Assembly (NCBI GenBank): GCA_045617725.1
Contig: JAZLJD010000054.1
Location: 645-64,644 of the forward strand
Reading direction: 5' to 3'
DNA length: 64,000 nucleotides
Origin: Lachnospiraceae bacterium
Lineage (GTDB): Bacteria; Bacillota; Clostridia; Lachnospirales; Lachnospiraceae
The notes below the pieces were generated by a model. That model saw only the letters and a program-made list of their open reading frames with translations, did not search any database and had not been told where the DNA came from. Position numbers and translations under genes: made by a program. Below are positions 1 to 64,000 of this stretch, one piece after another. The first letter of the stretch is position 1; each line of letters opens with the position of its first letter.

Positions 1-113
1 TTAAGCGTGCACAGGAGATTTATGAGCGTCTTTTGCGTGAAGCAGAGGATGATGAGCGTGTAAAGCAGGCCGAAATCGAGGCTGCCAAAGCAGCGGCTGC
101 AGGCGAGCAATAA
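1..113 (+). CDS. 3' end of an upstream CDS cut by the window edge; product unknown
   Basis: Open frame from position 3 (...KRAQEIYERLLREAEDDERVKQAEIEAAKAAAAGEQ) ending at TAA 111-113. Too short for a domain call. Confidence 0.35.
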   Translation, partial: KRAQEIYERLLREAEDDERVKQAEIEAAKAAAAGEQ

Positions 114-172
114 CCGGCAGTACGATGTGCGATGCGCGTCGATACGTGGGCATTAGGTCTTTTGGGGGTTTC

Positions 173-3061
173 ATGAGACAACTGAATCAGGGACTGATTT
201 TTACAAACGAGAATTGTATTGGTTGCAACCGCTGTATCAGTGGTTGTCCCGTTTTAGGTGCCAATGTATCCGTAGTTATTAATAAAGAAAACAGAATATT
301 GGTAGACGGCAGCAAGTGTATTCATTGCGGACATTGTATCGATACCTGTAAACACAATGCGAGAGATTACAGGGACGATACGAATGACTTTTTGCTTGAT
401 TTGGCAAAGGGGTATCGCATTTCCATGATCATTGCTCCGTCTTTTTTCATTGAATATAAAGAAACTGCCGGCGAAATCCTGCAGCACCTTAAGGAAATGG
501 GCGTCGGTCATTTTTATCATGGTGGTTTTGGCGCCGATATCCATACTTACGAGGCGATTAACTATCTGTCGATTGCGGAGCAGGAGGGCTGCTTATCTTC
601 CGCCTGCCCGGCCATTGTACATTATGCCGAAAAGTACGCGCCGGAGCTACTCGATCGTTTTTTGCCTGTGCTGTCTCCGATGGAATGTACGGCGGTTTAT
701 GTGCGTAAGTACTTAAAGGATGAATGCCCGATTGCGTTCCTTTCGCCCTGCATCGCCAAAAAGGATGAGCTCGAGGACCCTTCACTGCAGGGAATCGTGA
801 GCTACAATGTCACTTTTGCGAAGCTCATGGAGCAGATGGACAGCATGCATTTCGAGGAAGCAGAGGAACCTTTGCAACCCGAGCTGACGGCGGAAGGGGA
901 TCCGGGACTGACTGAGTGCCTGGCCGTTCATGACGAGGGCTTTTGGGAGGCCAAAGAGAAAGCCGTAGTGGAGCTTGCGGATTGCGGGCTTGGAAAGCTT
1001 TATCCCGTGGATGGCGGCCTTTCCGAGAATATAAGGCATTACATGAATTCGGATACCATTATCCGTAAAATAGAAGGTGTGGAGACGGTTTACCCGTACC
1101 TTAAGACCTATGAGGAGCGACTTTCCAAGAACCAGCGGACTCCGCTTATGGTGGATGCACTGAACTGTCAGCAGGGATGCATCACGGGAACCGGACTTGC
1201 GGATCGTCGTTACTATGATGATGAGGCCCTGTTTACCCTGCAGGATATCCGTTCACAAAGTGGTGTGACGAAGCAGGACGCCGAAACGAATTTCGCGGCA
1301 CTTACGGAGCGCTTTAAGGAACTGCGCAGCTCCGATTTCGTGCGTAATTTCCGAAGAAATCTTAAGGTGGACGAGGTCGTTTCGGATGCCGAGATGGACG
1401 AGATTTATCGCAGTATGTATAAGTTTACGCCCGAGGATCGTTGTGTGGACTGCCATTCCTGCGGTTATGATTCCTGCCGGGATATGGTTCGTGCGATTGC
1501 AACGAATGTCAATCACAAGGAGAATTGCGTGCATTACATGCGGGATGAGAATCTGCGCCTGTATCTGACGGATCCGATGACCGGAATTCCGAACTCCAAC
1601 GCATTCAACAGACACCTGAACAAAATTCTTGAGGAGCATAACGGGCTTGGTTATTCCGCTATCTTCTTTAACGTAAGAAACTTCAAGCTGGTTAATAAAA
1701 AGTACGGTTCCAAGACCGGTGACAAAATTCTGATTGAGTATTCCAAGAAGGTTGCGTCCCTGGCCGGCGAGGGCGAGCTGATTGCACGCTGGGGCGGTGA
1801 CAACTACATCGGTCTCTTCAAAACCGTGAGATTACAGTATATTCTGCATCAGCTTGAGGATATCATGATTCTGATTAATCGCGGTGAGTCCCTGGAGGAG
1901 TGCCATCTTTCCATTCGCGCCGCAATCTATACGCTGACCGGCAAGGAAACCATAGCCGGACAGATTATGGGCCGTATCACAACGACTTATGCGACCATGA
2001 ACAAGGACGGTCGTACGAATATCCTGTATTTCAACGAGGAACTGGGCAAGAAGATTCTGCATGATACCCGTATCGAGGAAATGCTGGAGCCCGCTCTTTT
2101 AAATAAGGAATTTGTTGTTTACTATCAGCCCAAGGTCAATATGAAGACGCATCAGTTGATTGGCGCCGAGGCACTGGTTCGCTGGAATCGTGCCGGCAAG
2201 CTGATTCCTCCCATGGAATTCATTCCAATCTGTGAGAGCAACGGTTTTGTTAAGCGGATTGACTACTATGTTTTGAATCAGGTTTGCAGCGATATCCATC
2301 GGTGGCTTGAGCAGGGAATTCAGCCCGTTCGCGTTTCCTTCAACTTCAGCAAGCAGCACCTTGACGATCCGCAGCTTGCAGACCATATTCATGATGTGGC
2401 CGAAAAATACCAGATTCCGCGCGGTATTCTGGAAGTTGAGTTTACCGAGATGGCTTATGTGGATGATTATGAGCGTCTCGTTACGACGATTGCGAAGCTG
2501 AACGATTACGGAATTATGACCTCCATCGATGATTTCGGTACCGGTTATTCTTCCCTGAATCTTTTGCAGAATGTTAAGTTCAATACACTGAAGCTGGACA
2601 AGTCCTTCGTGCAGACTCCCTCCACCGACAAGCGGAACCGTGCGGTGATTACCAACATCATCCGCATGGCCAAGGAACTGGAGATGGAAATCATTGCCGA
2701 GGGTGTAGAAACCGAGGAGGAGCTTTCCTTCTTAAGCGGTCTGTCCTGCGATGTCGCACAGGGCTATCTTTTTGACAAACCGCTTTCGCCGGAGGCTTTC
2801 TGCGAAAGATTACAGCAGAAGCAGTACACCCTTTCGGATATGCAGCAGCTGAAGAGCGCGCCGGATACCGGGCTTAAGCCCACCGAACCTGTCATTTCCG
2901 AGGCGGAGACGCTTCCTCCGCAGGTAGAGACGCCTGTCATGGAAGAGCAGACGACCCTCGACATGTTTGAGGATGTAATGCGACGCCGCGGCGAGGATCC
3001 GAAGGAGGAACCGATTCCACGCAGGGCACTGTGGATGGAAGAAGAGTTCCGAAAAAAGTAA
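173..3061 (+). CDS. Sensory [FeFe]-hydrogenase-like protein fused to a degenerate GGDEF and an intact EAL domain; predicted redox/H2-responsive c-di-GMP phosphodiesterase
   Basis: Two ferredoxin motifs (CIGCNRCISGCP, CIHCGHCIDTC). H-cluster-like motifs SSACP, SPCIAKKDE and NCQQGC. An extra Fe-S motif CVDCHSCGYDSC. GGDNY replaces GGDEF. EAL motifs EALVRW, DDFGTGYSS, KLDKSF, EGVETEEE and QGYLFDKP are present. Start chosen at ATG 173 (MRQLNQ, G-rich SD-like stretch upstream); ATG 125 is an alternative. Confidence 0.8.
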   Translation: MRQLNQGLIFTNENCIGCNRCISGCPVLGANVSVVINKENRILVDGSKCIHCGHCIDTCKHNARDYRDDTNDFLLDLAKGYRISMIIAPSFFIEYKETAGEILQHLKEMGVGHFYHGGFGADIHTYEAINYLSIAEQEGCLSSACPAIVHYAEKYAPELLDRFLPVLSPMECTAVYVRKYLKDECPIAFLSPCIAKKDELEDPSLQGIVSYNVTFAKLMEQMDSMHFEEAEEPLQPELTAEGDPGLTECLAVHDEGFWEAKEKAVVELADCGLGKLYPVDGGLSENIRHYMNSDTIIRKIEGVETVYPYLKTYEERLSKNQRTPLMVDALNCQQGCITGTGLADRRYYDDEALFTLQDIRSQSGVTKQDAETNFAALTERFKELRSSDFVRNFRRNLKVDEVVSDAEMDEIYRSMYKFTPEDRCVDCHSCGYDSCRDMVRAIATNVNHKENCVHYMRDENLRLYLTDPMTGIPNSNAFNRHLNKILEEHNGLGYSAIFFNVRNFKLVNKKYGSKTGDKILIEYSKKVASLAGEGELIARWGGDNYIGLFKTVRLQYILHQLEDIMILINRGESLEECHLSIRAAIYTLTGKETIAGQIMGRITTTYATMNKDGRTNILYFNEELGKKILHDTRIEEMLEPALLNKEFVVYYQPKVNMKTHQLIGAEALVRWNRAGKLIPPMEFIPICESNGFVKRIDYYVLNQVCSDIHRWLEQGIQPVRVSFNFSKQHLDDPQLADHIHDVAEKYQIPRGILEVEFTEMAYVDDYERLVTTIAKLNDYGIMTSIDDFGTGYSSLNLLQNVKFNTLKLDKSFVQTPSTDKRNRAVITNIIRMAKELEMEIIAEGVETEEELSFLSGLSCDVAQGYLFDKPLSPEAFCERLQQKQYTLSDMQQLKSAPDTGLKPTEPVISEAETLPPQVETPVMEEQTTLDMFEDVMRRRGEDPKEEPIPRRALWMEEEFRKK

Positions 3062-3104
3062 CAAAAATTTATATGCCGATTATTGGGCACATACAGAAGA
3101 TTTT

Positions 3105-3138
3105 CCGGGAATCCGTCGGGGGATTCCCGGATTTTTTT
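3105..3138 (+). terminator. Rho-independent terminator after the hydrogenase-like GGDEF/EAL gene
   Basis: Perfect 10-bp stem ccgggaatcc/ggattcccgg, 6-nt loop, followed by a run of 7 T. Confidence 0.8.
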
Positions 3139-3274
3139 GGCACATTTGGTGAATGGATTTGTGCCAAAAAGTATGCTACCATCACTTCACAAGTCGACTT
3201 ATCTGAAACATATCTGTGGTTTCGGCCCGAATCGGGCTATGAATTCTTTTGAACGTAGGAGTAAAGGAGTATCG

Positions 3275-5257
3275 ATGAGATTTAGAAAGACAGGATTTGT
3301 TTTGGCACTGTTATTTTTGTGCCTGTTTTTAGGGATGGAGTCCCAAAATGTGTGGGCGGAGTCTGTGTGCCATACGCACACGGGGGATGCGGTTCACGGT
3401 GGCGGATGCTATACGAAGGATGTGCTGTGCGGGGGCAGTCCGGAAGCCTATAAAGTCCCGCATGACTGTGGAACCAGGGCCTTGGCGACGTATGCGTATG
3501 ATGAGAATACCTATGAGGGCAATACACCCGGGACGGCACCCGTGGGTGTGTGCCCTTCCTGCGGCAGCCATTATTACAGGCGCTGGTATTACGGCTACAG
3601 CCACGTTTGCGATGCACAGCGGGGACAGGTTAGTGTAGGGGCATACTATGCCTGCAAGGACTGCGGGTATTCGACGCTTTCGGGTGGTACCTATGCGGGC
3701 GGTACGATCAATCCGCTCTACTATACCTGTAGCAATCGCTACTATACGGAGGCGTATCGCTGCTCTAAGTGCCATAAGGAGTGCACACAGGCGGATTATA
3801 AGGCCGGAAGGAAATGCGGGGAGCATGTGGAATATGCCGTGAACTGTGGGTACTCGGATGGAGAATTGCTGGTTGACATAACTATAAATGAGGCTCCGAC
3901 TGAGCCTGTTAATCACGACGTGGAACTGAAGGTTTTTATGAAGGGCAAGCCGGAGGTTATGAATACCGCGGCCATTAAGTGGCAGGACGGCAGTACGGCC
4001 GCGACCTTCAGCGCGCCAGAGAACGGGACGTATTCCTGCTCGGTTACGGTCAGCGACTGCGGGCAGCTCAAAACGGTTTCCTTAAGCACGACGGTCGGCT
4101 GCATTGACAAGGAACCGCCGGTTGTCACGCTTTTGACGGACGCGGATCTGAGCACCTGGTACGAGGGCAGCATCTGCCTTTACGGGGAGGCGCATGATAC
4201 GGGCCTGGGCCTCCCCGAGGAGCCCTATTCGTTTGACGGTGGGGTGACCTTTGTAAGCGAGGGCAAGCTTTTGGTGGATAAAAGCGGTACGTATGAAGTG
4301 CTTGTGAAAGACCGGGCCGGCAATACCACGGCGGCATCCCTGACCGTGACGATGGCTGTGAAGCCGGCCCCGAAGACTCCGGACCCCCTGCCGTCCGAAA
4401 TACCCACGGTGGCTCCGGCGCCTTCGACCGCTCCGGCACCTTCCGTGCAGGCGACTCCCACTCTATCCGGAGGGACTACGCCGCCGTCCTCGGGAACGCC
4501 CGGTTCCGTAGGACCGGCAGGGAACAGCTCCGTATCTCAAGGAGCAGCAGGGGGCGACTCCGGGGCGGCCCCGACCGTGCCCGCTTCCGCGGCACCGAAG
4601 AGTGAAGGAACGCCTGCTCCGACTGTCCCGTCCCCTAAGGCGGAACCGACCCCTAAGGCCGATACCTCCATAAAGAAGGTTACCAAACTGACTACGACCT
4701 CCGAGCTTCTCTCGGAAGCTTTGGACGACGGGTATAGGATTCCGTACTATCTTTCCGAGGAGAACACGGATGCATTGTTCCAAACCGTTCTGACGCAGAA
4801 TGCGGAGCCGCCCCTTTCTCCGTCCGTATCTCCCTCAGCGAGTGCTTCCGTCCTTTACGAAGGAGTTTTTGATGCACAGGTAGTAGAAGTACAGGACGAG
4901 ACCATTCTGGGACTTGGGTATAAACAGCGCATGATTCTTTTTGGCACCCTGGTACTGGTGATACTGGGAGGAATGATTTACGGCAAGCAGTACGTGGAGA
5001 GGCTGCTGGGCGTGCGGATGAAAGGCAATGACGGTGAGTACCACTACATCGCACACATTCCGGTGATGAAGCATCGGGGACGTCTGCAGGTATATCTGAG
5101 GCCGGCACTCATTGAGAAGATTGACAGGGCACAGGTCAGACTGCATTTTTCAGAGCGTTTTATGAAGAAGAACCAGGGGCATAAGTTGCTTGTTTTATGG
5201 CAGGAGGGACAGCTCAGTATGCAGGTGGAACAGGATGTAATCTTGCATCTTACTTAA
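3275..5257 (+). CDS. Cys-rich exported single-pass membrane protein of unknown function
   Basis: ATG 3275 is preceded by the aaaggag RBS. Signal peptide MRFRKTGFVLALLFLCLFLGMESQNVWA. 15 Cys in about 165 residues, including CPSC, CKDC and CSKC. A beta-rich region, a P/A/S/T-rich stalk, the TM helix MILFGTLVLVILGGMIYG, and a cytoplasmic tail of about 110 aa. Confidence 0.7.
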   Translation: MRFRKTGFVLALLFLCLFLGMESQNVWAESVCHTHTGDAVHGGGCYTKDVLCGGSPEAYKVPHDCGTRALATYAYDENTYEGNTPGTAPVGVCPSCGSHYYRRWYYGYSHVCDAQRGQVSVGAYYACKDCGYSTLSGGTYAGGTINPLYYTCSNRYYTEAYRCSKCHKECTQADYKAGRKCGEHVEYAVNCGYSDGELLVDITINEAPTEPVNHDVELKVFMKGKPEVMNTAAIKWQDGSTAATFSAPENGTYSCSVTVSDCGQLKTVSLSTTVGCIDKEPPVVTLLTDADLSTWYEGSICLYGEAHDTGLGLPEEPYSFDGGVTFVSEGKLLVDKSGTYEVLVKDRAGNTTAASLTVTMAVKPAPKTPDPLPSEIPTVAPAPSTAPAPSVQATPTLSGGTTPPSSGTPGSVGPAGNSSVSQGAAGGDSGAAPTVPASAAPKSEGTPAPTVPSPKAEPTPKADTSIKKVTKLTTTSELLSEALDDGYRIPYYLSEENTDALFQTVLTQNAEPPLSPSVSPSASASVLYEGVFDAQVVEVQDETILGLGYKQRMILFGTLVLVILGGMIYGKQYVERLLGVRMKGNDGEYHYIAHIPVMKHRGRLQVYLRPALIEKIDRAQVRLHFSERFMKKNQGHKLLVLWQEGQLSMQVEQDVILHLT

Positions 5258-5332
5258 TTCTCTGCTATATTTTAGTGGTTATGAGGGCCGGACGGTTTTC
5301 GTAAACAAAGCAATATAGAAAGGAATGAGCAT

Positions 5333-6391
5333 ATGAGCTGGGAACAGAATGTCAGATGTGTGGAACCGTATGTACCGGGTGAGCAACCCAAGGTTTCCAA
5401 CATGATTAAGCTGAACACAAACGAGTGTCCCTATCCGCCTGCTCCGAAAGTACAGGAAGTACTTTCTCAAACGGATGCAGAGCGTATGAGACTTTATCCG
5501 GATCCGAAGATTACGGATCTTACGGAGGCACTGGCGCATTATCATCAGGTTGACCCTGCACAGGTATTTGTCGGCATCGGATCGGATGATGTATTGTCAG
5601 TGGCGTTTCTGACATTTTTCCACTCAGGGAAGCCGGTCCTTTTTCCTGATATAACCTATTCGTTTTACCCTGTATGGGCCGATGTATACGGCATCCCCTA
5701 TACGACGGTTCCTGTGGATGAGGCATTTCAGATTCATCCGGAGGATTACAAAAGAGAGAATGGCGGTATTGTGATTGCGAATCCGAATGCACCGACTACT
5801 CTCGAACTTTCGACGGAAGGAATTCGTGAAATCCTGAATGCCAATCCTGACTCTGTTGTGATTGTGGACGAGGCATATGTAGATTTTGGCGGAACCACCG
5901 TGTTACCGCTTGTTTCCGAATATGACAATCTTCTGGTGGTACGAACCTTCAGCAAGAGCCGTTCCATGGCCGGTATGCGTATCGGATATGCCATCGGTTC
6001 TGCCAAGCTGATTAAGTATATGAGTGATGTGAAGTTTTCGATTAACTCCTATACCTTAAATCGTATTTCCATTACGACGGGTACTGCCAGCGTGCAGGAT
6101 GATGCTTACTTTAAGGAAATTGTCGCACGTGTCATGAAGACGCGTGATACGTATGCCACGGAGCTTCGGAAGCTGGGCTTTGTCCTTCCGGATTCCAAGA
6201 CCAACTTTTACTTTGCAACGCACCCTAAATATTCGGCAGAGTTTCTTATGACGAAGCTTCGGGAGCGCAATATCTTCGTGCGTCACTTTAAAAAACCGGA
6301 GTGTATCAGCAATTACCTTCGTATTTCCATCGGTACGGACGAGGAGATGGAAGCACTTGTAAAAGCACTTAAGGAAATCATGGAGGGGTAG
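5333..6391 (+). CDS. hisC: Histidinol-phosphate aminotransferase
   Basis: 352 aa. N-terminus ...YVPGEQP...IKLNTNECPYPP and SKSRSMAGMRIGY (PLP-Lys region) are typical of HisC class-II aminotransferases. Confidence 0.85.
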   Translation: MSWEQNVRCVEPYVPGEQPKVSNMIKLNTNECPYPPAPKVQEVLSQTDAERMRLYPDPKITDLTEALAHYHQVDPAQVFVGIGSDDVLSVAFLTFFHSGKPVLFPDITYSFYPVWADVYGIPYTTVPVDEAFQIHPEDYKRENGGIVIANPNAPTTLELSTEGIREILNANPDSVVIVDEAYVDFGGTTVLPLVSEYDNLLVVRTFSKSRSMAGMRIGYAIGSAKLIKYMSDVKFSINSYTLNRISITTGTASVQDDAYFKEIVARVMKTRDTYATELRKLGFVLPDSKTNFYFATHPKYSAEFLMTKLRERNIFVRHFKKPECISNYLRISIGTDEEMEALVKALKEIMEG

Positions 6392-6394
6392 TCT

Positions 6395-7249
6395 ATGTGG
6401 AACTTTATTAAGGATATTTTGAAGGGTATGGTGATTGGTATTGCCAATGTCATTCCCGGCGTAAGCGGCGGTACCATGGCTGTTTCCATGGGCATTTATG
6501 ACAAGATGATTCATGCCATTACCCATGTATTCAAGGAATTTAAGAAGAGTTTTCTGATTCTTCTTCCTATAGTAATAGGTATGTTGATTTCCATAGTAGG
6601 TGCATCCAAGGGAATCGAGTGGATGTATGCCGTAATTCCCATTCAGACTACGGGACTCTTTATCGGCTTGATTGTCGGAGGTCTTCCGAGCGTATATAAG
6701 AGAGTGAAGGGACATAAGGTGAAGTTTGGTCATGTGCTTGCAGGTCTTTTGATGTTCGGCGTGGTTCTGGGTCTTGCCTTTGTGGGGGATCCTCAAAATT
6801 CTTCGGACGTAAGCTTTTCCTTTATGAATGTACTTAAACTCTTGGGAGCCGGTATTGTAGCATCCGCGACGATGGTTATTCCCGGAATCTCGGGTTCCAT
6901 GATGATGATGCTCATGGGCTACTACTACAAGATTATCAATGCAGTCAGTGCTTTTGCCGACAGTGTTTTCGCACTGGACGGAAGCGGAATGCTGGCCGGT
7001 TGTGCGGTTTTGGTTCCTTTCGGAATCGGCGTTTTGGTTGGTATTGTTGTGATTGCCAAGTTAATTGAAATCATTTTCGATAAATGCCCGATGTACGCTT
7101 ACAGCGCAATTATCGGTCTGATTGTGGCATCTCCTTTTGCCATTATTATTGTAGGAACCTTCCCGCCGGTTACGGCATTGGCTGTGATTACGGCAGTCCT
7201 TGCAGCGGCTGTCGGTTTCGTGATTGCTCTTTTCTTAGGACAGGAGTAA
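6395..7249 (+). CDS. DUF368-family polytopic membrane protein (family reported as undecaprenyl-phosphate translocase)
   Basis: Duplicated IPGVSGGTMAV / IPGISGSMMMM motifs and about 8 hydrophobic helices. Starts 3 nt after the hisC stop. Confidence 0.8.
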   Translation: MWNFIKDILKGMVIGIANVIPGVSGGTMAVSMGIYDKMIHAITHVFKEFKKSFLILLPIVIGMLISIVGASKGIEWMYAVIPIQTTGLFIGLIVGGLPSVYKRVKGHKVKFGHVLAGLLMFGVVLGLAFVGDPQNSSDVSFSFMNVLKLLGAGIVASATMVIPGISGSMMMMLMGYYYKIINAVSAFADSVFALDGSGMLAGCAVLVPFGIGVLVGIVVIAKLIEIIFDKCPMYAYSAIIGLIVASPFAIIIVGTFPPVTALAVITAVLAAAVGFVIALFLGQE

Positions 7250-7252
7250 GGT

Positions 7253-7996
7253 ATGGAAGCCTATACGGATTTCGCAAGTGTATATGACGAATTCATGGAG
7301 GAAACACCCTACGATGCCTGGTGTGCATTCATTGAAAGCAGGCTTAAGGAGGACGGAATTACGGAAGGTCTGATACTGGACCTGGGCTGCGGTACGGGAG
7401 CCATGACAGAGCGTCTTAAGGCTCTGTCCTATGATATGATCGGGGTGGATTCTTCGGAAGAGATGCTACGTATCGCGACGGAGAAAGGAGACCGGGATAT
7501 TCTGTATCTGTTACAGGATATGCGCGAGTTTGAACTCTACGGAACCGTGCGTGCCATTGTCAGCGTTTGCGATTGTGTGAATTATATTACGGATCCAAAG
7601 GAACTGCTTTCGGTATTTCGCCTTGTGAACAATTATCTTGATCCGAAGGGCCTGTTTATCTTTGACTTCAATACACCCTACAAGTATGGCGAGGTAATCG
7701 GTGATACCGTAATCGCAGAGAACCGTGAGGACAAAAGCTTCATCTGGGAGAACTACTGGTATCCCGAGGAGCACATCAATGAATATGATGTAACTATTTA
7801 CCAAAAGGAAGAAGACGGACGCTATCGGAGATTTACGGAAGAGCATTACCAGCGGGCTTATACACTTTCTGAGATTAAGAAGCTTGCTTCCAAGGCAGGC
7901 CTAAGCTTTGTAGCGGCTTATGATGATTATACGGAGCAACCTGTCACAAGAAAGTCAGAACGAATTGTGGCAGTATTTCGTGAACAAGGGAAATAA
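7253..7996 (+). CDS. Class I SAM-dependent methyltransferase
   Basis: Motif I LDLGCGTG with an acidic post-I loop (GVDSSEEM). Starts 3 nt after the DUF368 stop. Confidence 0.75.
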   Translation: MEAYTDFASVYDEFMEETPYDAWCAFIESRLKEDGITEGLILDLGCGTGAMTERLKALSYDMIGVDSSEEMLRIATEKGDRDILYLLQDMREFELYGTVRAIVSVCDCVNYITDPKELLSVFRLVNNYLDPKGLFIFDFNTPYKYGEVIGDTVIAENREDKSFIWENYWYPEEHINEYDVTIYQKEEDGRYRRFTEEHYQRAYTLSEIKKLASKAGLSFVAAYDDYTEQPVTRKSERIVAVFREQGK

Positions 7997-8005
7997 TGTA
8001 AATAT

Positions 8006-8033
8006 AAGAGGGTGGTTTGCCGCCCTCTTTTAT
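8006..8033 (+). terminator. Rho-independent terminator after the methyltransferase
   Basis: Stem aagagggtgg/ccgccctctt (one G-U pair), tttg loop, T-rich tail. Confidence 0.6.
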
Positions 8034-8056
8034 ACTAAAGAATGTGAGTGTGAAAC

Positions 8057-8938
8057 ATGAAAGATTATATTGCAACAGCGATTACCGGAAACGGCCAGAT
8101 TCGTATTTTTGCCGCTACAACGCGGGAAATGGTGGAATATGCCAGAAAATGTCATGATATGAGCCCGGTTGCAACGGCGGCATTGGGACGCCTTATGACG
8201 GCAACGGTTATGATGGGCAGCATGATGAAGGGAGACGAGGATCTCATTACGCTTCGTGTACGTGGAGATGGTCCCATCGGAAGTATCCTGGCTACCGCCG
8301 ATTCCCATGGTAAGGTAAAAGGATATGTAGGAAATCCGATGGTCGAACTTCCGCTCAATCCCGCCGGTAAGCTGGATGTGGGCGGCGCCGTAGGCAGGGG
8401 CTTCCTTACCGTAATTCGGGATATCGGCCTTAAAGATCCTTATGTTGGAGAGGTAGAACTGAAGACCGGAGAAATCGGAGATGACCTGACTTACTACTTC
8501 GCCTCCTCGGAGCAGGTTCCTTCTTCCGTCGGACTGGGAGTACTCGTGGACAAAGACTTAAGCGTTAAGCAGGCAGGTGGTTTTATCGTGCAGCTTCTTC
8601 CTTTTGCGGAGGATGAGACGATTGAACAGCTGGAAGCGAATCTTTCAAAAATAAACTCGGTTACGGCCTTGCTGAATGCGAACCTGAGCCCGGAAGAGAT
8701 TATCGAAAAGGTGCTTGAAGGAATGGAGCCGGAGTTTACGGGAACCATGCCGGTGGAATTCTACTGTAACTGTAACAGACAGCGCGTAGAGAAAGCGTTA
8801 ATCAGTTTGGGGGCAGAGGAACTGCAATCCCTCGTGGAAGACGGGAAGGAAGAGGAACTGAAATGTCAGTTCTGTAACAAAAGCTATCGTTTTTCGCCTC
8901 GCGATTTAGAAAAATTGTTAAAATTCGTAACAAATTAA
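8057..8938 (+). CDS. hslO: Redox-regulated chaperone Hsp33
   Basis: 293 aa. C-terminal zinc centre CNCN...CQFCN and overall Hsp33-like sequence. Confidence 0.9.
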   Translation: MKDYIATAITGNGQIRIFAATTREMVEYARKCHDMSPVATAALGRLMTATVMMGSMMKGDEDLITLRVRGDGPIGSILATADSHGKVKGYVGNPMVELPLNPAGKLDVGGAVGRGFLTVIRDIGLKDPYVGEVELKTGEIGDDLTYYFASSEQVPSSVGLGVLVDKDLSVKQAGGFIVQLLPFAEDETIEQLEANLSKINSVTALLNANLSPEEIIEKVLEGMEPEFTGTMPVEFYCNCNRQRVEKALISLGAEELQSLVEDGKEEELKCQFCNKSYRFSPRDLEKLLKFVTN

Positions 8939-9003
8939 AAAATAGCCACAAAAGAACATATCTCGTCCGTATCACTTATGCAGGGCGAGAGAAGGGAGAA
9001 GTT

Positions 9004-9531
9004 GTGACCGAAGAAGCTTTTCTTGCCGGCATCCGAAAGATGCAGAAGGAAGATCGGGATGGACTTAAGGAAATTTATGAGGCCTATTTCCCGTACATAT
9101 TCAAAATAGTCAATGAAATACTGCAGAATCGGGAAGATGCCGAGGATGTTACGCAGGAGTTTTTCATACGCCTTTACCGTGTTGCTTCCATGTACAAGGA
9201 GGGAAGCGGGCATAAGGGCTGGATGGCGACGATTGCCAGAAACCTGGCGCTTGACCACATTCGAAAGTACAGTCGGGAAGAGGCTGTGGAGGAAATGGAA
9301 GACTACGCGACGGAAACCATAAACGGCCCGGAAAGTGAAGTGGTCGGCGATATGGTGATTGAGCAGGCGTTGAATCTTTTGCAGGATGTGGACCGACAGA
9401 TTGTTGCGATGAAGGTTCTCGGTGATATGAAATTCCGCGAGATTGCGGATGTGCTTAAGATGCCGCTGGGCACGGTGACCTGGCGATATCAAAGCGCGAT
9501 GAAACTGTTAAGGAGGTGCGGTTTTGAGTAA
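9004..9531 (+). CDS. ECF-type sigma-70 family RNA polymerase sigma factor
   Basis: GTG start. Region 2 (EDAEDVTQEFFIRLY...GWMATIARNLALDHIRK) and region 4 (FREIADVLKMPLGTVTWRY). Confidence 0.8.
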   Translation: MTEEAFLAGIRKMQKEDRDGLKEIYEAYFPYIFKIVNEILQNREDAEDVTQEFFIRLYRVASMYKEGSGHKGWMATIARNLALDHIRKYSREEAVEEMEDYATETINGPESEVVGDMVIEQALNLLQDVDRQIVAMKVLGDMKFREIADVLKMPLGTVTWRYQSAMKLLRRCGFE

Positions 9532-10303
9532 GGATTTACGAACAGAATTAGAAAACATGACTTATGAAGATACTCCGGATCTTTGGGACCGCATCAATAA
9601 GGGCATTGATGAAGGCCTTTATATGGAAGGAAACGAGCAGTATCTTCCGAAAGAATCCTTAAAGAGAAAGAAGCCGGTCATTGTAAAACTGCTTCCTTAT
9701 GTGGGCGCGGTGGCAGCAGTCCTTTTTTGCATCGTGATTTTCCCGAAGGGAAGCAGCGTAAAAAAGAGCGCGGATATGGCAGCAGCGGAAAGCAATGTTA
9801 TGATGGTAGCGGCACAAAGCGAGAATGTAGCAGATGTCGCCGAAACTTACGACGCATTCACCGATGATATACCGGTGCCCGCTCCGGAAGCACCGAAGGA
9901 CGGAATTAACGGGAATGCGATATACATGAACGATAAGTCAGTTAATTCCACGGTGGATTTTTCTGCAAACCGTGGCGAATTCGCGGGGGTAACTGCATTT
10001 AAGGAGGAGGCGGAAGAAAAGAGTCTGTTATATCGGGATGTTCCCAAGGACTTTTCCGACAAGAGTAAGGTATGTACAGTCCTTGAAATGACTGTCACCG
10101 ATCGTGGGGAAGTTATATATTCCCTTGCAGATCGAAACGAAGAGGTAACTTACACGGTGCACCTGTCCCATAATCTGGTTTCCGAGTATGAGGGAGACCT
10201 TACGGAGCTGATGAAGGTGGGTGAGATATACACGCTGCGACTCGGATATCTGGATGACGGAACCTGCATCATGAACTATGTTCCGTTGTGTGTTTCCGAA
10301 TAA
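9524..10303 (+). CDS. Putative membrane-anchored anti-sigma factor
   Basis: TTG start overlapping the sigma stop by 8 nt. One TM helix (LLPYVGAVAAVLFCIVIF). Called from position after the ECF sigma; no recognisable domain. Confidence 0.5.
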   Translation: MSKDLRTELENMTYEDTPDLWDRINKGIDEGLYMEGNEQYLPKESLKRKKPVIVKLLPYVGAVAAVLFCIVIFPKGSSVKKSADMAAAESNVMMVAAQSENVADVAETYDAFTDDIPVPAPEAPKDGINGNAIYMNDKSVNSTVDFSANRGEFAGVTAFKEEAEEKSLLYRDVPKDFSDKSKVCTVLEMTVTDRGEVIYSLADRNEEVTYTVHLSHNLVSEYEGDLTELMKVGEIYTLRLGYLDDGTCIMNYVPLCVSE

Positions 10304-10518
10304 ATGAAGTAACAAAAAAGAACTGTTCATTTTTATATAGTTATACACAATCTGTTATATGTTAAAAGACCGTAAAATCAAGGTTTTGCAGGCAATTCAA
10401 CCATCGGTTGACAATCTATAAAACTGCTACAAAGAGTAGGAAAATACTTATATAAATAGTTTTTGTATAAGATTTTTCTTTTGAAGACACAAAAATTTCA
10501 TAAATTTAGACATAAAAA

Positions 10519-10556
10519 TAAAGTTGCCTACCGACTTCTCGATAGACAACTTTTTG
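10519..10556 (-). terminator. Candidate terminator downstream of the DUF2442 gene
   Basis: Imperfect hairpin (gttgtct.../...aggcaac on the minus-strand RNA) followed by a U-rich run. Confidence 0.4.
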
Positions 10557-10558
10557 AT

Positions 10559-10816
10559 TTACTGAATAGAATATAAAACATCTGGGTCTATATCTATACA
10601 ATTTGTTGGGTTGTATTCTCCAGATATATCCCAAGCTAAAGTATGATTAATTACAGTGCAACGATTTTTGTAAAAGTCCTTATCATTAAGCTTGGAAAAA
10701 ATTCCTTTTTTTAATAGATGGTTTACATCATAATGTACAATTTTACCATCTTGAAATAGAACCTCTACTATATAATTTTCTTTAGGTATAACTTGTACTA
10801 CTTCTGGTGTAAACAT
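10559..10816 (-). CDS. DUF2442 domain protein
   Basis: 85 aa. MFTPEVVQVIPKENYIVEVLFQDGKIVHYDV is typical of DUF2442. Lies 9 nt downstream of the DUF4160 gene. Confidence 0.75.
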   Translation of the reverse strand: MFTPEVVQVIPKENYIVEVLFQDGKIVHYDVNHLLKKGIFSKLNDKDFYKNRCTVINHTLAWDISGEYNPTNCIDIDPDVLYSIQ

Positions 10817-10825
10817 AAAACCTCC

Positions 10826-11086
10826 TTACCTTAATGGGTCAATTACGACTAATTCTCCAGATTCCTTACTAATCAGCCAATTTTTCATAAGTTCGTCATA
10901 ATGAATCTCGCACCATGCAAGAACTAACTTAATTTGCTTTGTAGGAAGACTTCCTTTGAATACACATCCATTTTGGATATCAATAAGTGCCTTATGCTCA
11001 TTGTATATCGCATGAAAATGTGGAGGATTATGGTCCTCATAATACATATAAATTGATATTCCAAAAAATTCTGATATTAATGGCAC
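10826..11086 (-). CDS. DUF4160 domain protein
   Basis: 86 aa. ISIYMYYEDHNPPHFHA signature of DUF4160. Confidence 0.8.
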   Translation of the reverse strand: MPLISEFFGISIYMYYEDHNPPHFHAIYNEHKALIDIQNGCVFKGSLPTKQIKLVLAWCEIHYDELMKNWLISKESGELVVIDPLR

Positions 11087-11199
11087 AATTTTTCTCCTTT
11101 TCTTTTATCATTTTTATCCAAGTAAAGAAGAAAATCCTTACGGATTCCCCTCAGTTTCTCCCAAAGGGAATCCTTCTTGGTAAGGATATTGTAGCATTT

Positions 11200-11445
11200 T
11201 TAACCGTAATACTCAACAGACTGTCTTGAAATATCCACCGTGATTCCGAGAATATCGAGATATTTTCTAAATACCTCTTCCATATCATCATCTTTCATAC
11301 TCTTTACACGGTCAGACATTTCCCATGGCATTCTATCTTCGTAAAGAACAGAAGCTTCGTCAAAATATTCTCCGTTAGCATAAACTACATCAAAACCTTC
11401 TTCGTGTTCATTAATAGCATTTGCAAACATCGCAGCGAAGCACAT
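11200..11445 (-). CDS. Acidic hypothetical protein, possibly the 3' remnant of a longer gene
   Basis: The open frame extends 25 codons upstream of the first ATG with no start codon and no SD. Confidence 0.3.
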   Translation of the reverse strand: MCFAAMFANAINEHEEGFDVVYANGEYFDEASVLYEDRMPWEMSDRVKSMKDDDMEEVFRKYLDILGITVDISRQSVEYYG

Positions 11446-11655
11446 ATTGCAATATTCATCTTCATAATCATTTATCCACTCTTTACAGAAGTCTAAATAA
11501 TCAGAAGTATTGTTAAGAGGTCAGCCAGACCGAAATCTGACTGATGTACTCTTAACTTAATGACATTGCCTCCAATCGTTAGATTATTTGTTAGATTATT
11601 TGGTCTAGCTTTTTGGGAGAGGCGGTACACCGACAGTTCTTTTTTTATGCGTATC

Positions 11656-12051
11656 TTACTTTTTCTTCTTAGGGCTACGGGTGCTACCGCTTTCCTTTCC
11701 GTGGTTCTTTTTGTCATTCTCCATAATCTTCCTGCAATAATCCTGCAGAATTTCATACTCATCCCGATCCTTGTCGGTCAGGATTTCGAGGAGATATGGG
11801 AAGGCAGTATCTTCAGAGCATAATTCCGTAAATTGCCGCGGATCGTACATGATGTCGACGCGACCTAAAAGATAATCGGTGCTGACATGGAAATAGTCAG
11901 CCAGAAGGCTTATGGTTTCAAGATTCGGTGCATACATATCCCGCTCATAGTTCGACAGCGTGGAAACAGATAAATTCAGTTTATCGGCGATTACTCGCTG
12001 TGTTATTTTTTGCGCGTTGCGTAACAATCGTAGTCTGGAACCTATTGGCAT
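11656..12051 (-). CDS. XRE-family helix-turn-helix transcriptional regulator
   Basis: N-terminal HTH_3 pattern LRLLRNAQKITQRVIADKLNLSVSTLSNYERDMYAPNLETISLLADYFHVSTDYLLGR. Confidence 0.8.
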   Translation of the reverse strand: MPIGSRLRLLRNAQKITQRVIADKLNLSVSTLSNYERDMYAPNLETISLLADYFHVSTDYLLGRVDIMYDPRQFTELCSEDTAFPYLLEILTDKDRDEYEILQDYCRKIMENDKKNHGKESGSTRSPKKKK

Positions 12052-12258
12052 ACCGTATCATCTCCGGTCCTTTTCAGTGATATGTTCATTTTACATGAAT
12101 TGTGTAAGGAAAAAAGGAGACTTTAGGTATTGAGAAAAATAGAAGAAAAATACGCTCAAAATTTTAGTAAACCTAAAATTTACGGTATCAAATGCTCTGC
12201 GAATCATCATGAGGAGCCGGCATGGCGAGAGACCGGCCGGAAAAGAGTGAGAATCAAA

Positions 12259-12287
12259 TTGACAGCGAGAATAAGTTGACATAAAAT
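12259..12287 (+). promoter_or_regulatory. Sigma-A-type promoter for secreted paralog 1
   Basis: TTGACA (12259-12264), 17-nt spacer, TAAAAT (12282-12287). Confidence 0.45.
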
Positions 12288-12329
12288 TGAAGTACTTCTG
12301 AAAGAAGAAGTGACAGAAAGGGAGAAGAA

Positions 12330-13286
12330 ATGAAGAAGAAAATTTTATCTGTTGTATTGGCACTGTGTATGGTAGCCGGCCTGTTTAGCGGAATGGCTAA
12401 GGGAACAGAGGCAAAAGAGGTTTTAGATGTGCCTATTATATGGGCCGGCAATTTACAGGCCTTGCTTCCACCGGGTACAACTGGTGAGGAATGCCTGGAG
12501 TCATTACTTGGAACCGATTATCTGAAACCCGGAAGCGTTGTAAATTCCGGGGATCCTGTATATATGTCATACTTTCTGCTTGATGCGGGGGATGTGACCA
12601 AACTTCCTACAGATAGATGTATGTACACCGAGAGTTATTTTGCCGCTGCGGGAATGACATTCATGCAAGAGGCTATGAAGAAGAAGGGAAATGAAGCTTT
12701 AATTTATTTTATGACGAATGTATATGGCCTATCGTCGTTTGTTGATCCTGAAGTCTTAAAAAATCCGGAGTTCCTAGAGGAGATGGAACTGGTGCATAGA
12801 AGTGGAGTTATATTCGATACAGAGGGAAAGTGCATCCCTGCTGCTCCGGGATATACTTCATGGAAGCTTGCTTTTTATCTTCTTGAAGGGTCGGCGGCTA
12901 TGGCTTTCTACGTTCCTTACGGTGTAGAAAACAAGGATTACACGCTTGTTAAGTCCGGTGACGGCAACACGAAGTGGTATGGTCCGCAGGGGCAGCTCCT
13001 TTGGGACATTGCGGAGGGCGAAACAGAAATCAACGCTGAATTAACGAACCAGAGCTGCATTCCCGACGCACTTATGCGTGATTGGGACGCCAAAGACAAA
13101 GATATCAAGGTAAGCTACCGGTACAAGGGCTACAACGTAACCGCTGTAATCCCGGCTGACAAGGTTATTGTAACCGGCGAAGAATGGTATGGAGCTGAGT
13201 ATTTCGCAGACCTTTACAAGGAGTTTGTAACGGTTAAGGATTGGTTCGGCCAGGTTGTTCCCACCGATGTCCTGTTTAGTAAATAG
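12330..13286 (+). CDS. Secreted protein of unknown function, paralog 1 of a local family
   Basis: Signal peptide MKKKILSVVLALCMVAGLFSGMAKGTEA. C-terminal block DKDIKVSYRYKGYNVTAVIPADK...WYGAEYFADLYKEFVTVKDWFGQ is shared with the ORFs at 35906 and 36968. Confidence 0.7.
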   Translation: MKKKILSVVLALCMVAGLFSGMAKGTEAKEVLDVPIIWAGNLQALLPPGTTGEECLESLLGTDYLKPGSVVNSGDPVYMSYFLLDAGDVTKLPTDRCMYTESYFAAAGMTFMQEAMKKKGNEALIYFMTNVYGLSSFVDPEVLKNPEFLEEMELVHRSGVIFDTEGKCIPAAPGYTSWKLAFYLLEGSAAMAFYVPYGVENKDYTLVKSGDGNTKWYGPQGQLLWDIAEGETEINAELTNQSCIPDALMRDWDAKDKDIKVSYRYKGYNVTAVIPADKVIVTGEEWYGAEYFADLYKEFVTVKDWFGQVVPTDVLFSK

Positions 13287-13311
13287 GGTATATACAAAAA
13301 TGATTCAAAGA

Positions 13312-13337
13312 GGGGGCTGCGAAAGCAGCCTCCTTTT
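13312..13337 (+). terminator. Rho-independent terminator after paralog 1
   Basis: gggggctgc / gcagcctcc stem, gaaa loop, tttt tail. Confidence 0.7.
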
Positions 13338-13366
13338 CAGTCAGGCAACAAGCCCGGGAAAATCTG

Positions 13367-13395
13367 TTTACAGAGGTCGTAACATGCGTTACAAT
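13367..13395 (+). promoter_or_regulatory. Sigma-A-type promoter for the COG1306-addBA unit
   Basis: TTTACA (13367-13372), 17-nt spacer, TACAAT (13390-13395). Confidence 0.45.
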
Positions 13396-13442
13396 TCTAT
13401 GAAGTAGTTAGAAATAAAGGAAATATTGACATAGAGGCAGTT

Positions 13443-14732
13443 ATGAAGAAACAGTTGTTTGTTGTAATTTTGGCATGTGCGGTGTCGTTTTTGGCACTGG
13501 GCTGCGATAAAGAAAAAGAGGTGCAGAAGGTGGTTGTGGATCCCGGCGTGTTCGTGGATCAGCCGAGTACGGAGCCGGTAGTGTCGGAGGCGCCTGTGGC
13601 GTCCGAAGAACCCGGTCCGAGTGCGGAACCGTCCGAAACAATCGCTCCGACAGATCCGGTGGGGACTTCTGAAGAACCGAGCGGAGAGTCCGAACAAAAG
13701 GACCCGGAGGATGTTACAATGATACCGGAAGGCAAGAAGAGAGAGCCGGTAGAAGTAAAGGGAATCTATGTGACCGGCAATAAGGCAGGAACGAACGGAT
13801 TTTACGATCTTGTTACGCTGGTGGATGAGACCGAGCTGAATGCGATGGTTATCGACATAAAGAATGAGGACGGTTACGTCACTTATGCGATGGACAGCCC
13901 CATGGTGAATGAAATGAGTTCTCAGAAGCGATTGATCGGGGACCTGCCCGGAGTACTTAACACCTGTAAGGAGCATGATATTTACACCATCGCCAGAATT
14001 GTTACTTTTTGCGACAATCATGCGGCTGAAACGCATCCGGAATGGGCAGTGCTTAACAAGGATGGCAGCGTTTATCATGACAATCGTAAGCTGGCATGGC
14101 TGAATCCGTATAAGAAGGATTGCTGGGAGTATATCAGCGAGATTGCCTGTCAGGCAGCACAGGCCGGATTTGATGAAATTCAGTTTGACTACATTCGACT
14201 GAATACGGACAAGAAGATGAAGGATTTGGATTACGGGCCGGATGCGGCGGATGTGACCAGTCAGGAAATCATCACGGAATTTGTTTCCTATATTATGGAG
14301 GAACTTGAGCCCTACGGCGTTTATGTGGCAGCGGATGTATACGGTACCATCATCGGCAGCGAAGTGGATCGTAAGAATGTGGGCCAGAATTATGTGGATA
14401 TGTGTTCGAGACTCGATTATATCTGTCCGATGATTTATCCTTCTCATTATGCAGGTGGCAACTTTGGCATCGAAATTCCGGATACCGACCCTTATAAATG
14501 CATTAAGGGAGCGATGGATTTGTCTACGAAGGAGACCTCGGTCTTGGAAGGAACGCACTGCGCGGTAGCGAGACCGTGGTTGCAGGCGTTTACCGCGACC
14601 TGGGTGAAAGGACATATCAATTACGGAATCGAGGAAGTCAAGCTGCAGATTCAGGCCGTTCACGATGCCGGTTATAATGAGTATCTTCTTTGGAATTCCG
14701 GTAATGTATATGAGAAAGGCGTATTTGAATAA
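13443..14732 (+). CDS. Lipoprotein, putative glycoside hydrolase of the COG1306/DUF4015 type
   Basis: Lipobox FLALGC. KGIYVTG...VIDIKNEDGYVTY...DEIQFDYIR pattern. Stop directly abuts the addB ATG. Confidence 0.65.
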   Translation: MKKQLFVVILACAVSFLALGCDKEKEVQKVVVDPGVFVDQPSTEPVVSEAPVASEEPGPSAEPSETIAPTDPVGTSEEPSGESEQKDPEDVTMIPEGKKREPVEVKGIYVTGNKAGTNGFYDLVTLVDETELNAMVIDIKNEDGYVTYAMDSPMVNEMSSQKRLIGDLPGVLNTCKEHDIYTIARIVTFCDNHAAETHPEWAVLNKDGSVYHDNRKLAWLNPYKKDCWEYISEIACQAAQAGFDEIQFDYIRLNTDKKMKDLDYGPDAADVTSQEIITEFVSYIMEELEPYGVYVAADVYGTIIGSEVDRKNVGQNYVDMCSRLDYICPMIYPSHYAGGNFGIEIPDTDPYKCIKGAMDLSTKETSVLEGTHCAVARPWLQAFTATWVKGHINYGIEEVKLQIQAVHDAGYNEYLLWNSGNVYEKGVFE

Positions 14733-17700
14733 ATGGCTTTACAATTTTATTTTGGACCCTCCGGTTCAGGCAAGAGTACTGCATTGTATGACAGAATTGT
14801 ACGTGAGGCAGCTCAGCACGAGGACAGAGATTATCTGATTCTTGTGCCTGAGCAGTTTACAATGCAGACACAAAAGGACCTTGTTATCAGGCATTCGGAT
14901 GGGGGCATCATGAACATTGATGTTCTCAGTTTCGGACGCCTTTTTTATCGTGTAGCGGAGGAAACGGGTGTGGGCATGAAGCCGGTCTTAAACGATATCG
15001 GCAAGGCTCTGATTCTGCGTAAGATAGCTTCCGACCAAAGCCTCCCTCTGACGGCACTGGCACGCAATATAAAGCGTATCGGATATATTAATGAAGTGAA
15101 GAGTGCCATATCCGAATTCATGCAGTATTCCGTATCTCCGATGGATTTGTTGAAACTGATAGAGACTCCGGATATATCGAATTCCCTGAAGGGGAAGCTT
15201 AAGGATTTGAGCCTTCTGTATGAGCGATTCCTGCAATATTTGGGCGACCACTATATTACTACGGAAGAATCCATGGACAGGCTTTCCGAGTATATCCCGG
15301 ACAGCTCCCGTATTAAGCACAGTGTGGTTGTACTGGACGGATACACCGGATTTACCCCGGTACAGATGAAGGTAATAAGGGCACTGCTGAACCATGCACT
15401 CGATGTGATTGTGACGGTAGAAATGGACGGAGCCGTTTCAGACCCGCTCAAACCGCTTCCTGCGGAGCACCTTTTTGCATTGAGCTCCACTATGGTACAG
15501 AAACTCCTGAAGATCAGTGACGAGGATTCCATTGATAGAATATCGGATGTAATTCTTCCTTCCACTCCTGTTTACCGTTATCGCGAAGTGCCGGATATGG
15601 CATATTTGGAGCAGAACCTGTTCCGAAACGGAAACGCGGTTTTTGAGGGGGATACTTCTCACATAAAGATTCATGAAATGACGAGTATGCGGGAGGAAGT
15701 ACGGGATATTTGTATTGAAATCCGGCGACTGGTCCGTGAGGGCGGGTATCGTTATCGGGATATTGCTGTGGTAACTGCAGATATGGAGTCCTATGCGCCT
15801 TTGTTTGAGGAGGCGATGGAACGCTACGAGATTCCTTACTTTTTGGATCAGACCAGAAAGCCCGGAGTGAATCCGCTGCCCGAGTATATACGTAGTACCC
15901 TTATGGTATTCTATCTGAATTTTTCCTACGACAGCATGATGCGTTACCTGCGTTGTGGCTTAAGCGGAATTACGGAGGCTGAAGCGGATGTCCTTGATTA
16001 CTATTGTCTTTCGCAGGGGATAAGAGGAATTTCGAAGTGGAACAGGGCCTTTACGAAGCCCCTGCAGGATGGCGAGGACGGCCTTTTGGAGCTCGAACAA
16101 ATAAATGCTCTGCGCAGTCGTGTCATGGAACGCCTTAAACCGATGAAGAGTATCTGCACGAAGCAGAATAGTACGGCAGCGGAACGCGTTCGTAAGCTCT
16201 ATGATTTTTTGGAATCGGCCGGTGCAGCGGAGTATCTTGATAATCTGGCGACTTCCTTTGAAGACCGGGGCGATATGCATAAGGCAATTGAGTATCGCCA
16301 GATTTATAAAGCCGTCATGATGCTCCTTGAGCAGTTACACGATATCCTGGGGGAGGAAACTATCGACCTTAAGGAATTTTATGACTTACTCGAAGCCGGA
16401 TTTCACGAAATTAAGATAGGAATTATTCCCCAGAATGCGGACCGTATTATGATCGGTGATATGCAACGGACCCGTCTTGATAGAATATCGCATGTTTTTT
16501 TATGCGGCGTGAATGACGGAAACATTCCAAAGAGCAGTAGCGGCGGGATTCTTTCCGTGTTTGACCGGGAGTTCTTTAAATCGCAGGAGGTGGAGATGGC
16601 TCCGCTTCCGCGCGAAGAGATGTATATTCAGAGGCTTTATCTGTATCTCCTTATGACGAAGCCTTTACTGTCCCTGCATCTTTCTTATTGTACGCAGTCC
16701 GCGTCTACCGATGAGAAGCTGCCTTCCTATATCATAGGAACGCTCCTTAAGATGTACCCGAAGCTTCAGGTTGTGAAACCGGAACGCAGCGAGACGGAAT
16801 TATCCAGAATCGAATGCCGGGATGATGGTGTGCAATACTATATCGATTGTTGCAAGGAATCAAAGGACAAAGAGGAACTTGTATCCTTTGTTACAATGTC
16901 CGAAGGCCTTCCGCTTCTTCGGGAGGAGCTCCTTGCCGTGGAGGATAGTCTCTTTGTAACGCCTTCCGATCTCCCCCTGTCCGGGGAAGCAGCAGTTCTT
17001 CTGTACGGAACGCTTCTGTCTGCCTCCATTTCACGGCTTGAAACTTTCGCGACCTGTGCATTCCGTCATTTCCTGACGTATGGGCTGCAACTGGGTGAGA
17101 GACCGGAACTGATGGTCGACAATCGTTCCATCGGCAGCGTGATGCATCTTATCCTAAGTGAGCTTGGAAAGGTGTTTGATGAGGACGGAGTAAATTTCCA
17201 GAATTATGAAGAGGGTCTTTTGGACCAGTATTTAAGCCGTGCCATTGTACGGGCCGGTGCTGCGGATGCGACCATTATGAGTCCTTTCTCACAGAGCAAG
17301 GCTTCCTTGTATTGTCTTGAACAGATTAAGAATACCGTGCGGCATTGCGTTCTTGTCATTCGCTATCAGCTTAGTAAGGGAAGCTTTGTTCCTAAGAAGT
17401 TTGAGTATGATTTCTCTCATATCATCAAAGTGGATCCTGCTTCCGGCCTTGCTGTGACCGAGGATGGTCGTGAGATTCGTCTGGGCGGCATAATCGATCG
17501 CATGGATGTCTGCAACCAGGGTGACAAATGTTATATCAGGATTATAGATTATAAATCTTCCGCCAAAACACTGGATTTTCAGAAGGTTTACACCGGAGAA
17601 CAGCTGCAATTGCTGGTATATTTGAACGGAGGCATGGAAACCTACCAAAAAGAGCTGGCTCATGACGGAATTAATGACATTAGTGTCATTCCAGCAGGCG

Positions 17701-18152
17701 TGCTTTATTTTAAACTTACGGATGAGTATCAGGAATACGCTTCTTTGCCGGAAAATGACGAGCAGATACAGAAAACGAATCTTGCAAAGAACTGTCATAC
17801 CGGATTGGTTACGAGCGACATGGCCGTCATTGAGCTTATGGATGACAGCATAGAGAAGGAGAGTGATGTTATCCCTGTCAGTTTGAAGAAGGAAGGCCTT
17901 GCTGAGCGATCGATGGCATATTCCGAAACTGACATGAATGCCATGATGCAGTATGTGGACAAAAAGATTACAGAAATGGCCGGAGAAATAATGGCGGGTG
18001 TTATTAAAAAGAACCCGTTCAAGGACTCCTGTACATACTGCAATTTCCGGGATGTATGCAATTTCCGGTGCGGAATCACGGAGGATGAGGTCCGCGGGCA
18101 TCTTAAGGCGAAGGACGCACTTAACAAAATTCTGGGAAGGGAGGACCGGTAA
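14733..18152 (+). CDS. addB: ATP-dependent helicase/deoxyribonuclease subunit B
   Basis: 1139 aa. N-terminal GPSGSGKST. C-terminal nuclease/Fe-S region with Cys (DSCTYCNFRDVC). Confidence 0.9.
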   Translation: MALQFYFGPSGSGKSTALYDRIVREAAQHEDRDYLILVPEQFTMQTQKDLVIRHSDGGIMNIDVLSFGRLFYRVAEETGVGMKPVLNDIGKALILRKIASDQSLPLTALARNIKRIGYINEVKSAISEFMQYSVSPMDLLKLIETPDISNSLKGKLKDLSLLYERFLQYLGDHYITTEESMDRLSEYIPDSSRIKHSVVVLDGYTGFTPVQMKVIRALLNHALDVIVTVEMDGAVSDPLKPLPAEHLFALSSTMVQKLLKISDEDSIDRISDVILPSTPVYRYREVPDMAYLEQNLFRNGNAVFEGDTSHIKIHEMTSMREEVRDICIEIRRLVREGGYRYRDIAVVTADMESYAPLFEEAMERYEIPYFLDQTRKPGVNPLPEYIRSTLMVFYLNFSYDSMMRYLRCGLSGITEAEADVLDYYCLSQGIRGISKWNRAFTKPLQDGEDGLLELEQINALRSRVMERLKPMKSICTKQNSTAAERVRKLYDFLESAGAAEYLDNLATSFEDRGDMHKAIEYRQIYKAVMMLLEQLHDILGEETIDLKEFYDLLEAGFHEIKIGIIPQNADRIMIGDMQRTRLDRISHVFLCGVNDGNIPKSSSGGILSVFDREFFKSQEVEMAPLPREEMYIQRLYLYLLMTKPLLSLHLSYCTQSASTDEKLPSYIIGTLLKMYPKLQVVKPERSETELSRIECRDDGVQYYIDCCKESKDKEELVSFVTMSEGLPLLREELLAVEDSLFVTPSDLPLSGEAAVLLYGTLLSASISRLETFATCAFRHFLTYGLQLGERPELMVDNRSIGSVMHLILSELGKVFDEDGVNFQNYEEGLLDQYLSRAIVRAGAADATIMSPFSQSKASLYCLEQIKNTVRHCVLVIRYQLSKGSFVPKKFEYDFSHIIKVDPASGLAVTEDGREIRLGGIIDRMDVCNQGDKCYIRIIDYKSSAKTLDFQKVYTGEQLQLLVYLNGGMETYQKELAHDGINDISVIPAGVLYFKLTDEYQEYASLPENDEQIQKTNLAKNCHTGLVTSDMAVIELMDDSIEKESDVIPVSLKKEGLAERSMAYSETDMNAMMQYVDKKITEMAGEIMAGVIKKNPFKDSCTYCNFRDVCNFRCGITEDEVRGHLKAKDALNKILGREDR

Positions 18153-21100
18153 TGGAGTTTTCACCAAAACAAAAAGAAATCATTGCGCATCGCGACGGTA
18201 ATCTTCTTGTATCGGCAGCGGCCGGTTCCGGCAAGACTACCGTAATGGTAGAGCATGTCATAGAGCGTATCCTGGATACGCAGAATCCCTGCGATATTGA
18301 CCGCATGCTGATTGTGACCTTTACAAAGTCGGCTGCAGCACATATGCGTGATAAAATAACAGTTGCTCTTGATAAAGCACACAAAGCAGACCCTGAAAAC
18401 AAGCACATTGAAAGGCAACTGACGTTAATACACAATGCCTGCATCTGTACGCTGGACAGTTTCAATTCCATGCTGGTCAGCAATCATTTCAATGAGATAC
18501 ACCTTGATCCGGAGACGAGACTTGTTACGAATGATGAACTGAAACTCCTGTGCAACGAAACACTGGAGCAGTTCTTTGAAAAAAAGTACAGTGAGGAGGA
18601 TTCGAAGTTCCTGCTCCTTGTGGATACATACGCCGTGAAGCATTCCGACAGTAAGCTGCGCGAGATGATTTTGGGCATCCTGGAGGCGGCGGTTTCCTAT
18701 CCCTACCCGGAGGAATGGCTTTTGGAAAGTCTTGCTCCTTACCTCGTAACGACGGAGGATGAGGTGGCAGCCCTGCCCTTCTATCAGGAGAGAGTGGGAT
18801 TTCTTAAGGAGGAAATGAAGGAGGTTGCGGCTCTTTTGAAGGTAGCCTACGAGCATGCGTCCCTTTATGAATTCCTTGAAAGGAGGGTCACGATTCAGTA
18901 TGAACCGGAATTTGAAATGCTTGAGGGCATCATGGCCCTTTCGTCCGACGAGGAGGTCATTGCACAGTTCGGAACGGCAGAACCGGTAAACGGGAATAAA
19001 GCCAGACTCGTTATTAAGAATGACCCGGATGCCTCGGCCGTCAAGGCGGAAAACGACAGCCTGAGGAAGGCTTATACGACCGCATTTAACAATCTGAAGA
19101 AGGAGTGCAGTAACTTTTCGAAAAAGAATATCCTGCTTGAAATGCAGAAGATGCGTCCCGTTATGGAGGCGCTTATTGGATTGACGATTGAATTCTACCA
19201 TACCTTTGCGGATGTGAAGCGTGAGAATAAGGTGCGTGATTTCAACGATACTACGCACATGGCCCTTGATATCCTGCTTCATAAGGAAGCGGGCTGTGAG
19301 CCGGAGCCGACGGAAGTGGCGCTTATGTACCGAAAACGCTTTTTGGAAGTTATTACGGACGAGTACCAGGACTTAAATGCCGTGCAGGAATATCTGCTTT
19401 GGGCGGTTTCCGGTGGCGATTTTAAGGGAAGCAGGCAGAACCGTTTCATGGTGGGCGATGTGAAGCAGTCCATTTACGCCTTCCGTATGGCAAGACCCGA
19501 AATATTCATTGAAAAATACGAAAACTACAGCGAGGAAGCCGGTGCGTCAGAAAGCGGCAGGAAGATTCTCCTTAACCAAAACTACAGAAGCCGCCGTGAA
19601 ATCCTTGACAGCGTAAATATTCTTTTTCGCCATCTGATGCAGAAGGAAATAGGCGGAATCGAATACGATGAGGGACACGAGTTGCATCTTGGGAATCTTC
19701 AATATAAAGAAGCGGCTCCCGAAACGTATCGGACGGAGCTCATTTTAGTGGAGACGAAGGAGGATGATACCGCGGACGTCTCCTTTGACCGGGATGATGC
19801 GGAGAAGGCTGAGGGCACAGAGGATAACGAAGGTTCCGAACCAAGCGTGGAAGCAGAGAACCGCCTGAATCAGATTGAGGCCGAAAGCATCGCACTTCGA
19901 ATTCGGGAACTCATTGACGGGGGCTTCCCGGTGACGGACCGTGTTACGGGCGAGCTGCGGCCCTGCACCTACGGCGATATCTGCATTTTGTCCCGTGACG
20001 TAAGGAGCTGGGGCGATACGATGGATTGCGTGTTGTCCGCTCACAATATTCCGATGCTGGATTCGGAAAGCACGGGTTACTATGACACCATGGAGATTCG
20101 GACCATCCTGAATTACCTGAGTATTCTGGACAATCCGCAGTCGGATATACCGCTGTACGGTGTGCTGGTGAGCGTATTTTTTAGCTTCACCAATGAAGAG
20201 ATTGCCCGCATAAGGGCGAAGTGCCGCACCGTGACGGTACGAAAACGCAAGGTGAAAATCAGCCTGTATCAGTGCCTCAAGGAATATTCCGGGGACGCGG
20301 CCCTTACGCGTAAGATCGGGGATTTCTTTGAGACATATGAGAAATACCGTGCCCTGGTTCCGTACACATCCGTATCGGAACTGATTCGCGTGATTGTACG
20401 CGATGCCCGGTATCTAAACCGCATGTATGCGCTCCCGAACGGCGCACAGCGAAAGATGAATCTGGAGCTTCTGTTCATTAAGGCGGCCCAGTATGAGAAT
20501 ACCGGTTACAACGGCCTCTTTTCCTTTGTGAAGTACGTGAAGGATATGACCAAAAGCAAAATCGAGACGCAGACCGGTCACCTGACGCCCGCAGAGGCTT
20601 CGGCGGTTCGCTTTATGACCATACATAAGAGCAAGGGCCTTGAATTCCCGATTTGTATTCTGGCATCAACCGGCAAGAGCTTGGGCGGCATGAATGATAA
20701 CACCAGTTATATTTTGAACAAACAAAAGGGAATTGCCCTGCCGTACCGTGATTATCAGAAGCGCGTGAAGTGTAAGAGTGTCTACGGCGAGTACATGAAG
20801 TACTGCGACTTACGGTCGGAACGCGGCGAGGAGCTCAGAGTTCTGTATGTTGCCCTTACGAGAGCCATGGAGAAACTGATTATTGTGGGACGCGTGCCCG
20901 AAGCGGCGGCTTATGACCGGAAGATGAGCTCACCGGCGCGTTTTGACGAAAAGGGACGGCTCAGAATCGGAGAGCTTATGGCACCTCGGACGTGCTATCT
21001 TAACTATATATATTATGTGGCCAAAACCAATCCCGGTGCATTTACACTGCGTACGATTCCTTTAAGTGGTCTGACGCCCACGGACGGTACCGGGGAGGAA

Positions 21101-21904
21101 CCGGGAGAGGATACAACCGTGGTACGTATCCGGGATACGGAGCCGGCCACTGTACTTGCGGAGCATGAGGATTTAAGACGCAGGCTTTCCTTTGTGTATC
21201 CATACGAGCAGACGGCAGGTTTGTGTTCGAAGGTTACTGTTTCGAGACTTAAACTTGCAGCAATGGAGGAGAGTGAAATTGCGGGAGAAACCGCCCGGGC
21301 GTTTGAAGCACGGGAGAGCAACCGCTATATTCCTTCTTTTGTGCAGCAGCAGGAGGCTGTGAGCGGTACCAAACGCGGTGATGCATACCATCATCTTTGT
21401 GAGCTGATACCGTATGAAATTTTGGAACTGAGTGCGAGCGGAAGCATCGCCTGTGACGACGCGTATTCGGAGCACCTATTAAGGTTACTTCTTCAGAACG
21501 GCCGTATCAAGCGGGAAGAAACAGAACTCATCAATCCCAAGAAATTGACGGATTTCCTTCATTCCTCTTTGGCTTGCCGGATGAAGAAGGCCGCAGAAAA
21601 AGGCTGCCTCCGAAGAGAACAGCCCTTTGTGATTGCGATTGCAGCGGATCGTGTCGATCCTTCCTATCCCAAAGAGGAGCAGATTCTCATGCAGGGAATC
21701 GTGGATGCTTTCTTCGAGGAAGAGGACGGTATCGTGATTGTGGATTATAAGACGGATGCCGTTTCCTGCGAGCAGGAGCTTACGGAACGATACAGAGCAC
21801 AGCTTATGCTGTATGCGGAAGCAATAGAAAAGCTTACGAAGAAGCCGGTGACGGCCCTGTATCTCTATTCATTTTCGCTCGGGAAAGAGGTTAAAATCGA
21901 CTGA
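18152..21904 (+). CDS. addA: ATP-dependent helicase/nuclease subunit A
   Basis: 1250 aa. UvrD-like motifs (AAAGSGKTTVMV, TDEYQD, VGDVKQSIYAFR) and a C-terminal RecB-type nuclease (GIVDAFFEE...VDYKTD). ATG overlaps the addB stop by 1 nt. Confidence 0.9.
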   Translation: MEFSPKQKEIIAHRDGNLLVSAAAGSGKTTVMVEHVIERILDTQNPCDIDRMLIVTFTKSAAAHMRDKITVALDKAHKADPENKHIERQLTLIHNACICTLDSFNSMLVSNHFNEIHLDPETRLVTNDELKLLCNETLEQFFEKKYSEEDSKFLLLVDTYAVKHSDSKLREMILGILEAAVSYPYPEEWLLESLAPYLVTTEDEVAALPFYQERVGFLKEEMKEVAALLKVAYEHASLYEFLERRVTIQYEPEFEMLEGIMALSSDEEVIAQFGTAEPVNGNKARLVIKNDPDASAVKAENDSLRKAYTTAFNNLKKECSNFSKKNILLEMQKMRPVMEALIGLTIEFYHTFADVKRENKVRDFNDTTHMALDILLHKEAGCEPEPTEVALMYRKRFLEVITDEYQDLNAVQEYLLWAVSGGDFKGSRQNRFMVGDVKQSIYAFRMARPEIFIEKYENYSEEAGASESGRKILLNQNYRSRREILDSVNILFRHLMQKEIGGIEYDEGHELHLGNLQYKEAAPETYRTELILVETKEDDTADVSFDRDDAEKAEGTEDNEGSEPSVEAENRLNQIEAESIALRIRELIDGGFPVTDRVTGELRPCTYGDICILSRDVRSWGDTMDCVLSAHNIPMLDSESTGYYDTMEIRTILNYLSILDNPQSDIPLYGVLVSVFFSFTNEEIARIRAKCRTVTVRKRKVKISLYQCLKEYSGDAALTRKIGDFFETYEKYRALVPYTSVSELIRVIVRDARYLNRMYALPNGAQRKMNLELLFIKAAQYENTGYNGLFSFVKYVKDMTKSKIETQTGHLTPAEASAVRFMTIHKSKGLEFPICILASTGKSLGGMNDNTSYILNKQKGIALPYRDYQKRVKCKSVYGEYMKYCDLRSERGEELRVLYVALTRAMEKLIIVGRVPEAAAYDRKMSSPARFDEKGRLRIGELMAPRTCYLNYIYYVAKTNPGAFTLRTIPLSGLTPTDGTGEEPGEDTTVVRIRDTEPATVLAEHEDLRRRLSFVYPYEQTAGLCSKVTVSRLKLAAMEESEIAGETARAFEARESNRYIPSFVQQQEAVSGTKRGDAYHHLCELIPYEILELSASGSIACDDAYSEHLLRLLLQNGRIKREETELINPKKLTDFLHSSLACRMKKAAEKGCLRREQPFVIAIAADRVDPSYPKEEQILMQGIVDAFFEEEDGIVIVDYKTDAVSCEQELTERYRAQLMLYAEAIEKLTKKPVTALYLYSFSLGKEVKID

Positions 21905-21939
21905 TTTGACCCAATTGGTCAATGCCTGAAAACCCCTAT

Positions 21940-22464
21940 TTATCGGGCCTGGGAGGATATTTTGTCAATTCCCTTGCTTACGGCCGGGATAAATAGAATA
22001 GCAAGTGTTATTATTAATTCGGGACCCAGATACGCAGCCTGGTAGCCTGCGGAATACAGGAGAGCAGGTGTGCCTTCCGGGGCATATTCCGCAAAAAACA
22101 AAACGCCGCTTAAGGTGGAGACCAGGAAGCGTCCGATTACGCCCAAAAGATAACCGATTTGGAGACCGTACTTTTTGGCACGGAAGAAACCGGAAAGTCC
22201 GAGTGCCATGAAGGCAATCGGATAATCGAGCAGAATCTGGAGCAGCGTATAGCCCTTGGGGTCTAAGATAAACTGAAGAAGACCGAAGGCGAGTCCGCAG
22301 GAAAGGCCGTAGCCGATTCCGTAGAAGTAGCCGATCAGGGATATGAATAACATGGAGAAGAGAGTGATGCTGCCGCCGAAGGGCATTGGGATGGTCGGGA
22401 TGAATTCACCCGTTACCAGAGCAAGAGCGAGAGCAATTCCGGAAAAAGCAACTTTTTTTGCCAT
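21940..22464 (-). CDS. thiT: ECF-transporter S component, thiamine-type (ThiT-like)
   Basis: 174-aa six-helix protein immediately downstream of a TPP riboswitch. The symbol rests on that context plus size and topology. Confidence 0.65.
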   Translation of the reverse strand: MAKKVAFSGIALALALVTGEFIPTIPMPFGGSITLFSMLFISLIGYFYGIGYGLSCGLAFGLLQFILDPKGYTLLQILLDYPIAFMALGLSGFFRAKKYGLQIGYLLGVIGRFLVSTLSGVLFFAEYAPEGTPALLYSAGYQAAYLGPELIITLAILFIPAVSKGIDKISSQAR

Positions 22465-22616
22465 AAAAAAACCTCCTAATTGTAAGGAGGGGTGTTTTTT
22501 GATATCCTATATCTTGTGTGGTGATATCAGATATCTGCTTCCTTACGCCGGTATTAACCGGACAAGTTGTGAGGGTCAAGGACGAACCTTATCTCAGCTG
22601 TAAAGCACCCCTAGCA
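22465..22616 (-). promoter_or_regulatory. TPP (THI-box) riboswitch with RBS-sequestering/terminator-like expression platform
   Basis: Minus-strand RNA reads GGGGUGC..GCUGAGA..ACCCU..CUUGUCCGGUUAAUACCGGCGUAAGGAAGC. It is followed by CCUCCUUACAAUUAGGAGG + U7 directly before the ATG. Confidence 0.85.
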
Positions 22617-22663
22617 TGTATGTGATTTTGTAATCGCTACTTAATATAACAGAAAGGCATGTT

Positions 22664-24076
22664 ATGTTCAAGTTTATTTTATTTGATTTGGATGGAACAC
22701 TGACGGACCCCAAAGAGGGAATCACAAAGTGTGTTCAATATGCGCTTTTGAAGCTGAATGTGGCGAATCCCGATCCGGATACGCTGACACCGTTTATCGG
22801 CCCGCCGCTTAACGAAAGCTTCATGAAATTCTATAACATGACGGCACAGGAAGCCGAGGAAGCGATCGCAGTATACAGGGAGCGTTTTTCCACCATCGGT
22901 AAGTACGAGAACGTTGTGTATGACGGTATCCCCGCGATGCTTCGCCGCCTTAAACAAAAGGGCATCCGTCTGGCGGTGGCTTCGAGCAAGCCGACCGTTT
23001 TTGTGGAGGACATTCTGAAGCATTTCAAGCTTCGAAAGTATTTTGACGTAGTGGTCGGCAGTGAATTGGACGGCCGCAGGGTTCAGAAGGAAGAGGTTGT
23101 TGCAGAGGCTCTGAAGCAGCTCCACGGAGGGACCGAACTGACGGAGGAGAATCGTAAGCTTACGGCGATGGTGGGCGATCGAAAGTTTGACATACAGGGT
23201 GCCCATGCCTTCGGCCTCACCGGAGTTCTTGTAACCTACGGGTATTTATCTCCCGGCGAGCTGGAAGAGGCGCATCCCGATATAACGGCTGACACCGTTT
23301 CGGAACTTGAGAAGGCACTGCTTTGTGAGGAGGAACCGGTTGCCGGTACGGAGAAGCGATTCGCTCAGTTTAGAAATGATCAGCGACTCCATCTGTTCAG
23401 CTCCGCGTTTGTTCCCCTTATTCTGTATCTGCTTATATCTTCTATGGTGGTATTCATTGCAACGGCAATCGTAAATGCCATTTACGTTACAGACCCGTTG
23501 TCTATGGTGTCCTTATATATGGTTGCACATCCGGCAGATATCGATGCCTGGGCACAGGCCCTGGGCTACCTGGCCGCCATACTTGCAATCCTTCGATACT
23601 ATAAAATAACACGCGATATGTATCCGAGCGGTATGAACGAAGCCCCCGGAGTACTGAATTTCTTTCGGTGTCTGCTCCCGGTAATCTCCGTAAGTCTGCT
23701 TTTGAATGTGCTGATGCGACAGTTCAATCTGCCCGCCTTCTTCCCCCAGTATCTGGAAGCCTTGAAGCAGCAGGAGCAGATTACATTTGAAACCGGTCTG
23801 GTACTGTTTTGTATCGCAGCGCCCGTCTGCGAGGAGATGATGTTCCGCGGCATTTTGCAGAACCGCCTGAGCATGGCTTTTTCCGAGCGGGTCGGAATCC
23901 TTGTGTCCGCGATTATTTTTGGCGTCCTGCATATCTATCCGCTGGAAGTGATATATGCTTTCGTTTTGGGACTCATGATTTCCGGGTGCTATAAGCGTTA
24001 CCACAAATTGTGGGTACCGATTCTGATTCATGCTGTAACAAATTTCATCGTTTGGACCCTTCTCAGGGTGCTATAG
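22664..24076 (+). CDS. Fusion of a HAD-superfamily phosphatase (phosphoglycolate-phosphatase-like) and a CPBP/CAAX-type intramembrane protease domain
   Basis: HAD motifs FDLDGTLTD, VASSK and GDRKFD. Polytopic C-terminal half with EEMMFRG, FGVLH and HAVTN. Confidence 0.75.
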   Translation: MFKFILFDLDGTLTDPKEGITKCVQYALLKLNVANPDPDTLTPFIGPPLNESFMKFYNMTAQEAEEAIAVYRERFSTIGKYENVVYDGIPAMLRRLKQKGIRLAVASSKPTVFVEDILKHFKLRKYFDVVVGSELDGRRVQKEEVVAEALKQLHGGTELTEENRKLTAMVGDRKFDIQGAHAFGLTGVLVTYGYLSPGELEEAHPDITADTVSELEKALLCEEEPVAGTEKRFAQFRNDQRLHLFSSAFVPLILYLLISSMVVFIATAIVNAIYVTDPLSMVSLYMVAHPADIDAWAQALGYLAAILAILRYYKITRDMYPSGMNEAPGVLNFFRCLLPVISVSLLLNVLMRQFNLPAFFPQYLEALKQQEQITFETGLVLFCIAAPVCEEMMFRGILQNRLSMAFSERVGILVSAIIFGVLHIYPLEVIYAFVLGLMISGCYKRYHKLWVPILIHAVTNFIVWTLLRVL

Positions 24077-24082
24077 GAGTTT

Positions 24083-26530
24083 ATGGAGATTCACATTTCC
24101 GTACGCAATCTTGTGGAATTTCTTCTGCGGGAGGGCGACATTGACAATCGAAAGGGCGTTTCTTCGGACCAGGCCATGCAGGAAGGCACGAGACTGCATC
24201 GCATGATTCAGAAATCCCGTGGCACGTCGTATCAGGCTGAGGTTCCGCTCAGCCTTTCTTACGTTTATGAGGCTGCGGAGGATATTGAATCGTACAGTCT
24301 GTGCGTGGAGGGACGGGCGGACGGCATCGATGATTTTGGCGGGTTCTGCACCATCGAGGAAATCAAATGTACCTATAAAGAACTAAGGTACATCACGGAA
24401 CCCGCGGGTGTGCATCTCGCACAGGCCCGGTGCTATGCGTATATTTACGCTCTGCAGAACGATTTGCCGGCCGTGAATATCCGAATGACCTATTGCAACA
24501 TCGACAGCAGGCTGACGAAGGAATTCGAGACCATGTATTCCTTCGAACAGCTCAGGGAATTCTATACAAATCTTATGATGGAGTACAAGCGCTGGTCCGA
24601 CTATGAAATCCGCTGGACCCGGAAGCGTGATGCGTCCATTCTGAACAGTTCTTTTCCGTTCCCTTACAGGGAGGGCCAAAGAGAACTTGTTTCCCATGTT
24701 TACAACACAATCGTAAACGAACGCAAGTTATTTATTGAGGCACCGACCGGCGTCGGCAAGACGATTTCGACGGTGTATCCGGCTGTACAGGCCTTGGGAC
24801 GTGGGCTCTCGGAGCGCATTTTCTACCTGACGGCCAAGACCATCACCGGAAAGGTGGCGGTGGATACCATCGAAATCCTGCGCGGGCAGGGTGTTTTTCT
24901 TAAAAATGTTTTCCTGACGGCCAAAGAGAAAGTGTGCCCTCTTGAGGAGATGGAGTGCAATCCGGTTGCCTGCCCCTATGCCAAGGGTCACTTCGACCGA
25001 ATCAACGAAGCCATCTACGATCTTTTGATGCACGAAGACAGCTTTGATCGGGAAATTCTGGCGATTTATGCCGAAAAACATCAGGTATGCCCGTTTGAGA
25101 TGGGACTTGATATGAGCCTTTTTGCCGATATCGTAATTTGTGACTACAATTATCTGTTTGATCCGCATGTACGTCTGCAACGCTTTTTTGCAGAGGGCGT
25201 ACACGGCTCGTATACGTTCCTTATCGATGAGGCGCACAATCTGGTGGAACGTGGACGGGATATGTACAGTGCCGAACTGTATAAGGAGGATTTTCTTCTT
25301 TTGCATCGTCTTTTTGCGCCCGTGGATGCCCGTATTTCCAAGGCAGCGGAGAAGTGCAACAAGATTCTTCTGGAACTGAAAAAGGGCTGCTCGGCGGAAT
25401 ACCGGATTCACGAGCGGGTGGACGGCTTTACCCTGGCACTTTCCCAACTTTTCATGCGTATGCAGGATTTCTTTGATGAGGAAGACCATCGCAAGGCCCG
25501 GGGCGAAAGAAGAAGTGACGGAATTAACACCGATGAGCTTCGCAAGGAAGTTTTGGACCTCTATTTTGACATTTCACACTTCCTTTTGATGTATGAATAT
25601 CTGGAACTGGGGTACAAGATATATACCGAGCTCCTTGAGGACGGCCGTTTTGTGCTGCATCTTTTCTGCGTCGATCCTTCGGAGCTTCTGCTGATGTGTA
25701 TGCAAAAGGGGCGTTCTACCATTCTTTTTTCCGCGACGCTGCTTCCGATTGAATATTATAAGAAATTACTTGGGCATCTTCCCGGGGATTACGAAGTGTA
25801 CGCTCACTCCGTTTTTGATCCCGCACGTCGCGGACTTTTTATCGCTGAGGATGTTACTTCCCTTTATAAGAAACGTTCGGAGGACATGTATCGGAATATC
25901 GCCGGCTACATCCTTTCCATCTCCCGGGCGCGTCACGGCAATTATATGGTCTTTTTCCCTTCACACTCTTTTATGATGGCTGTGCTTTCCTCCCTTCAGT
26001 CCCTTCTCGGAATTTCGGAAGAGGAAACGACTGCCTCCCTGTTTGAAAAAGACGATTTGACGCTTTTGATTCAGAAGGAACGTATGCTCGAAAATGAACG
26101 CGAAGAATTCCTCTCCGCTTTTTCTGCGGAGCATACCGACCACTTCCTGATCGGCATGTGTGTTGTGGGTGGCATCTTTTCTGAGGGCATCGACTTGCGT
26201 GGTGACTCTCTGATTGGGGCCGTAATCGTCGGTACGGGTATGCCGCAGGTCGGTCCGCGTCAGACGGTTCTTAAGGATTATTTTGAGGATGATTTGGGTC
26301 GCGGCTTTGACTATGCGTATCGTTATCCCGGTATGAATAAGGTCATGCAGGCCGCCGGTCGCGTAATTCGTACTGCAGAGGATGTCGGGATTGTGGCTCT
26401 TTTGGATGAGCGCTTTTTGGACATTCGTACGCGTCGGCTGTTCCCTCTGGAATGGGGGAAATACACGATTGTGAATAAAAATAATGTGGAAAGTCGTGTA
26501 AATTCATTCTGGAATGAATGGTTAACATAA
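24083..26530 (+). CDS. XPD/DinG-family Fe-S DNA helicase with an N-terminal PD-(D/E)xK nuclease domain
   Basis: Nuclease motifs GRADGID, IEEIKC and QARCYAYIY. Walker A APTGVGKT. Cys cluster CPLEEMECNPVACPY...C. DEAH box IDEAHN. Confidence 0.8.
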   Translation: MEIHISVRNLVEFLLREGDIDNRKGVSSDQAMQEGTRLHRMIQKSRGTSYQAEVPLSLSYVYEAAEDIESYSLCVEGRADGIDDFGGFCTIEEIKCTYKELRYITEPAGVHLAQARCYAYIYALQNDLPAVNIRMTYCNIDSRLTKEFETMYSFEQLREFYTNLMMEYKRWSDYEIRWTRKRDASILNSSFPFPYREGQRELVSHVYNTIVNERKLFIEAPTGVGKTISTVYPAVQALGRGLSERIFYLTAKTITGKVAVDTIEILRGQGVFLKNVFLTAKEKVCPLEEMECNPVACPYAKGHFDRINEAIYDLLMHEDSFDREILAIYAEKHQVCPFEMGLDMSLFADIVICDYNYLFDPHVRLQRFFAEGVHGSYTFLIDEAHNLVERGRDMYSAELYKEDFLLLHRLFAPVDARISKAAEKCNKILLELKKGCSAEYRIHERVDGFTLALSQLFMRMQDFFDEEDHRKARGERRSDGINTDELRKEVLDLYFDISHFLLMYEYLELGYKIYTELLEDGRFVLHLFCVDPSELLLMCMQKGRSTILFSATLLPIEYYKKLLGHLPGDYEVYAHSVFDPARRGLFIAEDVTSLYKKRSEDMYRNIAGYILSISRARHGNYMVFFPSHSFMMAVLSSLQSLLGISEEETTASLFEKDDLTLLIQKERMLENEREEFLSAFSAEHTDHFLIGMCVVGGIFSEGIDLRGDSLIGAVIVGTGMPQVGPRQTVLKDYFEDDLGRGFDYAYRYPGMNKVMQAAGRVIRTAEDVGIVALLDERFLDIRTRRLFPLEWGKYTIVNKNNVESRVNSFWNEWLT

Positions 26531-26585
26531 CATAAATTCTGACAATTTGACAGAGAACCATTATTGAGACCATGACAGAAGTGTC

Positions 26586-26676
26586 AATCCACAAAAAAGC
26601 GGTTTTGACATGGTGGATAATGTGGATAACTCTGTGGAAAGGGTGGAGGAATTGGAGTTTTCCACTGTGGATTAAA
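26586..26676. promoter_or_regulatory. Cluster of DnaA-box-like 9-mers
   Basis: CAATCCACA at 26587; GGTGGATAA at 26615; TGTGGATAA at 26623 (perfect complement of TTATCCACA); TGTGGAAAG at 26635; TGTGGATTA at 26668. Confidence 0.45.
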
Positions 26677-26886
26677 ACTGCGTGTCATATTGCAGATATA
26701 CATTCGGTTTTTGAGCATATTACCGGAAAGGCATTATGTGAACCTAAAAAACGAAATTGACTAATTGAGTCACATACCTTGAATTGTGTAGATAAAGGTG
26801 AAATTGAAGGGAATTGTACCTACAATTGGACATTTTTGACACAATTTGAAAAACAGGCTTTTTCGAAATAATGAGACATATAGAGG

Positions 26887-27002
26887 TAGTGTGAAAAATG
26901 CAAAGCATTTTTCACGCGACACTTTGTGTCGCAATCCGTAGCAGCTTCGCTGTAATACAGTGAAGGGCTAAATATACCGGATTGCGAAATGCGGGGATTA
27001 TT
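26887..27002 (+). promoter_or_regulatory. Structured 5' leader, copy A of a duplicated element (candidate cis-regulatory RNA)
   Basis: Near-identical to 61472-61586. Contains an 11-bp hairpin, a 7-bp hairpin and an 8-bp long-range helix GCAAUCCG/CGGAUUGC. Ends at the SD and start codon. Confidence 0.5.
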
Positions 27003-28088
27003 ATGGAAATGAAAGAAATGAATAAACTTACAGGCTTTCAAGCAGCCTGCATCACAGCCGGCTGCGTATTGGGGGCCGGTTATGTATCCGGACAGGAGTT
27101 GTGGCAGTTCTTCGGCAGCTTTGGTGTCAAAGGAATCGCCGGGATTGTTTTTGGCATAGCCGTATATGCGGCCTTCGTTTACATGATAGCCCGCATCGCA
27201 GATCGCATCGGACGGGAGGACATGGACCTTGTGGTCGCGGGCGAGGGGCACCCCGTCCTCGTGAAAATCATCGGTGGGGTGGAGCTTTTGTTTACCTTCC
27301 TTATCATAGTCATCATGATAGCCGGAGCAGGCTCTCTGTTTGAACAGGTATTTCACTGTCCTTCTTATATAGGAAGCGTTGTACTTACCGTCCTCATTTT
27401 GCCGCCTGCGTTCTTCGGAATGGCCGGCATGAAGAAGGTATTCACCCTGCTGGTTCCGATACTGGCCGTATGCACGCTCTTAATCAGCGCACTGAGCCTT
27501 GTGAAAAACGGGACGGCGCTTCATATCCCCAAGGGGCAGGTCTTAAATCCCCTGCTTCCGAGCGCGGCACTTTCGGCGGTTACCTTTGTTTCCTATAATC
27601 TTCTGTGCAGTATCGGTGTACTGTCGCCGCTTAAAAGAACGAATAATAAGAAGAGTCTTTTGTGCGGCGTTGCCATGGGCGCCCTGTTCCTCCTGGTGAT
27701 AGCCATTTCCATTCTGCTTCCGGTACTCAACATCGAAGGAGCTACGAAAGAGGAACTTCCGATGCTTACGGTGGCCTTTTCCATGCATCCCTTAAGCGGT
27801 TATGTGTACGGCCTGCTTTTGTTTATGAGCATCTACGGTGCTTCCGTCGCAACGCTTACCGAGACCGTGACTTATTTTTTGCAAAAGAAAAAGACCTCGC
27901 GGGGCCGGGGCATCCTCCTCACATTGGGAATTGCTGCTCTGGCGCTTCTGCTCAGTCTGTTCGGTTTCTCAGATCTTATTTCGATTGTATATCCGATATT
28001 CGGTTACATCGGCTTTCTCGTTATGCTGCTGCTTGTGATTCGCTTTGTCCGCCTTCGGCGCATCGGAAGCGGCGAAGCTACTCGCTGA
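27003..28088 (+). CDS. YkvI-family polytopic membrane protein (amino-acid-permease-like, uncharacterised transporter)
   Basis: N-terminus FQAACITAGCVLGAGYVSGQELWQFFG is typical of the YkvI family, with about 10-11 TM helices. Start taken at ATG 27003 rather than the upstream TTG. Confidence 0.65.
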   Translation: MEMKEMNKLTGFQAACITAGCVLGAGYVSGQELWQFFGSFGVKGIAGIVFGIAVYAAFVYMIARIADRIGREDMDLVVAGEGHPVLVKIIGGVELLFTFLIIVIMIAGAGSLFEQVFHCPSYIGSVVLTVLILPPAFFGMAGMKKVFTLLVPILAVCTLLISALSLVKNGTALHIPKGQVLNPLLPSAALSAVTFVSYNLLCSIGVLSPLKRTNNKKSLLCGVAMGALFLLVIAISILLPVLNIEGATKEELPMLTVAFSMHPLSGYVYGLLLFMSIYGASVATLTETVTYFLQKKKTSRGRGILLTLGIAALALLLSLFGFSDLISIVYPIFGYIGFLVMLLLVIRFVRLRRIGSGEATR

Positions 28089-28767
28089 GATAGTTGTCCC
28101 CTGTAAAGAGGGCGGCCACGTAGACCTTGTAGTAGGGATGTTCGTAAGTCGCATAGACTCCAATCCCGACCGTGTCGAATATGGGGTCCATGATGATGGC
28201 AAGGTGCTCGGGCGAGTTTTTGAATCCTTCGGTGAGCGTGTCGGCGATGTATGGAAGGTTGTCGATGTCGCCGTAGTAGCTGTATCCGAGGATTTCGCCG
28301 CGGCTGTACTGCCCGGAATCGCTCAGAATATCAAGCCCACGCGTTCCGTCCGGCCTTGTATGACTGAAGGTGTGACTGATTTCTTCGGCTCTTACGGTCG
28401 CCAAAGAGGAAATCGCATCATCCATGGTAACCGATTCAAGCTCCGATTCCTGCCGCAAGTTGTTAAAGTCTTCCCATATATAAGGAACGCACTCCGTTAT
28501 GTCGATTTCGGAAACGGCCGGCGCCTGCGACGGAGACGACAGCGAGGGTATGACGGACGGTAGCTGTGGTGCGACGGACGGCAACGGCGCGACGAGGGGC
28601 GGGTTCGCCACAGGTTCTTTTTGGCCACAGGCGGGTAATGCGAGCAGAAGCAGGGCCCAAAACGACGCCGCGAGTATGAATTTTTTTGTGAAAAGTTGTG
28701 GGTTTCTCATGCACTTCAATATAGCGCGATTGTTTTTGGCAGTCAAACAAAGGAAATTTGCACTCAT
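28078..28767 (-). CDS. CAP/SCP (YkwD-like) domain lipoprotein
   Basis: Lipobox LALPACG. C-terminal CAP pattern (RAEEISHTFSHTRPDG...NSPEHLAIIMDP...VGIGVY). The true start may be ATG 28710. Confidence 0.75.
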   Translation of the reverse strand: MSANFLCLTAKNNRAILKCMRNPQLFTKKFILAASFWALLLLALPACGQKEPVANPPLVAPLPSVAPQLPSVIPSLSSPSQAPAVSEIDITECVPYIWEDFNNLRQESELESVTMDDAISSLATVRAEEISHTFSHTRPDGTRGLDILSDSGQYSRGEILGYSYYGDIDNLPYIADTLTEGFKNSPEHLAIIMDPIFDTVGIGVYATYEHPYYKVYVAALFTGDNYLSE

Positions 28768-28858
28768 TAATTAGTCGTTAATTATTGTACGCTATAATTC
28801 ACATGTAACAGTAGCAAATGAATACTGTTGAGTAATTTCTATATTAAGGAGAAAGACT

Positions 28859-30532
28859 ATGAACGAAAAGAAAGCCATTTTTTCAATGCGATCAATGCTT
28901 ATATTGTTCGCGATGCTGCCATTGGTAACAGCGCTTGTTACCTTGACCGTCATTTCTTCCATTAACACCAGTAACAAGATGGAAGAAGAAACTTTCCAGA
29001 CCTTAAAGGCCGCTTCCTTAAGCCTTGGAGAGTACTACGAGTACCAGATGCAAAAGGAAGGCGAGCTTGTGTATGACCACAGCTACGTAGATTCCCTCAA
29101 GGATACCGGTGTTGAACTTACCGTTTTCGTAGACGGAGTTCGTTACATGACTTCCATTATTAAGGAAGGCACCAGTGATCGTATCGAGGGAACTCCCGGT
29201 GCGGATAACATCGTTGCAGCCGTTGAAGGCCGTGGCGAGGATTACATGGCATCCGGCGTCAACATTAACAACATGAATTACTTCGTTTACTATTCACCGC
29301 TTCGTAATCCCGCCGGCGAGATTATCGGTATGGCATTCGCAGGAAAGACCGATGCCGCTGTTGAAGCAGCAGCAAATCAGGTTATGAAACAGAGTATCCT
29401 GGTATCCATCTTACTGGTTGTCCTTTACACGATTATTGTTTACCTGTTCTCCATCAAGGTATCCAGACCTATTACCTTAATCAGCGGTGTACTTGAGAAG
29501 ATTGCAGAAGGTGATCTTTCACCGAAGACCTTTACCGATTCCACCATCAAGGAGACCAAGTTCCTTGTTCATTCCGCAAGAAAGTTACAGGATGAACTTT
29601 CAAGAGTACTGGGTCTTACCATGAGCAGTGCCAATAAGCTGGGCGAGCTTGTAGAGACCTCCTCGGAGCTTTCCGCAAGTGCTGCAGACGAAGCGGTTCA
29701 GATTTCCACCATTATGGAAGACGTTGCCAACGGTGCTTCCTCCATGGCTGAATCCGTACAGGATCTGAATGAACTTATTATTGAAATCGACCATTGCGTA
29801 AGCGATGTTGACGATAGCGTTGACAGCCTGAGCGTATCCTCAGATGCCATGAACGAAGCCAATAAGGCTGCTGCTTCCAACTTAAGTCAGGTTAGCAAGT
29901 CTTCTGAAAGAACCGTTGAAGCAGTTAAGAATATTTCTACCCAGGTTAACGATACCAATAAGGCTATTGAGACCATTCAGGAAGCAATCACCGTTATTAC
30001 TTCCGTTGCAGACCAGACCAACCTCCTTGCTCTGAATGCTTCCATCGAAGCTGCCCGTGCAGGTGAAGCAGGTAAGGGCTTCGCAGTTGTTGCTACCGAA
30101 ATCAAGACTCTGTCCGAGCAGTCCAATGAAGGTGCTGAGCGTATCCGTGCCATCGTTTCCCAGATTGTTGACAAGTCCCATGAGTCTGTTGAACTTACCA
30201 ATGAAGTTCAGGAACTCATTGCAAAAGAGCAGGTATTCGTTCAGGAGACCAGCGAGAAGTTCGATTCCCTGAATCAGGAAATCAACAAGTCTGTTGAGAA
30301 TATTACCGCCATCAAGCAGAAGATGGTTCGCCTCGATGAGATTAAGGTTAAGGCTTCCGCCAATACCGAAGACCTCAGTGCTATTTCCGAAGAGAACGCA
30401 GCTTCCGCTCAGGAAGTATCCGCTTCCGTTGGCAATATTACTTCTTCCATCGGCAACATCAGCGCAGGTTCTCAGGAAATGAACGCGATGGCATGCGAGC
30501 TGAAGGATGCAGTTTCCTACTTCAACGTATAA
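28859..30532 (+). CDS. Methyl-accepting chemotaxis protein with a Cache-like extracellular domain
   Basis: Two TM helices flank a sensor of about 170 aa. HAMP domain. Signalling hairpin [32 protein letters not shown]. Confidence 0.9.
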
Positions 30533-30584
30533 GAGCTTTTGAAAGCTTAATTGTAACCCGTAAACTGAAAAATGGTTTTTTGCA

Positions 30585-30621
30585 AACACCCCGGATATTA
30601 AATTCGGGGTGTTATTTTTTT
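30585..30621 (+). terminator. Rho-independent terminator after the MCP gene
   Basis: aacaccccg / cggggtgtt stem followed by a T-run. Confidence 0.75.
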
Positions 30622-30684
30622 ATATGTTGATATAGGCCTTTACAAACAATACAAGATGTGCCACAATTACCTAAGTTAAATAAT

Positions 30685-30791
30685 TCCTTTAACCCGGTAC
30701 AGAGATGCCGGCAAGGTATTCATCGAATGGAAGTAGTAAGCGATATTCCATTGGTCTGTTCCCGCCGTGCATTTGCATGGCGTATTTTTTT
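30685..30791 (+). promoter_or_regulatory. PyrR-binding attenuator
   Basis: Binding-loop-like CCUUUAACCCGGUACAGAGAUGCCGGCAAGG, followed by the terminator cgccgtgc-attt-gcatggcg + T7 (30763-30791) just upstream of pyrR. Confidence 0.7.
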
Positions 30792-30807
30792 GCAGAAAGG
30801 AGGGGCC

Positions 30808-31344
30808 ATGGCTGAATTTAAGGCAACATTAATGGATGCTGATGCCTGCAGCAGGGCTCTCAAACGCATCGCTCATGAAATCGTAGAGAAAAATGTGGGT
30901 TGTAAGGATGTATGCCTGGTTGGAATCCATCGGCGCGGTATACCGCTGGCGCAACGCATTGCGGAATACATCGAAACGTTTGAAGGCGTGAAGGTTCCGC
31001 TCGGCAGTCTGGATATTACTTTTTATCGGGACGATCTTGCGAATGAAAGCCGGGACCCCGTGATTCATGAATCGCAGATTCCTTTCGATATTACGGACAA
31101 AACCGTCGTTCTCGTGGACGATGTTCTTTATACGGGACGCACCGCGCGGGCTGCAATGGAAGGCCTGATGCATTGCGGACGCCCTGCGGTCATTCAGCTT
31201 GCGGTCCTTGTGGACCGTGGCCATCGCGAGCTTCCCATACGCGGTGATTATGTAGGCAAGAATGTGCCTACGGCCAAAACGGAACACATAGAGGTCAAGA
31301 TGCCTCCCTACGATGACCTTGTGGCCGTGGAACTTTACGGTTAA
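30808..31344 (+). CDS. pyrR: Bifunctional pyr operon regulator/uracil phosphoribosyltransferase
   Basis: ATG 30808 preceded by aaaggagggg. PRPP motif [17 protein letters not shown]. Confidence 0.9.
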
Positions 31345-31407
31345 TTCGGGATGCTCCCCGTTTTAATAAATATGTACGAAACGTACAGAAAACATGGAGG
31401 AAACGTT

Positions 31408-32733
31408 ATGAAACTGGTTTACAACACCCAGGACAAGCCGTCTTTCGGCAAGCTGATTGTATTCGCAATTCAGCAGCTGCTTGCAATCATGGCAGCAACC
31501 TTAGTCGTTCCCGTAATCATCGGTAACGGCATGCAGCCTGCAGCCGCTCTTTTCGGAGCCGGCGTAGGAACCATCATTTATGTAGTATTCACTAAGTTTA
31601 AGAGCCCCGTATTTCTTGGTTCTTCCTTCGCATTCCTTGGCTCCATGGGCGCTGCTTTCGCAGGTGCCGTATCCACCGCAGCAGGTTATGCAGGATTAAT
31701 CATCGGTGCTTTCCTGGCAGGACTTGTATATGTAATAATCGCAATCGTCGTTAAAGCATTCGGCGTTGCATGGATTGACAAGATTATGCCCAAGCAGGTT
31801 ATCGGACCTACCGTAGCAATCATTGGTCTTTCCCTTGCAGGTAACGCAGTAGGCGACCTTCAGACCGGTAACGGTTCTGCTGTCGTTGACCCCAGAATCG
31901 CAATCGTTTGCGGTCTCGTAACCCTGATTGTTACCATTATCTGCTCCGTATACGGTGACAGAACCATGAAGCTGATTCCCTTCATCATCGGTATTCTTGC
32001 AGGCTACGCAGTAGCAGCAATCTTCACCCTGATTGGTGTTAGCACAAATAACGAAGCAATCATGGTTATCAACTTCAGCGTATTCGAGGATATGGGCGCC
32101 TTCACCGCTCCCGAATTCACCTTCTTAACTGCTTTGAAAGGTGTTAAGGAAGTTGACGCCAATTTCATTCTTACCCTGGTTGCAGCGTATGTCCCCGTAG
32201 CATTCGTAGTATTTGCCGAGCACATCGCAGACCACAAGAACATTTCCACCATTATTGAGAAAGACCTTCTCAAGGATCCCGGACTTCACAGAACCCTTTT
32301 GGGAGACGGTGTTGGTTCCATGGCAGGTGCATTCTTCGGCGGCTGCCCGAACACCACCTATGGTGAGTCCATTGCCTGCGTTGCAATTACCGGAAATGCT
32401 TCCGTATTCACCATTTTGACCGCAGCCATTATGGCAATTATCATTTCCTTCATCGATCCGTTCGTAACCTTCGTAAACTCCATCCCCAGCTGTGTAATGG
32501 GTGGTGTCTGCATGGCTCTCTACGGATTCATCGCAGTATCCGGTCTTAAGATGGTTCAGAAGGTTGACCTTGAGGATAACCGCAACCTCTTCGTTGTATC
32601 CGTTATCCTGATTGCCGGCATCGGCGGTCTTACCGTAAGCTTCGGTGCAGTTACCATCACTGCAGTAGCTACCGCACTGATCCTCGGTATCCTCGTTAAC
32701 CTCATCGTAGGCAACAACAAGAAGAGCGAATAG
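31408..32733 (+). CDS. pyrP: Uracil permease (NCS2 family)
   Basis: ATG 31408 preceded by ggagg. Polytopic NCS2-like sequence, positioned after pyrR. Confidence 0.85.
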   Translation: MKLVYNTQDKPSFGKLIVFAIQQLLAIMAATLVVPVIIGNGMQPAAALFGAGVGTIIYVVFTKFKSPVFLGSSFAFLGSMGAAFAGAVSTAAGYAGLIIGAFLAGLVYVIIAIVVKAFGVAWIDKIMPKQVIGPTVAIIGLSLAGNAVGDLQTGNGSAVVDPRIAIVCGLVTLIVTIICSVYGDRTMKLIPFIIGILAGYAVAAIFTLIGVSTNNEAIMVINFSVFEDMGAFTAPEFTFLTALKGVKEVDANFILTLVAAYVPVAFVVFAEHIADHKNISTIIEKDLLKDPGLHRTLLGDGVGSMAGAFFGGCPNTTYGESIACVAITGNASVFTILTAAIMAIIISFIDPFVTFVNSIPSCVMGGVCMALYGFIAVSGLKMVQKVDLEDNRNLFVVSVILIAGIGGLTVSFGAVTITAVATALILGILVNLIVGNNKKSE

Positions 32734-32770
32734 TATTCGCTGTATCGAAGAATTCTCTCTGTATGAAATA

Positions 32771-32837
32771 AAAGGCAGCCCCTTACTGTTTACCGGTTAT
32801 GGTTTAACGAAACGGTGTAGCAGGGGCTGCCTTTTTG
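32771..32837 (+). terminator. Long-loop terminator-like hairpin after pyrP
   Basis: ggcagcccct (32774-32783) pairs with aggggctgcc (32822-32831), followed by ttttt. The loop is unusually long (about 38 nt). Confidence 0.45.
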
Positions 32838-32869
32838 CGTCCCGAGCGCCGGAGCGGCGAACTGGAATT

Positions 32870-32983
32870 CTGGCGACATCGGGCGGCTGTGGGAACTGGG
32901 GGCTGGCGACATCGGGCGGCTGTAGGAGCTGTGGGGCTGGCGACATCGGGCGGCTGTAGGAACTGTGGGGCTGGCGACATCGA
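32870..32983. repeat. Tandem repeat, 33-34-bp unit, about 3.4 copies, each carrying GACATCGGG
   Basis: Units start at 32870, 32903, 32937 and 32971 (ctggcgacatcgggcggctgt[g/a]gga[a/g]ctg[t]gggg). Confidence 0.9.
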
Positions 32984-33005
32984 TAAAGCCCGATGTCGCG
33001 TTTCT

Positions 33006-33244
33006 CGATGTCAAATCCGGGGTCCAATCCGGGAAATTGCATCGATTTTTTTAGGATAGTTTCTCCGCGATGTTATTTTCTCAGAATTTCAGAGAATTTT
33101 TCATCGAGAATAGTCAGAGGTTCAAATCCCGATGTAGCGAGGACTATTTTTTATTGAAATTTCACATCGGGAATCGATGCAATTGCGGATCCCGATGTCA
33201 AATTCCCCAAATGAGCAAAAATCGCGGCATCGCTCTGATTTCCT
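33006..33244. repeat. Degenerate periodic array (about 62 bp) of the motif TCCCGATGT, inverted relative to the array at 47933
   Basis: CGATGT at 33006, 33068, 33130 and 33193 (spacing 62, 62, 63). TCCCGATGT at 33127 and 33190; ACATCGGGA at 33164. Confidence 0.6.
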
Positions 33245-33946
33245 CTATAGATTATGAAGCAGGCGATATTTCAATTCTGCCAATATCCAATCGGTTTCGT
33301 TGTCGATGTCCTGGACTTCTGTTTCATCAAGTTCAATCGTCTTCATGTGTTCCATGAAAAATTTATGAGAGAGCCGAAAAGCCTCCACATGCAGGCAGTA
33401 GAATTGGCCACTGTCGTGGTACATGGGTTCTAAATCCTGCGTGCGTGTCATCATGTATTCGGGTTGCTTCATAACAGTGTAGCCATCCTTTATGATGAAA
33501 CCGCGCTGTGGCGGGAAAGAGAATCGAACGACGGGAACAACGCTGTCGACGGGAGCTTCGTTAGTAGAATCTTCCAAGAGTGCAACTGCTTCTTTTAGGC
33601 GCTCGGCGGTAATGAAAGGCGCAGTAGGATAGATGCAGACCGCAGTATCAAAGTCGTTGCCTTGTTCTTTATAGGCATTCAGAACCTCGGATACAACATC
33701 AATCGTAGTAGCGAAATCTCCGGAATTTCCCTCGCTTCGCAAAAAAGGAACTGTAGCACCGTAGTCTTTGGCGACCGAAGCAATCTCGTCACTGTCCGTG
33801 GAAACCATGACGGTGTCGAAAAGGCCGGAGTCAAGGGCGACCTTTATGGAATAAGCAAGGATAGGCTGGCCCAGGAAAGGGCGAATGTTCTTTTTGGGGA
33901 TGCGTTTGCTGCCGCCGCGGGCAGGAATGATGGCAATTCTCTTCAT
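33245..33946 (-). CDS. CMP-nonulosonic-acid-type cytidylyltransferase (NeuA/PseF family)
   Basis: 233 aa. MKRIAIIPARGGSKRIPKKNI...ILAYSI...VSTDSDEIA...PFLRS...YPTAPF pattern. Confidence 0.75.
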   Translation of the reverse strand: MKRIAIIPARGGSKRIPKKNIRPFLGQPILAYSIKVALDSGLFDTVMVSTDSDEIASVAKDYGATVPFLRSEGNSGDFATTIDVVSEVLNAYKEQGNDFDTAVCIYPTAPFITAERLKEAVALLEDSTNEAPVDSVVPVVRFSFPPQRGFIIKDGYTVMKQPEYMMTRTQDLEPMYHDSGQFYCLHVEAFRLSHKFFMEHMKTIELDETEVQDIDNETDWILAELKYRLLHNL

Positions 33947-34024
33947 AGCGGATAGTCTCCAAACTGCCCGATGCGGGCATTTTTTATTAGTATAGGCTTT
34001 GGGCGGACAATAAGCAATCCCCGA

Positions 34025-34132
34025 GTGAGGCGGGCAGAGGAGGGGGGAGGCCGGCGAGGGTGAGGGTTGCGGGGAGGCGGCGAGGAAGAGGGGGGCGCCG
34101 GCGAGGGCGAGGGGTGAAGGGTGAAGGGGGGA
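34025..34132. repeat. G-rich low-complexity tract (many G3-G6 runs, GGCGAGG-like units) in a divergent promoter region
   Basis: gaggcgggcagaggaggggggaggccggcgagggtgagggttgcggggaggcggcgaggaagaggggggcgccggcgagggcgaggggtgaagggtgaagggggg. Confidence 0.8.
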
Positions 34133-34217
34133 TACGTGATTTACGAAATAGGGCGTAAGGGGTATAATGAAGATGGCGTGGCAAGGGCCACAGACGAAGA
34201 GAACGGGAGGTATGGCG

Positions 34218-35021
34218 ATGAGCGAGGAACGGCCTGTAATAAAGGAAGAATGTGTGGATATGGTCTATGATGGGCGGTTTGTGCGGGTCATGGATTTGAA
34301 GTATGCGAAGGGGTGTCATTATCTGGATGCGACGCGGCGTACGAAGGAGAACATCGTGGCAATTAAGAGCGACGAAGAGTTTCGTGTGATGCTGCCGGAT
34401 GCGGTTACCTGCTTCGTGATTGTGAAGATTGGCGATGAAGAACGACTGTTATTAAATTATGAATATCGATATCCGGCGGGAAGATTCCTGCTGAGTCCGG
34501 TTGCGGGACTGATTGACCCGGAGGACTACGAGGTTGCCGGTGGGGCAGGTGCGAGCACGGCTGAAAATGAGAGTGCGCAGGCGGTAGAAGATGAGAGCGT
34601 ACAGGCGGCTGAGAATGTGTGCGCGCAGGCGGCAGACAGTATGAGTTCTGCGGAATATCGGCGTGAGCAGGCGCTTTTGGGCGCTGCGAGAAGGGAAATT
34701 AAGGAGGAGACCGGTATCACGGTCAGCGAATCGGACAAGCTGTTTGTAGTGAGCGCGTTTACGTTCTCTACGCCCGGTATGACCGATGAAAGCAACGCCC
34801 TTGTCTGCGCCGTAATCACGCTACCGGATGTTTCCATACTGAATCATGACGGAGCAGTGGGCTCGGAGTGCTTTAAAGGGTTTGAACTCCTTTCGAAGGA
34901 CGAAGCCCGGAAGCTGCTCACGGCGGGCTGCGACAAAAACGGATTTTTCTATTCGCTGCACACGTATTGTGCACTTATGTACTTTGTCAATGATATGTGG
35001 AAACAGGGGGGATTGGTATGA
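34218..35021 (+). CDS. Nudix hydrolase (ADP-ribose-pyrophosphatase-like) with a low-complexity insertion in the Nudix box
   Basis: GLIDPED...[about 45-aa insert]...AARREIKEETGI. Start chosen at ATG 34218 (GGGAGG 7 nt upstream); ATG 34212 and ATG 34167 are alternatives. Confidence 0.7.
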   Translation: MSEERPVIKEECVDMVYDGRFVRVMDLKYAKGCHYLDATRRTKENIVAIKSDEEFRVMLPDAVTCFVIVKIGDEERLLLNYEYRYPAGRFLLSPVAGLIDPEDYEVAGGAGASTAENESAQAVEDESVQAAENVCAQAADSMSSAEYRREQALLGAARREIKEETGITVSESDKLFVVSAFTFSTPGMTDESNALVCAVITLPDVSILNHDGAVGSECFKGFELLSKDEARKLLTAGCDKNGFFYSLHTYCALMYFVNDMWKQGGLV

Positions 35022-35821
35022 TCAGAACGATTGAAATCAGTACGATTGAAGATGTGTTGCCGCTCATTACGGAGCAGGAGTTTCGACCGGATTTGAACCG
35101 TAATCGAAGCCTGTACCTCTATCGCGGGATGACGGACGTGAACTTCCGCCTGGAAACCAGCTTAAGCCGTAATTGCAAGGGGGCCAAAAAGGAACTCGAG
35201 CCGTGCATTCTTATGAATTTTACGAAGTACGGTGCACTTGAGGATCCGACCATTGAAAAGAGCGTCTGGAGGCAGATGTTCATGGGACAGCACCACGGAC
35301 TGCCCACGAGACTTCTGGACTGGTCGCATTCCCCGCTCATTGCCCTGCACTTTGCGACCTCGGAGCATGACCTTGATCAGATGGATATGCATGACTGCAT
35401 GATCTGGCGTATCGATATGAAGGAACTGCATGCGATGCTTCCCAAGAAATATAAGGATGTGCTTGAGAAGAATCAGACTTCCGTTTTCTCGGTAAACATG
35501 CTGAATGAAGTAACCGGAAGCATAGACGAGTACGATTCGGATATGGAGGACAAGTCCATGGTTGTCATTGAGCCGCCTTCCATCGATCCGAGAATCGTTA
35601 ATCAGTATTCGTTTTTTTCCATTATTCCGGATGCAATTGATAATCTGGAGGATTTCTTCGATAAGAATACGAATAATACGGTCAAGTATGTAATAAAGAA
35701 GGAACTGAGATGGCGTATTCGCGATATGCTTGACCAGCAGAATGTGTCGGAACGTATGGTTTACGGCGGATTGGATGGTCTGTGCAAGTGGCTCGGCCGA
35801 CATTATTATGTAGTTGATTAA
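35018..35821 (+). CDS. FRG-domain protein
   Basis: LYLYRGM (the Y/F-RG motif) and HHGLPTRLLDWSHSPLIALHFA. ATG 35018 overlaps the Nudix TGA (ATGA). Confidence 0.8.
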   Translation: MIRTIEISTIEDVLPLITEQEFRPDLNRNRSLYLYRGMTDVNFRLETSLSRNCKGAKKELEPCILMNFTKYGALEDPTIEKSVWRQMFMGQHHGLPTRLLDWSHSPLIALHFATSEHDLDQMDMHDCMIWRIDMKELHAMLPKKYKDVLEKNQTSVFSVNMLNEVTGSIDEYDSDMEDKSMVVIEPPSIDPRIVNQYSFFSIIPDAIDNLEDFFDKNTNNTVKYVIKKELRWRIRDMLDQQNVSERMVYGGLDGLCKWLGRHYYVVD

Positions 35822-35905
35822 GTTATACTTGCCATGTAAAGTGGGTGTAAATTATAATATTTATGTTACAGGAATGTAATAATATTATATTTGGAGGGAT
35901 ATTTG

Positions 35906-36862
35906 ATGAAGAAGAGAATTTTGTCACTTGTACTTGCTCTATGCATGGTAGCGACCATGTTTGGAGGAATGAGCCTTACGGCTAAGGCTGAGCCGGGCAT
36001 GATTCCGGTTGGCTGGGAAGGCAACTGGGACCTGTTCTTATCAAAAACGTCGTCGCATATAGGAGGATCAGGCGAGAACTATGAATTTCCGGCCCCCGGA
36101 ACGATTCTTCACCCCGGCGATGAGATGAAGATGGCGGTGATGCTTTTTATGAAGCAGGAGTATACGATAAGTGGTTTAAGTACTGATGAGTATCGTTATT
36201 CTGTGCAGGAATTGATGACGCAGCCTGTTATGCAGGTGGTTATGGCAGCGGAGTCATCTGAAGGCAGAATTACACCGGAAGCAAAACAGATAATTGAGCA
36301 ATCGATGTTCGGAATGAGTATGAATACCAAAAACATGCGCGGAACGCCGGAGGATATAGCGGAAAGTAAAGCCCGTAGCCGGGAAAGTGCGCAGGAATTG
36401 GGTATAGTCTTCGATTTTGACACCATACTTTCTGCTGTAGAAGGCTATACTGCATGGAAAATTTTGTGTTACGCCAGTGAGGGCATTTGTATAGCCATTC
36501 CCTACAGTGAATCGAAAGATTGCGCTTTGGTACAGAGCGGTAACGGATTTAAGTGGTACGATCACAACGGAAATCTCGCATGGAATGTAGAGGAAACCGA
36601 AGCTACCATTACGGCTGATTTTACAAATCAGTGTGCGCTTCCCGCAAGTCTTGTGGAAGAGTTCAATGCAGCCGACAAGGATATAAAAGTAAGCTATGAG
36701 TATCGCGGATACACGGTAACTGCAGAAATCCCTGCAGGCAAGCTGGCTGTAACCGGAGAGAAATGGTATGGTGCCGCTTACTTTGCTTTTGTCAACAGAG
36801 AGTATGTAACCGTCAAGAATTGGTTTGGCCAGGAAGTCGATATTGAAGTTTTGTTTAAATAA
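35906..36862 (+). CDS. Secreted protein of unknown function, paralog 2
   Basis: ggaggg RBS. Signal peptide MKKRILSLVLALCMVATMFGGMSLTAKA. Shared C-terminal block DKDIKVSYEYRGYTVTAEIPAGK...WYGAAYFAFVNREYVTVKNWFGQEVDIEVLFK. Confidence 0.7.
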   Translation: MKKRILSLVLALCMVATMFGGMSLTAKAEPGMIPVGWEGNWDLFLSKTSSHIGGSGENYEFPAPGTILHPGDEMKMAVMLFMKQEYTISGLSTDEYRYSVQELMTQPVMQVVMAAESSEGRITPEAKQIIEQSMFGMSMNTKNMRGTPEDIAESKARSRESAQELGIVFDFDTILSAVEGYTAWKILCYASEGICIAIPYSESKDCALVQSGNGFKWYDHNGNLAWNVEETEATITADFTNQCALPASLVEEFNAADKDIKVSYEYRGYTVTAEIPAGKLAVTGEKWYGAAYFAFVNREYVTVKNWFGQEVDIEVLFK

Positions 36863-36912
36863 TACTTACGGCAATATTCCTTGTGGAATTCTTATCGACG
36901 GGATATAATTGT

Positions 36913-36946
36913 GGCGTCTGCAGGTGGTCTGCAGGCGTCATTTTTT
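36913..36946 (+). terminator. Rho-independent terminator after paralog 2
   Basis: ggcgtctgcag / ctgcaggcgtc stem (two G-U pairs) followed by tttttt. Confidence 0.65.
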
Positions 36947-36967
36947 CTATAAAGGAGAGAGTAAGAA

Positions 36968-37903
36968 ATGAAGAAAAAAGTATTGGCACTTGCACTTGCA
37001 ATGTGCATGATGGTTACCGCAATTGGCAACTACGGAGTTTCGGTTAAGGCTGAAGTATACGTGGTAGACCCTGTTGGACCTGTTGGAATTGAAGAGTGGA
37101 TTCTTTGGGAAGGCAACTGGGCTACGTGTGCAGATGAGTATGCCTTGTATTATGCAACCGACGGAGAACCTATTCCGGGACAGGTAGTAAATCCCGGAGA
37201 TGCGCTTCCATATGAAGCTGTATTTCTTACAAAGGATATTTCACTTGCAGGACTTGCAACCAATAAGTGCAATTATATGGTGCAGGAAGCATCAGAATTT
37301 ATGAGTGTTTTTAGCAAGATAAACGTGGCTATTTATGGTGGAATTATAAATGATGCAAAAGGCATTCTTGCAGGATATGCTGCACGGGATTCCTACTTTG
37401 ATGAGTATGATTACATTACGGAACTTCGAGATAGCGGTATTACTTTGACGGAAAAGACCGTAATTCCTGCACTTAACGGCTATACCGGTTGGAAATGTCT
37501 ATGCTGGACGGAACGGTTTGATATATATGTTCCCTATGGTGAAGTTTCACAGGGCTGCTTCTTAACAAAAGCAGAGAGTGGTGTCGGAATGCAGTGGTAT
37601 GATGAGAAGGGTAACCTTGTTATGGATATTCAGGAAAATGAGGACTCCATTAACGCTAATTTCACCAACCAGTGTGCACTGTCTGCAGATCTTATAAAGA
37701 ACTTTAATGAAGCTGATAAGGATATTTTAGTATCCTATATGCACAAGGGCCTTTTTGTAAGTGCAGATATCCCGGCGGGCGAGTTGGCACAAACGAATGA
37801 TGAGTGGCAGGGCGCTGAGCGTTTTGCAGATCTTAACAGAGGATTTATTACGGTTAAGAATGTATATGGCCAGGAAGTCGATATTGATGAATTATTCAAA
37901 TAA
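36968..37903 (+). CDS. Secreted protein of unknown function, paralog 3
   Basis: Signal peptide MKKKVLALALAMCMMVTAIGNYGVSVKA. Shared C-terminal block DKDILVSYMHKGLFVSADIPAGE...WQGAERFADLNRGFITVKNVYGQEVDIDELFK. Confidence 0.7.
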   Translation: MKKKVLALALAMCMMVTAIGNYGVSVKAEVYVVDPVGPVGIEEWILWEGNWATCADEYALYYATDGEPIPGQVVNPGDALPYEAVFLTKDISLAGLATNKCNYMVQEASEFMSVFSKINVAIYGGIINDAKGILAGYAARDSYFDEYDYITELRDSGITLTEKTVIPALNGYTGWKCLCWTERFDIYVPYGEVSQGCFLTKAESGVGMQWYDEKGNLVMDIQENEDSINANFTNQCALSADLIKNFNEADKDILVSYMHKGLFVSADIPAGELAQTNDEWQGAERFADLNRGFITVKNVYGQEVDIDELFK

Positions 37904-37918
37904 AAGCAAGGTGTAACT

Positions 37919-38179
37919 TCAATGGGGACGGGGGCTTCTATCACATTAAAGCACTAAAGTAAGGGGGCTCCGGCGCGGGATTCAGAACAGGTTCCGGCGC
38001 GTTTTCCGTCGTTTGAAAACAGAATATTTGAAGAAAAAGCGTCTGATAACGAGCCGGGCATTGGTCCGGGATACGAAATCAGACGCTTTTTTAGCACGCG
38101 CCGGAGACTATCGCGGGGCACGCGCCGGGGCCCCCTTACTTTAGTGCTTTAATGTGATAGAAGCCCCCGTCCCCATTGA
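37919..38179. repeat. 261-bp non-coding palindromic element (59-bp inverted arms, 143-bp spacer with an internal terminator-like hairpin)
   Basis: Left arm 37919-37977 and right arm 38121-38179 are reverse complements with 1 mismatch in 59. Inner repeats ttccggcgcg/cgcgccggag. Central hairpin aaaaagcgtctgat...atcagacgctttttt. Confidence 0.9.
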
Positions 38180-38221
38180 TAAAAGTGGGGAAATCGGATA
38201 AAATCACTTTGGGCAGATAAC

Positions 38222-38429
38222 ATGGATGTTCCGTATAACGGAGTTGATAAGGAAATGACGCATGCGGAATATGTAAATTCATGGCTTAATTATTTGTTAC
38301 ATTATACGGATATACCGGAGATTGGAAAGGTGTATTTTGCGGCGGTGAACCGTGAAGTATGTAACGGTGAAGGATTGGTTCAATCAGGAAGTCAGCATAG
38401 AAGTGCTTTTAATTAAGCGGAGGACAAAA
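38222..38429 (+). pseudogene. Decayed 3' remnant of a fourth member of the secreted-protein family
   Basis: ...VYFAAVNRE, then a +1 frameshift, then YVTVKDWFNQEVSIEVLL aligns to the C-termini of paralogs 1-3. The N-terminal roughly 250 codons are missing, the stop is lost, and the frame runs into the ABC ATPase start. Confidence 0.55.
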
Positions 38430-39530
38430 ATGAAAGTAGTACTTAAAAATTTAACGAAGAGATTCCCGAATCGGAATCCGAAGGTGCACGAGGATGTAAT
38501 CGCAGTCAACGATTTTACATTCGAAATTCCGGATGGGCAGCTGATTGGTCTGCTTGGACCGTCCGGCTGCGGAAAGAGCACCACACTGAACATGATATCA
38601 GGACTTGAGAAGCCCACAAGCGGGCAGATCTTTTTTGGCGACAATGACGTAACAAAGCTGCCACCCGAGCACAGAGGCGTGGGACTTGTTTTCCAGAACT
38701 ACGCACTTTACCCGCATCTGACCGTACGGCAGAATATCATCTTTCCCCTTGAGAACCGCAAGGGCAAGGACAAGCTGTCCAAGGATGAGATGAACCGCCT
38801 GGCGTATGAGACGGCACGCCTTGTGCAGATTGAGGAATATATGGACCGCAAGCCGAGTGAGCTATCAGGTGGTCAGCAACAGCGTGTTGCCATTGCCAGA
38901 GCCCTTGTTAAGACGCCGGATGTGCTGCTCCTGGATGAGCCGTTGTCGAACCTCGATGCAAGACTGAGACTCCAGACCCGTGAGGAAATCCGCCGTATCC
39001 AGAGGGAAACCGGAATTACGACCATCTTTGTAACGCACGATCAGGAAGAGGCCATGAGTATTTCGGACCTGATTATCGTCATGAAGGAGGGCTGCCTGCA
39101 GCAGATCGGTAAGCCGCAGGAGGTTTACAACAATCCCGTGAACCTGTTCGTTGCGCAGTTTTTGGGAACCCCGGCCATCAATGTGTTTGAGGGAAGCGTG
39201 AAAGAGGGAGCCCTTTATTTGGGCGATGAGGCGGTACTTTCGGTACCGGGTGCCAAAGAGGGCCCTGTTACCGTGGGAATCCGTCCGGAAGGCTTTGTTC
39301 CTTCCGAAAGCGGTGCACTTACCTGCGAGCTTTCCCGAGTGGAGATTATGGGACGCGATACCAGCGTGATTTCAAACCATCCCAAATGCAAGACCGGCGT
39401 GATTCGGTCCATTGTAAGTTCGGACTTTGCCATCACTACGGCCGAAAAATACGTGAAATTTGACTTAAAACCGCACAAGGTGCTCCTGTTTGATACAAAA
39501 ACCGGCGAGCGGATTCTTTTTGGCAACTAA
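38430..39530 (+). CDS. ABC transporter ATP-binding protein, MalK/UgpC/MsmK type
   Basis: Walker A GPSGCGKST, signature LSGGQQQRV, Walker B LLLDEP, plus a C-terminal regulatory-type domain. gcggagg RBS. Confidence 0.9.
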   Translation: MKVVLKNLTKRFPNRNPKVHEDVIAVNDFTFEIPDGQLIGLLGPSGCGKSTTLNMISGLEKPTSGQIFFGDNDVTKLPPEHRGVGLVFQNYALYPHLTVRQNIIFPLENRKGKDKLSKDEMNRLAYETARLVQIEEYMDRKPSELSGGQQQRVAIARALVKTPDVLLLDEPLSNLDARLRLQTREEIRRIQRETGITTIFVTHDQEEAMSISDLIIVMKEGCLQQIGKPQEVYNNPVNLFVAQFLGTPAINVFEGSVKEGALYLGDEAVLSVPGAKEGPVTVGIRPEGFVPSESGALTCELSRVEIMGRDTSVISNHPKCKTGVIRSIVSSDFAITTAEKYVKFDLKPHKVLLFDTKTGERILFGN

Positions 39531-39544
39531 GGTGGAGGCTCTTT

Positions 39545-40435
39545 ATGAACAACAATAAATTAAAGGGCTGGCTTTACCTGCTCCCTGCGATTCTGTTTCT
39601 GGGATTTTTCATGGTGTATCCGCTTGTGGATGTCCTTGTTTATTCCTTTGAGGAAGGGTACAATTTCGCCTCGCAGAGCTATACGGGAACCGGCTTTTTC
39701 AACTATTCCTACGTGCTTCACGATCCCTACTTCCTGCAGGCCGTGAAGAATACTTTCATCATTGTTATTATTACGGTGCCCCTGTCGACGGGGCTGGCAC
39801 TGCTTATTTCGCTGGCGCTTAACTCGATTAAGCCCTTAAAGGAGCTGTTCCAGACCATTTATTTCCTGCCGTATGTAACCAATACCCTGGCGGTCGGCCT
39901 TGTATTCATGGTGCTCTTTAAGAAGACGGCATATTCCGACGGCCTCATAAATCTTGTGATTAACTTTTTCGGCTCACCCTCCATCGATTTCATCGAGGGA
40001 CCCTACTGGGCCAAAATGTTCGTGATGTGCACCTACACCATCTGGATTGTACTTCCGTTTAAGATTCTGATTCTGACGAGTGCACTTGCAAGCGTTAAGC
40101 AGGATTATTATAATGCGGCACGCGTGGATGGCACCGGCAAGTGGCGCATCTTCCGAAAGATTACGTTGCCCATGATTTCGCCCATGATTTTTTACCTGGT
40201 CATTACGGGCTTTATCGGCGCGTTCAAGGCGTACTCGGACGAGGTCGCCATCTTCGGAACGAACCTGAACACGGCGGGTATGAATACCATCGTCGGCTAT
40301 GTGTATGACATGCTGTACGGCAGCAGCGGCGGCTATCCGTCCTATGCTTCGGCGGCAGCCATCATACTTTTTGTCATCGTATTCACAATCACCTGCATTA
40401 ACCTGCTAATCAGCAGGAAAAATGTACAGTACTAG
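39545..40435 (+). CDS. ABC sugar-type permease (MalF/UgpA-like)
   Basis: Six TM helices and EAA loop AARVDGTGKWRIFRKITLP. Confidence 0.85.
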   Translation: MNNNKLKGWLYLLPAILFLGFFMVYPLVDVLVYSFEEGYNFASQSYTGTGFFNYSYVLHDPYFLQAVKNTFIIVIITVPLSTGLALLISLALNSIKPLKELFQTIYFLPYVTNTLAVGLVFMVLFKKTAYSDGLINLVINFFGSPSIDFIEGPYWAKMFVMCTYTIWIVLPFKILILTSALASVKQDYYNAARVDGTGKWRIFRKITLPMISPMIFYLVITGFIGAFKAYSDEVAIFGTNLNTAGMNTIVGYVYDMLYGSSGGYPSYASAAAIILFVIVFTITCINLLISRKNVQY

Positions 40436-40446
40436 GAGGTGGTTAA

Positions 40447-41319
40447 GTGAAACAGACAGATTATGAATTAATTGAAAAAAAGGACGCCGTTCGCAGACGT
40501 ATCCTCAAGGTTGTGACCTATGTGTTCCTTGCGGTCTGTGCACTGTTTGTCCTGTTCCCGTTCTACTGGATGCTCCTTACAAGTATCAAGGGCTACAGTG
40601 CGTACAATGCGGAGTATGTTCCGAAGTTTTACACGCTTCAGCCGACCTTTGAGAACTACGTATCCGCTTTCACGGCGGTTTCCCTCGGAAAATATTTCCT
40701 GAATACCTTCATTTTTACGATGGTGACCACGGCGATTATGCTGGTCGTAACCGTACTGGCGGCATTTGCTTTTGCCCGCCTTGAGTTCCGCGGAAAGAAC
40801 CTGTGCTTCACGATTTTCCTGTCGCTCATGATGATTCCGACCGAGCTCGTTGTCATTACGAACTTTGTTACCATCACAAACTGGGGCATGCGAAACACGT
40901 TCATGGGCCTGATTCTTCCCAGCGTGACGAGTGTCTTCTATATTTATCTCCTCAAGGAGAATTTCGAGCAGGTTCCCGACGAGCTTTACAAGGCGGCCAA
41001 GGTGGATGGCACGAGCGACCTCAAGTATCTTCTGAAGGTCCTGGTTCCCATATGCAAGCCGACCATCGTAACCATCCTGATTCTGAAGGTGATTGAGTGC
41101 TGGAATTCCTACGTATGGCCTCGCCTCATTACGGATGACGAGAACTATTTCCTCGTAAGCAACGGAATTCAGACCATTCGCGAGAGCGGTTTCGGCCGTG
41201 AGAACATCCCGGCGATGATGGCAGCAGTTGTGGTCATCTCGATTCCTCTGATTATACTGTTCCTTTTGTTCCATAAGAAGATTATGGAAGGCGTTTCGAG
41301 AGGAGGTACCAAGGGATGA
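40447..41319 (+). CDS. ABC sugar-type permease (MalG/UgpE-like)
   Basis: GTG start after ggagg. EAA loop AAKVDGTSDLKYLLKVLVP. Confidence 0.85.
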   Translation: MKQTDYELIEKKDAVRRRILKVVTYVFLAVCALFVLFPFYWMLLTSIKGYSAYNAEYVPKFYTLQPTFENYVSAFTAVSLGKYFLNTFIFTMVTTAIMLVVTVLAAFAFARLEFRGKNLCFTIFLSLMMIPTELVVITNFVTITNWGMRNTFMGLILPSVTSVFYIYLLKENFEQVPDELYKAAKVDGTSDLKYLLKVLVPICKPTIVTILILKVIECWNSYVWPRLITDDENYFLVSNGIQTIRESGFGRENIPAMMAAVVVISIPLIILFLLFHKKIMEGVSRGGTKG

Positions 41320-42926
41320 TGAAGCAATTTAAGAAGGCTCTGGTCCTTGTTTTTGGCGTCCTGTGTGTGCTGGCTCTGACGGCCTGCCATGGCAATAAAA
41401 CCAAGGTCGCATTCGAGGTGCCCGAAAGCTTTGATACGGAGACTCCGATTGAGATTACCTTCTGGGCCAAAAACGATACGAACCTCGCTCAGGTGGCTGT
41501 CTATAACCGGGCGGTTGAGGAATTTCAGAAGCTCTATCCGAACGTGACGGTGACGCTTAGACTTTATACGGACTACACAAGACTTTACAATGATGTTATT
41601 ACGAATATTTCGACGAATACGACGCCCAATGTGTGCATTACCTATCCCGACCATGTGGCTACGTATTTAACCGGTGCAGAAACGGTCGTGGCGCTCGACG
41701 AACTGCTTATGGACGAGCGATTCGGCCTGGGCGGAACGGAAGTGCCCTTTGAGGCACCTGCGTTTTCCGAAATGGTGCCCAAGTTCTTAGAGGAAGGAAA
41801 GCTGGGCGGGCATTATTATGCGATGCCCTTCATGCGTTCGACGGAGGCCTGCTACGTGAACAAGACCTACGTGGAGAAGCTTGGATATACGCTCCCTGAG
41901 GTTCTGACATGGGACTTCATCTGGGAGGTTTCCGATGCGGCGATGGCCAAAGACGATGACGGCGTATTCACGGTAAACGGCCAGCAGGTCATGATTCCGT
42001 TCATCTATAAGTCCACCGACAATATGATGATTCAATATCTTGAGCAGTGCGGTGCGGATTATTCCACCGGATACGGCGACATTCTTATGTTTAACGATAC
42101 GACGACGGATTTCCTTAAGGAGATAGCGGAGCATGTTAAGAAAGGTTCCTTCTCCACCTTTAAGATTTCCTCGTATCCCGCGAATTTCCTAAATGCCGGC
42201 CAGTGTATTTTTGCCATTGATTCGACCGCAGGTGCAACCTGGATGGGACCGAAGGCTCCGCTTGCCGATATCTGCATGGATGATTTTGTGGACTACGAAA
42301 TTGCTGTTTTGCCCATTCCGCAGGTGGATACACAGAACCTTAAGATGATCAGCCAGGGACCGTCGGTATGTCTGTTCAACAAGGAGAATCCGCAGGAAGT
42401 GCTTGCTTCCTGGCTCTTTGTGCAGTACCTTTTGACGAACGACATTCAGATGGGCTATGCGATGACGGAGGGCTACACCCCGGTTACACAAAAGGCCTGG
42501 GATTCCGAGGCGTACAGAGATTATCTTTCGCGCAGCGGAGAGGATAATGATACCTACTATTCCGTCAAGATTGATGCAACGAAGCTGCTGCTTAATCACA
42601 TCGACGAGACCTTCGTAACGCCGGTGTTCAACGGGTCGGCGTCGCTTCGAAATGCGGCCGGACAGGTGATTGAATCGACTACGCTGTCCATCCGCCGGAA
42701 GCAGACCGTGGATGATGCTTACTTTACGAATTTGTACGATGAAATGACGGCGCTTTACCACCTTGATCAGGGTGCGGGCGTGAGCGGAGACCGGGATTTG
42801 GGACCGCTTCCGAAGACGGCAGTTGCGCTGATTTGTGCAGTGGCAGCCCTGTGGATCCTGATGGGCGCGTATGTTCTTTGGCAGTATTTGAGGCAAAAAC
42901 GTAAGGGCAAATCCCACAAAAATTAG
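41316..42926 (+). CDS. Extracellular solute-binding lipoprotein with a C-terminal LPKTA + hydrophobic + basic tail
   Basis: Lipobox LALTAC. Family-1 SBP-like body. C-terminus LGPLPKTAVALICAVAALWILMGAYVLWQYLRQKRKGKSHKN. Confidence 0.8.
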   Translation: MMKQFKKALVLVFGVLCVLALTACHGNKTKVAFEVPESFDTETPIEITFWAKNDTNLAQVAVYNRAVEEFQKLYPNVTVTLRLYTDYTRLYNDVITNISTNTTPNVCITYPDHVATYLTGAETVVALDELLMDERFGLGGTEVPFEAPAFSEMVPKFLEEGKLGGHYYAMPFMRSTEACYVNKTYVEKLGYTLPEVLTWDFIWEVSDAAMAKDDDGVFTVNGQQVMIPFIYKSTDNMMIQYLEQCGADYSTGYGDILMFNDTTTDFLKEIAEHVKKGSFSTFKISSYPANFLNAGQCIFAIDSTAGATWMGPKAPLADICMDDFVDYEIAVLPIPQVDTQNLKMISQGPSVCLFNKENPQEVLASWLFVQYLLTNDIQMGYAMTEGYTPVTQKAWDSEAYRDYLSRSGEDNDTYYSVKIDATKLLLNHIDETFVTPVFNGSASLRNAAGQVIESTTLSIRRKQTVDDAYFTNLYDEMTALYHLDQGAGVSGDRDLGPLPKTAVALICAVAALWILMGAYVLWQYLRQKRKGKSHKN

Positions 42927-42986
42927 CTGATTTTCATCGGAAATATAGGATAATCGAATATTGATTTATTCTTCTTATCAAGTATA

Positions 42987-43036
42987 ATAAACGTGATTTG
43001 GGGTGATAACGCCCTAAAGCACGTTTATTTTTTTCT
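42987..43036 (+). terminator. Candidate terminator after the ABC operon
   Basis: ataaacgtg / cacgtttat stem with a long loop, followed by a T-run. Confidence 0.45.
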
Positions 43037-43058
43037 TTTTCATTAGGAGGAAATTAAA

Positions 43059-44465
43059 ATGAAGAAATTTTTAACACTTGTTCTTGCAGGTGCAATGATT
43101 CTTACCCTTGCAGCCTGTGACAAGAAAGATGAGCAGAATCCTGCTCCGGATGCATCCGCAGAACCGACTGCAACCGCAGAGGCTTCCGCTGCACCTTCCA
43201 TGGCTGAGCTTTCCGCAAAGTCTGAAGGCGTTATGACTTATGATGAGTACCTGGCAGCAGCTGTTGATGCGCCTGTTGTAATCGAGACCTACGTACAGGA
43301 TGCACAGTCCTGGTGGGACAACAAGGCTACCGTTTATACCCAGGATCCCGATGGCGCTTACTTCCTTTACGAGCTGACCTGCTCCGAGGAAGATTATGCA
43401 AAACTGGTTCCCGGCACCAAGATTCGCGTAGAAGGCTTCCGTGCAGAGTGGGCCGGCGAGGTTGAAGTAGCTTCCGGTGCAACCTTTACTTTTGTCGAGG
43501 GAGCTCCTACTTACGTAGCAGAACCCGTTGATGTAACCGCGTTCATCGGAACCGACGAGCTTGAGAAGTACATGAATCAGAAGGTCGTTATGAAGAACGC
43601 AATCATCGAATCCGTAAGCTACAAGGGTGGCGAAGCAGGCGATGATATCTATGTTGATGTTAACTACGGCGGCGAGTATTACAGCCTGTGCCTGGAGTAC
43701 TACTTAAATGGTAGCGATGAGGCATTCTACAACAAGGTTGCTTCCCTTAAAGAGGGAGATATCGTTGATATCGAGGGCTTCCTTTACTGGTATTACGGCA
43801 TGAATACCCACATTACCGCTGTTACCGTTACCGGCAGCGTAAACGACAAGTCCGAGGGCGTAATGAGCTATGCAGAGTATGTTGCAGCAGCTGTTGACGA
43901 GCCCGTAGTAATCGAGACCTATGTACAGGCAGCACAGTCCTGGTGGGACAACAAAGCTACCGTTTATACCCAGGATGCTGAGGGCGGTTACTTCCTTTAT
44001 GAGATGGCTTGCTCCGAAGAAGACTACGCAAAACTGGTTCCCGGTACCAAGATCCGTGTAAACGGTTTCCGTGCTGAGTGGGCCGGCGAGATTGAAGTAG
44101 CTTCCGGTTGCACCTTCGAGTTTGTTGACGGACCTTCCTACATTGCAGTTCCCCGTGATGTAACCTACCTTTTGGACAAGGATGAGCTTGCAAATCACAT
44201 GAACAAGATTGTTTACTTCACCAACATGACCGTTAAGTCCGTAGAGTACAAGGGTGGTCAGCCCGGTGACGATATCTACGTAACCATGACCGCTGAGAAC
44301 GGCAACGATTACGATTTCTGCCTTGAGTACTACTTGAACGGCAATGACGAGAAGCTCTACAACAAGGTCGGCAACTTAGAGGCCGGCACCGTAGCCAATG
44401 TTAAGTGCTTCCTCTACTGGTACAACGGAATGAATCCGCACATTACCGCTGTTGACCTCCAGTAG
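43059..44465 (+). CDS. Lipoprotein of unknown function built from two tandem modules of about 200 aa
   Basis: Lipobox LTLAAC. Module 1 (KSEGVMTYDEYLAAAVDAPVVIETYVQDAQSWWDNKATVYTQD...) is repeated as module 2 (KSEGVMSYAEYVAAAVDEPVVIETYVQAAQSWWDNKATVYTQD...). Confidence 0.75.
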   Translation: MKKFLTLVLAGAMILTLAACDKKDEQNPAPDASAEPTATAEASAAPSMAELSAKSEGVMTYDEYLAAAVDAPVVIETYVQDAQSWWDNKATVYTQDPDGAYFLYELTCSEEDYAKLVPGTKIRVEGFRAEWAGEVEVASGATFTFVEGAPTYVAEPVDVTAFIGTDELEKYMNQKVVMKNAIIESVSYKGGEAGDDIYVDVNYGGEYYSLCLEYYLNGSDEAFYNKVASLKEGDIVDIEGFLYWYYGMNTHITAVTVTGSVNDKSEGVMSYAEYVAAAVDEPVVIETYVQAAQSWWDNKATVYTQDAEGGYFLYEMACSEEDYAKLVPGTKIRVNGFRAEWAGEIEVASGCTFEFVDGPSYIAVPRDVTYLLDKDELANHMNKIVYFTNMTVKSVEYKGGQPGDDIYVTMTAENGNDYDFCLEYYLNGNDEKLYNKVGNLEAGTVANVKCFLYWYNGMNPHITAVDLQ

Positions 44466-44758
44466 TATCCATGGGGACCGGAGACGGTGTGTGAAACCGT
44501 GCGCCTCGGTGCTCCCGGTGCATGAAACAGAATAATTGAAGGAAATGGCGTCTGACAAAGTGATGGGCTTGGTGATAGGAATCATGGCCCAAAGCGCTGC
44601 GTCGGACGCTTTTTTTGTGCGCCCGGGAGCTTCCTGGTGATTCGGTTAATTAAGAACCGAAGCACTAGGATACGTATCTTCATCAAATCTTAATCGGAAA
44701 GCATCTTTTATCTTAATACCGCTTTCCATATAATGAATACGTATTGGAGGAAATGAGC

Positions 44759-45457
44759 ATGCCAAACCTATTAATATGTGATGACGAGAAAGATATCGTA
44801 AACGCACTGAAAATCTATCTCTCCGACCCGGATTATACGATTTATGAGGCGTATAACGGCCGCGAAGCGCTTGCGATAGTGGAAACAGAGGAGATTCATC
44901 TGATTCTTCTTGATATTATGATGCCTGTTATGGACGGCATTACTGCGATGGCCGCAATCCGGGCAAAAAGCAATGTCCCGATTATTATCCTTACCGCCAA
45001 GGGCGAAGAAACGGACAAAATCCTGGGGCTTAACGTGGGAGCAGACGATTATGTCACGAAACCATTTAATCCGCTGGAGGTCACAGCCCGTGTCAAATCC
45101 CAACTGCGTCGCTACTTAAAGCTTGGTGGCGGTGCGGTCAGCACCGAGGAATATCATAACGGCGGCATTGAGCTGAACGATCGTACAAAGGAAGTGACGT
45201 TGGATGGCGAACGGGTTCTTCTGACGCCGAAGGAGTATGAAATCTTGAAGCTCTTCATTTCCAATCCCGACCGGGTTTTCTCGCCGAAGGAAATCTACAA
45301 TATTGTCTGGAAGGAAAAACCTTTCGGAACTGACAATACGGTGGCGGTTCACATTCGTCATCTGCGGGAAAAACTTGAAATTAATCCGGCCGAGCCCAGA
45401 TATATAAAGGTTATTTTTGGCCAGGGTTATAAAATGGAAGGAGAAAGAAAAAAATGA
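44759..45457 (+). CDS. OmpR/PhoB-family response regulator
   Basis: Receiver domain (LICDDEKD...LLDIMMP...LTAKG) plus a winged-helix output. ATG 44759 lies 8 nt after ggagg. Confidence 0.9.
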   Translation: MPNLLICDDEKDIVNALKIYLSDPDYTIYEAYNGREALAIVETEEIHLILLDIMMPVMDGITAMAAIRAKSNVPIIILTAKGEETDKILGLNVGADDYVTKPFNPLEVTARVKSQLRRYLKLGGGAVSTEEYHNGGIELNDRTKEVTLDGERVLLTPKEYEILKLFISNPDRVFSPKEIYNIVWKEKPFGTDNTVAVHIRHLREKLEINPAEPRYIKVIFGQGYKMEGERKK

Positions 45458-47130
45458 AGCGGTTTATAAAGACGCTTGCGGGCAAAACAATTCTGTTTGT
45501 TTTGTGCATTACATTTATCAGTCTGTTTTTGGCGTGCGTAGCCTGCGTCGTCATGTGCGCGGAGTCCGGATTGAATTTTTACGGATCGACTTTGGAGGAA
45601 CTTGAGAGGGTAGTAACGGCGAATTATCTGCGGGGATCCTATTATGCAGACATATTTTCGGCGAAACAGGTACTTTATGTGCTGCAGGTTGTTTACGAAG
45701 TGCGGTTTACGTTTTTTCTTGTTATGCTGGGGATTCTGCTTTTGGCAATCGCATGTTTTGTGCCTCTTATGTATGCGGCCGGGCGGAGTCCAAAGACCGA
45801 GGAATTTACGGGAGGACCGCTTTATAAGGTTCCCTTTGACGTTGTTTTGTTTGCCGGCGGAATCTGTGTAATCGGGGAGTTCTGCTTTGCCCATGAAGTG
45901 CTGTGTGACCTGATTCAAAATGATTTTGTCAGTGTCTGTGTTTTCGCAGGGGCATCGATTGTTGCATTGAATGTGTTCCTCGGCTTATGCATGAGCGCTG
46001 CGAGCAGGCTCAAGCAGAATACCTTTTTTAGAAACACCTTGATTTATCGCATTCTTTCTCTTATGTGGAAGGTGTTATGCTATGCATGGAAGAAGTTATG
46101 TAAACTATGCCATTTTGCGGCGGAACTTATCTGCGCAATCCCCATCATATGGAAGACAGGTGTTGCGTATCTGAGCATTTCGTTTTTGGAACTTGTGATT
46201 ATCTGTGCTACGTCCGATGCGACCGAAGTGACGATACTACTGTGGCTCTTTGAAAAAATCCTTCTGCTTCCGGTTGTATTGTTTTTGGCACTGATGCTGA
46301 GACGGCTTCAAAAGAGTGGAATGGCGCTGGCCGCCGGTGACCTTACCTACCACACGGATACTGATAAGCTTTGGTGGGATTTTAAGAAACATGGAGAAAA
46401 TCTGAATCGCATTGCGGAGGGCATGAGCATTGCCGTGGAGGACCGCCTTAAGAGCGAACGCATGAAGACGGAACTCATTACAAATGTCTCGCATGATTTG
46501 AAGACGCCGTTGACTTCAATAGTCAACTATGCCACTTTGATCGGCCAAGAAGAATGTGAGAACCCGAAAGTGGCTGAATATGCGGAAGTTTTGGTGCGAC
46601 AGTCGGAAAAACTGAAGCGACTCATTGAAGATCTGGTAGAGGCGTCCAAGGCGTCGACCGGAAATCTGGATGTTCTGCCGATTCCATGCGATGCTGCTGT
46701 TTTTCTTTCGCAGGCCGCCGGAGAATATGAGGAGAAATTGCAAAAAAGCGAGCTGACGCTGGTTGTGAAGCAACCAGAGGAGGAACTGCGCATCCTGGCG
46801 GACGGCCGACGCATGTGGCGCATTTTTGATAATCTCATGAACAATGCCTGCAAATATGCGCAACCCGGAACTCGCGTGTATCTTTCCCTGCAGAAACAGG
46901 CAGGGAACGCAGTGATTACTTTTAAGAATATATCGCGGGATTCCCTTGATATGACGGAGGAGGAACTGATGGAGCGGTTTACACGCGGCGATTCTTCGCG
47001 GAACACCGAAGGAAACGGACTCGGCCTCTCAATCGCTAAGAGCCTGGCGGAACTGCAGGGCGGCAGCCTGCATGTTGAGATAGACGGCGATTTATTTAAG
47101 GCAATACTGCAATTTCCCTTGGTGGACTAA
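45454..47130 (+). CDS. Sensor histidine kinase with a large polytopic N-terminal region
   Basis: H-box NVSHDLKTPLTSI, N-box DNLMNNACKY, G-box GNGLGLSIAKS. ATG overlaps the response-regulator stop (ATGA). Confidence 0.9.
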   Translation: MKRFIKTLAGKTILFVLCITFISLFLACVACVVMCAESGLNFYGSTLEELERVVTANYLRGSYYADIFSAKQVLYVLQVVYEVRFTFFLVMLGILLLAIACFVPLMYAAGRSPKTEEFTGGPLYKVPFDVVLFAGGICVIGEFCFAHEVLCDLIQNDFVSVCVFAGASIVALNVFLGLCMSAASRLKQNTFFRNTLIYRILSLMWKVLCYAWKKLCKLCHFAAELICAIPIIWKTGVAYLSISFLELVIICATSDATEVTILLWLFEKILLLPVVLFLALMLRRLQKSGMALAAGDLTYHTDTDKLWWDFKKHGENLNRIAEGMSIAVEDRLKSERMKTELITNVSHDLKTPLTSIVNYATLIGQEECENPKVAEYAEVLVRQSEKLKRLIEDLVEASKASTGNLDVLPIPCDAAVFLSQAAGEYEEKLQKSELTLVVKQPEEELRILADGRRMWRIFDNLMNNACKYAQPGTRVYLSLQKQAGNAVITFKNISRDSLDMTEEELMERFTRGDSSRNTEGNGLGLSIAKSLAELQGGSLHVEIDGDLFKAILQFPLVD

Positions 47131-47141
47131 TGGAGAGCTTG

Positions 47142-47190
47142 GAAGAATAGGGAAATGAAAGAATAGGGGAAATGAAAGAATAGGGGAAAT
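47142..47190. repeat. Short tandem repeat (15-17-bp unit gaaagaataggggaaat, 3 copies)
   Basis: Direct reading of 47142-47190. Confidence 0.85.
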
Positions 47191-47218
47191 GGAACGATAG
47201 AGATACAAGGAGATTTTG

Positions 47219-47246
47219 GGGACTGCGGCGACGCAGTCCCTTTTTT
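47219..47246. terminator. Bidirectional-looking Rho-independent terminator
   Basis: gggactgcg / cgcagtccc stem, gcga loop, T6 downstream on the + strand. Confidence 0.75.
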
Positions 47247-47257
47247 ACGGAAGGATG

Positions 47258-47420
47258 CTTGAAAACGAAGCGGCGCCGTACCTGGCAAAGCGGCGCTTGA
47301 AAACGAAGCGGCGCCGTACCCGGCGAAGCGGCGCCTGAAAACGAGGCGGCGCCGTACCCGGCGAAGCGGCGCCTGAAAACGAAGCGGCGCCGTACCTGGC
47401 GAAGCGGCGCTTGAAAACTA
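47258..47420. repeat. Tandem repeat, 38-bp unit, 4 copies plus a partial copy
   Basis: Units start at 47258, 47296, 47334 and 47372 (c[t/c]tgaaaacga[a/g]gcggcgccgtacc[t/c]ggc[a/g]aagcggcg). There is an internal 19-bp sub-period ending in aagcggcgc. Confidence 0.9.
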
Positions 47421-47645
47421 AGACAGGGTCTTCAGCGTCTCGAAAAGCTCGAGGTCGGATGCGGTCACCTTGATATTGGTGTCGATGACGCGACCATCCG
47501 GTTCTGTGACGGTAATCGACAGAATCGTGCCTTCGGGCACGCCGGCCTGCTTCACTGCGTTTAAGAACAAAGGAAATTTCGGATGGTTTCCGGTGAAGGT
47601 CTCCCAAGCTCCTTTTATTTTAAAAATTGCCTGCATATTGTTCAT
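47418..47645 (-). CDS. Small hypothetical protein (75 aa)
   Basis: ATG 47645 preceded by the gaggaggt RBS. MNNMQAIFKIKGAWETFTGNHPKFPLFLNAVKQ...; no domain recognised. Confidence 0.55.
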   Translation of the reverse strand: MNNMQAIFKIKGAWETFTGNHPKFPLFLNAVKQAGVPEGTILSITVTEPDGRVIDTNIKVTASDLELFETLKTLS

Positions 47646-47687
47646 AATAATACCTCCTCGTTGGGGCTTTTTGTTTTTGGCCAATAG

Positions 47688-47897
47688 AATTATACCATAA
47701 GTCGATACGCGGTAATAATATTATATTCGTCCGGCTGGGAATTACTTGTTGTGTTTGGGTTTGCAATAGCTTATGTACTGATATCAGCATTGGTAATTTT
47801 TAATGCAGAGCCGGAAACGTTTCAAACTATGTACGATGCGATTTATTGGGCAACCATATCATTAACAAACTTTCCTAAATTTCCCGGAATCCTCTAA
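47688..47897 (+). pseudogene. Internal relic of a K+ channel (ion-transport family) gene, cut at the selectivity filter
   Basis: The frame reads ...GWELLVVFGFAIAYVLISALVIFNAEPETFQTMYDAIYWATISLT and then diverges (NFPKFPGIL*) exactly where TVGYGD is expected. No start codon, and the upstream helices are missing. Confidence 0.6.
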
Positions 47898-47932
47898 GAA
47901 ACAGCTCATTTTCACCCCATTTTGACATTTTC

Positions 47933-48226
47933 ACATCGGGATTAAGGAAAATTCGGAAATGCGATGTAATTTTTGGCTGAAAAATGGTCTTGGTGACATC
48001 GGGATTTGCAATTATTGAATATTCCGCCGTATAGTGACGTGGGAAATCTCTGAAAATGACATCGGAAATTTTGAATAGGAATATCTCGATGTCATATATG
48101 TTATGTAAACCACAAGAAAGAACTGAAAATACATCGAGAGAGATGTGATTTGTGAATTCCGCTGTTTAGATTTTGTCTTAGAATTCTTTGCGACATCGCG
48201 ATAAGCCGAAATAGAGAAATCCGATG
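47933..48226. repeat. Degenerate periodic array (about 63 bp) of the motif (G)ACATCGGGA
   Basis: ACATCG at 47933, 47996, 48059, 48131 and 48193 (spacing 63, 63, 72, 62). Unit boundaries resemble ctgaaaat(g)acatcgg. Confidence 0.6.
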
Positions 48227-48300
48227 CCTCGGGCCGACCCCAACAAGCCTTGGGCCGGCCCCAACAAGCCTCGGGCCGGCCCCAACAAGCCACCCGCCGG
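48227..48300. repeat. Tandem repeat, 21-bp unit, 3 copies plus a partial copy
   Basis: cctcgggccgaccccaacaag / ccttgggccggccccaacaag / cctcgggccggccccaacaag. Confidence 0.9.
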
Positions 48301-48306
48301 CACATC

Positions 48307-48349
48307 ACTTTATCGCTTTAATGTGATAAATACCCCCGTCCCCATTGAT
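48307..48349 (+). repeat. Third copy of the arm sequence of the 37919-38179 palindromic element
   Basis: actttatcgctttaatgtgataaatacccccgtccccattga compared with right arm actttagtgctttaatgtgatagaagcccccgtccccattga. Confidence 0.7.
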
Positions 48350-48382
48350 TCCCCATTGATCCCCCCCTCGCAACATCCCCTA

Positions 48383-48411
48383 TTGACGCCACCCCGTCCC
48401 CGTGCTATATT
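48383..48411 (+). promoter_or_regulatory. Sigma-A-type promoter for the valS leader
   Basis: TTGACG (48383-48388), 17-nt spacer, TATATT (48406-48411). Confidence 0.5.
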
Positions 48412-48424
48412 GACAAAGTAAAAG

Positions 48425-48700
48425 CAATGACGAAGAGGAGTAGCGTTCAAAGGCTTCGACAGAGAAGAGCCCCGGTTGTTTCAAAGACCGGCTGGAAGGG
48501 CTCGCGAGGAGTTGGATGTGAAGGTAGCTTCCGAGCCGGCAGGCTGAACATTTCGATTAGTAGGCATGCACGCGAGCGCCCGTTACAGCGCAGATGAATC
48601 CGCAAGAGATTGAAGGTTCGTCACAGAGGCCGGGATTCCGGTGAACAAAGGTGGTACCGCGTTTATGACGCCCTTTGCATAGGCAGAGGGCGTTTTTGTT
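48425..48700 (+). promoter_or_regulatory. T-box riboswitch leader (valine-specific by context)
   Basis: AGAGA-type box (cagagaag). Candidate Val specifier codons GUG at 48518 and GUA at 48524. T-box sequence AAAGGUGGUACCGCG (48647-48661). Terminator gccct...agggcg + T5 (48668-48698). Confidence 0.85.
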
Positions 48701-48853
48701 ATGGCAACGAGCCAAGTGGACACCGCGCTTGCGCGGGTGGACATTTGGCGACTGCTAATCATCTGTCGGGCGAAGCCTGGCAGATGTCCCGATAGATAAA
48801 CGAACCCGAAGCCCTTCAGAACAATAAATTCACAAACATGAAGGAGGACCATT

Positions 48854-51511
48854 ATGAGTCAGGAACTGAGCAAGACTTACAACCCTCAGGAGATGGAAGA
48901 CCGTATCTACGCAAGATGGATGGAAAAAAAGTACTTCCACGCTGAGGTAAACCCCGAAAAGAAACCGTTTACAATCGTTATTCCGCCCCCGAACATCACG
49001 GGACAGCTGCACATGGGACATGCCCTTGACAATACCATGCAGGATATTCTGATCCGCTTTAAGCGTATGCAGGGCTATGAAGCACTTTGGCAGCCCGGAA
49101 CCGATCACGCAAGTATCGCGACCGAGGTCAAGATTCTTGAGAAACTCAAGGAGCAGGGCATCACGAAGGATGACCTTACCAGAGAGGAATTCCTTGAGAA
49201 AGCATGGGCCTGGAAAAAAGAATACGGTGGAAGAATCGTCAGCCAGCTGAAGAAGCTGGGCTCCTCCTGTGACTGGGACAGAGAGCGTTTCACCATGGAC
49301 GAAGGCTGCAACAAGGCAGTAGAGGAAGTCTTCTGCAAGATGTATGCCAAGGGCTGGATTTACCAGGGCAGCCGTATCATTAACTGGTGCCCGGTTTGCC
49401 ATACTTCCATTTCCGACGCGGAAGTTGAGTATGAGGAGCAGGCAGGTCATTTTTGGCACATTAAGTATCCGGTAGTAGATGAAAAAGGCAACAGAACCGG
49501 CGAGTTCGTTGAATTTGCAACCACCCGTCCCGAAACCATGCTGGGCGATACGGCAGTAGCCGTTAATCCGGAGGACGAAAGATACAGCGGCATTGTTGGC
49601 AAGTTCGTATTCGTACCGTTTGTTGACCGAATCATCCCGGTTATTTCCGATTTTTACGTAGACAAGGAGTTCGGTACCGGTGTTGTTAAGATTACTCCGG
49701 CCCATGACCCGAACGACTTTGAAGTAGGCAAGCGTCACAACCTTCCCGAAATCAACATCTTAAACGATGATGCCACCATCAATGAAAACGGCGGCAAGTT
49801 TAAGGGAATGGACCGCTATGAAGCAAGAAAGCAGATTGTAAAAGAGCTGGATGAAATGGGTCTTTTGGTTTACATCGAGGACTACAGCCACAACGTTGGC
49901 ACCCACGACCGTTGCAAGACCACCATCGAGCCCATGATTAAGCAACAGTGGTTCGTTAAGATGGACGAGCTCATCAAGCCCGCAGTTGCTGCCATCAAAA
50001 ACGGCGAGATCCGTCTGGTTCCCGACCGTATGGACAAAACGTATTACAACTGGACCGACAATATCCGCGACTGGTGTATTTCCCGTCAGCTCTGGTGGGG
50101 CCACAGAATCCCCGCTTACACCTGCACAAAGTGCGGCAAGCTGATGGTTAACAAGGGCGGCGCTCCGGCATCCTGCAGCTGCGGTTGCACGGAATTTACG
50201 CAGGACCCCGACACCCTGGACACCTGGTTCTCTTCCGCACTCTGGCCCTTCTCCACACTGGGCTGGCCCGAGAAGACCCCGGAACTTGAATATTTCTACC
50301 CGACCGATGTACTTGTAACCGGTTACGACATCATCTTCTTCTGGGTAATCCGTATGATTTTCTCAGGCTATGAGCAGATGGGCCAAAGACCATTCCACAC
50401 CGTTTTGTTCCATGGCCTCGTTCGCGACAGCCAGGGACGCAAGATGAGCAAGTCCCTCGGAAACGGTATCGATCCGCTTGAAATCATCGACAAGTACGGC
50501 GCCGATGCACTTCGTCTCACCCTGATCACCGGAAACGCACCCGGAAACGACATGCGTTTCTACTACGAGAAGGTCGAGGCCAGCCGTAACTTTGCGAACA
50601 AGATTTGGAATGCTTCCCGTTTCATTATGATGAATATGGAAGGCAAAAAAGTACCTGCCGATGCAGACCGTTTCTTGGAGCCCGTTGACAAGTGGATCAT
50701 CTCCAAGATGAACGACTTAATCAAGGATGTAACCGATCATATGGAAGCGTACGATCTGGGCATTGCGGTTCAGAAAATTTACGATTTCATTTGGGATGAA
50801 TTCTGCGATTGGTACATTGAAATGGTTAAGCCCAGATTGTATAATGGAGATGATGTGAACTCGCAGAATGCGGCCCTTTGGACCCTGCAGTATGTTTTAC
50901 TGGATGCACTGAAACTGTTGCATCCCTATATGCCTTTTATTACCGAGGAAATATTCTGCACGCTTCAGAGTGAGGAGGAATCCATCATGGTTTCTTCCTG
51001 GCCCGTATACGATGAACACAGAAACTACGCTGCAGAAGAGCATGCAATCGAGATTCTGAAGGAAGCCGTACGCGGCATCCGTAATATCAGAACCTCCATG
51101 AACGTAGCACCCAGCCGTAAGGCTTGCGTATACGTTGTCAGCGAGGATGCTTCCGTTCGGAACATCTTTGAGGAGGGCAAGCTGTTTTTTGGCTCCCTGT
51201 CGTATGCTTCGCAGGTATTGGTACAGTCGGACAAGGCAGGCATTGCTCCCGACGCCGTAAGTGTTATGGCACAAGGGGCTGTCATCTACATGCCGTTTGC
51301 GGATCTTGTAGATATCGCGGCTGAAATCGATCGACTTAAGAAGGAACGCGAGCGCCTTATGGGTGAGGTTGCACGTGTTCAGGGAATGCTTTCCAACGAG
51401 CGCTTTATGATGAAGGCACCGGAAGCCAAGGTTGCCGAAGAGAAGGCCAAGCTCGAGAAATATACGCAGATGCTTTCGCAGGTTGAGGAGAGACTTTCAC
51501 AGCTTGCATAA
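48854..51511 (+). CDS. valS: Valine--tRNA ligase
   Basis: 885 aa. HMGH, KMSKS, and a C-terminal coiled coil. Confidence 0.95.
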
Positions 51512-51522
51512 AGGGGAATTGA

Positions 51523-52908
51523 ATGGAACGTTTTAAGGAGAATACTGTAACAATTTCAGAAGATGGAATGACAGCATGGCTGTACCTGGTCCCTCCTACA
51601 GAATCGGAGGAGTACGACCCGGAAGAGCTTTCCCTTTTGTTGCAGGAACATGAGATTCTTTTTGGCGTCAACCATTCAAACCTCGTGGGCATGTGCCGCA
51701 AGAAGATCTATCACCGCAGCGTCAAGATTGCCGAGGGCAGGCGTGCGGAGATGGGCGAGGAAGGCTATTACGAATTTTATTTTGAACAGGATATAGACCG
51801 CAAGCACCCGAAGATTCGCGAGGACGGTTCGACGGATTACTCCAGCATGAGCATTTTGAACAATGTGAATGAGGGAGATCATCTTGCAACGTATCATCCG
51901 GCCAAGCAGGGCCGTAACGGCAAGACGGTAACCGGAGAAATCGTGGAAGGTACGTTTGCCAAGGACCTGGCGGCGCTTGTCTGCAACGGTTGCAGCAATG
52001 AAGAAAACGAACATGAATACTATGCACTTGTAAGCGGCAAGGTGGAATACGATTTCGGCAAGCTGTCCGTCCTGAAGGTTCATACGGTCGGCGGTGACGT
52101 GGATTCCCTTATGGGCAAGGTTGAGTTCTTTGGCGACGTTGTAATCTGTGGCAATGTGTCGGCCGGCTCCGTGATTCGTGCCGGTAAGTCGCTTACCATC
52201 GAAGGCACCGTAGAGGGCGCCACCATCTATGCAGGCGGCGACATCATCTTAAAACGCGGTGTGCAGGGCGGCAACAAGGGCAAAATAGTAACCCGCGGCA
52301 ACCTGATGGCTGAATTTATTGAACATTGTGAGGTTCAGGCAGCCGGAAATGTCAATAGCAACGTTATTTTGAACAGTGAGATAGAGGCGGAAGGTCAGGT
52401 GATTCTGACGGGACGCAAGGGCTGCATTCTGGGCGGTCATACGCACGCAACGCACGGTATTTCCGCAACGGATATCGGCAACGCGGTGGAACTTCCCACC
52501 AGTGTGCATGTCGGCGTGCAGGCCGAGGTATACGAGCATCGTCTGGCAGTCAACCGTCAGATGGCCGAGATTACCGAGAAGGTCAACGGCATGGTAGATG
52601 AAATCGTCGGACTCATGCGACTTCGAAACGCCGGCAAGCTTTCCCCGGACCAGCATCACCATCTTGTGGATTTACTGGAGGCCAAAAACGAAATCCAGTC
52701 CTACATCAATGCCATGAAGGCAGACCTGCAGGAAACGGATGAAGCCATTATGGCTTGTGCCGGAAGCAAGATTCGCGTGGAAGGCTCCGTTTACGGCGGT
52801 GTTTCTCTGGGCATTGACAACAGCCGTATCCTGATTTCACAAAAGGTTAATTACACGGAATTTCGGAATGAATCCGGTATGATCGAAACCGAGGTCATTG
52901 TAATGTAA
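51523..52908 (+). CDS. FapA/DUF342-family protein
   Basis: 461 aa. N-terminal ...ISEDGMTAWLYLVPP and a repetitive beta-helix-like middle (G.V.G.I.A.G.I) with a C-terminal coiled coil. Confidence 0.65.
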   Translation: MERFKENTVTISEDGMTAWLYLVPPTESEEYDPEELSLLLQEHEILFGVNHSNLVGMCRKKIYHRSVKIAEGRRAEMGEEGYYEFYFEQDIDRKHPKIREDGSTDYSSMSILNNVNEGDHLATYHPAKQGRNGKTVTGEIVEGTFAKDLAALVCNGCSNEENEHEYYALVSGKVEYDFGKLSVLKVHTVGGDVDSLMGKVEFFGDVVICGNVSAGSVIRAGKSLTIEGTVEGATIYAGGDIILKRGVQGGNKGKIVTRGNLMAEFIEHCEVQAAGNVNSNVILNSEIEAEGQVILTGRKGCILGGHTHATHGISATDIGNAVELPTSVHVGVQAEVYEHRLAVNRQMAEITEKVNGMVDEIVGLMRLRNAGKLSPDQHHHLVDLLEAKNEIQSYINAMKADLQETDEAIMACAGSKIRVEGSVYGGVSLGIDNSRILISQKVNYTEFRNESGMIETEVIVM

Positions 52909-54242
52909 TGAAACAATGTGATTCTTACGAGGAGGCAGTTACCTGCCTCCTCGATACACCTAAATTCACAACCAAGAATCCCATGGGGGCGACACGGGCC
53001 TTTTACGAATACCTGGGCTGTCCCGGTTCGGAGTCACATATCATTCATGTGGCAGGGACGAACGGTAAGGGCTCCGTATGTGCTTACATGGAGCGTATCT
53101 TAACAAAAGCGGGCTATCGGACCGCTTTATTTACGTCTCCGCATCTTGTTGACATTCGCGAGAGAATGCGGGTCGATTTTGAAATGATTTCCAAGGAGGA
53201 TTTTTTGAGAGAGTATCGGCTCCTCTGCGACTTCGTGGCTTCGTATCAGGCCCGGACTTCGTATGAACCTACTTTTTTTGAAATCCTTTTTTTCATGGGA
53301 ATGCTTTGGTTTAAGGAGCAAAAGACAGATTTTATCGTGCTGGAAACGGGCCTGGGCGGCAGGCTGGACGCTACGAATGTGGTGACGGAGCCGGTAATGT
53401 GCATCATCACGGAAGTGGGACTTGACCACATGGAGTACCTGGGTGATACGGTTTCCAAAATCGCAGGCGAAAAAGCAGGCATCGTAAAACAGGGGGTTCC
53501 GCTCGTGGCTTTATCGGGAGGCACGGACACGGATCCCGTGTACGAGGCGGCCTGCAGGAAGCAAAATGCAGAGCTTTATCTGGTTCCCGAGACGGTTTCC
53601 ACGGAGGTTTGCTTTGGGGAAAATGGCATTGATTTTTCATTTATATACCGATATTATAAATATGCCGGCTTACATATCGGCAGTACGGCGGCGTATCAGG
53701 TGACGAATGCGTCCCTGGCAGTGGCTGCCGCGAGCATCCTTTCAAAGCGTTTCAAGGTTCCCACGGAAGCGATTTATGCGGGTCTTTCCGAGATGGTCTG
53801 GGAGGGACGCATGGAGGAACTCATGCCGGGACTTTTCGTGGACGGAGCGCACAACATCCCCGGAATACATGCTTTTTTGCAGGCAGTATCCCATGACGGA
53901 TGCACAGAGCGTGCACTTATATTTGCCGCAGTGCGTGACAAGGCTTACCCCGAAATGATTTCCGATATCGTAAGCAGCGGTTTGTTTACAAAGGCCTGCA
54001 TCACCGAAATTTCCGGTTCCCGGAATCTTGAGGTGGAGAAGATGCGGGAGGAATTTATTCATAACGGATTTTCGGATATCTGCATTTGTGAGCAGCCCGG
54101 GGAGGCACTTTTGTATGCCATGGACCTCGCAAGAAGCGGTATCCGGTGTTACATAGCCGGTTCTCTTTATCTGGTCGGAATGATGAAAGAGTGTTTTGGC
54201 CGGTTGGCTTCCACAGATATAGGCGGAGAAGAACATGATTGA
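52908..54242 (+). CDS. folC: Folylpolyglutamate synthase/dihydrofolate synthase
   Basis: HVAGTNGKGS P-loop and Mur-ligase-like layout. Follows valS, as is common in Firmicutes. Confidence 0.9.
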   Translation: MKQCDSYEEAVTCLLDTPKFTTKNPMGATRAFYEYLGCPGSESHIIHVAGTNGKGSVCAYMERILTKAGYRTALFTSPHLVDIRERMRVDFEMISKEDFLREYRLLCDFVASYQARTSYEPTFFEILFFMGMLWFKEQKTDFIVLETGLGGRLDATNVVTEPVMCIITEVGLDHMEYLGDTVSKIAGEKAGIVKQGVPLVALSGGTDTDPVYEAACRKQNAELYLVPETVSTEVCFGENGIDFSFIYRYYKYAGLHIGSTAAYQVTNASLAVAAASILSKRFKVPTEAIYAGLSEMVWEGRMEELMPGLFVDGAHNIPGIHAFLQAVSHDGCTERALIFAAVRDKAYPEMISDIVSSGLFTKACITEISGSRNLEVEKMREEFIHNGFSDICICEQPGEALLYAMDLARSGIRCYIAGSLYLVGMMKECFGRLASTDIGGEEHD

Positions 54243-54396
54243 TTTTGAACAGGAACTGAAGAAATTTCATCCCTCACTGGAGATTGATGAAGCGGGAGAC
54301 TTACTTGAGAATAAGGATTACGACGATATCGCGGATCTTTTGGTTCGTTTTGTAAAGGAGTCTAAGGAGACTGCACAGGGTGAAGCTGAGGAGTAA
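54235..54396 (+). CDS. Small acidic protein (53 aa), absent from the ORF track
   Basis: ATG 54235 lies 6 nt after GGAG and overlaps the folC stop (ATGATTGA). MIDFEQELKKFHPSLEIDEAGDLLENKDYDDIADLLVRFVKESKETAQGEAEE. The TAA ends 3 nt before the next ATG. Confidence 0.45.
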   Translation: MIDFEQELKKFHPSLEIDEAGDLLENKDYDDIADLLVRFVKESKETAQGEAEE

Positions 54397-54399
54397 GCC

Positions 54400-55779
54400 A
54401 TGAGATGTTATAATTGCGGAATGGCATTGTCGGAGAAAGACTACTGTACCGGCTGCGGCAGCGATGTGCGTCTTTATAAGAAGATTGTCTATACGTCGAA
54501 CAGGCTCTACAATGAAGGCCTTGAGAAAGCGCAGGTACGCAACCTTTCGGGGGCAGCGGAGTCCCTTCGTGAATGCCTTAAATTAAATAAGAATAATATT
54601 GAGGCCCGGAACCTTCTTGGCCTTGTGTATTATGAGTGCGGGGAAGTGGCTTCGGCACTGGCAGAATGGGTTGTGTCCCGTTCCATGAGGCCCAAAAAGA
54701 ATCTGGCGGACGATTATTTAAGCGCCATTCAGAATAATCCTGCCGTAATCGCCCGGATGAACCAGATGGTCAAAAAGTACAATCTGGCCCTTGCTTACAG
54801 CGAACAGGGCGGCTACGATATTGCAATCATACAGCTTAAGAAGGTGCTTACGCTGAATCCTCAGTTTTTGAAGGCACGTCAGCTTCTGGCACTTTTATAC
54901 ATACAGGACGGCAATTACCAAAAGGCCAAAGCAGAACTAGAAGCAGCCCTTAAGGTGGATGCCGGTAATCTCCTGACGGTGCGTTACTTAAAGGAAGTGA
55001 AGGAGCAGGCCCCTTCGGAGGAAGCTCCCAAAAAGGAAGAGGCACGTACCTACAAGGTGGACAATCAGACGATTATCCAGCCCATTAACCGCCGTGAACG
55101 TACCATCTTCACCACGGCAGTGAACCTGATTATCGGTATTGCACTCGGCGTGGCACTTTCCTGGTATTGCATCATGCCCAACCGGATCGACAGTGCAAGG
55201 CATGCGTCGGACAGCCAGCTTGTGAGCATCAGCGAGCAGCTTGACAGCAAGACCAGCCGGATCAGCCAGCTCCAGAAGGAAATCGAGGAGCAGAAGAGCG
55301 ACAATATTCTTCTTCGCGAGGAGATTGCTCAATACGAAGGAACAGATACGGTCATGGAGGAACTTAATAAGCTTCTCCTGGCTGCGGATACATTTGCGGA
55401 TACGGAGCTTGGCGTTACGGAGAAGGCGGTAGCGATTCTTAATCTGGACGAGGAACGTCTCATGACGATTGAGGATGCAAGCTACATTAATCTCTATCGC
55501 AAGATGTACAATGCGGTTGCCATGGATGCGGCTGTGGAATTCTATAACGAAGGGCTTGCGGCCTTTCGGAACGGCGATTACGAGAAGGCTGTCACGGAGC
55601 TTGAATATGCTGCGACCTTCAATCCGGAGGATGCATATGTCTGGTACAATCTGGGCAAGTCCTGCCGCCTGGGCGGCGATGCAAGTCGGGCCGTGGAAGC
55701 GTTCCAAAAGGTAATCGAGCTGGTTCCCGGCAGTGAGAGAGCCAAACAGTCACAGGTATACATTAACGAATTATCATAA
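54400..55779 (+). CDS. Zinc-ribbon/TPR-repeat membrane protein
   Basis: N-terminal CYNCG...CTGCG. TPR-like repeats either side of one TM helix (FTTAVNLIIGIALGVALSWYCI), plus a coiled-coil segment. Confidence 0.7.
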   Translation: MRCYNCGMALSEKDYCTGCGSDVRLYKKIVYTSNRLYNEGLEKAQVRNLSGAAESLRECLKLNKNNIEARNLLGLVYYECGEVASALAEWVVSRSMRPKKNLADDYLSAIQNNPAVIARMNQMVKKYNLALAYSEQGGYDIAIIQLKKVLTLNPQFLKARQLLALLYIQDGNYQKAKAELEAALKVDAGNLLTVRYLKEVKEQAPSEEAPKKEEARTYKVDNQTIIQPINRRERTIFTTAVNLIIGIALGVALSWYCIMPNRIDSARHASDSQLVSISEQLDSKTSRISQLQKEIEEQKSDNILLREEIAQYEGTDTVMEELNKLLLAADTFADTELGVTEKAVAILNLDEERLMTIEDASYINLYRKMYNAVAMDAAVEFYNEGLAAFRNGDYEKAVTELEYAATFNPEDAYVWYNLGKSCRLGGDASRAVEAFQKVIELVPGSERAKQSQVYINELS

Positions 55780-55791
55780 GAGGAGGTACGG

Positions 55792-56856
55792 ATGATGAAA
55801 AAACAGATCTTGTCAGTCATGATGCTGCTTTTCACATCCGTATTTTTTGTTGCCTGTACGCACGGGCAGGGAGCCCATACGACGGAAGGCATGCAGGCCC
55901 TTGCGGAATACCGCTACGAGGATGCCGTTACATGCTTTCGGGAGGCCGAAGACGCCGGCGAGGAAGAAATTTATTTTTGGCGCGGCCTGGGAATCGCCCA
56001 TATGGGGCTTCTGGATTACGAAACGGCCGTGACGGATTTTAAGACGGCACTTTCCGAGAACGGCATGGTGGTGGACAGTCTCACCGTGGACATCAATTAC
56101 TATCTGGCAGCCTGTTACTATAAGCTGGGGCGGTACGAGGACAGTATTCAAATCTACGATGCGATTTTGAATTACAAAAAGAAGGATGCGGATGCGTTTT
56201 TCCTGCGCGGTAATGCGAGACTGTATCTTTCGGATTACGCGCTTGCGGCGGAGGATTTCGATGCGGCCATCGCGGCTGCGGAGCACCCCGTGGACATGAG
56301 CGTGGATGTTTATCTGGCGTATTCGGATGCGGGCGACGAAGCACGCGGCAAGGCATATCTTGAGAATGGCAAGGCCCTTAAGAAAGGACTTTTGACGCCC
56401 ATTGAGGAGGGCAGGCTTTACTTCTACCTCGGCGACTACAAGACGGCGGTCGAGAAGCTTGAGGTACTCCGTGAAAAAGACGATGCCGATGCGGAGGCAC
56501 TGCTTCTTTTGGGCCGGGCTTACGAGGCACTCGGGGATTGGAATTACGCAACCATGGTGTACGACAAGTATGTGTCGAATTATCCCGTGAAGGATGCAAG
56601 GTCGGCGGGCATCTATAACCGCCTGGGCATGCTGTATCTGGAAAGCGGAGATTCCGTGAAGGCACTTCAGGCTTTCTCGGAGGCGATGCAGATCCCGGAC
56701 AACGGAATCATGCAGACCCTTAAGTTCAACGAGATTGTGGCGTATGAACGGGGCGGCGATTTCGCGACGGCGGAAGTATTGATGAACGATTACCTCAAGA
56801 TCTATCCGGATGATGAGGTGGCACAAAAAGAATACATATTCTTAAGTACGAGATAG
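55792..56856 (+). CDS. TPR-repeat lipoprotein
   Basis: Lipobox-like FFVACTHG and multiple TPR-like A/Y/L-rich repeats. Confidence 0.7.
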   Translation: MMKKQILSVMMLLFTSVFFVACTHGQGAHTTEGMQALAEYRYEDAVTCFREAEDAGEEEIYFWRGLGIAHMGLLDYETAVTDFKTALSENGMVVDSLTVDINYYLAACYYKLGRYEDSIQIYDAILNYKKKDADAFFLRGNARLYLSDYALAAEDFDAAIAAAEHPVDMSVDVYLAYSDAGDEARGKAYLENGKALKKGLLTPIEEGRLYFYLGDYKTAVEKLEVLREKDDADAEALLLLGRAYEALGDWNYATMVYDKYVSNYPVKDARSAGIYNRLGMLYLESGDSVKALQAFSEAMQIPDNGIMQTLKFNEIVAYERGGDFATAEVLMNDYLKIYPDDEVAQKEYIFLSTR

Positions 56857-56858
56857 AC

Positions 56859-56890
56859 GGGGGTTCCCAAAGGGCGGGAATCCCTTTTTT
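56859..56890 (+). terminator. Rho-independent terminator after the TPR genes
   Basis: ggggttccc / gggaatccc stem (one G-U pair) followed by tttttt. Confidence 0.7.
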
Positions 56891-56948
56891 ATGGGCATTT
56901 TCAGCCACCGGTTTACTATAATTATGAAGTTATGTAAATTGCACAAAA

Positions 56949-56996
56949 CTACAATATATAGTACGGAAAATAAAAAAGTGAGTATAGATATTGTGT
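56949..56996. promoter_or_regulatory. Two NrdR-box-like palindromes
   Basis: CTACAATATATAGTAC (56949-56964) and AGTATAGATATTGTGT (56981-56996). Starts are 32 bp apart, and each matches 12/16 of the acaCwAtATaTwGtgt-type consensus. Confidence 0.5.
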
Positions 56997-57002
56997 TTTA
57001 CC

Positions 57003-57031
57003 TTGACTTGCCAAAAACTCCTTGCTACAAT
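57003..57031 (+). promoter_or_regulatory. Sigma-A-type promoter for nrdD
   Basis: TTGACT (57003-57008), 17-nt spacer, TACAAT (57026-57031). Confidence 0.55.
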
Positions 57032-57077
57032 GTTTTCAGATGGCGTGAGGGCGCCATATTAGGGAAGGAGAAATACC

Positions 57078-59468
57078 ATGTTTAATGTAGTCAAGAGAGA
57101 TGGCGTGGTTACGGATTTTAACTTAACCAAGATTTCTGATGCCATCATGAAAGCGTTCAATGCAACTGAGGTTCAGTATTCCAATGATATCATTGACCTG
57201 CTTGCATTGCGCGTTACCGCGGATTTTCAACCGAAGGTGAAGGAAGAAGGAATCCATGTAGAGGATATCCAGGACAGTATCGAGAAGGTTTTGGAGCAGG
57301 CCGGTTACGCCGAAGTTGCCAAGGCATTCATTCTCTATCGTAAGCAGCATGAGAAGATGCGTGTCATGACTTCTACCATTCTTGACTATAAAGATGTTGT
57401 TAACAGCTATGTTAAAGTAGAAGACTGGCGTGTAAAGGAGAATTCTACCGTCACCTATTCAGTAGGTGGTCTGATTCTTTCCAACTCCGGTGCCGTAACA
57501 GCGAATTACTGGCTGTCCGAGATTTACGATGAGGAGATTGCAGAAGCACATCGTAATGCGGATATTCATATTCATGACCTTGCCATGTTAACCGGTTACT
57601 GCGCAGGCTGGTCATTAAAGCAGCTCATTAAAGAAGGCTTGGGCGGTATCCCCGGCAAGATTACTTCCGCACCCGCTAAACACTTATCCGTTCTGTGCAA
57701 TCAGATGGTTAACTTCCTGGGAATCATGCAGAACGAGTGGGCAGGAGCACAGGCATTTTCATCCTTTGATACCTATCTTGCACCGTTTGTAAAAGTAGAT
57801 CATCTTTCTTATCATGAGGTTAAGAAGTGCATCGAAGCCTTCATCTACGGCGTCAATACTCCCAGCCGTTGGGGTACACAGGCTCCCTTCTCCAATATTA
57901 CTTTGGACTGGACCGTTCCCGATGACCTGGCAGAACTTTCCGCCATTGTCGGTGGCGTTGAGATGGACTTCAAGTACAAGGATTGTAAAGCCGAGATGGA
58001 TATGGTTAATAAAGCCTTCATCGAGACGATGATCGAAGGCGATGCCAATGGTCGTGGCTTCCAGTACCCGATTCCCACCTATTCCATCACCAAGGACTTC
58101 GATTGGAGTGACACCGAGAATAACCGTTTGTTGTTCGAGATGACCAGCAAGTACGGAACTCCTTACTTCTCCAATTACATCAATTCCGATATGGCTCCTT
58201 CGGATGTTCGTTCCATGTGCTGCCGTCTGCGCCTCGATCTTCGTGAGCTTCGTAAGAAGACCGGCGGTTTCTTCGGCTCGGGCGAGTCTACCGGATCGGT
58301 CGGCGTTGTTACCATCAATATGCCTCGTATTGCATATTTATCTGCCAATAAAGACGAATTCTACAAGAGACTGAATCGCATGATGGACATTGCGGCTCGT
58401 TCCTTAAAGATCAAGAGAGGCGTTATCGGACGCCTCCTGGAAGAGGGTCTGTATCCTTATACCAAGAGATACTTAGGTTCCTTCGACAATCACTTCTCCA
58501 CCATCGGCCTCATCGGTATGAATGAGGTAGGCTTGAATGCTAATTGGCTCCGTGCGGATATGACCGCAACCGAGACGCAGGAATTCACCAAGGAAGTTCT
58601 GAACCATATGCGTAACAGACTTTCCGATTACCAGGAGCAGTACGGTGACCTCTATAACCTTGAGGCAACTCCCGCTGAGTCCACCACCTATCGTCTGGCC
58701 AAGCACGACCGCAAGAAGTGGCCCAACATCAAGACTGCAGGTCATCCCGGAGATGTTCCTTACTACACGAACTCCTCCCATCTGCCGGTTGATTACACAA
58801 CCGATATCTTCGATGCGTTGGATATTCAGGACGAACTTCAGACTTTATATACTTCAGGAACCGTATTCCATGCATTCCTGGGCGAGAAGCTTCCGGATTG
58901 GAAGGCAGCAGCAAGCCTCGTTCGTACGATTGCAGAAAACTACAGACTTCCTTACTATACATTGTCTCCTACCTATTCCATCTGCCGCGAGCACGGCTAT
59001 CTGGCAGGAGAGCAGAAGACCTGTCCCAAGTGCGGTTGCAAGACCGAGGTTTACAGCCGTATCACCGGTTACTATCGTCCCGTTCAGAACTGGAACGATG
59101 GCAAGACCCAGGAGTACGAGAACCGTACCGAGTATGTAATCGCTTCTTCCAGCTTAAAGAGACCGGTCAGCAGCGTGGTTACCATCAACAGTGCAAGCGA
59201 GGAGGTAACGGTGGATGTAGAGGCACCTTCCGACGTTAAGTACTTATTTACCACGAAGACCTGCCCGAACTGCAAGCTTGCCAAGTCCTATCTGGAAGGC
59301 ATTGATTACATCCTGATCGATGCGGAAGAGAACATGGAACTCGCCAAACGTTACGGAATCATGCAGGCACCGACTCTGGTTGTAGTAAATGGAGACCAAG
59401 TTGAAAAATATGTGAATGCTTCCAACATACGTAAGTATGTCCAGGCTACCACTGCTAAAATGGTTTAA
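57078..59468 (+). CDS. nrdD: Anaerobic (class III) ribonucleoside-triphosphate reductase with a C-terminal glutaredoxin/thioredoxin-fold extension
   Basis: N-terminal ATP-cone (VVKRDGVVTDFNLTKI), Zn ribbon CPKCGC, and glycyl-radical motif RITGYYRP. These are followed by about 105 extra residues containing CPNC and LIDAEEN...APTLVV. Confidence 0.9.
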   Translation: MFNVVKRDGVVTDFNLTKISDAIMKAFNATEVQYSNDIIDLLALRVTADFQPKVKEEGIHVEDIQDSIEKVLEQAGYAEVAKAFILYRKQHEKMRVMTSTILDYKDVVNSYVKVEDWRVKENSTVTYSVGGLILSNSGAVTANYWLSEIYDEEIAEAHRNADIHIHDLAMLTGYCAGWSLKQLIKEGLGGIPGKITSAPAKHLSVLCNQMVNFLGIMQNEWAGAQAFSSFDTYLAPFVKVDHLSYHEVKKCIEAFIYGVNTPSRWGTQAPFSNITLDWTVPDDLAELSAIVGGVEMDFKYKDCKAEMDMVNKAFIETMIEGDANGRGFQYPIPTYSITKDFDWSDTENNRLLFEMTSKYGTPYFSNYINSDMAPSDVRSMCCRLRLDLRELRKKTGGFFGSGESTGSVGVVTINMPRIAYLSANKDEFYKRLNRMMDIAARSLKIKRGVIGRLLEEGLYPYTKRYLGSFDNHFSTIGLIGMNEVGLNANWLRADMTATETQEFTKEVLNHMRNRLSDYQEQYGDLYNLEATPAESTTYRLAKHDRKKWPNIKTAGHPGDVPYYTNSSHLPVDYTTDIFDALDIQDELQTLYTSGTVFHAFLGEKLPDWKAAASLVRTIAENYRLPYYTLSPTYSICREHGYLAGEQKTCPKCGCKTEVYSRITGYYRPVQNWNDGKTQEYENRTEYVIASSSLKRPVSSVVTINSASEEVTVDVEAPSDVKYLFTTKTCPNCKLAKSYLEGIDYILIDAEENMELAKRYGIMQAPTLVVVNGDQVEKYVNASNIRKYVQATTAKMV

Positions 59469-59470
59469 GA

Positions 59471-59501
59471 AAAAGGCGCTGATCTCTGACCAGCGCCTTT
59501 T
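59471..59501 (+). terminator. Rho-independent terminator after nrdD
   Basis: ggcgctg / cagcgcc stem followed by tttt. Confidence 0.7.
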
Positions 59502-59526
59502 GAATAAATAATTAGGAGAAAACAAA

Positions 59527-60456
59527 ATGATTAACAAATTGATTGATTCCATCAAGAAGACGGAAGCCCCCATTGTGGTCGGACTGGATCCCATGCCGGA
59601 TTATATTCCGCCTTTCCTTCTTAAGGCAGCTTATAAGGAGTATGGCGAGACCCTGCGTGGTATCTCGGAAGCCGTACTTGCTTATAACAAGGGCATTATA
59701 GATGCCGTATGCGACCTCGTCCCTGCCGTAAAGCCGCAGATTGCCATGTATGAGCAGTTCGGCGTAGAGGGCCTTGTTGCATTCCAAAAGACCGTTGAAT
59801 ATGCCAAAGAAAAAGGTCTCCTCGTAATCGGTGACGTAAAGCGCGGTGACATCGGCTCCACCTCCAAGGCATACGCTGTGGCACACCTCGGCGGCGTTAT
59901 GGTCGGAAGTAATAAATTAAGTTCCTTCAATGAGGACTTTGCAACCGTCAATCCGTACCTCGGAAGTGACGGAATCAAACCCTTCTTAGATGTTTGCGAG
60001 ACGGAGAACAAGGGCGTCTTTATTCTTTGCAAGACCTCCAATCCCTCAAGCGGTGAATTCCAGGATCGCCTGATTGACGGCCGTCCTTTATATGAGCATG
60101 TCGGCGAGAAGATTGCTGCCTGGGCAGCAGAGTTCGGCGAGAAGACCGGCCAGACCGGCTACACGGCCGTAGGTGCCGTAGTAGGTGCAACCTATCCCGA
60201 GATGGGCGCCGTACTTCGTAAGATTATGCCCCGTTCCTTCATTTTAGTACCCGGTTACGGTGCACAGGGCGGCAAGGGAAGCGACTTAAAGCCCTTCTTC
60301 GATGCCGACGGTTTGGGCGCAATTGTAAATTCTTCCCGCGGAATTATTGCAGCTTACAAGCAGGAAGCGTATGCTTCTTACGGCGAGGAAGGTTATGCGG
60401 ATGCAGCACGTGCGGCCGTACTTGCCATGAAGAAAGACATCAATGAGAATATCTGA
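59527..60456 (+). CDS. pyrF: Orotidine 5'-phosphate decarboxylase (long, type 2)
   Basis: 309 aa. VVGLDP...KPQIAMYE...GDVKRGDIGST pattern. Confidence 0.9.
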   Translation: MINKLIDSIKKTEAPIVVGLDPMPDYIPPFLLKAAYKEYGETLRGISEAVLAYNKGIIDAVCDLVPAVKPQIAMYEQFGVEGLVAFQKTVEYAKEKGLLVIGDVKRGDIGSTSKAYAVAHLGGVMVGSNKLSSFNEDFATVNPYLGSDGIKPFLDVCETENKGVFILCKTSNPSSGEFQDRLIDGRPLYEHVGEKIAAWAAEFGEKTGQTGYTAVGAVVGATYPEMGAVLRKIMPRSFILVPGYGAQGGKGSDLKPFFDADGLGAIVNSSRGIIAAYKQEAYASYGEEGYADAARAAVLAMKKDINENI

Positions 60457-60470
60457 CAGGAGATAGTAAG

Positions 60471-61145
60471 ATGGAACAGTACAAGCAGGAATTTATTGAA
60501 TTTATGGTAGAAAGCGGCGTTCTGCGTTTCGGCAGCTTCGTAACGAAGTCCGGACGCAACACCCCCTTCTTCATTAACGCAGGCCTTTACAATACAGGCA
60601 GCCAGCTCAACCGCCTCGGCGAGTATTATGCAAGAGCCATTCATGATGCCTTCGGCACCGACTTCGACATTCTTTTTGGCCCCGCATACAAGGGCATTCC
60701 TTTAAGCGTAACGACGGCAGCCGCACTCTATCGTATGTACGGCGTGGACGTGGCTTACACCTCGAATCGTAAGGAGGCCAAAGACCATGGCGAGACCGGT
60801 ATTCTTCTGGGCGCTCCCATCAGCAAAGAGGATCGTATCATCTTCATCGAGGACGTTACCACTTCCGGTAAATCCATCGACGAAACCATGCCCATCATCA
60901 AAGCACAGGGCGGCGAGAATGTTCTGGGCCTCGTAATCAGCGTGGACCGCATGGAGCGTGGCAAGACGGAGAAGAGCGCACTTTCCGAGCTTCGGGAGAA
61001 CTACGGACTGAAGACCACCGCAATCGTTACCATGGCAGAGGTGGTTGAATATCTGTATGGCCGCGAGATCGGCGGCAAGGTCATCATTGATGACGAGATG
61101 AAGAAAGCAATTGATGCATATTACGCACAGTATGGAGCTATATGA
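60471..61145 (+). CDS. pyrE: Orotate phosphoribosyltransferase
   Basis: 224 aa. PRPP-binding IIFIEDVTTSGKS. Confidence 0.9.
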   Translation: MEQYKQEFIEFMVESGVLRFGSFVTKSGRNTPFFINAGLYNTGSQLNRLGEYYARAIHDAFGTDFDILFGPAYKGIPLSVTTAAALYRMYGVDVAYTSNRKEAKDHGETGILLGAPISKEDRIIFIEDVTTSGKSIDETMPIIKAQGGENVLGLVISVDRMERGKTEKSALSELRENYGLKTTAIVTMAEVVEYLYGREIGGKVIIDDEMKKAIDAYYAQYGAI

Positions 61146-61462
61146 GCCTGTTTCGAAAGTACAAGTTCACAAAAAAACATCACCCCAAGGACGGAATCAT
61201 GTCTTTCGTCCTTGGGTTCATTTCATTTTCTGCGGTAGTGGCATTGCTCGTTCTGGCTTACCAAAATGAGGGTGCTACGCAGGGGAATGGTCTTTCCGCG
61301 GCAGTTGCGGCCTTTTTTGGCCTTGTGGGGCTTATTCTGGGCATCGTTTCGGAATGCCACGCGGAAGTGTATCATTTTTTCCCCAGAGTGGGAATCGTGC
61401 TTAACACACTTACACTGCTCTGCCTGACGGGGATTTTGTACTTTGGCGGAGCCTTTACTTAA
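61142..61462 (+). CDS. Small membrane protein (3 predicted TM helices), unknown function
   Basis: ATG overlaps the pyrE stop (ATGA). Hydrophobic segments FVLGFISFSAVVALLVLA, AAVAAFFGLVGLILGIV and VLNTLTLLCLTGILYF. Confidence 0.55.
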   Translation: MSLFRKYKFTKKHHPKDGIMSFVLGFISFSAVVALLVLAYQNEGATQGNGLSAAVAAFFGLVGLILGIVSECHAEVYHFFPRVGIVLNTLTLLCLTGILYFGGAFT

Positions 61463-61471
61463 GAGGGGGAT

Positions 61472-61586
61472 TAGTGTGAAAAATGCAGGCATTTTTCACG
61501 CGACACTTTGTGTCGCAATCCGTAGCAGTTTCGCTGTAATACAGTGAAGGGCTAAATATACCGGATTGCGAAATGCGGGGATTAGT
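61472..61586 (+). promoter_or_regulatory. Structured 5' leader, copy B of the duplicated element
   Basis: Matches 26887-27002 except for the loop of hairpin 1 (aaa vs gg), one C-to-T change that keeps pairing as G-U, and one base next to the start codon. Confidence 0.5.
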
Positions 61587-63668
61587 ATGCGTAAGCAATT
61601 AACAGAAGAAGACTTAAAGCTCATTTCGGAGCGTTATGAACTGGCGGCAGGAAGACTGTCTGAGGTAAAAGATGAACTGATCGGATACCGGTTTGACGCG
61701 TATCTTTCCTATTTTGCGGATTTCCTGGCACTGTGTATCGAGGTATATGAGCACGTGGGCTCCCTTGGTATCATGCAGGTGCCGGCCGCGGACCTTGAGA
61801 ACTATAACCGCCTGCTTTACGGTGATATTCTTCCCGGAAATTATGAATCTTCCTTTACGAATGCAGGGTATATTGCATCGCTTTACGGCAGGAAGCTGAC
61901 GATTCTTTCCGCGTACGCCTTTGAATTCCGTGCAATCATTCCGTATCTTTATGAGCAGGATTTGGAGCAGCTGGTTCTGCGCCTGGAACTGTATTTAGAG
62001 CTCTTCGGAATTTTGAATGCGGATGAAGAGAGGGAGGAAGCGGACCTTGCAGCTTCCCTTAAGGAGAATCTTTACTGGTATGTGAGCGATTATTCGGAAA
62101 TTGCGGCCGAAAATAAGATTGCCGGCATGGTTGACTATAACAGTCAATATGCCGTTTCCGTCATGGAACAGGCCGATTTAAGCAATCCGGACTATCTGTA
62201 CCGCTTTGGCGAGTATGTCACGGAGGAAGAAATCCGTACGGCCCGTCATCTTGCAACACTTTCGGGGGAGCGTATTAAGCTTCTGGCCGATACCTTTACG
62301 GAAGGGTACCGAAGAGGCTTTGTAAATGCCGGCAAGCCCCTTTCCAAAAAGAAGACCGTAAATATCCGTTATTCCCTGGGCTTTGAACGGATTGTCCTTA
62401 AAGCAATTGAGAATTTCCGCGCGATGGGACTGGAGCCCACCGTTTACCGGGCATCCACTTCCCTCTTTTTTAAGCGCAGCAACCTGCGAATCGGCTACTA
62501 CGGAGCCATTCCGAACCGCCAGTATGACTACGATCACCGCGAGGACGAAGCACTCATATTGGATGCCAAGCTTTCAAAACGTAAGCTGGAATGCCTGACG
62601 GCGGCCTTTGAACTTTATAAGGACGAGGCCCAAAAGCATGCCGGCCCCGCCTGCCTTGAGGTATTCGGCGAGGTGCCCTTCTCCCCGGCAGAATCCTCTT
62701 TGGCGCCCGTGTTCAATAAATCGCAGCAGAAGCAGAGCGCTTCCTTCCAGGTCAAAAATTCGGAAATCACGAACAGCTATGTGCCCGGCGAGGAGCGAAG
62801 CTTCACCATTATGGCGCTTCCGATGCCCGCCATCGGCCCGAATTACGAGGAACTGTTTGACCGCGTGGTTGAGATTAACACGCTCGATTACGAGAAGTAC
62901 AAGCTGATACAGCAGAAGCTGATTGATGCGCTGGACAAGGCGTACGCCGTTCGAATCCTTGGAAGCGGGGAGAACCACACGGACCTTACGGTGCATTTGA
63001 GACCGCTTACGAATCCGCTTAAGGAAACGAAATTCGAGAACTGCCTTGCGGATGTCAATATTCCGGTCGGCGAGGTATTCACATCGCCCGTACTTAGGGG
63101 AACAAGCGGAACCTTGTGCGTAAGCCGCGTGTTCTTAAATGACCTTGAGTACCGTGACCTTTCGGTTACCTTCACGGACGGTATGGTTACCGGCTATTCC
63201 TGCAGCAACTTCGAGCGCCCCGAGGACGGCGAACGTTACTTTAAGGACAATGTTCTGTATCATCACGACAGCCTGCCGCTCGGTGAATTCGCCATTGGAA
63301 CGAACACCACGGCATATGCGATTTCGCGGCAGTACGGCATCGAGGACCGCATGCCCATACTGATTGCCGAGAAGATGGGCCCGCACTTCGCGGTGGGCGA
63401 CACCTGCTATTCACACGAGGAGGAGGTCGCTGTTTACAACCCGGACGGCAAGGAGATTGTGGCTCGTGACAATGAAGTTTCGGCCCTTCGGGAGACAGAG
63501 CCCGAAAAGGCATACTTCGGTTGCCATACGGACATAACAATTCCCTACTCGGAGCTTTTGAGCATCGAAGCCTTGCTTACGGACGGCAGCAGCATCGAAA
63601 TCATAAAAGACGGTCGTTTTACCCTCGCGGGATGCGAGGAACTCAACCGCCCTTTCGGACAAAAATAA
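61587..63668 (+). CDS. M29-family (aminopeptidase T/PepS-like) metallopeptidase, long form with an N-terminal extension of about 330 aa
   Basis: C-terminal half has NIPVGEVFTSPV, FAIGTN, GPHFAVGD and GCHTDITIP, resembling M29 metal-ligand motifs. Start taken at ATG 61587. Confidence 0.6.
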   Translation: MRKQLTEEDLKLISERYELAAGRLSEVKDELIGYRFDAYLSYFADFLALCIEVYEHVGSLGIMQVPAADLENYNRLLYGDILPGNYESSFTNAGYIASLYGRKLTILSAYAFEFRAIIPYLYEQDLEQLVLRLELYLELFGILNADEEREEADLAASLKENLYWYVSDYSEIAAENKIAGMVDYNSQYAVSVMEQADLSNPDYLYRFGEYVTEEEIRTARHLATLSGERIKLLADTFTEGYRRGFVNAGKPLSKKKTVNIRYSLGFERIVLKAIENFRAMGLEPTVYRASTSLFFKRSNLRIGYYGAIPNRQYDYDHREDEALILDAKLSKRKLECLTAAFELYKDEAQKHAGPACLEVFGEVPFSPAESSLAPVFNKSQQKQSASFQVKNSEITNSYVPGEERSFTIMALPMPAIGPNYEELFDRVVEINTLDYEKYKLIQQKLIDALDKAYAVRILGSGENHTDLTVHLRPLTNPLKETKFENCLADVNIPVGEVFTSPVLRGTSGTLCVSRVFLNDLEYRDLSVTFTDGMVTGYSCSNFERPEDGERYFKDNVLYHHDSLPLGEFAIGTNTTAYAISRQYGIEDRMPILIAEKMGPHFAVGDTCYSHEEEVAVYNPDGKEIVARDNEVSALRETEPEKAYFGCHTDITIPYSELLSIEALLTDGSSIEIIKDGRFTLAGCEELNRPFGQK

Positions 63669-63690
63669 CTTGATTCAAAAGGTCGCATTT

Positions 63691-63719
63691 AGTACACTAT
63701 CTTTTGTACTTTGTTTTTT
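63691..63719 (+). terminator. Candidate terminator after the aminopeptidase gene
   Basis: agtaca / tgtact stem followed by ttgtttttt. Confidence 0.45.
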
Positions 63720-63756
63720 GCATAAACATAAGAAATAAAAATTTAGGAGGATCAAC

Positions 63757-64000
63757 ATGGCACAGGTTGGAATTATCATGGGCAGCGATTCGGATATGCC
63801 TATCATGGCCAAGGCAGCAGAGGTTTTGGAGGAGCTTAACATTGATTTTGATATGACGATTATCTCCGCACATCGTGAGCCGGATATCTTTTATGACTGG
63901 GCGCACGCAGCAGAGGCCAGAGGATATAAGGTCATCATTGCAGGAGCAGGTATGGCAGCACATCTGCCCGGCATGTGTGCAGCAATTGTTCCCATGCCCG
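63757..64000 (+). CDS. purE: 5-(carboxyamino)imidazole ribonucleotide mutase, 5' part (runs off the window)
   Basis: aggagg RBS, then [42 protein letters not shown]...[11 protein letters not shown]. Confidence 0.85.

Follow-up and report, generated by a model that had tools for sequence, protein, structure and literature searches.

In a 64,000-nucleotide stretch of a Lachnospiraceae genome (the window), a gene for an ADP-ribose pyrophosphatase-type Nudix hydrolase overlaps the start of a gene for an FRG-domain protein, and we tentatively favor reading the two as an operon in which an NAD-consuming FRG effector has an optional Nudix companion that clears ADP-ribose. On this reading, FRG would be a self-sufficient, NAD-using enzyme of the ADP-ribosyltransferase (ART) fold, either an NADase or an ADP-ribosyl transferase, and probably a one-gene conflict or defense effector. 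The upstream Nudix would hydrolyze free ADP-ribose or a closely related compound to AMP and ribose 5-phosphate and, with both genes co-expressed in the window's lineage, would clear what basal or triggered FRG activity releases. Its role would be optional clean-up or threshold-setting, and not that of an antidote needed by FRG. The new point is what occupies the place downstream of the Nudix in 80 loci of its family (the best 80 of 434 matches). Papers are cited below from partial text.

A tightly packed two-gene unit

The features are as follows.

34140..34168, plus strand: promoter-like site (TTTACG-17-TATAAT) 5' of the Nudix gene, 10 of 12 consensus matches
34218..35021, plus strand: Nudix hydrolase gene, ADP-ribose pyrophosphatase type, 267 aa, catalytic helix REIKEETG (residues 159-166) intact
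34558..34636, plus strand: in-frame 24-bp tandem repeat, 3.3 copies (TRF, 72% matches)
35018..35021, plus strand: ATGA, in which the FRG start codon shares bases with the Nudix stop (direct sequence reading)
35018..35821, plus strand: FRG-domain gene, 267 aa, predicted ADP-ribosyltransferase-like fold
35829..35858, plus strand: promoter-like site for the gene that follows, which encodes a secreted-protein paralogue, 11 of 12 matches
38352..44465, plus strand: sugar-type ABC transporter operon (ATPase, two permeases, binding protein, duplicated lipoprotein)

Two plus-strand open reading frames, 34167..35021 and 34997..35821, cover the pair. The FRG start (ATG, 35018-35020) and the Nudix stop (TGA, 35019-35021) share bases; the ATGA overlap reported by the first-pass annotation is therefore real, and the two genes form one tightly packed unit. 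A related strain has the same Nudix-FRG junction, seen in a DNA contig (run X1, 34750-35670). A run of G residues (35006-35011) lies 6 nt 5' of the FRG ATG. Four-base overlaps of start and stop codons are common in bacterial operons, so the overlap alone is not beyond chance, and the weight of the argument rests on the recurrence of the Nudix-FRG pairing and not on the overlap itself.

Support for the Nudix start at ATG 34218 comes from the source gene call (P0121, 267 aa), from GGGAGG 7 nt upstream and from the promoter-like site, the -10 box of which overlaps the ATG of the longer open reading frame at 34167. Promoter-like sites number five in the region against 3.8 expected from shuffles, so 34140..34168 is to be read as a consensus match only. 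The two-gene unit putatively ends before the site at 35829..35858; between FRG and this site, no terminator-like site was detected. This layout suggests that the Nudix and FRG genes are co-transcribed behind one promoter-like site. Contigs of metatranscriptome library X5 cover 34794-35033 and 35105-35264, the first entering FRG by 16 nt, which falls below our 31-letter rule for an RNA contig that bridges the junction; DNA carry-over is possible in this library.

Predicted chemistry of the two proteins

The Nudix protein scores 24.5 bits against the Pfam NUDIX profile (cut-off 21.1), with a match that covers its C-terminal half only. REIKEETGI at residues 159-167 fits the REUxEExGU helix, R159, E160, E163 and E164 are invariant in the homologue alignment, and the catalytic motif is kept in 95 of 97 family members whichever partner they have, which favors a functional pair. 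The loop between the G-x5-E part and the Nudix helix is longer than in the canonical box in all family members. In a PDB profile search, 17 of 19 matches were ADP-ribose or ADP-sugar pyrophosphatases or NudE (E 2e-5 to 6e-3). Nearly all of the top Foldseek matches listed for the structure model (of moderate quality, pLDDT 69) were NUDT5, NudF or other ADP-ribose pyrophosphatases (E 2e-9 to 2e-6; TM to target 0.53-0.73). These matches place the window's Nudix in the ADP-ribose pyrophosphatase subfamily of NudF/NUDT5 type, with predicted hydrolysis of ADP-ribose. NudF, NUDT5, Ndx4 and Rv1700, its best sequence-profile and fold matches, combine, as it does, an N-terminal domain with a Nudix fold and have the REUxEExGU helix; they differ in low identity (12-18% in fold alignments), and the window's protein has the longer pre-helix loop and a repeat-derived insert of ~40 residues.

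The 24-bp repeat forms the core of this low-complexity insert, which lies between GLIDPED and the Nudix helix, is absent from homologues of 217-230 aa and is present at variable length in the closest relatives. Model confidence drops below pLDDT 50 at residues 110-140, within the insert, and is ~92 for the helix at 144-165. We considered inactivation of the Nudix by the insert and rejected it: the helix is intact, close relatives carry similar variable inserts and the insert is modeled as a low-confidence loop. The first-pass annotation had named such inactivation as evidence that would speak against the pair, and the intact catalytic motif rules it out. PADLOC returned no match for this Nudix or its homologues.

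FRG matches Pfam FRG (PF08867) at 77.5 bits against a cut-off of 25. Both motifs named in the first-pass annotation, (F/Y)RG and GLPTRLLDW, are present, as YRG at residues 35-37 and GLPTRLLDW at 94-102. Across 60 aligned homologues R36, G37, T97, R98 and D101 are invariant and S105 and E185 at least 90% conserved; H92, R192 and Q196 are also among the conserved residues. R36, S105 and E185 lie on or after model strands 33-38, 99-103 and 182-184, and from this strand order, as distinct from a residue-level superposition, they may correspond to the catalytic triad of ART enzymes (R-S-E or H-Y-E, on strands 1, 2 and 5), in its R-S-E form. The structure model is confident (pLDDT 96). Its VIA fold search gave, among the 50 matches listed, nearly all ART-fold proteins, weakly matched: the best was 8s2m_B (Z 5.3, rmsd 3.5, 103 aligned), and Tpt1/KptA structures were found at Z 4.9 and 3.6. 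Foldseek returned no match to the PDB at E <= 1e-3.

The first-pass statement that FRG has no established function is outdated in that it has been predicted to be an NADase of the ADP-ribosyltransferase superfamily (PMC9503650), an assignment to the ART superfamily also published in PMC12522546; in the literature available to our search in part, no experiment on FRG was found. FRG matches 14 PADLOC PDC-S15 models (best E 1.1e-45), and to that extent its designation as a candidate defense family stands. The family is large (8982 representatives at E <= 1e-3); the window's orthogroup keeps 50-81% identity and a constant length of ~266 aa across Lachnospiraceae, Oscillospiraceae and Erysipelotrichaceae, and the gene is single copy in the source genome. 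By their family and fold assignments, both genes fit NAD/ADP-ribose chemistry. We infer NAD as the FRG substrate, ADP-ribose as the shared metabolite and a role in defense.

Recurrence of the pair and the variable slot

A Nudix of the window's family adjoins FRG in 7 of 89 related FRG loci (tblastn; the FRG scan kept the best 80 of 597 matches). Three arrangements occur: upstream on the same strand in four loci, the window included, downstream in two and divergent in two. Other Nudix families flank FRG in two further loci, one (L051) with a 129-aa MutT-like protein of an unrelated family that corresponds to PADLOC PDC-S07 and overlaps FRG by 4 nt, the other (L035) with another protein of unrelated family. 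The nearest neighbor is a Nudix in 9 of 76 surveyed FRG loci, compared with ~0.7% expected from the 7 Nudix genes in the 2.24-Mb source genome. Gaps of 3, 2 and 54 bp separate the two genes in L012, L024 and L006, and the adjacency survives in at least three subclades of the FRG tree despite changing flanks. The enrichment, the short gaps and this persistence all speak for a functional pair.

Other counts speak against it. No Nudix of the window's family adjoins FRG, by tblastn, in 82 of the 89 loci, and across Bacillota an adjacent Nudix was found in 1 of 31 FRG loci, which belongs to the same bacterial family as the window. No match to the Nudix family was found at E <= 1e-15 in 31 of 50 FRG genomes, and three more gave only weak partial matches; of the 16 genomes with both genes, nine have them on separate contigs or separated by more than 3 kb. 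Among 200 genera of the same bacterial family, FRG occurs in nine and the Nudix in eight, and they co-occur in a single one (G005), on different contigs. These counts do not support a general or obligate FRG-Nudix system: the two genes pair facultatively, and do so within a single lineage.

Seen from the Nudix side (80 loci, the best 80 of 434 matches), a DUF2971 gene lies directly downstream on the same strand in 37 loci, mostly after a 7-bp gap, FRG adjoins the Nudix in 4, and in 1 a 995-aa TIR protein begins 9 bp downstream; 39 loci, among them the one with TIR, have neither DUF2971 nor FRG in flanks of up to 3 kb. The family stands repeatedly beside NAD-using genes: DUF2971, FRG and TIR are all NAD-consuming or ADP-ribosyl-transfer families (PMC12522546, PMC11381338, PMC9503650). 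No genome was found to hold both the FRG and the DUF2971 orthogroup, which favors a functional pair: DUF2971 was present in 0 of 50 FRG genomes (positive control 5 of 5) and the FRG orthogroup in 0 of 50 DUF2971 genomes, five of which had distant FRGs only. That the two might be divergent orthologues was ruled out; hhalign gave a probability of 0.3% and no homology, and they are therefore not simply divergent versions of one gene. Against a functional pair, 51 of 80 DUF2971 loci (the best 80 of 304 matches) lack an upstream Nudix, with 1 locus too short to judge, and the DUF2971 tree shows at least 11 switches in linkage to the Nudix, at least 6 of them forced by well-supported branches.

The other side of this variable slot is anchored by the transporter operon, whose homologues stand beside FRG, the Nudix or both in many related loci; with the operon and the Nudix both conserved, the first-pass placement of the pair in a purely accessory segment must be rejected. 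Without exception, the cargo is enclosed by the Nudix on one side and the lipoprotein or binding-protein genes of the transporter operon on the other, whichever Nudix end faces them. In Butyrivibrio a cassette of ~930 bp sits in either orientation or is absent; the slot is empty (0-22 bp) in L125, L139 and L148, and only the FRG segment (~820-930 bp) is inverted or missing. The edges of the Butyrivibrio FRG cassette show no flanking inverted or direct repeats in L043 and no transposon-like ends. A hairpin-rich stretch was seen downstream of the FRG cassette in L063.

This cargo position and cassette polymorphism fit an insertion hot spot equally well, and a close rival of our preferred explanation, itself quite possible, is that the two genes are chance neighbors: an autonomous one-gene FRG cassette would have inserted where a conserved Nudix gene borders a conserved transporter operon, the ATGA would have arisen later by drift and the Nudix would have no part in FRG's action. 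In keeping with this, FRG adjoins the same transporter genes without a Nudix in L002-L005, and each gene is widespread without the other. The overlap itself is created by a short C-terminal extension, KQGGLV, that the window's Nudix shares with its nearest homologue (P0122), other homologues ending earlier, and in its 51 other contexts the DUF2971 orthogroup (best 80 of 304) follows unrelated upstream genes. Chance placement, however, does not account readily for the kind of cargo, since all three kinds are NAD-consuming or ADP-ribosyl-transfer genes and none is, for example, a restriction enzyme or nuclease (best 80 of 434). Nor does it account for its spacing: the cargo is usually 7, 9, 3 or 2 bp behind the Nudix or overlaps it by 4 nt, which leaves no room for a promoter of its own. 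It is likewise harder to reconcile with FRG beside two unrelated Nudix families elsewhere, and with the persistence of the Nudix-FRG pair in L006, L024 and the window although the transporter side has changed.

The reading as effector and optional companion draws on the tight packing, the persistence and enrichment of the adjacency, the unrelated Nudix families, the cargo on the Nudix side, mutual exclusion and matching chemistry; it is weakened by the weak ART-fold match and by the many DUF2971 loci without a Nudix. A wider and more doubtful proposal is that Lachnospiraceae have a modular immune architecture of two genes, of which this Nudix family is the constant half and an NAD-consuming effector that can be exchanged (DUF2971/Aristaios-like ART, FRG ART or TIR) the variable half. 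The Nudix would then set the threshold of the response or end it by destroying the ADP-ribose-type product, and the window would hold the FRG version with translational coupling.

We regard it as unlikely that the two genes form a housekeeping pair for NAD/ADP-ribose turnover, in which FRG splits NAD or, like KptA/Tpt1, removes an ADP-ribosyl or phosphate group, and the Nudix recycles ADP-ribose, perhaps in connection with the transporter operon. The conservation and single copy of FRG would fit, as would the Tpt1/KptA fold matches, neighbors that include ordinary genes (ABC transporters, tRNA synthetase, RNA polymerase, PFK) and the NadC and DeoC genes that adjoin FRG in L073 and L028. FRG neighborhoods are, moreover, not defense islands: among 125 proteins encoded next to FRG orthologues, PADLOC gave specific hits for two, namely the L051 Nudix (PDC-S07) and a TIR protein in L054 (ThsB), the rest being generic ATPase, protease or radical-SAM matches. 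A housekeeping role is nevertheless at odds with the patchy distribution of FRG (9 of 200 genera in the bacterial family, 26 of 400 genomes in the phylum), with differences in its presence and orientation between close relatives, with the validated antiphage member in the family of the alternative slot occupant (PMC11381338) and with FRG orthologues that lie beside TIR, DUF4062, STAND-NTPase or phage portal genes. The proposal of a small defense or signaling module is partly supported, by the packed unit, the intact Nudix and the PDC-S15 match; obligate pairing and location in defense islands are not supported.

Antidote-first order with coupled translation is typical of many type II toxin-antitoxin pairs, and the putative antidote gene comes first here, with predicted coupled translation. 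Although ART toxins with ADP-ribose-removing antitoxins are known, DarT/DarG and NADAR being examples (PMC12522546, PMC11543638), it is very improbable that FRG is a toxin and the Nudix its dedicated antidote, reversing the modification or binding FRG as in DarTG-like effector-immunity pairs, since co-occurrence is not obligate (no match to this Nudix family in 31 of 50 FRG genomes and weak ones in 3; genes apart in 9 of 16), adjacency is not fixed (7 of 89 loci, 82 without such a neighbor) and orientation varies, divergent pairs included.

Significance and comparison with known systems

FRG is a large family with a predicted function, and DUF2971 has one validated antiphage member. The repeated position of one Nudix family before mutually exclusive FRG, DUF2971 or TIR genes leads to the hypothesis that NAD goes in, an ADP-ribose-type product comes out and the Nudix clears it; the same Nudix, whether its slot is empty or holds FRG (in either orientation) or DUF2971, provides a natural matched control. 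Should the Nudix modulate these effectors, Nudix enzymes on the host side would become regulators of NAD-based immunity, beyond their place as phage counter-measures. If it does not, the locus would offer a clear case of an insertion hot spot for single genes in Lachnospiraceae of the gut.

In the nucleotide-centered conflict networks predicted by Aravind and co-workers (PMC9503650), the host effectors are domains that consume NAD (TIR, sirtuin and ART, the last with its RES and Frg clades), and derivatives of ADP-ribose are degraded by Nudix, Macro and NADAR domains, with Nudix degraders treated mainly as phage-side. The available part of that paper does not mention a host operon of an ADP-ribose pyrophosphatase-type Nudix with an interchangeable FRG, DUF2971 or TIR gene, and our literature search, over sources available in part, found no paper describing a Nudix-FRG or Nudix-DUF2971 operon.

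DarTG resembles the predicted make-up of the window's pair in that an ART-fold enzyme is encoded beside an enzyme acting on ADP-ribose. DarG, an obligate partner of DarT, is however a macrodomain protein that undoes the ADP-ribosylation of DNA, whereas the window's partner is an ADP-ribose pyrophosphatase-type Nudix that would act on a pyrophosphate bond and is paired facultatively. PDC-S15, named in one preprint (partial text) as a predictor of phage infectivity, is alike in that FRG stands alone as one gene in most loci. It differs in being defined as a single-gene candidate, while the window's FRG lies in an operon with a Nudix and its orthogroup is mostly outside defense islands.

Aristaios (PMC11381338), a DUF2971 single-gene abortive-infection system of lactococcal plasmids, is the validated antiphage member of its family and, like FRG, a one-gene protein of predicted ART fold (~270-316 aa); no Nudix partner is described for it in the available part of that paper. 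The proposed catalytic classes differ, with DUF2971 in an H-Y-E clade (PMC12522546) and FRG with a conserved Arg. In 37 of 80 loci (best 80 of 434), a DUF2971 orthogroup of the Aristaios family takes FRG's place in the slot that follows this Nudix family.

The overlapping gene pair and its products

The Nudix and FRG genes overlap by an ATGA, read directly at 35018-35021 in two forward-strand ORFs, so the overlap of Nudix stop and FRG start claimed in the first-pass annotation is real, and one DNA contig from a related strain spans the identical junction. A 4-nt gene overlap alone is nothing unusual for an operon. ATG 34218 is the most likely start of the upstream gene, given the 267-aa source gene call (P0121), a GGGAGG 7 nt 5' of this ATG, and the position of a promoter-like site. 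A G-run lies 6 nt 5' of the FRG start, and a scan of the region found no terminator-like site between the two genes. Both products score above their Pfam cut-offs (NUDIX, 24.5 bits against 21.1; FRG, 77.5 bits against 25). The relevant features of the window are as follows.

34140-34168, + strand: promoter-like TTTACG-17-TATAAT, its -10 box overlapping the first ATG of a longer ORF
34558-34636: 24-bp tandem repeat, 3.3 copies, the core of an insert in the Nudix gene
35829-35858, + strand: next promoter-like site, 3' of the FRG stop
38352-44465: sugar-type ABC transporter operon

Adjoining the pair is a lone pseudaminic acid cytidylyltransferase gene (33245-33946, - strand; PseF equivalog, 278 bits), near which no other pseudaminic-acid genes were noticed. 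A non-coding 34-bp tandem repeat (32870-32982; 3.4 copies, 95% matches) lies by this gene, and G-rich 21-bp and 7-bp repeats (34071-34128) lie just 5' of the Nudix promoter-like site.

A profile of the window Nudix and nine homologues matched 19 solved structures, 17 of which were ADP-ribose/ADP-sugar pyrophosphatases or NudE (E 2e-5 to 6e-3). Foldseek with the AlphaFold model (pLDDT 69, moderate confidence) recovered NUDT5, NudF, and the Thermus and Mycobacterium ADP-ribose pyrophosphatases (ADPRases; E 2e-9 to 2e-6). The window Nudix matches none of the PADLOC models. It carries ~40 additional residues between GLIDPED and the Nudix helix, which are missing from all five 217-230 aa homologues in a ten-row alignment. 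We read this insert as a probable tolerated loop expansion and rejected inactivation of the Nudix, which the first-pass annotation had listed as grounds against a functional pair: the helix motif REIKEETG is intact and was recovered by script in 95 of 97 family members, R159, E160, E163 and E164 are invariant in the alignment, inserts of differing length occur in the closest relatives, and the insert is a low-confidence loop (pLDDT below 50, compared with ~92 for the adjoining helix). At L174 (1050-4109) and L176, two loci in related genomes, the family Nudix forms the N-terminal domain in a Nudix-GGDEF-EAL fusion of 1019 aa, which hints at a link of ADP-ribose-type ligands to c-di-GMP signalling.

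The FRG protein matched 14 PADLOC models of the candidate defence family PDC-S15 (best 1.1e-45). Its relatives number in the thousands, with 7794 of the scored candidates at E <= 1e-3 and 8982 representatives at the same cut-off. Its structural model, from a 60-sequence alignment, is confident (pLDDT 96, pTM 0.91). The fold search proposed in the first-pass annotation did point to an ADP-ribosyltransferase (ART) fold, but weakly: Foldseek returned nothing from the PDB at E <= 1e-3, its top rows, all weak, being mostly ADP-ribosylating toxins, and the best Z in a second, Foldseek-independent search was 5.3. Nearly all of the 50 rows listed by that second search were ART-superfamily proteins, including Rhs ART toxin, diphtheria-toxin homologues, Tpt1/KptA, PltA, pertussis toxin, LT, scabin, DarT, PARP, RES/MbcT and Arr. 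Each match is weak, yet they are mutually consistent. A published prediction for FRG agrees with the ART assignment in the portion of the article consulted (PMC9503650), and FRG is cited as an ART-like family in the corresponding portions of PMC12522546 and its preprint. R36, S105 and E185, invariant or near-invariant in the alignment, lie in the model on or after the first, middle and late strand, and their conservation and position suggest a putative R-S-E-like triad. The literature searched yielded no experimental work on FRG.

Neighbours of FRG and of the Nudix family

Two scans gave 89 distinct FRG loci (orthologues of 37-81% identity; L016 repeats the L007 contig), a sample tilted to close relatives because each locus scan kept its 80 best matches. 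By tblastn, the window Nudix family adjoins FRG in seven of them, representing at least three clusters of a quick FRG tree: in L006, L012 and L024 the Nudix precedes FRG and in L043 and L050 it follows, all five pairs being co-directional, and the L009 and L063 pairs are divergent. Gene calls (simple longest-ORF picks) and family searches identified nearest neighbours in 76 loci, 13 being dropped because the picker lost the FRG ORF. A Nudix was nearest in 9/76, against ~0.7% expected from the 7 Nudix genes in the 2.24-Mb genome of the window, an enrichment that overstates significance because the loci are interrelated. Two of the nine belong to unrelated Nudix families: one is divergent, 331 bp from FRG (L035), and the other, from an Oscillospiraceae-like genome (L051:2615-3810), is a 129-aa MutT-like protein whose gene overlaps the FRG orthologue start by 4 nt and which matches PADLOC PDC-S07 at 1e-43. 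L051 joins two PADLOC single-gene candidates in one operon. Further ribose-phosphate/NAD-related neighbours occur at single loci each, with FRG orthologues directly beside DeoC aldolase (L028:2342-3001, 4-nt overlap) and NadC, quinolinate phosphoribosyltransferase (L073:3801-4643).

The pairing is sparse in wider samples. In a sample of the same family with a single genome from each genus, FRG was present in 9/200 and the Nudix in 8/200, together in just one (G005) and there on different contigs. The Nudix family gave strong matches in 16 of 50 FRG-bearing genomes, adjacent to FRG in seven and elsewhere in nine; FRG or DUF2971 was not found in the Nudix flanks of these nine. In the phylum sample, 26 of the 400 other genomes carry Pfam FRG, at 31 loci in total; one locus, from a same-family genome, has an adjacent, divergent Nudix, and one further locus has a Nudix 3.7 kb away. 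Apart from Nudix genes, FRG is flanked mostly by ordinary genes. Frequent FRG-Nudix adjacency as a general feature, which the first-pass annotation had proposed to measure, is thus not borne out (7/89 related and 1/31 phylum loci), and neither is a defence-island context, since only two of 125 FRG-flanking proteins had specific PADLOC matches, namely the Nudix of L051 and a TIR protein at L054.

From the Nudix side, 4 of the 80 best Nudix-family loci have FRG no more than 3 kb away, two of them on contigs shared with the FRG scans. In 37/80, the Nudix is immediately followed, mostly 7 bp past its stop, by a co-directional gene for a conserved 273-aa protein; this is a DUF2971 protein (PF11185, E 6e-8 to 1e-11) with a weak match to PADLOC PDC-S31. 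At L147 (2066-5716), a 995-aa TIR + beta-propeller protein follows the Nudix by 9 bp. Together, 42/80 loci have a NAD-using family adjacent to the Nudix, and none of the 80 has two. Homology between FRG and DUF2971 was not detected. DUF2971 was found in 0/50 FRG genomes (positive control 5/5) and the FRG orthogroup in 0/50 DUF2971 genomes, five of which have distant FRGs only; different sub-lineages may account for part of this exclusion.

A variable slot beside a transporter operon

Together, the Nudix and a sugar-type ABC transporter operon that includes a lipoprotein gene make up a conserved frame, and the window carries this operon too (38352-44465). Of the 80 best Nudix loci, 35 have the lipoprotein and 31 the binding protein no more than 3 kb from the Nudix. 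In every case, the cargo sits between the Nudix and lipoprotein genes, downstream of the Nudix where these two converge and upstream in Butyrivibrio, where they are co-directional. The Butyrivibrio loci L125, L139 and L148 have an empty slot (0-22 bp), and elsewhere in Butyrivibrio it holds FRG in either orientation. Comparison of L043 (2900-3835) with L063 and L139 reveals FRG as a discrete cassette, in one orientation in L043 and L160 and inverted relative to its flanks in L063; only the FRG segment (~820-930 bp) is inverted or missing in the DNA alignment, and no terminal repeats were detected flanking it. In L063, a long hairpin-rich stretch (3836-4002; 49-nt arms at 80% complementarity, 17-nt arms perfectly paired) separates FRG from the convergent lipoprotein gene.

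Among the 80 best DUF2971 loci, the upstream gene is the Nudix in 28 and unrelated in 51, one locus being too short, and the Nudix-linked state switches at least 11 times on the DUF2971 tree. The unlinked copies of FRG and DUF2971 and these changes of state imply that neither needs the Nudix in order to function and that the linkage is readily lost.

Between FRG and the transporter operon of the window (35891-38430) lie genes for two secreted paralogues of 323 and 311 aa without a Pfam family, and an apparent frameshifted remnant of a third copy extends into the ABC ATPase ORF at its 5' end; in relatives, FRG instead directly adjoins the transporter genes. The lipoprotein gene is tandemly duplicated as a single 468-aa ORF (43059-44465), compared with ~225-290 aa, no Pfam family, for the relatives' lipoprotein beside the binding protein.

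Readings of the pair

Two readings remain, and they are close. We tentatively favour a facultative functional pair because a NAD-using fold beside an ADPRase has matching chemistry, all three cargo types (DUF2971, FRG and TIR) are NAD-linked, the cargo is usually too close behind the Nudix to fit its own promoter, and two unrelated Nudix families also adjoin FRG. That the genes are chance neighbours at an insertion hot spot is a serious possibility that we rank second, and it would account for the geometry of the slot, the polymorphism of the cassette, the large number of unlinked copies, and the lack of such pairs beyond the lineage of the window. A housekeeping pair for NAD turnover is unlikely. 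A toxin-antitoxin pair is very improbable, as the co-occurrence test failed for an obligate one.

In the consulted portion of PMC12522546, DUF2971, the alternative cargo, is assigned to the H-Y-E clade of ARTs and likened to DarT and AbiGi, and the portion of PMC11381338 consulted describes Aristaios, a DUF2971 protein with an ART fold, as a one-gene abortive-infection system found experimentally.
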